Of a stretch of DNA of 64,000 nt, positions 1-64,000 are shown piece after piece. The translations under genes and the position numbers were made by a program. The notes beneath the pieces were generated by a model. The model searched no databases. It saw only the letters and a program-made list of their open reading frames with translations, and was not told the DNA's origin. Positions within the stretch are counted from its first letter, which is position 1; every line of letters begins with the position of its first letter. The stretch comes from Clostridia bacterium (GTDB lineage: Bacteria > Bacillota > Clostridia > TANB77 > UBA1234). The stretch lies in NCBI GenBank assembly GCA_017469565.1, contig JAFUGC010000051.1:11470-75469 (forward strand). The letters are read 5' to 3'.

Positions 1-1
1 G

Positions 2-292
2 TTTGTCAATGCAGTATATGAAGGACAGATTTGGATTCATACTCATACTGCACGCGAGGTGGCTGAAGTCATTGCCCCTTCTTTTCCAGATAGCGATTTG
101 GATGTTTTGGAAAAAGTAGTGCAGAGGTATCTAGATATTGATGCATGGAATCAGACACCTATGATGACGAAAGAGTCTTTTGAACGTATGCAGGATGTCA
201 TTTTTGATGCAGGTGAACTTGCAAAGCGTGTACCATTTGAAGCTATTGTTGTGAATGAGTTCGCTGAATATTCTGTGGATTCTATGAAATGA
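2..292 (+). CDS. C-terminal fragment of an ABC-transporter substrate-binding protein (NitT/TauT, NMT1-like type); the 5' end is outside the window
   Basis: The frame is open from base 2 (FVNAVYEGQIWIHTHTAREVAEVIAPSFP...) with a stop at 290-292. It resembles the C-terminal lobe of sulfonate/nitrate-type binding proteins. A strong hairpin follows. Confidence 0.45.
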   Translation, partial: FVNAVYEGQIWIHTHTAREVAEVIAPSFPDSDLDVLEKVVQRYLDIDAWNQTPMMTKESFERMQDVIFDAGELAKRVPFEAIVVNEFAEYSVDSMK

Positions 293-307
293 AAAATATA
301 GATAGGT

Positions 308-355
308 AACACATTAGGGACGGGGTGACACTTTTTCCTCCGTCCCTAATGTGTT
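308..355 (+). terminator. 16-bp perfect-stem hairpin (AACACATTAGGGACGG / CCGTCCCTAATGTGTT) followed by a T-rich tract. It is a likely terminator and a member of the GGGACG/CCTCCGTC repeat family.
   Basis: Inverted repeat read directly at 308-323 and 340-355. The loop plus right arm share the 16-nt string CACTTTTTCCTCCGTC with the palindrome at 49842-49922. Confidence 0.7.
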
Positions 356-452
356 TACTTTTTCATTTATCTGTTGTAAAATAATTGTGCATGGAAAACT
401 AAATTTTGAATAAAATAGAAATAAAAGAATATTAACACGGAGATGATATTAA

Positions 453-926
453 GTGGGTAAAGGTACTAAAATTGTGGTTGGAATCATGGTTGCACTGATT
501 GCAATTTATGTAATAATAACAGTTTATCAGAATCATGAGGAAATAGAGAATCCAGAAAATACACAACAGGAGGGCGTTAGTGGTGATTCTTTTTCAGATA
601 TCGTTTATACTTTAGAAAGCGGTGATAACACTGTTTCGTTGGTAGCAACTAGTAGTGGAGAAAGAAGTACTACAGATTATAAATTTGAAAATGACAAGCT
701 TTCTGAAATAGTGATAACAGAAGAAATATTTTCAGGCGATTTGGTGAATGAAATTTATGAAGGAATTGTTAGTAATGCTAACTTGAACCAAACATATTCC
801 TCAATAGAAGTTCAGGAGAATTCTATTATTATGAAATTAAAGGATGAGTATGTTGCTACTTTTGGTGAAAGAAGTATGGCAGAAATTTTTGATGAAATAA
901 ATGGATCATTGAGAAACAATGAATAA
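453..926 (+). CDS. Hypothetical membrane-anchored protein (one N-terminal TM helix)
   Basis: GTG start preceded by GGAG. Hydrophobic N-terminus KIVVGIMVALIAIYVIITVY. No recognisable family. Confidence 0.6.
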   Translation: MGKGTKIVVGIMVALIAIYVIITVYQNHEEIENPENTQQEGVSGDSFSDIVYTLESGDNTVSLVATSSGERSTTDYKFENDKLSEIVITEEIFSGDLVNEIYEGIVSNANLNQTYSSIEVQENSIIMKLKDEYVATFGERSMAEIFDEINGSLRNNE

Positions 927-937
927 GGAGAATAAAA

Positions 938-2815
938 ATGTTTAATATTCCTGAAGAACTAAAAAAGCTTCCTGAAAAGCCTGGCGTATATATTATGAAA
1001 GATAAAAATGATAATATTCTTTATGTTGGTAAAGCTGTGGTACTAAAAAACAGAGTTCGTCAGTATTTTCAAAAAACAAATAAAACGGAAAGAATCAAAA
1101 AAATGGTTTCTCAAATAGACCATTTTGAATACATAGTAGTAGATTCTGAGATGGAAGCGTTAATCTTAGAATGTAATCTGATAAAATTACATAGACCTAA
1201 ATATAATGTTTTATTAAAAGATGATAAAATGTATCCTTACATTAAATTAACTTTGAATGAAGATTTCCCAACACTTAGGATTACTAGAAAGAAATTGAAT
1301 GATGGAGCAAAATATTATGGGCCATATACGAATGCCTTTGCCGTGAAGGAAACGGTAGATTTTTTAAATCAAACATTTATGTTAAAACATTGTAGGAAGA
1401 TATTTAAACCGGGTAAATTAGAGTCTCCTTGCTTAAATTATCATATCAAAAGATGCCAAGGAATTTGTGCGGGATATGTTTCTAAGGAGGATTATGCAAA
1501 AACAATTAAACAAGTGATGCTATTTTTGGATGGCAAAGTGGATGACATCTTAAAAGGTTTAAGAGTGGAAATGGAAGAAGCTTCTCGAAACATGAATTAT
1601 GAAAAGGCTGCTAATTTAAGAGATAAAATGTATAGTATTGAAAATCTTTCACAGAAGCAAAAAATAGATAGTTTCCATGAGAATGATATCGATGTGATTG
1701 GCGTGATTAAATCACTAAATAAAGCGTCATTGGAGCTTTTTAGAATTCGTTTAGGAAAAATGATTGGCGGAGAAAATTTTATTTTTGATGATGTCCAAGA
1801 TATCTCAGAGGGAGTTATCATCTCAGATTTTATGAAACAGTTTTACGCTGAGGATAATATTCCAAATAAAATTATTTTTCGATATGAATTTGAAGACATG
1901 GAACTTATTAGACAAAGATTAATGGAGTTGACTAGTGGAAGAAATGTAGAGTTTAAAATTCCACAGAAGGGTGAAAAAATGCGATTTATTGAAATGGCTG
2001 AAAAGAATGCATTTATTTCGCTTCAAAACAAAACTGATGTCATCAAAACAGAAGATAATATGAATAAACTTAGAAAGTTATTAGATTTAAATGAAATGCC
2101 TAGGCGTATTGAAAGTTACGATATATCTAATATCTCTGGTACAGATACTGTGGCAGGGATTATTGTGTTTGAAAATGGAAAGCCTAAAAAGAGTGAATAT
2201 AGAAGAATTAAAATAAAGACTGTGCAAGGGCAAAATGATGTCATGTGCATGAGAGAAACGCTTCTTAGGAGACTTAAATATTGTACACCAGAGTTTCTCA
2301 ATGAAAGTTCTTATCGAATAGAAAATAGTGGAGATGAAAAATTGGTTCCTAAAAAGAATCCATTTGGCCCTGCTCCAAATTTAATTTTGATGGATGGTGG
2401 AATTACACAGGTGAGAGTGGCTGTAGAGGTTTTAGATGAATATCATCTTTCTATTCCTGTTTATGGACTTGTCAAAAATGATAAACATAGAACACGAGGA
2501 ATTGTTGATAGAGATGGAAAAGAGTTTGATGTGTCTGATCCAGATATTATTAATTTTGTTACTTTTATCCAAGATGAAGTCCATAAGACTGCGATAGAAT
2601 ATCACAGAAAACTCAGAGATAAACGTACTTCGCAATCTGTTCTTGATGATATTCCTGGTATTGGAGAAAAGCGTAAACAGAATTTGCTGAAAAAATTTAA
2701 AACGGTGCAAAATGTTTTGAATGCAACAGAGGAAGAATTAGGAATGGTGGATGGAATAGACAAAAAAACGGCAAAGGAAATATTTGTTTTCATTCATTCT
2801 CTTGACACAAAATAA
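938..2815 (+). CDS. uvrC: Excinuclease ABC subunit C (UvrC)
   Basis: N-terminal GIY-YIG module (PGVYIMKDKNDNILYVGKAVVLKNRVRQYF), a UvrC central region and C-terminal HhH. 625 aa, with RBS AAGGAG upstream. Confidence 0.95.
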   Translation: MFNIPEELKKLPEKPGVYIMKDKNDNILYVGKAVVLKNRVRQYFQKTNKTERIKKMVSQIDHFEYIVVDSEMEALILECNLIKLHRPKYNVLLKDDKMYPYIKLTLNEDFPTLRITRKKLNDGAKYYGPYTNAFAVKETVDFLNQTFMLKHCRKIFKPGKLESPCLNYHIKRCQGICAGYVSKEDYAKTIKQVMLFLDGKVDDILKGLRVEMEEASRNMNYEKAANLRDKMYSIENLSQKQKIDSFHENDIDVIGVIKSLNKASLELFRIRLGKMIGGENFIFDDVQDISEGVIISDFMKQFYAEDNIPNKIIFRYEFEDMELIRQRLMELTSGRNVEFKIPQKGEKMRFIEMAEKNAFISLQNKTDVIKTEDNMNKLRKLLDLNEMPRRIESYDISNISGTDTVAGIIVFENGKPKKSEYRRIKIKTVQGQNDVMCMRETLLRRLKYCTPEFLNESSYRIENSGDEKLVPKKNPFGPAPNLILMDGGITQVRVAVEVLDEYHLSIPVYGLVKNDKHRTRGIVDRDGKEFDVSDPDIINFVTFIQDEVHKTAIEYHRKLRDKRTSQSVLDDIPGIGEKRKQNLLKKFKTVQNVLNATEEELGMVDGIDKKTAKEIFVFIHSLDTK

Positions 2816-2885
2816 GTCGAAATTTATAATATTACTAGAGGGTTATAAGTTAGAAGTGAATACTCTTTCATCAAAAGGGTATTCT

Positions 2886-4469
2886 ATGCAAAAGATAAAA
2901 GGGGGTAAAACCGTGGCTTACAGAGAGGAACCAAAGGAAGAGGTAGTAAAATTTCCAGCAATATTGACGAATGAAAAATTAGAGGCTATATATGTTGGTT
3001 TGTTAATATTAAATCCTAAAGGAATAGGCATGTTTTACTTAGAGTATGAGGAATGTCAGTTCTCCGTGCCTTGGATGTTAAATATATATAAAATCGTTTT
3101 ATTTAGAGAAGGACAGTCTTATGCTTCAGAAGCTGCAAAGAGAGGCTTTTCTTTCCCTAAAATCAATGATAAAGTTGATACTTACATGGAAACATGTAAA
3201 AAATATGCATTAGATTCAGAGTATACCATAGAGCAAGCTTATTTTGAAATCAGAAAGTTATTTTTATTAAAGATGAGCTTTGCGAATGCGCCTACAAAAA
3301 CAATTCAGCAAAAAGTTATTGCTATCAAAAAGTATGATAGGTATAACGAAATGGGAATTGATGAAATCATTAATTCTTTAAATCAAATTAGTTTTACAAG
3401 TAGTATCCGCGAAAGTGTCTTAAATGAAGGAATAACAGGGTTTTTGCTAGAAGGAAACAATAACCTAAAAACAGGTATTGCCACTCCTTTTCCAATCCTT
3501 ACAAGAACATTTAAAGGCTTTAGAAAAGGAGAAACTGGATGTTTTGCCATGCCATCTAACGCAGGTAAAAGTAGGTTTATTACAAATATTATTGCTTATC
3601 TTGTTTATGTGGAAAAGAAAAAAGTACTTTTACTATCTAATGAGATGACAGAAGATAAAATGAAGCTTTGCTTAATTACTACCATTCTGAATGCACCATT
3701 TATTCAAAAGCTTCATGGACAAGTATTACATAAGAGAGAGGCTGAGCTCCTTGCCCTTAAATTTAGACCAAATGAGGGAGTAGAAGCAGAACTTGATGAT
3801 AGAGGATTTATTTTAAGAAAAGAAAATGAGACGGATGAAGAATTCTTTCAAAGACTTTCTGAAATTTCGGATGAATTTGTAAAAACAACAACAGCCACTA
3901 ATTGGCTTGAAGAACAAACCGAGGCAAGTATATTTTTTGTACACACATCGGATCATACAAATGATGAACTTAGAAATATTATCATGGATTATTACTATAA
4001 GGAAGGAATTGAGTATTATTTTTATGATACTCTAAAAACAGATATTAATAATATTGGTAATGGGGAAGAGATTAAGAAAACTGCTACTGTTTTATCTACC
4101 TTAGCTCAAAGTTTTAATTTATTTATTGGTTCTACCTTACAGCTTAATGATAATGCTACCACGCCACTGAATATGAGTATTAATGATATCCAAAGTAGCA
4201 GGACAGTAAAAGAGGTATTAGATAATTTATGCTTAATCAAGGAAATTAATAATTCCACCTACGATCAATATGAATACTCTCTTGAAGAAGATGGAGATAA
4301 TGTTCATTATCAGGATCTAGAGGCTCCAGATACGGCGAATACCAAGTATTATGCTTGTGTTGTAGATAAGAACAGAGCGGGATCAAAACCTAAGTTATTA
4401 TTTAAACTAGATCTTGATTATAATATGTGGATTGAAAAAGGATATGTTAGATTAAAGCAACAAGTATAA
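2886..4469 (+). CDS. Divergent DnaB-family (RecA-fold) helicase-like protein; start uncertain (ATG 2886 or GTG 2914)
   Basis: A DnaB-N-like segment (EAIYVGLLILNPKG) is followed by a C-terminal ATPase core with an atypical Walker A (CFAMPSNAGKSRF), a Walker-B-like YYFYDTLKTD and a DnaB-like KNRAGSKPK. AAAGGGGG precedes GTG 2914. The 2784 start in the track overlaps uvrC and is unlikely. Confidence 0.6.
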   Translation: MQKIKGGKTVAYREEPKEEVVKFPAILTNEKLEAIYVGLLILNPKGIGMFYLEYEECQFSVPWMLNIYKIVLFREGQSYASEAAKRGFSFPKINDKVDTYMETCKKYALDSEYTIEQAYFEIRKLFLLKMSFANAPTKTIQQKVIAIKKYDRYNEMGIDEIINSLNQISFTSSIRESVLNEGITGFLLEGNNNLKTGIATPFPILTRTFKGFRKGETGCFAMPSNAGKSRFITNIIAYLVYVEKKKVLLLSNEMTEDKMKLCLITTILNAPFIQKLHGQVLHKREAELLALKFRPNEGVEAELDDRGFILRKENETDEEFFQRLSEISDEFVKTTTATNWLEEQTEASIFFVHTSDHTNDELRNIIMDYYYKEGIEYYFYDTLKTDINNIGNGEEIKKTATVLSTLAQSFNLFIGSTLQLNDNATTPLNMSINDIQSSRTVKEVLDNLCLIKEINNSTYDQYEYSLEEDGDNVHYQDLEAPDTANTKYYACVVDKNRAGSKPKLLFKLDLDYNMWIEKGYVRLKQQV

Positions 4470-4503
4470 ACCGTGAAACAATAGGAAGAAGGGAGGAGAT
4501 TAC

Positions 4504-5247
4504 ATGAAAAAGACAAAAGTGATGATTCTTTTCTCATTAATCTTAATGATTTTTATATTTACTTTTAATATGGTATATGCAGAACGCAAGGATACACCAA
4601 TCAAGAAAGTGGAGGTGTATGATATTGATTATCCATATGAAAATGGCTCAGTATTAGATACTTCAACTAAAATAACGGATTCTTCCTATTCCATTGTAAA
4701 GGATGTTAGCTGGGAAAATACTGGGGCTGGTTTGTATCGAGTAACAGTTACTGTAAGACCATACATTTATTATTTTTATGATGAAAATACCACTGCAACA
4801 TTAAACGGAAACAATGCGGAAGTCTCTATTAATGAGGATGAAAACTTGGAAATCACCTATACTTTTCCAAAAGATGAAAGTGTGATACTTCCAAATAGTG
4901 AGGCTTCATTGAAACATGCTATCATGGTATATAAGCCTACCAACGGGACCATTTCTCCAAGTACCATTAGGGCACCTCACAATAAAAATTTTACTGTTCA
5001 AATTATTCCAGATGATGGATATAGGGTAAAGGATGTTATCGTTGATGGAGATTCTGTGGGGGCAGTGACAGAATATACCTTTAGAAAGGTTACAGAAACA
5101 CACAAGATTAGAGCGGTTTTTGAAAAAATAGAAAATGATACAAACAATCATACGGATGTTTCAGATTCTACAGAAGAATTTAAATTATTTCATTTTCTAA
5201 ATTCTATCATCGATGGGATTGTGCAGGCTTTTCGTATTGCTGAATAG
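4504..5247 (+). CDS. Secreted or anchored protein with a Listeria-Bacteroides (InlB B-repeat-like) repeat domain
   Basis: Signal/TM N-terminus (VMILFSLILMIFIFTFNMVYA). C-terminal segment GTISPSTIRAPHNKNFTVQIIPDDGYRVKDVIVDGDSVGAVTEYTFRKVTETHKIRAVF matches the repeat pattern. RBS GGGAGGAG. Confidence 0.55.
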   Translation: MKKTKVMILFSLILMIFIFTFNMVYAERKDTPIKKVEVYDIDYPYENGSVLDTSTKITDSSYSIVKDVSWENTGAGLYRVTVTVRPYIYYFYDENTTATLNGNNAEVSINEDENLEITYTFPKDESVILPNSEASLKHAIMVYKPTNGTISPSTIRAPHNKNFTVQIIPDDGYRVKDVIVDGDSVGAVTEYTFRKVTETHKIRAVFEKIENDTNNHTDVSDSTEEFKLFHFLNSIIDGIVQAFRIAE

Positions 5248-5259
5248 GGAAAGATAGGA

Positions 5260-5817
5260 ATGCATGAGTATAATAATAAAGACACTGGAAATAATAGGTA
5301 TATGATGATACCTATTATTTTTTTTGTCATGATTAGTATATTTCTATGCTTATTATTCTTCTTAAAGATAAAAGTCACAATATTTTTTCAAGTAAATAAT
5401 TTAGATTTTCAATATCAAATAAGGATTTTATCCAAAAGAATTCATAAGAGATACAGGCTCCAAGAACAAAAGAATCATCAGAATCAAATCAAAAAAGTAC
5501 AAGTATCGAAAACGAAAGAAAAACAGAAAATAAATATACAGAATATACTAAATTTAATTCAAATACAGAATATAAAAGTTTCTGCATATATTGGACTGCT
5601 ATTTATGACACCTACCATTGTTGGTGTTACACTTCTGAATACGTTCATACCAATCCTTTATCATTATTTCTCAAGAGAAGGCAGTAGGCTTTCTTATCAA
5701 GTTTCTCCGGTGTATGATACATTTAGGGTTGATATTTCTGGAGAAATTCATATTTTGATAACACCAATAAAATTTTTTCAGTTGGTGTTGATATTGAGAA
5801 AACGAAATTCTAAATGA
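5260..5817 (+). CDS. ytfI: DUF2953/YtfI-like sporulation membrane protein
   Basis: Membrane N-terminus and Lys-rich middle. It sits immediately upstream of the ytfJ/gerW homologue, as in the B. subtilis ytfI-ytfJ pair. The assignment rests mainly on this synteny. Confidence 0.5.
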   Translation: MHEYNNKDTGNNRYMMIPIIFFVMISIFLCLLFFLKIKVTIFFQVNNLDFQYQIRILSKRIHKRYRLQEQKNHQNQIKKVQVSKTKEKQKINIQNILNLIQIQNIKVSAYIGLLFMTPTIVGVTLLNTFIPILYHYFSREGSRLSYQVSPVYDTFRVDISGEIHILITPIKFFQLVLILRKRNSK

Positions 5818-5882
5818 ATAAAAAACGATGTAGATAGCAATAATAAAATTGGTGAACTGAAAGAAAAAGGAGAGTGTTAATA

Positions 5883-6383
5883 ATGGCTAATCATCCAATT
5901 GAAAGTCTGATGGATTCGGCAATGAGTAATTTAAGAGATATGATAGATGTCAATACAATTGTTGGGGAAGCAATTGAAACGATTAATGGGACGGTAATTA
6001 TTCCTATATCGAAAGTAAGTTTTGGTTTTGCAGCAGGGGGAAGTGAGTTTAGTGGAGACGTGATAGATACTTCTGACCATTTTCCATTTGGTGGCGGAAG
6101 TGGAGCTGGAGTGAATATTACTCCAGTTGGATTTGTCATTGTATCTGGCGGTGAAGAAAATAAATGTCCTAAGTTCATTCCAGTGGATCATTGCAATGCG
6201 ATTGATAAATTACTCGACTATGTTCCTAATTTGATTGACAAAATAGGGGATATTTGTAAAGAAAAAAACACATATTCCTATCAGTTCTATGATGATGATT
6301 CTTGTGAGTGTGAGCAAAATGATAATACTGGCAATACAATGGAAAATGATACAACAGTACAAAAAACGGAAGAACAAAAATGA
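5883..6383 (+). CDS. ytfJ: GerW/YtfJ family sporulation protein with a Cys/Asp-rich C-terminal extension
   Basis: ANHPIESLMDSAMSNLRDMIDVNTIVGEAIE...IIPISKVSFGFAAGGSEF...FPFGGGSGAGVNITPVGFVIV is the family signature. RBS AAAGGAGAG lies 8 nt before ATG 5883. Confidence 0.85.
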   Translation: MANHPIESLMDSAMSNLRDMIDVNTIVGEAIETINGTVIIPISKVSFGFAAGGSEFSGDVIDTSDHFPFGGGSGAGVNITPVGFVIVSGGEENKCPKFIPVDHCNAIDKLLDYVPNLIDKIGDICKEKNTYSYQFYDDDSCECEQNDNTGNTMENDTTVQKTEEQK

Positions 6384-6410
6384 TGAGTGGAAAAAATACT
6401 GATGGGTAAT

Positions 6411-6445
6411 AAAAAAGTGCTGTATTTTCAGGCAGCACTTTTTAT
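6411..6445. terminator. Bidirectional intrinsic terminator between convergent genes
   Basis: Stem AAGTGCTG / CAGCACTT flanked by an A-run and a T-run. Confidence 0.7.
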
Positions 6446-6454
6446 CATTTTCAA

Positions 6455-6886
6455 TTATTTCTTTTGAAGTACAGCAACGATAGCAACAACGGCGATGACG
6501 ATTACAACAGCGATTATTGCTCCGATAACTGTTCCATTTCCTTTTGAACTTGTAGTAGTTGTATCAACATCTTCTGTTGGAGCAGGTGTAACAACCTCTG
6601 TATTTTCTTCAACAGGATCTGTTTCTACTGGTTCAGCAGGAACTTCTCCACTCTCTTCTGTTTCTGTTGGTTCAACAGCTTCTTCTCCAGATGTTTCTTC
6701 TGCAGGAAGTGTTTCATCTTCACCAGAAACTTCAGCAGCTGTAGTTTCTGCATTTTCTTCATTTTCAACAGAAACAGCTGTAACTTCTGGTTCTACAGAT
6801 TCTTCAGTTGCTACTTCACTAGCAAATACAAGAGAGAAAGAGAATATCATAACTAAAGAAATTAATAATGCGATTTTCTTTGCCAT
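6455..6886 (-). CDS. Acidic Glu/Thr/Pro/Val-rich surface protein with a signal peptide and a C-terminal TM anchor
   Basis: Signal-like MAKKIALLISLVMIFSFSLVFA, a long low-complexity acidic region, then GAIIAVVIVIAVVAIVAVLQKK. Confidence 0.65.
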   Translation of the reverse strand: MAKKIALLISLVMIFSFSLVFASEVATEESVEPEVTAVSVENEENAETTAAEVSGEDETLPAEETSGEEAVEPTETEESGEVPAEPVETDPVEENTEVVTPAPTEDVDTTTTSSKGNGTVIGAIIAVVIVIAVVAIVAVLQKK

Positions 6887-7002
6887 GATTAATCAGCCTC
6901 CTATACAAATTTGACAATTATATTTGATATATCGTCAGAGTTATTATATAATAAGAAAAATGGATATGTCAATATATTTAATTAAGAATTTAAGGGGGTT
7001 TT

Positions 7003-7650
7003 ATGAGATTAAAGAAAGTGAAAGATGCTAGAGAAATGGTGGAAGGCTCTAGTTATTATATTAATAATCCTATAGAAAATAGAGGAAAATGGAAAAAAGT
7101 TTTTCAAAACGATAATGATATCCACATAGAAATTGGCATGGGAAAAGGAAAATTTATCATTGAAATGGCAAAATCCAATCCCAATATTAATTTTATTGGT
7201 ATTGAAAAATATGATAGTGTTATGGTAAAAGCCACAAATATGCTTGAAAAAATGGAATTTATGCCAAATTTGAAACTCATATTGATAGATGCAGAGAAAA
7301 TTGAGGATATTTTTTATCAAGAGATTGACAGAATTTATCTTAATTTTTCAGATCCTTGGCCAAAGGCTAGGCATGAAAAACGTAGACTAACTAGTGAAAA
7401 ATTTTTAAGAAGATATGAAAATATTTTTAGAGGTCGTAAGGAAATCGTGCAGAAAACAGATAATCGAACGTTCTTTGATTATTCTTATGAGAGCATAAAG
7501 GCTTTTGGATATATAATTGATTCTGTTACTTATGATTTATATTCCGAAAATGATGCCTCAAATGTACCAACAGAATATGAGGAAAAGTTTCGTAATAGAG
7601 GAATCAAAATTAATAGACTGAAAGCTCATAAGGATTCCAATATGAATTGA
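7003..7650 (+). CDS. trmB: tRNA (guanine46-N7)-methyltransferase TrmB
   Basis: Motifs IEIGMGKGKF and LNFSDPWPKARHEKRRL. 215 aa. Confidence 0.9.
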   Translation: MRLKKVKDAREMVEGSSYYINNPIENRGKWKKVFQNDNDIHIEIGMGKGKFIIEMAKSNPNINFIGIEKYDSVMVKATNMLEKMEFMPNLKLILIDAEKIEDIFYQEIDRIYLNFSDPWPKARHEKRRLTSEKFLRRYENIFRGRKEIVQKTDNRTFFDYSYESIKAFGYIIDSVTYDLYSENDASNVPTEYEEKFRNRGIKINRLKAHKDSNMN

Positions 7651-7668
7651 TATTAAGGAGGAATACAT

Positions 7669-9024
7669 ATGATAAATGTAAATAGAAAGTTATTAATTAT
7701 CATTGCAACAGTAATTAGTATTATGCTAATAATCTTACTAGTAATTGTTTCTAGGAGAGCTGAACCCATTGTGCCTAGAGAAAATGAGAAGTTTCAAAGA
7801 GTTGAAAATAATGATTCCAGCATATTACATTATAATGGTAAAATATACTATATTGATAATTTTTATGAGGAAGGAAAGAACTATTATAAATTAGCGTCTT
7901 TGCCTATTAATTTTGATAATAATATCGAAACAAGTGGCTTAAAGCCTGTAACGCTAATTTCTTTTGGGAATGTGCAGCCATCAAAGATATTAAAAATTGA
8001 TCAGGATATACTTTTTTATTTCATTTCTGGAAATACATATTATTATAGCATCACTGAAAATATTTATGAAAAATTCTGTGATGGTCAGTTGCAGTATTTA
8101 GATAGCGAAAATCTCACATACATTACATTGTACAATGGAAATTTATATAGAGGAAAATATTATGAAAGTACGCTTGCTACAAGAGAAATGAAGATGCTTA
8201 CTTCATCAGCAATGAATAGAAAATATGAAGATGATGAAAATATTTATTACTATGTTTCTATGAACAATGCGCTTTTACTAGGTTTTAACAAGAATGATTT
8301 TATTCTTTCTACTTATGATACCATTGATACTACCCGTTCAGAATTATTAGAGGTTTTCTCAACAGATAAATATGTACTGGTCATTGTAGAAACAGGTGAT
8401 AAACAATATCTTGAAAGAATCAATAAGCAAACAAAAGAAAAAGAAGTCTTTCCATTGAAGGATTTGTATGATGAGATAACATTTGTAAAAAATGCAGAAA
8501 AAAAGAGAAGTACCATCAATGATTTTTACTTGTTTGCAACCAAATCAGAAATTTTAGAAGATGGCACGGAAACAGTGAAAGCTGAAAAATATGTTTATAC
8601 TGATTCGAAAAATTCATTAACCATATATGAGGGGATGGTACCTGGAGATAGTATTGAAAATTATACTCTTACAGCAGATGATAATACTATCACATTATTC
8701 AAAGATGATAAGAAGATTACTTCTATTACATATGCAATGCCTGAAGTAGAAAATATAAAGCTAGAGAATATCGAAATAATTGGGGATTATTTATATTATG
8801 AGATTCGTTTAGATAATATTAAGAATATTCCTATAAGCGAGGATGAGATTTTTCCTGAAGATGATATTGACATGAATGTTGATGTTGATTTTAATGAAAC
8901 ATCTGATGATATTACTACGATAGATACTAGTGATTTGTTTGACGAAGAGCCTGTAAAGGTACAAAATATATTGGCTAGAACAAAGGTTAGTGGTGGAGAA
9001 TCTTATCAAATCAATATTAAGTAA
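7669..9024 (+). CDS. Hypothetical membrane-anchored Tyr/Asn-rich protein
   Basis: N-terminal TM helix (LLIIIATVISIMLIILLVIV) and RBS AAGGAGG. No recognisable family. Confidence 0.6.
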   Translation: MINVNRKLLIIIATVISIMLIILLVIVSRRAEPIVPRENEKFQRVENNDSSILHYNGKIYYIDNFYEEGKNYYKLASLPINFDNNIETSGLKPVTLISFGNVQPSKILKIDQDILFYFISGNTYYYSITENIYEKFCDGQLQYLDSENLTYITLYNGNLYRGKYYESTLATREMKMLTSSAMNRKYEDDENIYYYVSMNNALLLGFNKNDFILSTYDTIDTTRSELLEVFSTDKYVLVIVETGDKQYLERINKQTKEKEVFPLKDLYDEITFVKNAEKKRSTINDFYLFATKSEILEDGTETVKAEKYVYTDSKNSLTIYEGMVPGDSIENYTLTADDNTITLFKDDKKITSITYAMPEVENIKLENIEIIGDYLYYEIRLDNIKNIPISEDEIFPEDDIDMNVDVDFNETSDDITTIDTSDLFDEEPVKVQNILARTKVSGGESYQINIK

Positions 9025-9038
9025 TATTAAGAGCTTTG

Positions 9039-9075
9039 GCGCTCATAAGGATTTTAGCAATTATCTTATGAGCGC
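9039..9075. terminator. Hairpin terminator between convergent genes
   Basis: Stem GCGCTCATAAG / CTTATGAGCGC followed by a T-run. It overlaps the ylbJ stop codon. Confidence 0.7.
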
Positions 9076-27057: not shown

Positions 27058-27729
27058 GTGATAAATTATAGCGAAAATAACATCATCACACTTATTGGTA
27101 CTATCGTTTCAGATAGGAGATTTAGTCACGAGGTGTACGGAGAGGGATTTTATAGTTTTGATATTGAAGTTCCTAGATTAAGTGATAACAGTGATATCAT
27201 TCCTGTTACAGTATCTGAAAGGATTTTGACTGACGAATACGCTATAGGACAAAAGGTTGTTATTGATGGACAATTTAGGTCATATAACAATTATGAGAAT
27301 GAAAAAAATAAATTGGTTTTAACGGTATTTGCGAAGGACATTAAAATATTTGAACCTGGAGATGAAGAGATTTCTAATCCAAATGAAATTTGTTTGACTG
27401 GTTTTATTTGCAAGAAACCTATTTATAGGACAACACCTTTTGGAAGAGAAATTGCGGATATTTTACTTGCAGTAAATAGAGCGTATAATAAATCTGATTA
27501 CATACCATGTATTACTTGGGGTAGAAATGCAAGATATTGCCAAAATATTCAGGTTGGTGAAAAGGTAAGGCTTTGGGGCAGAATCCAAAGCAGACAATAT
27601 GAAAAGAAATTTGAAAATGGAACTTCAGAGATAAGAAGAGCATATGAAGTTTCTGTATCAAAGATGGAAATAGAAAAAGATATGGAAAGTATGAATGAAG
27701 ATAGCAATTCCGAGGAGCAAAATGCGTAA
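27058..27729 (+). CDS. Tandem OB-fold single-stranded-DNA-binding-family protein (GTG start)
   Basis: Two SSB-like OB units (NIITLIGTIVSDRRFSH... and ICLTGFICKKPIYRTTPFGREIADILLAVNR...WGRIQSRQYE) and an acidic tail without the canonical DDDIPF end. Confidence 0.55.
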   Translation: MINYSENNIITLIGTIVSDRRFSHEVYGEGFYSFDIEVPRLSDNSDIIPVTVSERILTDEYAIGQKVVIDGQFRSYNNYENEKNKLVLTVFAKDIKIFEPGDEEISNPNEICLTGFICKKPIYRTTPFGREIADILLAVNRAYNKSDYIPCITWGRNARYCQNIQVGEKVRLWGRIQSRQYEKKFENGTSEIRRAYEVSVSKMEIEKDMESMNEDSNSEEQNA

Positions 27730-27768
27730 TATTTCATAATAATCATCCTCTGTTAAGGGCTAGGTAAG

Positions 27769-27797
27769 ATGTAATGGAGTCTTGCCTAGTCTTTTTT
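27769..27797 (+). terminator. Probable intrinsic terminator
   Basis: CTAGGTAAG / CTTGCCTAG stem (one G-U pair) followed by TCTTTTTT. Confidence 0.5.
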
Positions 27798-27857
27798 ATG
27801 TTTACAAAACCTTTGAAATGAGATAACATAGATAGATGAGATGGTGGAGGTGCTGTT

Positions 27858-28484
27858 ATGAAAGAGGAAGAAAGAGAAAGATTACTAGAACTTAGTAAGT
27901 ATGAAAAAGAGTATTATGAGAAAGGCTTTACACATATTGCAGGAATTGATGAGGCAGGACGCGGACCACTAGCAGGTCCCGTAGTGGCTGCTGCAGTTAT
28001 TTTGCCAAAGGGGTGTTTGATTGAAGGAGTAAATGACTCTAAAAAGGTTTCGGAAAAGAAAAGGGAAAAGCTTTATGATGATATTATAGAGAATGCTGTG
28101 GCTTGGGGAGTGGGTATTGTAGATAACAATGTGATTGATGAGATAAACATTTTGGAAGCTACTAGAAAAGCTATGCATGAGGCAGTTCAGAATTTACAAG
28201 TGAAACCAGACTATATTTTGATAGATGCTGAAAAAAAAGTGGATACCAATGGGATTCCCTATTTGCCAATTATTAAAGGAGATGCTCTTAGTATTTCTAT
28301 TGCAGCTGCATCTATTATTGCAAAAGTCACAAGGGATAGAATGATGCGTGAATATGATAAGGTTTTTCCAGCTTATGGGTTTGAAAAACATAAGGGATAT
28401 GGCACAAAGGCGCATCTTGATGCTATTAGAGAAAACGGGATTTGCATGATTCATAGGAAGACATTTTTAAAGAAATTTATTTGA
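27858..28484 (+). CDS. rnhB: Ribonuclease HII
   Basis: [27 protein letters not shown] and the C-terminal HRKTF motif. Confidence 0.92.
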
Positions 28485-28587
28485 GGAAAAAAGGATTAAC
28501 TTTTTCTCTCCAAATGTTACAATTGTGTTACAAATATTGACTTTGATGGAAAAAGTAGTTAAAATAGGAGTGTAAAAGAGGGTTTTT

Positions 28588-29142
28588 ATGCGTATTGTTG
28601 CAGGAAAAAGAAAAGGCTTAATCATTAAAACCATTGAGGGTGAGTCAACTAGGCCTACTAGAGATATGGTAAGAGAAGCCTTATTTAGCATATTAACAAA
28701 TGATATTATGGATGCAAGATTTTTGGATTTATTTGCAGGTAGTGGTGCAATTGGAATTGAGGCATTAAGCCGTGGTGCACAGCTAGCTGTGTTTTCTGAC
28801 TTGAATCCTAAGTGTACAAAAGTAATCAAAGAAAATATTGAAAAGGCAAATTTCACGGAAGAATCCAGCGTTTATACGGCTGATTATAAAACTGTCTTAA
28901 AAAAGTTAAAAGAAAGTAAAAGTGAGTTTGACATCATATTTATTGATCCGCCATACCATAAGGGACTAGGAATTGATTCTATTTATCAAATTTCAGAATA
29001 TGGTATTTTGGCTAAGAATGGTATTATCATCTTTGAAACTGATACAAATGAGGAAGTGCCTGAGGTAATTGGGGACTTTATAAGATATAACTACAAAAGA
29101 TACGGAAGGAATATGTTGAATTTATTTAAACGAAAGGGGTAA
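28588..29142 (+). CDS. rsmD: 16S rRNA (guanine966-N2)-methyltransferase RsmD
   Basis: MRIVAGKRKG...TRPTRDMVREALFSIL, DLFAGSGAIGIEALSRGA and FIDPPY. Confidence 0.9.
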   Translation: MRIVAGKRKGLIIKTIEGESTRPTRDMVREALFSILTNDIMDARFLDLFAGSGAIGIEALSRGAQLAVFSDLNPKCTKVIKENIEKANFTEESSVYTADYKTVLKKLKESKSEFDIIFIDPPYHKGLGIDSIYQISEYGILAKNGIIIFETDTNEEVPEVIGDFIRYNYKRYGRNMLNLFKRKG

Positions 29143-29148
29143 CGCATT

Positions 29149-29586
29149 ATGGAGGTGCTAACTTTATTGGAAACAATTGAAGATATGCTTTCAAGAAGTA
29201 CCAATATACCTTTTACTAACAAATCTCTTGTAGATAAAGAAGAAATCATGTCAGTTGTAAGTGAAATAAAATTAAAATTACCAGATGAATTAAAACAGGC
29301 AAAATGGGTAAAAGAGGAGAGACAAAAGATCTTAGTTGATGCGCAAAAAGAAGCAAATCAGCTTATTAAGGAAGCAGAAAACAGAATTATTGCTATGATA
29401 GATGAGCATGAAATTACCAAAAAAGCTTATGAACAAAAAACAGAAATCATTGATAGTGCAAATGCTTTTTCTAAGGATTTAATAGATGGAACCAAAAAAT
29501 ATGCTGATGAAATATTGGCAGAACTTGAGAAAAATCTTGAAGAAAAATTAGAAGTAATCAAGGATAATAGAAAAGAACTTAAATAA
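29149..29586 (+). CDS. Hypothetical coiled-coil protein (ATP-synthase-b/V-ATPase-G-like heptads)
   Basis: Lys/Glu-rich helical sequence (KQAKWVKEERQKILVDAQKEANQLIKEAENRI), 145 aa. Its start overlaps the rsmD end region. Confidence 0.5.
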   Translation: MEVLTLLETIEDMLSRSTNIPFTNKSLVDKEEIMSVVSEIKLKLPDELKQAKWVKEERQKILVDAQKEANQLIKEAENRIIAMIDEHEITKKAYEQKTEIIDSANAFSKDLIDGTKKYADEILAELEKNLEEKLEVIKDNRKELK

Positions 29587-29591
29587 TCAAT

Positions 29592-29628
29592 AACGCACGG
29601 ATAGAGAAACTTCTTCCGTGCGTTTTTT
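29592..29628 (+). terminator. Intrinsic terminator
   Basis: AACGCACGGA / TCCGTGCGTT stem followed by a T-run. Confidence 0.8.
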
Positions 29629-29662
29629 CGTCAATTAAGGACGTCCCCCATTGACGGGCCGG
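29629..29662. repeat. Palindromic intergenic repeat unit CGTCAAT-n-GGACGTCC-n-ATTGACGG (same family as 51389-51550)
   Basis: CGTCAATTAAGGACGTCCCCCATTGACGGGCCGG read directly. It shares the CGTCAA/TTGACGG arms and the GGACGTCC core with the 51.4-kb array. Confidence 0.6.
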
Positions 29663-29748
29663 ATAATGAAAATTGATTGTTATCCTGTAAGTTCATCTTG
29701 CAATTAAAAATTCATTGCGGTAAGATATTATATGAGGTGATATGCAAA

Positions 29749-32235
29749 GTGGCTAGAAGAAAAAAGAAAAAGCAATCAGAAGTGAGTATCAATGTTGCAT
29801 CAGTTTTGTTAATTCTTTTTGGTGTAATATTATCTATTTTTGTATATGGAAATGAAGCGGGGCTTGTTGGAACTTTTATTAAGAGTGTCATGCTTGGTTG
29901 TATTGGAAATGTGATGTACGCTGTTCCAGTGGTTCTAGTGTTTTTAGGAATATATGTTGTTTTTAGAGATTTTTCAAGGCTTAAGGTGAAATCTTTTTTA
30001 GTTGTTGCTCTTATTTTCTTAGCAGCAGCAATTATTTCTACCTTTAAAGGTCCTTTAGAATATATTAGTAATTTGGAAAATTCGGGAGAACTTTCTACCT
30101 CTTTACTTTCTTATATTACGGTTTGGTGCCAGATGGGTACGGAAGGAATTGGTGGTGGATTGATTGGCTGTGCCATTGTGGCTGCTCTTAGGTTTTGCTT
30201 TGGTATGGTGGCAACAAAGGTTATTTTATGGGCACTTGCTGCTATCCTTGCATCGGTTATGACTGGCATTACCCTTTCTGCCATTATTATTGCGGCAAAG
30301 GAATCGGTTACGGATATTGTGGAAACTGCAAAAGATGAATATGCTTTAAGGAGTGAACAAGCACAAAAGAACGCAAAGAGTAGAGCAAAAGCCAAAAAAG
30401 CTGGTAATAGTGAAAAGTTTAAGAGAATTGTTGCTCAAAATGATATTAATGAAACGGCAGAGCAATTGCATTTTGAGTTAGATGATGATGAAGAATATGA
30501 GGATGATTCTTATGAGGAAGAGGAAGAATACAATGAAGACTATGAAGAAGATGAATTAGATGGCATTCAAGGTTTAGAAGATGACGAAGATAGTGAAGAG
30601 ATAGATGATGAGGAAGCACAAAGATTAAGTGAGGCAAAAGAACAGGCAAAACAAAATGTCAAAGAATTGTTTTCTAAAAAGAAACCAAATGCAGAGAAAG
30701 AGGATAATAGTGCTGAGGTTTTGAATTTGGAACATGAAACAGAAGAAGAATACGAAAATTATGAGTTTCCTGATATTGAACTGCTAAATGAAGCCAAAAA
30801 GTCTGGAAGAGATTATTCTACTAAAGAGCTAAAAGATATTGCTATTAAACTTCAAAAAACACTTGCAAGTTTTGGTGTGGAAGCAAAAGTAACAAATGTG
30901 ACTAGAGGACCAACAGTTACTAGATATGAACTTCAGCCTAGTGTGGGAGTAAAGGTAAGTAAGATATTGAATTTATCTGATGATATTGCCTTAAACCTTG
31001 CAGCAAGGTCTATTAGAATTGAGGCACCAATCCCTGGAAAGTCTGCTGTGGGTATTGAGGTGCCTAATAAATCTACAGATACCGTTACTCTTCGTGAGGT
31101 GATTGAATCTGATGCTTTTGAAAATGCAAAGTCTAAGGCATCGTTTGCACTAGGAAAATCGATTGATGGAGAGCCATATATTGCTGATATTTCTAAGATG
31201 CCTCACATGTTGATTTCAGGAAGTACTGGTTCTGGTAAGAGTGTTTGTATTAACTCTATTATTATGAGTATTTTGTATAAAGCTAAACCAAATGAAGTAA
31301 AGCTAATATTGATAGACCCTAAAGTGGTTGAGCTTGGTGTGTATAATGGAATTCCACATCTTTTAATTCCAGTAGTAACAGATCCAAAGAAGGCCGCAGG
31401 CGCTTTAAATTGGGCGGTTCAGGAGATGGTTACTCGTTATAACAAGTTTGCAGAAAAAGGTGTTAGGGATATCAAAGGGTATAATGAAATGCTAGAGCGT
31501 GAGGGTGAAACTTCTAAGATGCCTCAGATTGTCATTATTGTAGATGAGCTTGCAGATTTGATGATGGTTGCTCCAAATGATGTGGAGGATGCTATTTGTA
31601 GACTTGCTCAGATGGCAAGAGCTGCGGGAATGTATTTAATTATTGCCACACAAAGACCTTCTGTGGATGTCATCACGGGTATTATTAAGGCAAATATTCC
31701 ATCGCGTATTGCATTTACGGTTTCCTCTCAGGTTGATTCTAGAACTATTCTTGATATGGCAGGTGCTGAAAAACTTCTTGGTAGGGGTGATATGTTATTC
31801 CTTCCAATTGGTGAAGCAAAACCAATTAGGCTTCAGGGGGCATTTGTATCAGATGCGGAAATAGAAAGTGTAGTAGAGGCAGTGAAGGAAAGTACTCCTG
31901 CTGTGTATAGTGAAAATATCATGGAGAAAATTGCAAAAGCTGATGCACCAGCTTCTTCTGGTGATACTGATGATTGTGATGAACTTTTGACAGATGCCAT
32001 TAAACTTGCCGTGGATATGGGACAAGTTTCGGCATCAATGATTCAGAGAAAATTTAAAGTTGGTTATGCAAGGGCTGGTAGAATTGTTGACCAAATGGAA
32101 GAAAGAGGAATCATTTCTGGTTCTAGAGGTTCAAAACCAAGAGAAGTTTTGATTTCCAAAGAAGAGTGGGAAGAAATGAATGAACAAGGCGAAATGTATG
32201 TCAGCGAAGACGAGGAGGAAGAAACAGAAGAATAA
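29749..32235 (+). CDS. ftsK: DNA translocase FtsK/SpoIIIE (GTG start)
   Basis: N-terminal TM helices, a highly acidic linker, the motor domain with GSTGSGKSV and [13 protein letters not shown], and a C-terminal gamma (winged-helix) domain. Confidence 0.93.
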
Positions 32236-32246
32236 GGAGGATACAA

Positions 32247-33887
32247 ATGAAAATTACTTTTTTAGGAGCCACCAAAACGGTTACGGGTTCGAATATTTTG
32301 GTAGAGACCAAAGATAAAAAGTTTATCATGGATTGTGGATTATATCAGGGACAGCAAAAGGAAATTATGCTTAACTCTGATGAGTTCTTATTTGACCCAA
32401 AGGAAATTGATTTTATGCTTTTATCACATGCACACATTGACCATTCAGGAAGAATTCCTAAGTTGTATGTAGAAGGCTACAGAGGACCAATTTATGCTAC
32501 CAAGGCCACATGTGATTTGTGTGAAATTATGCTGCCGGATAGTGGATACATTCAGGAATCTGAAATTGAGTGGTTAAATAGAAAAAGGAGAAGAGAGGGA
32601 AAACATCCTCTTCCTCCACTTTATACCTATAATGATGCAATTGATTCCTTGGCTTTACTAGAAAGAGTTCAGTATGATGAGACATTTCAGATTGATCAAA
32701 ATATTAGAGTAAGATTTAGAGATGCAGGGCATATGCTTGGTTCTGCCATTATTGAAGTTTGGGTAAGAGAAGATGGAAAGGAACAAAAAATCGTTTTCAC
32801 GGGTGACCTTGGCAATAATGATATTCCACTTTTAAGAGAACATTCTATTATTGATGAAGCGGATATTTTGATTATGGAATCAACATACGGAAATAGGGTT
32901 CATGATGAAAGAGTAGATAAGGCAGAAGAGTTTTTGGACATTGTTTCGAAAACACTTGAAAGAGGTGGAAATGTTGTTATTCCATCCTTTGCAGTTGGTA
33001 GAACACAAGAGATTTTGTATGAGATTCAGAAGAGTAAACAAAGTGAGGATCAAAAATTTAGGCAAGAATTTGATGAAATTATGGATGCTCCCGTTTATGT
33101 GGATAGTCCTCTTGCAACATCGGCTACAGAAGTCTTCTTAGAGAATTTGGATTGCCTTGATGAGTACGTTCAAGAAGATATTCGAGAGGGAAGAAAGCCG
33201 CTTGATTTTCATGGACTTCGTTTCACAAAATCGGTTGATGAATCAAAAGAATTAAATGAAACGGTGAATAGGTCTATCATTATTTCTGCTAGTGGTATGT
33301 GTGAAGTTGGAAGAATTAAGCATCATTTAAAACATAACTTATGGAGAAAAGAAAGCACCATTTTATTTGTTGGTTATCAGGCTCTTGGTACACTGGGAAG
33401 AAAAATTGTAGATGGAGCCAAGATAGTGAAAATATTTGGTGAAGAAATTGGCGTGAATGCGGAAGTTAGGTATATTGAAGCGTTTTCAGGACATGCTGAT
33501 AAAAATGGCTTATTAAACTTTGTGGAAACTTTTTCTAATAGACCAAAGCAGGTTTATTTGGTTCATGGTGATGAAGATGCACAGTTAGAGCTTGCGGGAG
33601 AAATCAAAGATAGATTTGGTATTCCGGTGGAGATTCCTAACCGTGGAGATGTTTATGAAATAGATGCAGAAAGAATTAGAAAAGCAGCAGAGCTTAGATC
33701 TCCTAATGAGAATCAATATATTAGGTTGGAAGTACTTGAGAAGATGGATACTCTTCGTGAAGAGTTGGAAGAGATGACATCAATTGTAAGCACGGATTTG
33801 AAACAAGAAACGAATGATGAGAAAGTAAAAGAGATTGTAGAGAAATTAAAAGTGCTTGAACAGCAGATAGTGGAAATTTTGAAATAA
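32247..33887 (+). CDS. MBL-fold beta-CASP family RNA-metabolising hydrolase
   Basis: LLSHAHIDHSGRIP, beta-CASP motifs (TGDLG, ESTYG) and C-terminal FSGHAD...VHGD. Confidence 0.8.
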   Translation: MKITFLGATKTVTGSNILVETKDKKFIMDCGLYQGQQKEIMLNSDEFLFDPKEIDFMLLSHAHIDHSGRIPKLYVEGYRGPIYATKATCDLCEIMLPDSGYIQESEIEWLNRKRRREGKHPLPPLYTYNDAIDSLALLERVQYDETFQIDQNIRVRFRDAGHMLGSAIIEVWVREDGKEQKIVFTGDLGNNDIPLLREHSIIDEADILIMESTYGNRVHDERVDKAEEFLDIVSKTLERGGNVVIPSFAVGRTQEILYEIQKSKQSEDQKFRQEFDEIMDAPVYVDSPLATSATEVFLENLDCLDEYVQEDIREGRKPLDFHGLRFTKSVDESKELNETVNRSIIISASGMCEVGRIKHHLKHNLWRKESTILFVGYQALGTLGRKIVDGAKIVKIFGEEIGVNAEVRYIEAFSGHADKNGLLNFVETFSNRPKQVYLVHGDEDAQLELAGEIKDRFGIPVEIPNRGDVYEIDAERIRKAAELRSPNENQYIRLEVLEKMDTLREELEEMTSIVSTDLKQETNDEKVKEIVEKLKVLEQQIVEILK

Positions 33888-33890
33888 AAA

Positions 33891-33940
33891 AGAAGAAGCG
33901 AACAAAAAGGTTGTGCCGAATTGTTCGCTTCTTCTTTTTT
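33891..33940. terminator. Bidirectional terminator
   Basis: AGAAGAAGCGAACAA / TTGTTCGCTTCTTCT stem flanked by an A-run and a T-run. Confidence 0.8.
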
Positions 33941-33943
33941 GAA

Positions 33944-34321
33944 TTACATGGTTTGTTTTCCAGGCACGATTGATGCGACAATTCCATAAATTAATGCACC
34001 AACAATGGCGGAAATCCAACTGATTGTGTATCCTGCTACGAAAAATTGAGTAGCATATAGTACTACTACTGAAACAACAAAACCTATGATACCTCTACCA
34101 AATGGTGTTGCATCTACACCGATTACCATATTGATTAAATAATCCATAACAGCAAGTACAACGGCTGCTAAAAGTAATGTCCATAATGATGCAATTTCAA
34201 ATCCCGGTGTGAAAAAAGCTGTGACAGCAAGTACAATTGCAGAAGTGATGAATCTTGCAATAATACTACCAACACTCATTTGGTTGGAAGAGTTTTTCGC
34301 TTTATTATTATCCACTTTCAT
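33944..34321 (-). CDS. DUF360 / phage-holin-4-superfamily-like small membrane protein (YvlD-like); start uncertain (ATG 34321 or GTG 34315)
   Basis: Four predicted TM helices. AAGGAGG lies inside the longer ORF in the track, so the 34336 start is unlikely. Confidence 0.6.
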   Translation of the reverse strand: MKVDNNKAKNSSNQMSVGSIIARFITSAIVLAVTAFFTPGFEIASLWTLLLAAVVLAVMDYLINMVIGVDATPFGRGIIGFVVSVVVLYATQFFVAGYTISWISAIVGALIYGIVASIVPGKQTM

Positions 34322-34467
34322 AAACCTCCTTTTCATTCATGTATATTATCATTATTTTCAATAATCCAAAAAATATACAATGATTTGAATTTTTGTTCTA
34401 AAGTCTATCGTGGTTATTATGAGTAAAATTTTATTTTTTATACATAATAAATACGAGGTGGTTTCTT

Positions 34468-35148
34468 TTGGCTACAATATTTATTAAAACGATTATTATT
34501 TATCTTCTTGTATTAATTGCTGTTAGGCTCATGGGCAAAAGAGAGCTTGGACAATTGCAACCTTTTGAACTGGTTGTGCTTATTATGATTGCAGATGTTG
34601 CAAGTGTCCCAATGGAGGAGATTGGAATGCCAATTTTGCAAGGTGCCATTCCAATTTTTGCTTTGCTTGTGGGGGAGCTTGTGCTATCTTATTTGAATAT
34701 TAAATTTCCCTTTTTTCACAAATTAATTTCAGGAAAGCCAGCAGTTTTAATTGCGAAAGGAAAGATCATGGAAAAGAATTTGAGTAAGCAAAGATATTCG
34801 ATTGATGATTTATTGGAACAAATTAGAGTGGCTGGATATTCCGATATAAGAGATGTGGATTATGCAATCTTAGAGATGAGCGGAGAAATTAGTATTATTC
34901 CTAAAAATGAAAAAAATAATGTAACACTAGAAGATTTAAATCTTACCAAAGAGTATGTTGGCTATTCTAGAATTATCATTATGGATGGAGTTCTTTATGA
35001 GAGTAATCTTATTTCGCTTGGCTATGAAAAGAATTGGTTGGAGAAAAAGTTGAAAGAAAATAATTTGCGTATAGAAGATACCCTTCTTTTTATGGCAGAT
35101 GAATCCGGCAATACTTATTGTCAGGGAAAAAGATTAAAAAATGAATGA
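34468..35148 (+). CDS. DUF421 (YetF-like) membrane protein (TTG start)
   Basis: AVRLMGKRELGQLQPFELVVLIMIADVAS followed by a C-terminal soluble domain. Typical of spore-former YetF paralogues. Confidence 0.75.
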   Translation: MATIFIKTIIIYLLVLIAVRLMGKRELGQLQPFELVVLIMIADVASVPMEEIGMPILQGAIPIFALLVGELVLSYLNIKFPFFHKLISGKPAVLIAKGKIMEKNLSKQRYSIDDLLEQIRVAGYSDIRDVDYAILEMSGEISIIPKNEKNNVTLEDLNLTKEYVGYSRIIIMDGVLYESNLISLGYEKNWLEKKLKENNLRIEDTLLFMADESGNTYCQGKRLKNE

Positions 35149-35205
35149 CTTTTATAAAGTAGATGATATCTTTTTGAAAAATGTTAAGGGGGAACACTAA
35201 GTAAA

Positions 35206-35586
35206 ATGAAAGATTGGATTATTGTCATTACCATCATTGCCATTGTTTTTGGCGGAAATTATTTGATGAAAAGTTATTTAGATAAAACAGGGCATGAGAT
35301 GATTGCGGAGGTAGAAAAATTATCTGCGGGGCTTGAAACAGACACGGAGGAAGAAAAATATCAGAATGTTGAGGAGATTAAGAAGAAGTGGGATGAGGCT
35401 CAGAAAATTTGGATTATGTTTCAATATCATGAAAATGTGAATGCGATGGAAGATTTGCTTTTAAGTTGTTGTAATTATTATATTGATTCTGACAGGACAG
35501 AGTTTAATATTAACTTGGACCATTTTAAGAGGAATGTGGAAGATTTAAAAAATAGGATGGAAGTATCACTTGTCAATATCATGTAA
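35206..35586 (+). CDS. DUF4363-like small membrane-anchored protein
   Basis: One TM helix plus a helical domain. It sits directly after a DUF421 gene, which is the usual pairing. Confidence 0.55.
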   Translation: MKDWIIVITIIAIVFGGNYLMKSYLDKTGHEMIAEVEKLSAGLETDTEEEKYQNVEEIKKKWDEAQKIWIMFQYHENVNAMEDLLLSCCNYYIDSDRTEFNINLDHFKRNVEDLKNRMEVSLVNIM

Positions 35587-35722
35587 GGGAATGCATCATT
35601 TCTCTTTTCATAAAATACTTGAGTATATGGTTATTTTGTTATAGAATATTTTTAGTGTATGATGGAACTTGTAAACATTATATGATATGAAGTATTGCAA
35701 GAGGAGAGGAGGAGTTATCGCT

Positions 35723-38347
35723 ATGGCTCAATCTAAAAATAGTATCAATGAAAAACAAAAGTCGATAGAGCAAGAATTAAAAGAAAACAGTAAGCTAGAA
35801 GTGGAAAAATTATTTGAAAAACTAAACACCTCTTATGCGGGAATCAGTATTGTTGATTTAGAAGATAGGCTAGAAGAGTATGGTAAAAATACAATTGAAA
35901 TTAAAGATGAAAATACGTTATGGCATAGGATCAAAGAGGCAACCATTAATCCTTTTAATATTGTGCTCATTATTGTTGCTTTCATCACCTTATTTACGGA
36001 TGTCATTTTATCTTCTGAAAAAGACTATGCTACTTTTATTTTGATTGTCAGTGTTATCCTGGTATCTGCAGTGATTTCGTTTAGAGAGCAAACCAAATCA
36101 GATAATGCGGCAAAAAAATTAAAGAAATTGATTACCAACCAGATGGAAGTCATCAGAGATGAAGTGCAGTACACAGAAGATATTGAAAATATAGTTCCCG
36201 GGGATATTGTGAAACTTTCCTCTGGGGATATGATTCCGGGTGATGTGAGGTTTTTAGAGGTAAAGGATTTATTCATTGACCAGGCATCGCTTACTGGGGA
36301 GTCTAACCCTGTGGAAAAGTTCAGCATTTTTAAGGGTGATGAAGATATCACGGATATTTCTAATGTTGGCTTTATGGGAACGAATATTGTCAGTGGAAGT
36401 GCTACTGCGGTTGTACTTGCCACTGGAAATAACACTTATTTTGGTAGTATGGCAAAATCTATGTATAGTGTGAACCCAAAAAATAGTTTTGAAAAAGGTG
36501 TAGATGATATCAGTAAACTTTTGATTAAGTTTATGCTTGTCATGGTGCCAATTATTATTATCATCAACTGTTTCACCAAGAATGATTTATTATCTTCCAT
36601 TGTATTTGCTATCACGATTGCGGTGGGATTAACACCAGAAATGCTTCCTGTGATTATGACTTCTACTCTTGCCAAGGGTGCGGTAGAAATGTCTAAAAAG
36701 AAAACCATTGTGAAGAGGCTGAGTGCCATTCAGACTTTTGGACAGATGAATATTTTGTGTACAGATAAAACGGGAACCTTGACAGAAGATGAAGTAGTTC
36801 TTGAAAAATATATGGATGTGTACGGAAATGAGAGTCTTAGAATATTAAGACATGCTTTCTTAAATAGTTACTTCCAAACAGGATTAAAGAACTTGATAGA
36901 CGTTGCTATTATTAGAAGAGCAGAAAAAGAAAAATTAAATATATTAAAAGAAAAGTATGTAAGAGAAGATGAGATTCCATTTGACTTTACCAGAAGAAGA
37001 ATGAGTGTAGTGCTAAGAGATGAAAATGGGAAACGCCAACTGATTACCAAAGGTGCGGTGGATGAGATTATTTCAATCTGTTCTTATATTGATTTAGATG
37101 GAACGGCAGTAGAATTTACAGAGGAATTGAAGCAGCAGGCATATAAGGTATATGAAGAACATAATACGGCGGGTCTTAGAGTATTAGGCGTTGCACAAAA
37201 AAATGAAATTCATGATGTGGAAACGTTTGGTGTGCAAGATGAAAGCAATATGGTTCTAATTGGTTTTGTTGGATTCCTAGATCCTCCAAAGGAAAGTGCA
37301 GCAGGAGCGATTGCAGCATTAAAAAGTCATAATGTGGATACAGTGGTACTAACAGGTGATAGTGAAGGAGTGGCTGTAAACGTTTGTAAGAAGGTTGGCA
37401 TTTCGGTTGAAAATAGATTAACAGGAAAACAGATTGAAGAATTATCAGATGAAGAACTAAAAGAGAAGGCAAAAGAGTGTCATCTATATTCAAAACTTTC
37501 TCCTCTTCAAAAGCAGAGAATCATCAGGATTTATCAGGAAAGTGGCAATACGGTTGGGTACATGGGAGATGGAATTAATGATAGCCCTCCACTAAAACAA
37601 GCAGATGTTGGCATTTCTGTTGATACAGCAGTTGATATCTCAAAGGAAACAGCGGATATTATCTTGCTAGAAAAAGATTTAAATGTGCTTGAGGAAGGTG
37701 TCATTAATGGTAGAAAAACTTTCACGAACCTTCTAAAGTATATTAAAATGGCTACTAGCGGAAATTTTGGAAACATGTTATCTGTCATCATTGCAAGCAT
37801 TTTCCTTCCATTTTTACCAATGCTTCCGGTTCATATTTTAGTACAAAACTTACTCAATGATTTTGCACAAATTGGAATGCCATTTGATAATGTGGATGAC
37901 GAAAATATCAGAAATCCAAAATCATGGGATACAAAGGGAATCAAGAAGTTTATGTTTGCCTTTGGCATTATCAGTACTCTGTTAGATATTGTTTGCTTTA
38001 TTGTTTTGTGGAAGGTATTCCAGTTTAACAGTGTGGAAAAAGCAGTACTATTCCAGAGCGGATGGTTTGTGTTTGGTATCCTTTCACAGACGATGATTAT
38101 TCACATGATTAGAACGAGTAAGATACCATTCTTTGAAAGTAAATCCTCAAAAGAATTATTAATTTCTACTTTTTTGATTGTTGCTATTGCGTTAGTCATT
38201 TCCTTTACGAATATTGCAGGAATATTCGATTTAAGCAGGCTACCACTTAGTTATCTAGCATGGATGGCATTTTTGATGGCAATTTATATTTTGATTATTC
38301 AAGGGTATAAGAAAATTTATATTAAGAAAAATGGGGAATGGCTATAA
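35723..38347 (+). CDS. mgtA: Magnesium-translocating P-type ATPase MgtA
   Basis: CTDKTGTLT, TGES and MGDGINDSPPLKQADVGISVDTAVDISKETADIILLEK. RBS GGAGGAG before ATG 35723. Confidence 0.92.
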   Translation: MAQSKNSINEKQKSIEQELKENSKLEVEKLFEKLNTSYAGISIVDLEDRLEEYGKNTIEIKDENTLWHRIKEATINPFNIVLIIVAFITLFTDVILSSEKDYATFILIVSVILVSAVISFREQTKSDNAAKKLKKLITNQMEVIRDEVQYTEDIENIVPGDIVKLSSGDMIPGDVRFLEVKDLFIDQASLTGESNPVEKFSIFKGDEDITDISNVGFMGTNIVSGSATAVVLATGNNTYFGSMAKSMYSVNPKNSFEKGVDDISKLLIKFMLVMVPIIIIINCFTKNDLLSSIVFAITIAVGLTPEMLPVIMTSTLAKGAVEMSKKKTIVKRLSAIQTFGQMNILCTDKTGTLTEDEVVLEKYMDVYGNESLRILRHAFLNSYFQTGLKNLIDVAIIRRAEKEKLNILKEKYVREDEIPFDFTRRRMSVVLRDENGKRQLITKGAVDEIISICSYIDLDGTAVEFTEELKQQAYKVYEEHNTAGLRVLGVAQKNEIHDVETFGVQDESNMVLIGFVGFLDPPKESAAGAIAALKSHNVDTVVLTGDSEGVAVNVCKKVGISVENRLTGKQIEELSDEELKEKAKECHLYSKLSPLQKQRIIRIYQESGNTVGYMGDGINDSPPLKQADVGISVDTAVDISKETADIILLEKDLNVLEEGVINGRKTFTNLLKYIKMATSGNFGNMLSVIIASIFLPFLPMLPVHILVQNLLNDFAQIGMPFDNVDDENIRNPKSWDTKGIKKFMFAFGIISTLLDIVCFIVLWKVFQFNSVEKAVLFQSGWFVFGILSQTMIIHMIRTSKIPFFESKSSKELLISTFLIVAIALVISFTNIAGIFDLSRLPLSYLAWMAFLMAIYILIIQGYKKIYIKKNGEWL

Positions 38348-38549
38348 GCTATTCCTTATTTTTTAATGCGTGACAGGTATATTACGGAAATGAATATTAC
38401 AATTGTATTACAAAATGATGATAATTCTGTTAAATGTGTGGTAAAGGCCGGAATCTCTGATATAAAATAAAAGTGTAGTAGAAGATTCGGAAGATATGTG
38501 TTACCAGTCAATTGATAGCGAGAATCAAACATAAAGGGTGTGAATACAA

Positions 38550-39770
38550 ATGAAAAAATTTAGAATAATACTCCCACTAATATTGATACTGATTGTATTA
38601 GGAGTTACTAAAATTCATTTTGCGGATGTGGGAAATTTTGAAAGCTATGATACAGATAGTAGTTCTTCATGGTGGTCGAGTTCCTCTAGCTCATCTAGTT
38701 CCTCAAGTTCTTCAAGTTCTTATGATGATTGGTCTTGGGGGGATTACAGTAGTTCTACGTCTGATTCAAATCATGAATCAAGACCTCTGACAGAAGAAGA
38801 GAAAACACTTTATAGAGTTTACTTTTTGCTTGCAGGAATCATTGCCTTATGTGGTGTGTTTTCTATAGGAAAAGATTTTGGTGGTGTTTTTTCACACATC
38901 ATGATGTGTTTTTGTTATTATATGTTGGGGTTTATGGGAATATCTGTTTGTGGTCAAATGGTCTATGCTTTTAATCATTCTGTGAGTGGTACAATTGCTC
39001 TTGTTTTGGTGCTTACTGCTGTCATTTGCCCTATAATCATTACATCAGCTAAGAAAAAAAGAAAAAAGGAACAACACCTATCAGAAGGGCAAGCGGAATG
39101 GCTTGAAAGGGGAGAATTAACATCGGAAGAGGCTGCGGAATGGTTTCGAAAAATAGAACAAAGACAAAAAGCATTTATAAACTCCATCGAGGAACAAAGC
39201 AAATTATATCAAGAAAAGGTAATAGATAAAATAAAAGCTGTGGATAAAGATTTTGATGCAATACAGTTTCAGTCATGGGTGGAAAATTTATTCATCAAGA
39301 TGCAAAGCGATTGGTCAAGAAATGATTGGAGTGATATGCTTAGATATGAATCGGCGGATTTGTATGAGATGCACAGTAATTTTATCAAGGACTATATTAA
39401 TAGGAATCAAAGAAATATAGTGGAGGTTCGCAAAGTAAACAGCGTAGATTTTAAGGATTTTAGACAAGACAATGAAAAGGACATCTTAGAAGTATACATT
39501 CAAGCTTCTATGATTGATTACATTATGGATACTAATACTCATAAGATAATATTAGGAGATAATCACACGATTCGTAATAATACATATCAGCTCACTTTTA
39601 TTAGAAAGAATGGGATGGCAGGTGTGAAAACGGCTGATGGAGATGTTTGTCCGTCTTGTGGTGCAAAACTTCATATTGGAGAGATAGGAAGATGTGAGTA
39701 TTGTGGTTCTTTGGTTACAACTGCAAACCGCTATTGGGTTCTTTCTGGTATGGAGAGAATTAACTTGTAA
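38550..39770 (+). CDS. TIM44-like-domain membrane protein with a poly-Ser tract and a C-terminal zinc ribbon
   Basis: Signal/TM segment, a Ser run (SSSSWWSSSSSSSSSSSSSSSSY), TM helices, a C-terminal Tim44-like fold region (FQSWVENLFIKMQSDWSRNDW...) and CPSCG...CEYCG. Confidence 0.6.
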   Translation: MKKFRIILPLILILIVLGVTKIHFADVGNFESYDTDSSSSWWSSSSSSSSSSSSSSSYDDWSWGDYSSSTSDSNHESRPLTEEEKTLYRVYFLLAGIIALCGVFSIGKDFGGVFSHIMMCFCYYMLGFMGISVCGQMVYAFNHSVSGTIALVLVLTAVICPIIITSAKKKRKKEQHLSEGQAEWLERGELTSEEAAEWFRKIEQRQKAFINSIEEQSKLYQEKVIDKIKAVDKDFDAIQFQSWVENLFIKMQSDWSRNDWSDMLRYESADLYEMHSNFIKDYINRNQRNIVEVRKVNSVDFKDFRQDNEKDILEVYIQASMIDYIMDTNTHKIILGDNHTIRNNTYQLTFIRKNGMAGVKTADGDVCPSCGAKLHIGEIGRCEYCGSLVTTANRYWVLSGMERINL

Positions 39771-39821
39771 TCTGGGATAGTCGTGTTGACTTACTATATG
39801 GAAGATGAGGAGATAAGAAGC

Positions 39822-41499
39822 ATGCCTAAAAAGAAAAAAAGAGTTCAAAAGTCGAAGATGGATTTCATAGATATATTATTGTTCATTTGTCCTTTTTTAG
39901 GTGGTTTACTTTCTATTTGGAGTTTAGCGTTGCTTGTAGTGGTTTGTTTACGGTGGAATTTGGTATCAGTTGAAAAAGAATGGAAAGCTAATATTACCTA
40001 AAGGCAGAAATATTATTTGCATTAGTATATATGTATTCAGCTATGCGATTGTTCAATTTTATGCTGTTGATAAAGGAATGAATATTCTTGCATTTTTTAA
40101 GAATCTAACCATCATACTGTTTATCATTTTATATTTACAATTTGATGATAATCAAAATAGAAGGCTAAAGATGATACCTTATTCAGCGAGTGTATCAGTT
40201 CTGCTTAGTTTATTCCTAGTTCTTTTTGAACATAGTGGTGTATGGATGAATGGAAGGCTTCAAGGAATATTTTACTATGCTAATTCTTATGGATTATTTT
40301 TACTCCTTGGCGTATTTGTGCTTGCTAACGAAGAAAAGATTACCTGGAAAAATGTAGTGATGTTTCTTATTTTATTTGTTGGTATTGTCCTAACCAATAG
40401 TAGAGCAATTATTTTACTTACCGTATTGGCATTAGTTGTGTCTATTTTTACAAATAAAAATAATTTTAAAGGGATTTTAGCAATTACCATATGTTTCTTA
40501 GCCTTATTTATAGGAGTATACTTATTATCGAATATGGAAAAAAGAGTAGACAGTAATATGCTTGGTAGTAGTGAGTTTATTACAAGGCTTTTATATTATA
40601 AGGATGCACTTTCTATGATAAAAGACAATCCTTTTGGGTATGGCTATGAGGGCTGGTATTATAAACAAGTGGAAGTACAAACGGGTGTATATGATACCAA
40701 ATATGTGCATAATTCCATTTTACAAGTTGCGTTAGATGTGGGGATTATCCCAATGATTGTGCTTTTTGTGATGTTAGTGTTTCACTTTTTTGATAAAAGG
40801 CAAACTACTTTTACGCGTATGATGGCATTACTGATTTTAGGACATTCACTTATCGATTTTGATTTGGAATATCTCTATTTTATTATGATACTCATTTTGC
40901 TCATCGATTTTGAAAAAATGGAAATGACAAAAAATAAAATACAAACTACTTGCTTAGCTGTTTTGATGTGTGGGTATTTTTATGTATTTCTTGGCGATGT
41001 TTCATTTGCCGTGGGTGATTATTTCACGGCCATAAAAATATTGCCTTTTCACACGGAGGCAATACAGGAAATATTGTATAATGTTACTACGAAAGAGGAA
41101 CAACTAAAATATGCCAATATGTCACTACAATATAACCCCAATATTAGTGGGGCTTATGAGGCACTATCAAACGATTTGCAAAGCAAACAGGAATATGAAG
41201 AGGCACTAAAATATGAAAAGAAAAGATTATCGCTAAATAAGTATACAGTTTATAATTATTTGACATTTGCTGATTTTTTATCAAAGGGAATTCAATATTA
41301 TAGTGCCAATGAAGAATCTGATAAACTACAAGAATTTTTGAAGGAAGTAGTGGGGATAGAAGAGAGGATAAATGACATTTTGGCTAAGACGAATCCATTA
41401 TGCTATCAAACAATTCACACTCCAAATCTTGAACTTCCAGAGCAAATACAAGAATTCATTGAAGAAGCCAAATTACAGCTAAATGCTATGAGTACATAA
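39822..41499 (+). CDS. O-antigen-ligase (Wzy_C)-family polytopic membrane protein with a TPR-like C-terminus. It requires a +1 shift at in-frame CGG 39951-39953; the start is uncertain (39783, 39822 or 39858).
   Basis: NSRAIILLTVLALVV and HNSILQVALDVGI are ligase-like. The track splits it into 39783-40001 and 39970-41499. Reading TTA c GGT GGA ATT TGG joins them (LLVVVCLGGIWYQLKKNGKLILPKG). Confidence 0.7.
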
Positions 41500-41522
41500 T
41501 TAATTCATTCAAATAAAATAAA

Positions 41523-41556
41523 AAACTCTATCTTGTGTATGGGATAGAGTTTTTTG
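41523..41556. terminator. Bidirectional terminator between convergent genes
   Basis: AACTCTATC / GATAGAGTT stem flanked by an A-run and a T-run. Confidence 0.75.
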
Positions 41557-41572
41557 CTTGATAAAAATAGAA

Positions 41573-42103
41573 TTATTTTTCGTATTTTAATTGATAAAGT
41601 AGGATTCCAAGGTTGATATTTGCATAAGGAAATTGGTTATTTCTAACCATTTCATAACATTCTTCTATAGGAATTTCTTGAATGCCTGTAATGACTTCAT
41701 CACTATCGTAATGTGTTTCACGCATTTCTAAATCTGTGGCCAAATAAAAGTATAATTTTTCATTGGAATATCCGCACGATGCGAAATAATCGCCCATATA
41801 CTCTATGTTATTTGCATAATATCCCGTTTCTTCTTGGAGTTCACGCCTTGCTGCAGTGATGGCATCTTCTCCTTCATCAATCACACCGGCTGGTAATTCT
41901 AAATCTTCCAGTCCTGAAATTTCTCTTTGTTGTCTGATAAAAACCACTTTTTTATCGCTGGTTAAAGCAATAATGATGCTAGCAGATTGAGTATCTACAT
42001 AGTCTCTGATATATTCTTTTCCTTCTACATTTTCATAAATTCTTCTTTTTAAATTAAACCTTGGGCCATTGAATAATGTTTCTTCACTTATTAATTTGTT
42101 CAT
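41573..42103 (-). CDS. NUDIX hydrolase (ADP-ribose pyrophosphatase-like)
   Basis: Nudix box GVIDEGEDAITAARRELQEETGY. Confidence 0.85.
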   Translation of the reverse strand: MNKLISEETLFNGPRFNLKRRIYENVEGKEYIRDYVDTQSASIIIALTSDKKVVFIRQQREISGLEDLELPAGVIDEGEDAITAARRELQEETGYYANNIEYMGDYFASCGYSNEKLYFYLATDLEMRETHYDSDEVITGIQEIPIEECYEMVRNNQFPYANINLGILLYQLKYEK

Positions 42104-42281
42104 TTTTACGCTCCCTTCTTTTGTACTATAAAATAATTTCTTATTATCATCATATCAAATTTTATCAAAAAAGAAAATAGAAATAAGTACTTAAGGGAAT
42201 ATCGTATTGAAAAACATATGAAAATAGGATATACTGTTTTTGAAATAAGGCAGGATATGAGAGCGGAAAGAGAGTATTGTT

Positions 42282-43610
42282 ATGAATTTGAATGATAAAG
42301 AAATAAATGAAGGAAATGTTTCTAATGAAAATAAATTGAATAAAAAAGTTGCAATCTATACTCTTGGGTGTAAAGTGAACGCTTATGAATCTAGTGTAAT
42401 GGCGGAATCGTTTAAAAAGGCTGGGTATGAGGTTGTAGATTATTCTGAAGTTGCAGATGTATATATTGTGAATACTTGTACTGTGACGAACATGAGTGAT
42501 AGAAAATCAAGGCAAATTTTAAGACGTGCTAAGGAATTAAATCAAAATTCTGTTCTTTGTGCAGTTGGATGTTATGCGCAAGTTGCTGCGGAGGATTTGG
42601 CTAAGATTCAGGATATTGATATTATTTTAGGAACAAATGATAAAAGACAGATTGTGAGTATCGTAGAGGATTTTATGAAATCACACCAAAAGCAATTGAT
42701 TGTTACAATTGTTTTGGCGGAGAGAAAATATGTTGAGTGGGGCAAGACTGCCATTACCTCAAAAGCTCGTGCGGAAATCAAGGTGCAAGATGGGTGTGAC
42801 AGGTATTGTAGCTATTGTATTATCCCTTATGCAAGAGGACCTGTAAGAAGCAGAAAAAAGGAAGATGTGCATGATGAGATTATTGAGATTGCTAAGACAG
42901 GAATTAAAGAAATTGTCATCACAGGGATTCATATATCTTCTTATGGAAAGGATTTGGAGGATAAGCCAAAGTTAATTGATTTACTAGAATATATCCATAA
43001 AATTCCTGGAATAGAACGTATAAGGCTAGGATCACTGGAGCCGTTGATTATTGATGAAGATTTTGTAAGAAGGCTCAAAGCACTTCCAAAGGTATGTAAT
43101 CATTTCCACTTATCTCTTCAAAGTGGTTGTGACAGCACACTTGAGAGGATGAACAGAAGATATAAAACAGAAGACTTTAGAAGAATTGTTAGGATGCTAA
43201 GAGAAAATATCCCGGAGGTTGCTTTAACCACGGATGTGATTGTTGGTTTCCCTGGAGAAACAGAGGAAGAGTTTGAAACCACATATGAATTTTTAAAAGA
43301 GATCCGTTTTTCAAAGATGCATGTGTTTCAATATTCTCCAAGGAAAGGGACAAAAGCAGAGAAGTTTCCAAATCAAGTAGATACAAAAATAAAAGCAATG
43401 AGAAGTGCAAGATTAATTGAGCTTTCTAATCAAAATGAAGAAGAGTTTGCTTTCCAGTATATTGGTAAAGAGATAGAAGTTTTGTTTGAGAATGAACACG
43501 ATGGGCACACTACTAATTATATTGAGGTGTATTCAAAAGAGGAAATGAAACCTAATGAGATAGTGGTGAAGAAAGTTAAGAGCTGGGAAAATGGCAAAGT
43601 GTTAGTTTGA
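42282..43610 (+). CDS. mtaB: tRNA methylthiotransferase MtaB (MiaB-like radical SAM)
   Basis: YTLGCKVNAYES, the radical-SAM motif GCDRYCSYCIIPYARG and a C-terminal TRAM-like region. Confidence 0.88.
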   Translation: MNLNDKEINEGNVSNENKLNKKVAIYTLGCKVNAYESSVMAESFKKAGYEVVDYSEVADVYIVNTCTVTNMSDRKSRQILRRAKELNQNSVLCAVGCYAQVAAEDLAKIQDIDIILGTNDKRQIVSIVEDFMKSHQKQLIVTIVLAERKYVEWGKTAITSKARAEIKVQDGCDRYCSYCIIPYARGPVRSRKKEDVHDEIIEIAKTGIKEIVITGIHISSYGKDLEDKPKLIDLLEYIHKIPGIERIRLGSLEPLIIDEDFVRRLKALPKVCNHFHLSLQSGCDSTLERMNRRYKTEDFRRIVRMLRENIPEVALTTDVIVGFPGETEEEFETTYEFLKEIRFSKMHVFQYSPRKGTKAEKFPNQVDTKIKAMRSARLIELSNQNEEEFAFQYIGKEIEVLFENEHDGHTTNYIEVYSKEEMKPNEIVVKKVKSWENGKVLV

Positions 43611-43659
43611 CACAAAAAGGGGAACTCCTTGTTTGTGCGGATTGAAATGGAGGATGAAG

Positions 43660-46269
43660 ATGAGCAAAGAACGTAAGATAGTTGATTCAGTAGAATCTTT
43701 GGAAGAGGCGATTGAGCGTGTAAAGAAGGCACAAGCTGAGTTTGCAAAATATTCGCAGGAGGAAGTGGATAAGATTTTTAAGGTGGCGGCTCTTGCTGCT
43801 AATAAAGCTAGGATTCCTCTTGCAGAACTTGCGGTAGAAGAAACGGGTATGGGAGTTGTGGAAGATAAAGTCATTAAAAATCATTTCGCCTCGGAATATA
43901 TTTACAATGCCTATAAGGATACAAAAACATGTGGAGTAATTGAAGAAGATAAGGCTTATGGCATCAAGAAGATTGCTGAGCCTATGGGGGTGATTGCGGC
44001 AGTCATTCCTACTACCAATCCTACCTCTACTGCCATTTTTAAGGCACTGATTGCACTAAAGACAAGAAATGGTATTATTTTTAGTCCTCATCCTAGAGCG
44101 AAAAAGTCTACTATCATGGCTGCAAAAATTATTTTAGAGGCAGCAGTAAGAGCGGGGGCTCCAGAAGGAATTATAGATTGGATTGATGTACCATCGCTTG
44201 ATATGACAAATACTTTGATGAGAGAGGCAGATATGATTCTTGCGACCGGGGGACCGGGTATGGTAAAAGCCGCTTATTCTAGTGGAAAGCCTGCACTTGG
44301 AGTGGGTGCGGGAAATGTACCTGCGGTGATGGATGAGAGTGCAGACATTTTACTTGCTGTGAATTCTATTATTCATTCCAAGGTTTTTGATAATGGAATG
44401 ATTTGTGCCTCAGAACAGTCTGTCATTGTTCCGGAAAGTATTTATGGGAAAGTAAAAGAAGAATTTGCCAAACGTGCATGTTATTTCTTAAAAGAAGATG
44501 AGATAGATAAAGTTAGAAAGACAATCATGATTAATGGGGCGGTAAATGCAAAAATTGTTGGTCAATCTGCGGTAAAGATTGCAGAACTTGCTGGAGTAAA
44601 TGTGCCAGAAGATACGAAAATCTTAATTGGTGAAGTGGAAAGCACAGATATATCAGAAGAGTTTGCACATGAGAAATTATCACCTGTACTTGCCATGTAT
44701 CAGGTAAAAAGTTTTGAGGAGGCAATAGAGAAAGCAGAGCATTTGATTGAAGACGGTGGGCTTGGACATACCTCATCCCTTTATATTGATACGGTTACTG
44801 AGCAAGAAAAAATCAATCAGTTTGTGGCTAGAATGAAAACATGTAGGGTGCTAATTAATACACCGTCATCGCATGGTGGAATTGGAGATTTATATAACTT
44901 TAAATTACTTCCATCCCTCACTCTTGGTTGTGGAACTTGGGGAGGTAACTTGGTTTCAGAAAATGTGGGAGTGAAACATTTATTGAATATCAAAACAGTC
45001 GCAGAAAGGAGAAATAATATGCTTTGGTTTAGAACACCTAATAAGGTATATGTGAAAAGAGGAGCATTACCGGTAGCTCTTGAGGAACTAAAAGATGTTT
45101 TAGGAAAGAAGAGAGTGTTTATTGTAACGGATTCATTTTTATTTCAGAATGGTTATACAGCACCAATTACGGATAGATTAAATGAGATGGGAATAGAGCA
45201 TACAACCTTTTATGATGTGGAACCAGACCCTAGTCTTGCTTCTGCAAAGGCTGGTGCAAAAGCGATGGATTCCTTTGAGCCGGATTGTATTATTGCAATT
45301 GGTGGTGGAAGTGCTATGGATGCTGCCAAAATTATGTGGGTTTTGTATGAACATCCAGAAGTAGATTTTGAAGATATGGCAATGCGTTTCTCAGATATTA
45401 GAAAAAGAATTTATACATTCCCTAAAATGGGAGAAAAAGCATATTTTATTGCCATTCCAACTACTGCTGGAACAGGCAGTGAGGTAACGCCTTTTGCTGT
45501 TATTACAGATGAAAAGACAGGTTTAAAATATCCGCTAGCAGATTACGAATTGATGCCTAATATGGCCATTGTGGATGCGGATTTAATGATGAATGCACCA
45601 AAAGGATTAACGGCTGCTTCTGGAATTGATGCTGTTTCTCATAACTTGGAAGCATATGTATCCACCATGGCAACGGATTATACAGATGGCTTGGCTTTAA
45701 AGTCTTTGAAAACCATCTTTGAATATTTACCTAGAGCATATGAAGGTGGTGCAGAAGATCCAGAGGCTAGAGAAAAAATGGCAGATGCGGCAACCATGGC
45801 TGGTATGGCTTTTGCTAATGCGTTTCTTGGTGTATCGCATTCTATGGCACATAAGCTTGGTGCTTATCATCATATTGCACATGGTGTGGCAAATGCACTC
45901 GTAATGGATGAAGTCATTCGTTTTAATAGTGCAGAGGCTCCAACAAGAATGGGAACCTTCCCACAGTATGAATATCCACATGCACGCGCAAAGTACGCCG
46001 AGATTGCGGATTATTTAGGACTTGGTGGAGAAACAGAAGAGGAGAAAGTGGAGAATCTAATTAAGGCGTTAGATGAGTTAAAGGAAAAAATTGAAATAAA
46101 GAAAACTATCAGGGATTATGGGGTATCAGAAGAAGATTTCCTTGCTACTCTTGATGAGATGAGTAAGATGGCATTTGATGACCAGTGTACTGGTTCAAAT
46201 CCAAGGTATCCACTAATTTCTGAAATTAAGGAAATGTATTTGAAAGCGTTTTACGGAGAGGAGGAGTGA
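43660..46269 (+). CDS. adhE: Bifunctional acetaldehyde-CoA/alcohol dehydrogenase AdhE
   Basis: An N-terminal ALDH domain and a C-terminal iron-ADH domain (GGGSAMDAAK, HSMAHKLG). RBS GGAGG before ATG 43660. Confidence 0.95.
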   Translation: MSKERKIVDSVESLEEAIERVKKAQAEFAKYSQEEVDKIFKVAALAANKARIPLAELAVEETGMGVVEDKVIKNHFASEYIYNAYKDTKTCGVIEEDKAYGIKKIAEPMGVIAAVIPTTNPTSTAIFKALIALKTRNGIIFSPHPRAKKSTIMAAKIILEAAVRAGAPEGIIDWIDVPSLDMTNTLMREADMILATGGPGMVKAAYSSGKPALGVGAGNVPAVMDESADILLAVNSIIHSKVFDNGMICASEQSVIVPESIYGKVKEEFAKRACYFLKEDEIDKVRKTIMINGAVNAKIVGQSAVKIAELAGVNVPEDTKILIGEVESTDISEEFAHEKLSPVLAMYQVKSFEEAIEKAEHLIEDGGLGHTSSLYIDTVTEQEKINQFVARMKTCRVLINTPSSHGGIGDLYNFKLLPSLTLGCGTWGGNLVSENVGVKHLLNIKTVAERRNNMLWFRTPNKVYVKRGALPVALEELKDVLGKKRVFIVTDSFLFQNGYTAPITDRLNEMGIEHTTFYDVEPDPSLASAKAGAKAMDSFEPDCIIAIGGGSAMDAAKIMWVLYEHPEVDFEDMAMRFSDIRKRIYTFPKMGEKAYFIAIPTTAGTGSEVTPFAVITDEKTGLKYPLADYELMPNMAIVDADLMMNAPKGLTAASGIDAVSHNLEAYVSTMATDYTDGLALKSLKTIFEYLPRAYEGGAEDPEAREKMADAATMAGMAFANAFLGVSHSMAHKLGAYHHIAHGVANALVMDEVIRFNSAEAPTRMGTFPQYEYPHARAKYAEIADYLGLGGETEEEKVENLIKALDELKEKIEIKKTIRDYGVSEEDFLATLDEMSKMAFDDQCTGSNPRYPLISEIKEMYLKAFYGEEE

Positions 46270-46271
46270 AA

Positions 46272-47024
46272 ATGAATCTTGAAAATGTCATTGCAGAGAG
46301 AAAGGATAAAACTGTTTATCGAGATGGTGATAAAGTCATCAAGGTTTTTGATGAGAGTTATTCCAAACCAATGATTTTAAATGAAGCTCTAAACACCGCA
46401 AGGGTGGAAGAAACAGAACTTAATATTCCGAAACTTTTAGAAGTGAGAAAAATAGAAGGAAAATGGGCAATTGTTTCTGAATTCGTGGAAGGAAAAAACT
46501 TGGAGCAATTGATGCAGGAACATCCAGAGAAATTTGACGAGTATAGGGAACTTTTTGTGAATATTCAGCTTGAAATTTTAGCAACTCCTGCTCCTGCCAT
46601 GCTAAATAAGATAAAAGAAAAGATGAAGAATAAAATTGCATCGGCTGATTTACCGGATAGTGTGAAGTATGATTTAAGTACAAGACTAGAGGGAATGCCA
46701 ACACATAGCAAACTTTGCCATGGGGATTTTGTACCTAGCAATATCCTTATCAAGGAAGATGGTTCACACTATATTATTGATTGGGCTCATGTGACACAGG
46801 GAAATGCTGGGGCAGATGCTGCCAGAACTTATTTAAGATTTTCACTTCATGGAAGGAAGGAGGAAGCAGAAAGATACCTTGACTTATTTGCTGAAAAGTC
46901 TGGCATCGAAAAGAAAATCATTCAAAAATGGATTCCAATTGTTGCGGCATCGCAATTGTCAAAAGGAAAAGAAGAGGAAAGAGATTTTCTATACAAATGG
47001 GCAGATGTGATTGAATTTCAGTAA
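46272..47024 (+). CDS. APH/choline-kinase-family phosphotransferase
   Basis: Catalytic loop LCHGDFVPSNILI and IIDWAHVTQGN. The start is coupled to the adhE stop. Confidence 0.8.
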   Translation: MNLENVIAERKDKTVYRDGDKVIKVFDESYSKPMILNEALNTARVEETELNIPKLLEVRKIEGKWAIVSEFVEGKNLEQLMQEHPEKFDEYRELFVNIQLEILATPAPAMLNKIKEKMKNKIASADLPDSVKYDLSTRLEGMPTHSKLCHGDFVPSNILIKEDGSHYIIDWAHVTQGNAGADAARTYLRFSLHGRKEEAERYLDLFAEKSGIEKKIIQKWIPIVAASQLSKGKEEERDFLYKWADVIEFQ

Positions 47025-47054
47025 AATTTTTAATCAATAAGTCAGGAGAAATAA

Positions 47055-47082
47055 TTGACAAAAAGCAAATAAAATGTATAAT
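47055..47082 (+). promoter_or_regulatory. Sigma-A-type promoter of a small plus-strand RNA
   Basis: TTGACA (47055-47060), 16-nt spacer, TATAAT (47077-47082). Confidence 0.55.
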
Positions 47083-47088
47083 AAAAAT

Positions 47089-47185
47089 AGAAGATGAGGT
47101 TCAAGTCTAAGTGTGACTTGCCCCTATGTTGAATATGAGAATCACTCTAAAGGCTTTTGGGGAAAAGGATTAGAGTGATTTTTTA
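47089..47185 (+). ncRNA. Candidate small RNA of about 95 nt (putative antitoxin of a type I TA-like pair); ends approximate
   Basis: It is bounded by the promoter above and a long hairpin (AATCACTCTAA...TTAGAGTGATT at 47140-47180, with inner CTTTTGGGGAAAAG) followed by TTTTT. There is no RBS-preceded ORF. It converges with the small minus-strand peptide gene. Confidence 0.4.
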
Positions 47186-47203
47186 TACCTAAGTTGAAAC
47201 CAA

Positions 47204-47281
47204 TTAATGAAAAAGCCTTTTTAGGCAAGATGCTATTAATAGAATTGCTAAAGTCCAAAATATGTAATCGTTTACTATCAT
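47204..47281 (-). CDS. 25-aa hydrophobic peptide MIVNDYIFWTLAILLIASCLKRLFH (candidate type I toxin)
   Basis: Strong RBS AAGGAGG 7 nt before the ATG. It has its own consensus promoter. The peptide has a single TM-like core with a basic C-terminus. The 5' UTR can pair CCCCTTAT with ATAAGGAG, occluding the RBS. Confidence 0.45.
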   Translation of the reverse strand: MIVNDYIFWTLAILLIASCLKRLFH

Positions 47282-47348
47282 GGCATCACCTCCTTATCTT
47301 TTGTATAAGGGGCAAATCACACTATATCCAAGTAACCTCATCAAAAGA

Positions 47349-47377
47349 ATTATATATAGATAGTTATCTATTGTCAA
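47349..47377 (-). promoter_or_regulatory. Consensus sigma-A-type promoter driving the small peptide gene (minus strand)
   Basis: On the minus strand: TTGACA (47377-47372), 17-nt spacer, TATAAT (47354-47349). Confidence 0.55.
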
Positions 47378-47410
47378 GAACATATTTTCGCATTTTATGA
47401 AAAATTATTC

Positions 47411-47440
47411 TTGCTAATTATCTGAATAATATGATATAAT
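47411..47440 (+). promoter_or_regulatory. Probable helD promoter with an extended -10
   Basis: TTGCTA, 18 nt, TGaTATAAT (47432-47440). Confidence 0.45.
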
Positions 47441-47546
47441 ACCTCCATTGTCGTTTTATGTTGGAACTTGTTCATGCCGTTTTAGAAAGTTAGGTTTTGG
47501 AAATGCTCCAACCGCTGAAATAAGTTAATATTGGAGGTGTTTTTAT

Positions 47547-64000: not shown

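What the first reader, a model, noticed from the sequence alone, without database searches (positions are those of the whole stretch)
47055..47377. Candidate type I toxin-antitoxin-like module: a 25-aa hydrophobic peptide gene convergent with a small RNA
In the 520-bp gap between the phosphotransferase gene and helD there are two consensus promoters facing each other. The plus-strand one is TTGACA-16-TATAAT at 47055, and the minus-strand one is TTGACA-17-TATAAT at 47377-47349. The minus transcript carries AAGGAGG, then 7 nt, then the ATG of MIVNDYIFWTLAILLIASCLKRLFH, which has a single TM-like core and a basic C-terminus. In its leader, CCCCTTAT can pair with ATAAGGAG and occlude the RBS. The plus transcript has no credible ORF and ends at a long hairpin (47140-47180) followed by a T-run. 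The peptide mRNA must run into or through that hairpin from the other side, so the two RNAs would be complementary at their 3' ends. This is the arrangement in the txpA/RatA, bsrG/SR4 and par(Fst) loci. The two RNAs also begin with a similar motif of about 30 nt: GATGAGGTTCAAGTCTAAGTGTGACTTGCCCCTAT versus GATGAGGTTACTTGGATATAGTGTGATTTGCCCCTTAT.
Basis: partly seen in the sequence, partly recalled or inferred. Interest (0 to 1): 0.65.

Follow-up and report, generated by a model that had tools for sequence, protein, structure and literature searches.

The report
Candidate new type I toxin-antitoxin module
A 320-base gap between two ordinary genes of an uncultured gut Clostridia bacterium holds a conserved gene for a 25-residue membrane-type peptide and, facing it, a small RNA that shares its terminator; this layout fits an RNA-controlled toxin-antitoxin pair from a family not described before, but toxicity has not been tested.

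Summary
This includes two perfect sigma-70 promoters facing each other, a 25-aa ORF with a strong SD, an SD-occluding hairpin, a plus-strand RNA of about 95 nt with no ORF that ends at a terminator, and a shared 5' motif.

Comparative data show a real, conserved module.
- Homologous modules occur in at least three other gut Clostridia lineages (L018, two copies; L021; L035 type). Diverged copies occur in pig, bovine and wastewater RNA runs.
- The peptide frame, start and SD are kept, with synonymous and conservative changes.
- The SD hairpin is kept through compensatory or wobble changes.
- The sRNA promoter, 5' hairpin and terminator arms are kept.
- The module is 87% identical between two lineages whose adjacent spo0A is 76% identical.
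- Some strains have deleted the peptide gene and kept the sRNA gene.
- Short RNA-run contigs cover the module but not the neighbouring gene.

There is no match to Rfam, Pfam, NCBIfam, phages or plasmids.

Best reading (about 0.6): a new type I toxin-antitoxin family with par-like geometry and pairing through the shared terminator. It is not an Fst/par member. The repeats are same-sense rather than complementary, and the peptide has no PXXXG motif. The shared 5' motif remains unexplained, and toxicity and strand-specific transcripts are untested.

The parts
47055..47082 (+). sRNA promoter: -35 TTGACA (47055-47060), 16-nt spacer, -10 TATAAT (47077-47082)
   Evidence: It matches 12 of 12. It is one of six perfect sites in the window against 0.09 expected. 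A TTGAC(A/T)-17-TATAAT promoter is conserved in all homologous modules.
47089..47186 (+). Predicted sRNA of about 95 nt (candidate antitoxin), with no conserved ORF
   Evidence: Fold energy is -29.9 kcal/mol, z = -3.6. The GTG-initiated 21-codon frame is not conserved: homologues differ in frame, and one variant has a stop after 5 codons (read from the alignment).
47093..47127 (+). 5' motif of the sRNA: GATGAGGTT, then the hairpin CAAGTC/GACTTG, then CCCCTAT
   Evidence: The motif occurs twice in the window with 0 expected. The blocks GATGAGGTT and TGTGACTTGCCC are invariant in all sRNA homologues. The hairpin is kept with a different 5' strand (GGTCAC/GTGACT) in L018-type copies, and one variant changes a G-U pair to A-U.
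47140..47184 (.). Shared terminator hairpin (arms AATCACTCTAA / TTAGAGTGATT, inner stem CTTTT-GGGG-AAAAG) with a T6 run on the + strand. This is the only stretch where the two RNAs are complementary.
   Evidence: (I4). The arms AATCACTC / GAGTGATTTTTT are invariant in homologues. In L018 and L021 the hairpin has A-runs and U-runs on both sides, making it a true bidirectional terminator.
47204..47281 (-). Peptide gene (candidate toxin), 25 aa: MIVNDYIFWTLAILLIASCLKRLFH
   Evidence: Homologues are MIENDYILFAIKVLLIASFLKILINKKK and MVENDYILFAIEVLLIASFLKILINKKK, with 5-6 synonymous changes and mostly conservative replacements. Further variants in RNA runs keep the frame open. GRAVY is 1.30. No Pfam, NCBIfam or PHROG family matches.
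47286..47315 (-). SD-sequestering hairpin of the peptide mRNA: anti-SD UUGCCCCUUAU (47315-47305), loop, SD AAGGAGG (47295-47289)
   Evidence: In homologues CCUUAU/AUAAGG becomes CCUUUU/AAAAGG, a change on both sides. Other variants differ only by changes that keep G-U pairs. The SD is predicted occluded in all variants, but this is only modestly better than shuffled leaders (0.065 and 0.14).
47305..47342 (-). 5' motif of the peptide mRNA: GATGAGGTT-ACTTGGATATAG-TGTGATTTGCCCCTTAT. It starts at the predicted transcription start.
   Evidence: The blocks GATGAGGTT, GGATAT and TGTGATTTGCCC are invariant in toxin leaders of other lineages.
47349..47377 (-). Peptide-gene promoter: -35 TTGACA (47377-47372), 17-nt spacer, -10 TATAAT (47354-47349), then 6 nt before GATGAGG
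   Evidence: It matches 12 of 12. The geometry TTGACA-17-(TAGACT/TGGACT/TACACT/TATGCT)-6 nt-GATGAGG is kept in homologues, with weaker -10 boxes there.

Best explanation
The segment 47055-47377 is a self-contained two-gene module of the type I toxin-antitoxin kind, from a family not yet described.

The minus strand gives an mRNA of about 200 nt for a 25-aa hydrophobic peptide with a basic C-terminus, the candidate membrane-active toxin. Its SD is locked in a leader hairpin, so the primary transcript is poorly translated.

The plus strand gives an abundant non-coding RNA of about 95 nt from a perfect consensus promoter. The two RNAs are transcribed towards each other and end in the same terminator hairpin. 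Their 3' ends are therefore fully complementary over about 45-50 nt, and over more in this window if the peptide mRNA reads through its weak U-tract.

Pairing there, probably started by the complementary loops (GGGG on the sRNA, CCCC on the mRNA), would trigger degradation of the peptide mRNA and/or keep it translationally silent. This is how RatA/txpA, SR4/bsrG and RNA II/RNA I of par work.

Shown here: the sequence features, their conservation, the multi-copy and variable location, loss of the peptide gene with retention of the sRNA gene, and the presence of module RNA in metatranscriptomes.

Inferred: transcript ends and strands, RNA-RNA pairing in vivo, toxicity of the peptide and neutralisation by the sRNA.
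For: 1. Promoters. The two convergent promoters are perfect, a pattern far above chance.

2. Homologous modules. Modules with the same architecture occur in other gut Clostridia: L018 (two copies), L021, and L035-L044, plus diverged copies in pig, bovine and wastewater RNA runs.

3. Coding signature. The peptide ORF keeps the same start and SD, has 5-6 synonymous changes and has hydrophobic-for-hydrophobic replacements.

4. SD hairpin. It is maintained by one change on both sides of a pair plus changes that keep wobble pairs, with no disruptive change seen.

5. Terminator. It is shared, with invariant arms, and is truly bidirectional in L018 and L021.

6. Conservation against the neighbour. 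Between L018 and L035 the module is 87% identical, with perfect blocks of 45-47 nt. The adjacent spo0A is 75.8% identical at the nucleotide level and 69.7% at third positions of conserved codons.

7. Behaviour typical of TA modules.
- The module is absent from the syntenic APH-helD gap of relatives.
- It lies in different contexts in different lineages.
- It is duplicated around an ankyrin gene.
- In L027 and L031 a deletion of about 450 bp removes the peptide promoter, leader and ORF but leaves the sRNA gene intact.
- Among about 30 module copies, none has the peptide gene without the sRNA gene.

8. Promoter strength. In homologues the sRNA promoter is consensus while the peptide promoter has a weaker -10.

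9. RNA runs. RNA-run contigs of 150-270 nt cover the module. In runs X15-X18 nothing covers the adjacent BI-1 gene.
Against: - There is no functional test: toxicity and antitoxin action are unknown.
- The RNA-run evidence consists of unstranded, low-depth contigs. Some include promoter DNA or upstream sequence (X20, X17), so DNA carry-over or read-through cannot be excluded.
- Apart from the terminator overlap, the sRNA shows no significant complementarity to the peptide mRNA. The overlap is shorter than in RatA or SR4.
- SD occlusion is only modestly better than for shuffled leaders.
- The hydrophobic core is short (about 15 residues), and position 12 can be K or E in homologues, which is unusual for a transmembrane segment.
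- The peptide matches no known toxin family.
- The conserved same-sense 5' motif on both RNAs has no role in the standard mechanism.
Confidence: 0.6

Rival explanations
1. The peptide is a non-toxic small membrane protein with a physiological role, for example modulating a membrane complex or sporulation signalling, since the module lies next to spo0A in two lineages. The convergent sRNA is an ordinary cis-antisense regulator of it. On this reading the pair is not an addiction or toxin module.
For: - The peptide is conserved and is chromosomal, lying next to spo0A in both the L018 and L035 lineages.
- Small membrane-associated proteins with regulatory roles in sporulation are known in Clostridia (PMC13724677).
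- Position 12 varies among A, K and E, which suggests an amphipathic helix rather than a strict transmembrane segment.
- There is no homology to any toxin.
Against: - The module is absent from syntenic sites in close relatives.
- It is duplicated, it moves between contexts, and the peptide gene is deleted in some strains while the sRNA gene stays. This behaviour is more typical of TA modules than of a housekeeping small protein.
- There is tight double silencing: an SD hairpin plus an antisense RNA driven from a consensus promoter.
Confidence: 0.22
2. The shared motif of about 35 nt is a cis-regulatory leader, either riboswitch-like or a protein-binding site, present in two copies. One copy controls translation of the peptide through the anti-SD. 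The other is coupled to a terminator. On this reading the plus-strand RNA is an attenuated leader, not an antisense regulator.
For: - The blocks GATGAGGTT and TGTGAYTTGCCC are invariant in both RNAs in all lineages and start at the predicted 5' end.
- In the peptide leader, block 2 runs into the anti-SD, and GAUGAGG can pair with the anti-SD as an alternative.
- c-di-GMP riboswitches are known to control type I TA loci in C. difficile (PMC13724677).
Against: - No Rfam family matches.
- The two motif types share no secondary structure: the sRNA type has a clear hairpin and the peptide-leader type does not.
- At about 35 nt the motif is small for an aptamer.
- No gene lies downstream of the plus-strand terminator on that strand in L018, L021 or L035, where the next feature is the antisense of the peptide gene.
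Confidence: 0.08
3. The module is a small non-autonomous mobile element (MITE-like). The inverted 35-nt motifs would be its terminal repeats, and the ORF and promoters would be incidental.
For: - It has inverted repeats, variable locations, duplication, and presence/absence polymorphism in a variable gap.
Against: - Homology between copies extends beyond the inverted motifs to both promoters and stops at the -35 boxes.
- No target-site duplication is visible.
- There are only one or two copies per locus, and no further copy in the 64-kb window.
- The ORF shows a coding pattern of substitution.
- There are no hits in phages, plasmids or viral contigs.
Confidence: 0.04
4. The features are a chance coincidence in an AT-rich intergenic region.
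For: AT-rich spacers produce many promoter-like hexamers and short ORFs.
Against: - The pair of perfect promoters is far above chance.
- The motif has 0 expected occurrences.
- The whole arrangement is conserved in other lineages and is more conserved than the neighbouring spo0A.
Confidence: 0.01

Closest known systems
par (Fst / RNA I - RNA II) of Enterococcus faecalis pAD1 and the Fst/Ldr family
   Same: - Convergent promoters at the two ends of a locus of about 300-400 bp.
- A peptide mRNA and a short regulatory RNA that end in one bidirectional intrinsic terminator, so their terminator stem-loops are complementary.
- An intramolecular 5' stem-loop that sequesters the SD of the peptide mRNA.
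- A small hydrophobic peptide with a charged C-terminus.
- Chromosomal copies between unrelated genes.

The par features are taken from PMC7472228.
   Different: - par RNAs are transcribed across DIRECT DNA repeats (DRa, DRb), which makes their 5' regions complementary and masks the start site. Here the repeats are INVERTED, so both RNAs carry the same sequence and their 5' parts are not complementary.
- The peptide lacks the PXXXG motif and matches no Fst Pfam model.
- A YUNR U-turn is present in the peptide-mRNA terminator loop of L018 (UUUG), read directly from the sequence, but not in the window (loop CCCC).
txpA/RatA, bsrG/SR4 and bsrE/SR5 of Bacillus subtilis (type I TA with 3' overlap)
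   Same: - Convergent toxin mRNA and antitoxin RNA that pair only through their 3' ends.
- The toxin SD is partly buried in mRNA structure.
- The antitoxin promoter is stronger than the toxin promoter.

The SR4 mechanism is named from PMC3834814, which was listed but not read in detail.
   Different: - The overlap here is about 45-50 nt, essentially the terminator alone. From my own knowledge it is about 75-120 nt in the Bacillus systems.
- The peptide is shorter (25-28 aa against 38-59 aa) and unrelated in sequence.
- The Bacillus loci lie in prophage remnants. This module has no phage hits.
Clostridioides difficile type I TA (CD0956.2/RCd10, CD0977.1/RCd11 and others)
   Same: - The hosts are in the class Clostridia.
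- Convergent toxin and antitoxin transcripts overlap at their 3' ends.
- The toxins have a hydrophobic N-terminal region and a lysine-rich C-terminus. The L018 and L035 peptides end in NKKK.
- Multiple near-identical copies occur per genome.

These features are from PMC7699646.
   Different: - The C. difficile toxins are 34-53 aa and sit in prophages or next to CRISPR arrays.
- tblastn of the peptide against the phage collection gave no match.
- The window's peptide lacks the lysine tail.
- The modules here are chromosomal, and in two lineages they lie next to spo0A.

Membership tests
Type I toxin-antitoxin system (general kind) | A small (<60 aa) hydrophobic peptide gene with its own promoter and RBS | tested here: met
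   The ORF is 25 aa with GRAVY 1.30, an AAGGAGG SD 7 nt upstream and a consensus promoter. It is conserved as a 28-aa ORF in other lineages.
Type I toxin-antitoxin system (general kind) | A non-coding RNA, encoded in cis or in trans, with complementarity to the toxin mRNA | tested here: met
   This was tested in silico only. The plus-strand RNA has no conserved ORF. It shares the terminator hairpin (47140-47184) with the convergent mRNA. Transcript ends have not been mapped.
Type I toxin-antitoxin system (general kind) | The peptide is toxic when over-produced | not testable with these tools
   This needs inducible expression in a laboratory host.
Type I toxin-antitoxin system (general kind) | The RNA prevents synthesis of the peptide by blocking translation and/or degrading the mRNA | not testable with these tools
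   This needs co-expression, half-life measurements and RNase mutants.
Type I toxin-antitoxin system (general kind) | Both RNAs are transcribed | tested here: inconclusive
   Contigs confined to the module occur in 12 runs labelled RNA or RNA? (X5-X7, X14-X18, X20-X22), and in X15-X18 none lies on the adjacent gene. The contigs are unstranded and low in depth. In X5 the neighbouring genes are covered too.
par / Fst-Ldr family | Convergent promoters and a shared bidirectional intrinsic terminator | tested here: met
   The terminator is bidirectional in L018 and L021, and weaker on the minus strand in the window.
par / Fst-Ldr family | Direct DNA repeats (DRa/DRb) that make the 5' regions of the two RNAs complementary over the start site | tested here: not met
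   The repeats are inverted, so the motif is same-sense in both RNAs. The duplex energy of the sRNA 5' part against the mRNA is no better than for shuffled sequences (P = 0.14 and 0.90). The linker gives the same result.
par / Fst-Ldr family | A toxin with the PXXXG motif in its transmembrane helix, homologous to Fst | tested here: not met
   None of the peptide variants contains a proline. No Pfam or NCBIfam model matches, even at E <= 10.
par / Fst-Ldr family | A 5' stem-loop in the toxin mRNA that sequesters the SD | tested here: met
   The hairpin is kept by a compensatory change and by changes that keep wobble pairs.
C. difficile type I toxins (CD0956.2 / CD0977.1 family) | Sequence homology of the toxin, with a hydrophobic N-terminus and a lysine-rich C-terminus | tested here: not met
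   tblastn of the 28-aa peptide against 50,697 phage records, a collection that includes C. difficile phages, gave no match. BLAST's low-complexity filter may hide weak hits. The lysine tail is present in the L018 and L035 peptides but absent from the window's peptide.
Known structured RNA families (Rfam 15) | A score at or above a family's gathering threshold | tested here: not met
   No match reaches a gathering threshold anywhere in the window. The best E-values in 46500-48000 are 2.5 or worse.

The most novel reading that the evidence does not exclude
The invariant same-sense 5' element (GAUGAGGUU ... UGUGAYUUGCCC), placed at the very 5' end of BOTH the peptide mRNA and its antisense RNA, may be a common sensor or handle. 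It resembles the gene's own RBS (GGAGGUGAUGCC) split by a hairpin, so it could be a 30S-binding 5' stabiliser. It could equally be a site for one RNA-binding protein or RNase. Either way, the stability or activity of toxin mRNA and antitoxin RNA would be set jointly by one cellular signal. Coupling toxin and antitoxin RNA through an identical leader, rather than a complementary one, would be a regulatory logic not described for type I TA systems.
Probability: 0.15. Interest if true: 0.7.

Novelty: new member of a known kind. Interest (0 to 1): 0.5.

Why it matters
Type I toxin-antitoxin loci are almost invisible to annotation. Their peptides fall below gene-calling thresholds, the RNAs are not in Rfam, and the families share no sequence. 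Very few are known from the uncultured Clostridia that dominate animal guts.

This module defines a new family. It has a clear sequence signature, is present in human, pig and bovine gut communities, and appears in metatranscriptomes. It can now be searched for and tested.

Three features make it a good experimental system for how such modules are silenced and maintained:
- It is more conserved than the neighbouring spo0A.
- It recurs beside spo0A.
- An identical 5' element sits on both RNAs.

If the peptide turns out not to be toxic, it is still a new conserved 25-28-aa membrane peptide under double RNA-level control.

Tried and rejected
Only the 64-kb window and fetched loci could be scanned with an nhmmer profile, and no second copy was found.

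2. Syntenic conservation. The APH-helD gaps of relatives whose APH protein is 76-85% identical lack the module. Only the helD promoter aligns.

3. Strain variation in the window's own lineage. Three other samples are 100% identical, so they add no information.

4. RNA runs for the window's own sequence. None was found.

5. A par-like second pairing site.
- The sRNA 5' domain against the peptide mRNA is no better than shuffles.
- The hypervariable sRNA linker against the mRNA is not significant in any of six variants (P = 0.11-0.96).
- The 11-nt direct repeat flanking the terminator in the window (47123/47188) is not conserved. I treat it as chance.

6. The sRNA's CCCC acting as a trans anti-SD. 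Most L018-type sRNAs have only GCCC followed by A, so the pairing is not conserved (read).

7. A peptide encoded by the sRNA. The frame is not conserved, and one variant has an early stop.

8. L019 as a natural variant with a foreign leader. That contig (coverage about 1x) is chimeric beyond position 2305. The same lineage in six other samples has a normal leader.

9. Protein homology search. The search for homologous proteins refuses queries under 40 aa. Pfam, NCBIfam and PHROGs gave nothing, apart from one PHROG at E = 0.087. tblastn and blastn against plasmids and phages gave no match. Two scans of viral contigs gave no hit.

10. Other pattern hits. L014-L017, L020 and L022-L024 lie inside coding regions of unrelated, often GC-rich genomes and are chance matches.

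L019 was used instead.
Full report
**The observation**

- The two promoters match the consensus 12 of 12.
- Perfect TTGACA-N16-18-TATAAT sites are rare. There are six in 64 kb against 0.09 expected from shuffles, and two of the six face each other across 320 bp here.
- The minus-strand ORF (47281-47204) encodes MIVNDYIFWTLAILLIASCLKRLFH. AAGGAGG lies 7 nt before the ATG.
- In the minimum-energy fold the SD is paired to UUGCCCCUUAU.
- The plus-strand RNA folds into a 5' hairpin and a long terminator hairpin followed by T6.
- The motif GATGAGGTT...GTGTGAYTTGCCCCT occurs once on each strand and nowhere else in the window, with 0 expected by chance.
- No Rfam family matches, and the peptide matches no Pfam family.

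**Is it conserved?**

Relatives whose APH protein is 76-85% identical to the window's have quite different contents between the APH gene and helD: two to five small ORFs with no Pfam hit. None of them has this module. The gap is therefore a variable site, and the module is an insertion specific to this lineage. Other samples of the same strain are identical.

A pattern scan of species-representative genomes found two copies of a homologous module in an uncultured Clostridia MAG from Hadza gut (L018). A scan of JGI and ENA metagenomes found two more (L019, L021). The remaining hits are chance matches inside genes of unrelated genomes.

Fetching contigs through neighbouring genes gave about 30 module copies in 12 or more sequence variants. 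Nothing was found in viral contigs, phages or plasmids.

**What is conserved**

The whole architecture is conserved.

*sRNA side*
- The promoter is TTGAC(A/T)-17-TATAAT.
- The RNA starts 2-3 nt before GAUGAGGUU.
- It has a 6-bp hairpin whose 3' strand is the invariant UGUGACUUG. The 5' strand differs between lineages: CAAGUC in the window and GGUCAC in L018. One pig-gut variant turns a G-U pair into A-U.
- A linker and a terminator loop follow, both hypervariable.
- The terminator arms AAUCACUC / GAGUGAUUUUUU are invariant.

*Peptide side*
- The promoter is TTGACA-17-(TATAAT, TAGACT, TGGACT, TACACT or TATGCT), followed by 6 nt and then GAUGAGGUU at the predicted start.
- The blocks GGAUAU and UGUGAUUUGCCC are invariant.
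- A hairpin buries the SD.
- GGAGGUGAUGCC precedes the ATG.

*The peptide itself*
- The three main variants are MIVNDYIFWTLAILLIASCLKRLFH, MIENDYILFAIKVLLIASFLKILINKKK and MVENDYILFAIEVLLIASFLKILINKKK.
- Between the window and L018 there are 5 synonymous codon changes and 11 mostly conservative replacements. The frame and the start are unchanged.
- Diverged copies in pig-gut and other RNA runs add further synonymous and conservative changes and keep the frame open.

*The SD hairpin*
- It changes from CCUUAU/AUAAGG to CCUUUU/AAAAGG, a change on both sides of a pair, and is lengthened in L018.
- Other variants differ only by transitions that keep G-U pairs.
- The SD is predicted occluded in every variant. 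Shuffled leaders do as well in 6.5% and 14% of trials, so folding alone is weak evidence.

*The terminator and the sRNA frame*
- The terminator has U-runs on both strands in L018 and L021. In the window the minus-strand tail is UUCUCAUAU, so read-through into the sRNA region is likely there.
- The GTG frame inside the sRNA is not conserved.

**Strength of constraint**

In both the L018 and L035 lineages the module lies just downstream of spo0A, in the same orientation. Spo0A is 74% identical in protein and 75.8% in DNA, and only 69.7% at third positions of identical codons. The module is 87% identical, with perfect blocks of 45-47 nt over both 5' leaders. Either the whole module is under strong selection at the nucleotide level, or it has moved between lineages recently. 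Both fit a selfish RNA-based module.

**Population behaviour**

The module is duplicated on both sides of an ankyrin-repeat gene in L018. It lies in other contexts in L021 and in the window.

In two samples (L027, L031) a deletion of about 450 bp removes the peptide promoter, leader and ORF. Only the last few codons of the ORF remain, and the sRNA gene is left intact. The deletion junction shows a short microhomology (AAGA), which I read from the alignment. No copy has the peptide gene without the sRNA gene. The sample is small, and those genomes keep a second full copy.

**RNA evidence**

No RNA run holds the window's own sequence. The L018- and L019-type modules are found in twelve runs labelled RNA or RNA?, from human, pig and bovine gut and from wastewater.

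When these runs are laid on the loci, the contigs of 150-270 nt cover the module. In X15-X18 nothing at all covers the adjacent BI-1 gene. In X14 and X20-X22 only spurious 18-20-nt matches lie outside the module. This argues for RNA that is far more abundant than the neighbours' transcripts.

There are caveats. The contigs are unstranded and low in depth (2-6). Two of them extend past the predicted starts. In X5 the neighbouring genes are covered as well. I count this as supportive, not decisive.

**Mechanism**

The only significant complementarity between the two RNAs is the shared terminator, about 45-50 nt. The sRNA 5' domain and the linker pair with the mRNA no better than shuffled sequences do.

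The best-supported model is therefore the 3'-overlap type of type I TA:
- a peptide mRNA that is translationally silent because of its own SD hairpin;
- an abundant sRNA that pairs at the terminator, where the loops GGGG and CCCC in the window would kiss;
- resulting destabilisation or continued silencing of the mRNA.

All these steps are inferred.

**Unexplained**

The invariant 5' element is the same sequence in both RNAs, so it cannot pair the two as the DRa/DRb repeats of par do (for par; here). It looks like the gene's own RBS (GGAGGUGAUGCC) split by an insertion.

In the peptide leader, GAUGAGG can pair with the anti-SD as an alternative to the SD, so it may act as an anti-anti-SD. It could also be a 5' stabiliser or a protein site. 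It may have arisen by inverted duplication of the promoter and leader. However, its perfect conservation in both RNAs across lineages points to a function.

**Comparison with known systems**

The geometry is closest to par/Fst, but two defining features of that family were tested and are not met: the complementary direct repeats and the PXXXG toxin. In mechanism it is closest to txpA/RatA, bsrG/SR4 and the C. difficile loci, with no sequence relationship to any of them. I file it as a candidate new family of a known kind.

**Limits**

Peptides under 40 aa cannot be searched in the large protein collection. There are no stranded reads and there is no functional test.

Noticed in passing
window 47025-47546, compared with L001:3754-6160, L005:3754-6140 and L008:3754-6750: The gap between the APH-family kinase gene and helD is a variable hotspot. 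Relatives carry two to five small ORFs there with no Pfam hit: 183/193/63/170/88 aa in L001, four ORFs of about 150 aa in L005, and 488/131/155 aa in L008. These replace the 320-bp module of this window.
   Followed up: partly
window 47411-47440 (+): helD has its own promoter, TTGCTA-18-TATAAT with an upstream TG. It is the only part of the gap that aligns with relatives (L005:6073-6100).
   Followed up: partly
L018:3756-5135: Two near-identical copies of the module flank a 162-aa ankyrin-repeat gene, between a Wzy_C-type membrane protein gene and spo0A. In a second lineage (L035) a single copy sits between a BAX-inhibitor (Bax1-I) gene and spo0A. The reason for the recurrent position next to spo0A is unknown.
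   Followed up: partly
L027:2193-2310 and L031 (same place): A natural deletion of about 450 bp, with the microhomology AAGA at the junction, removes the peptide gene and the spacer downstream of spo0A. The sRNA gene is kept.
   Followed up: yes
L019:2305-2535: This public contig (coverage 0.98) switches abruptly to GC-rich foreign sequence inside the peptide leader. Six other samples of the same lineage have the normal leader, so the contig is chimeric. By coincidence the junction creates a perfect CUUCCC-GGAA-GGGAGG hairpin over the SD.
   Followed up: yes
module copies in L018, L021, L025-L035, and RNA-run variants: Within modules that are otherwise at least 98% identical, the sRNA linker (between GCCC and the terminator) and the terminator loop are hypervariable, with many indels; at least five linker versions occur. 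The linker shows no significant pairing with the mRNA, so the cause is unexplained. Relaxed constraint or exchange between copies are possibilities.
   Followed up: partly
window 47149-47158 and 47211-47220: There is a perfect 10-nt inverted repeat, AAAGGCTTTT / AAAAGCCTTT. In the peptide mRNA, the last codons (K-R-L-F) could pair with the inner part of its own terminator as an alternative structure. This is specific to the window and is not seen in L018-type modules.
   Followed up: no
window 47284-47286 and the equivalent place in L018: A second ATG lies 2 nt after the SD. It is out of frame in the window (ATG-CCA-TGA, a two-codon mini-ORF overlapping the real start) and in frame in L018 (ATG-CCG-ATG). 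It is too close to the SD to be the main start.
   Followed up: no
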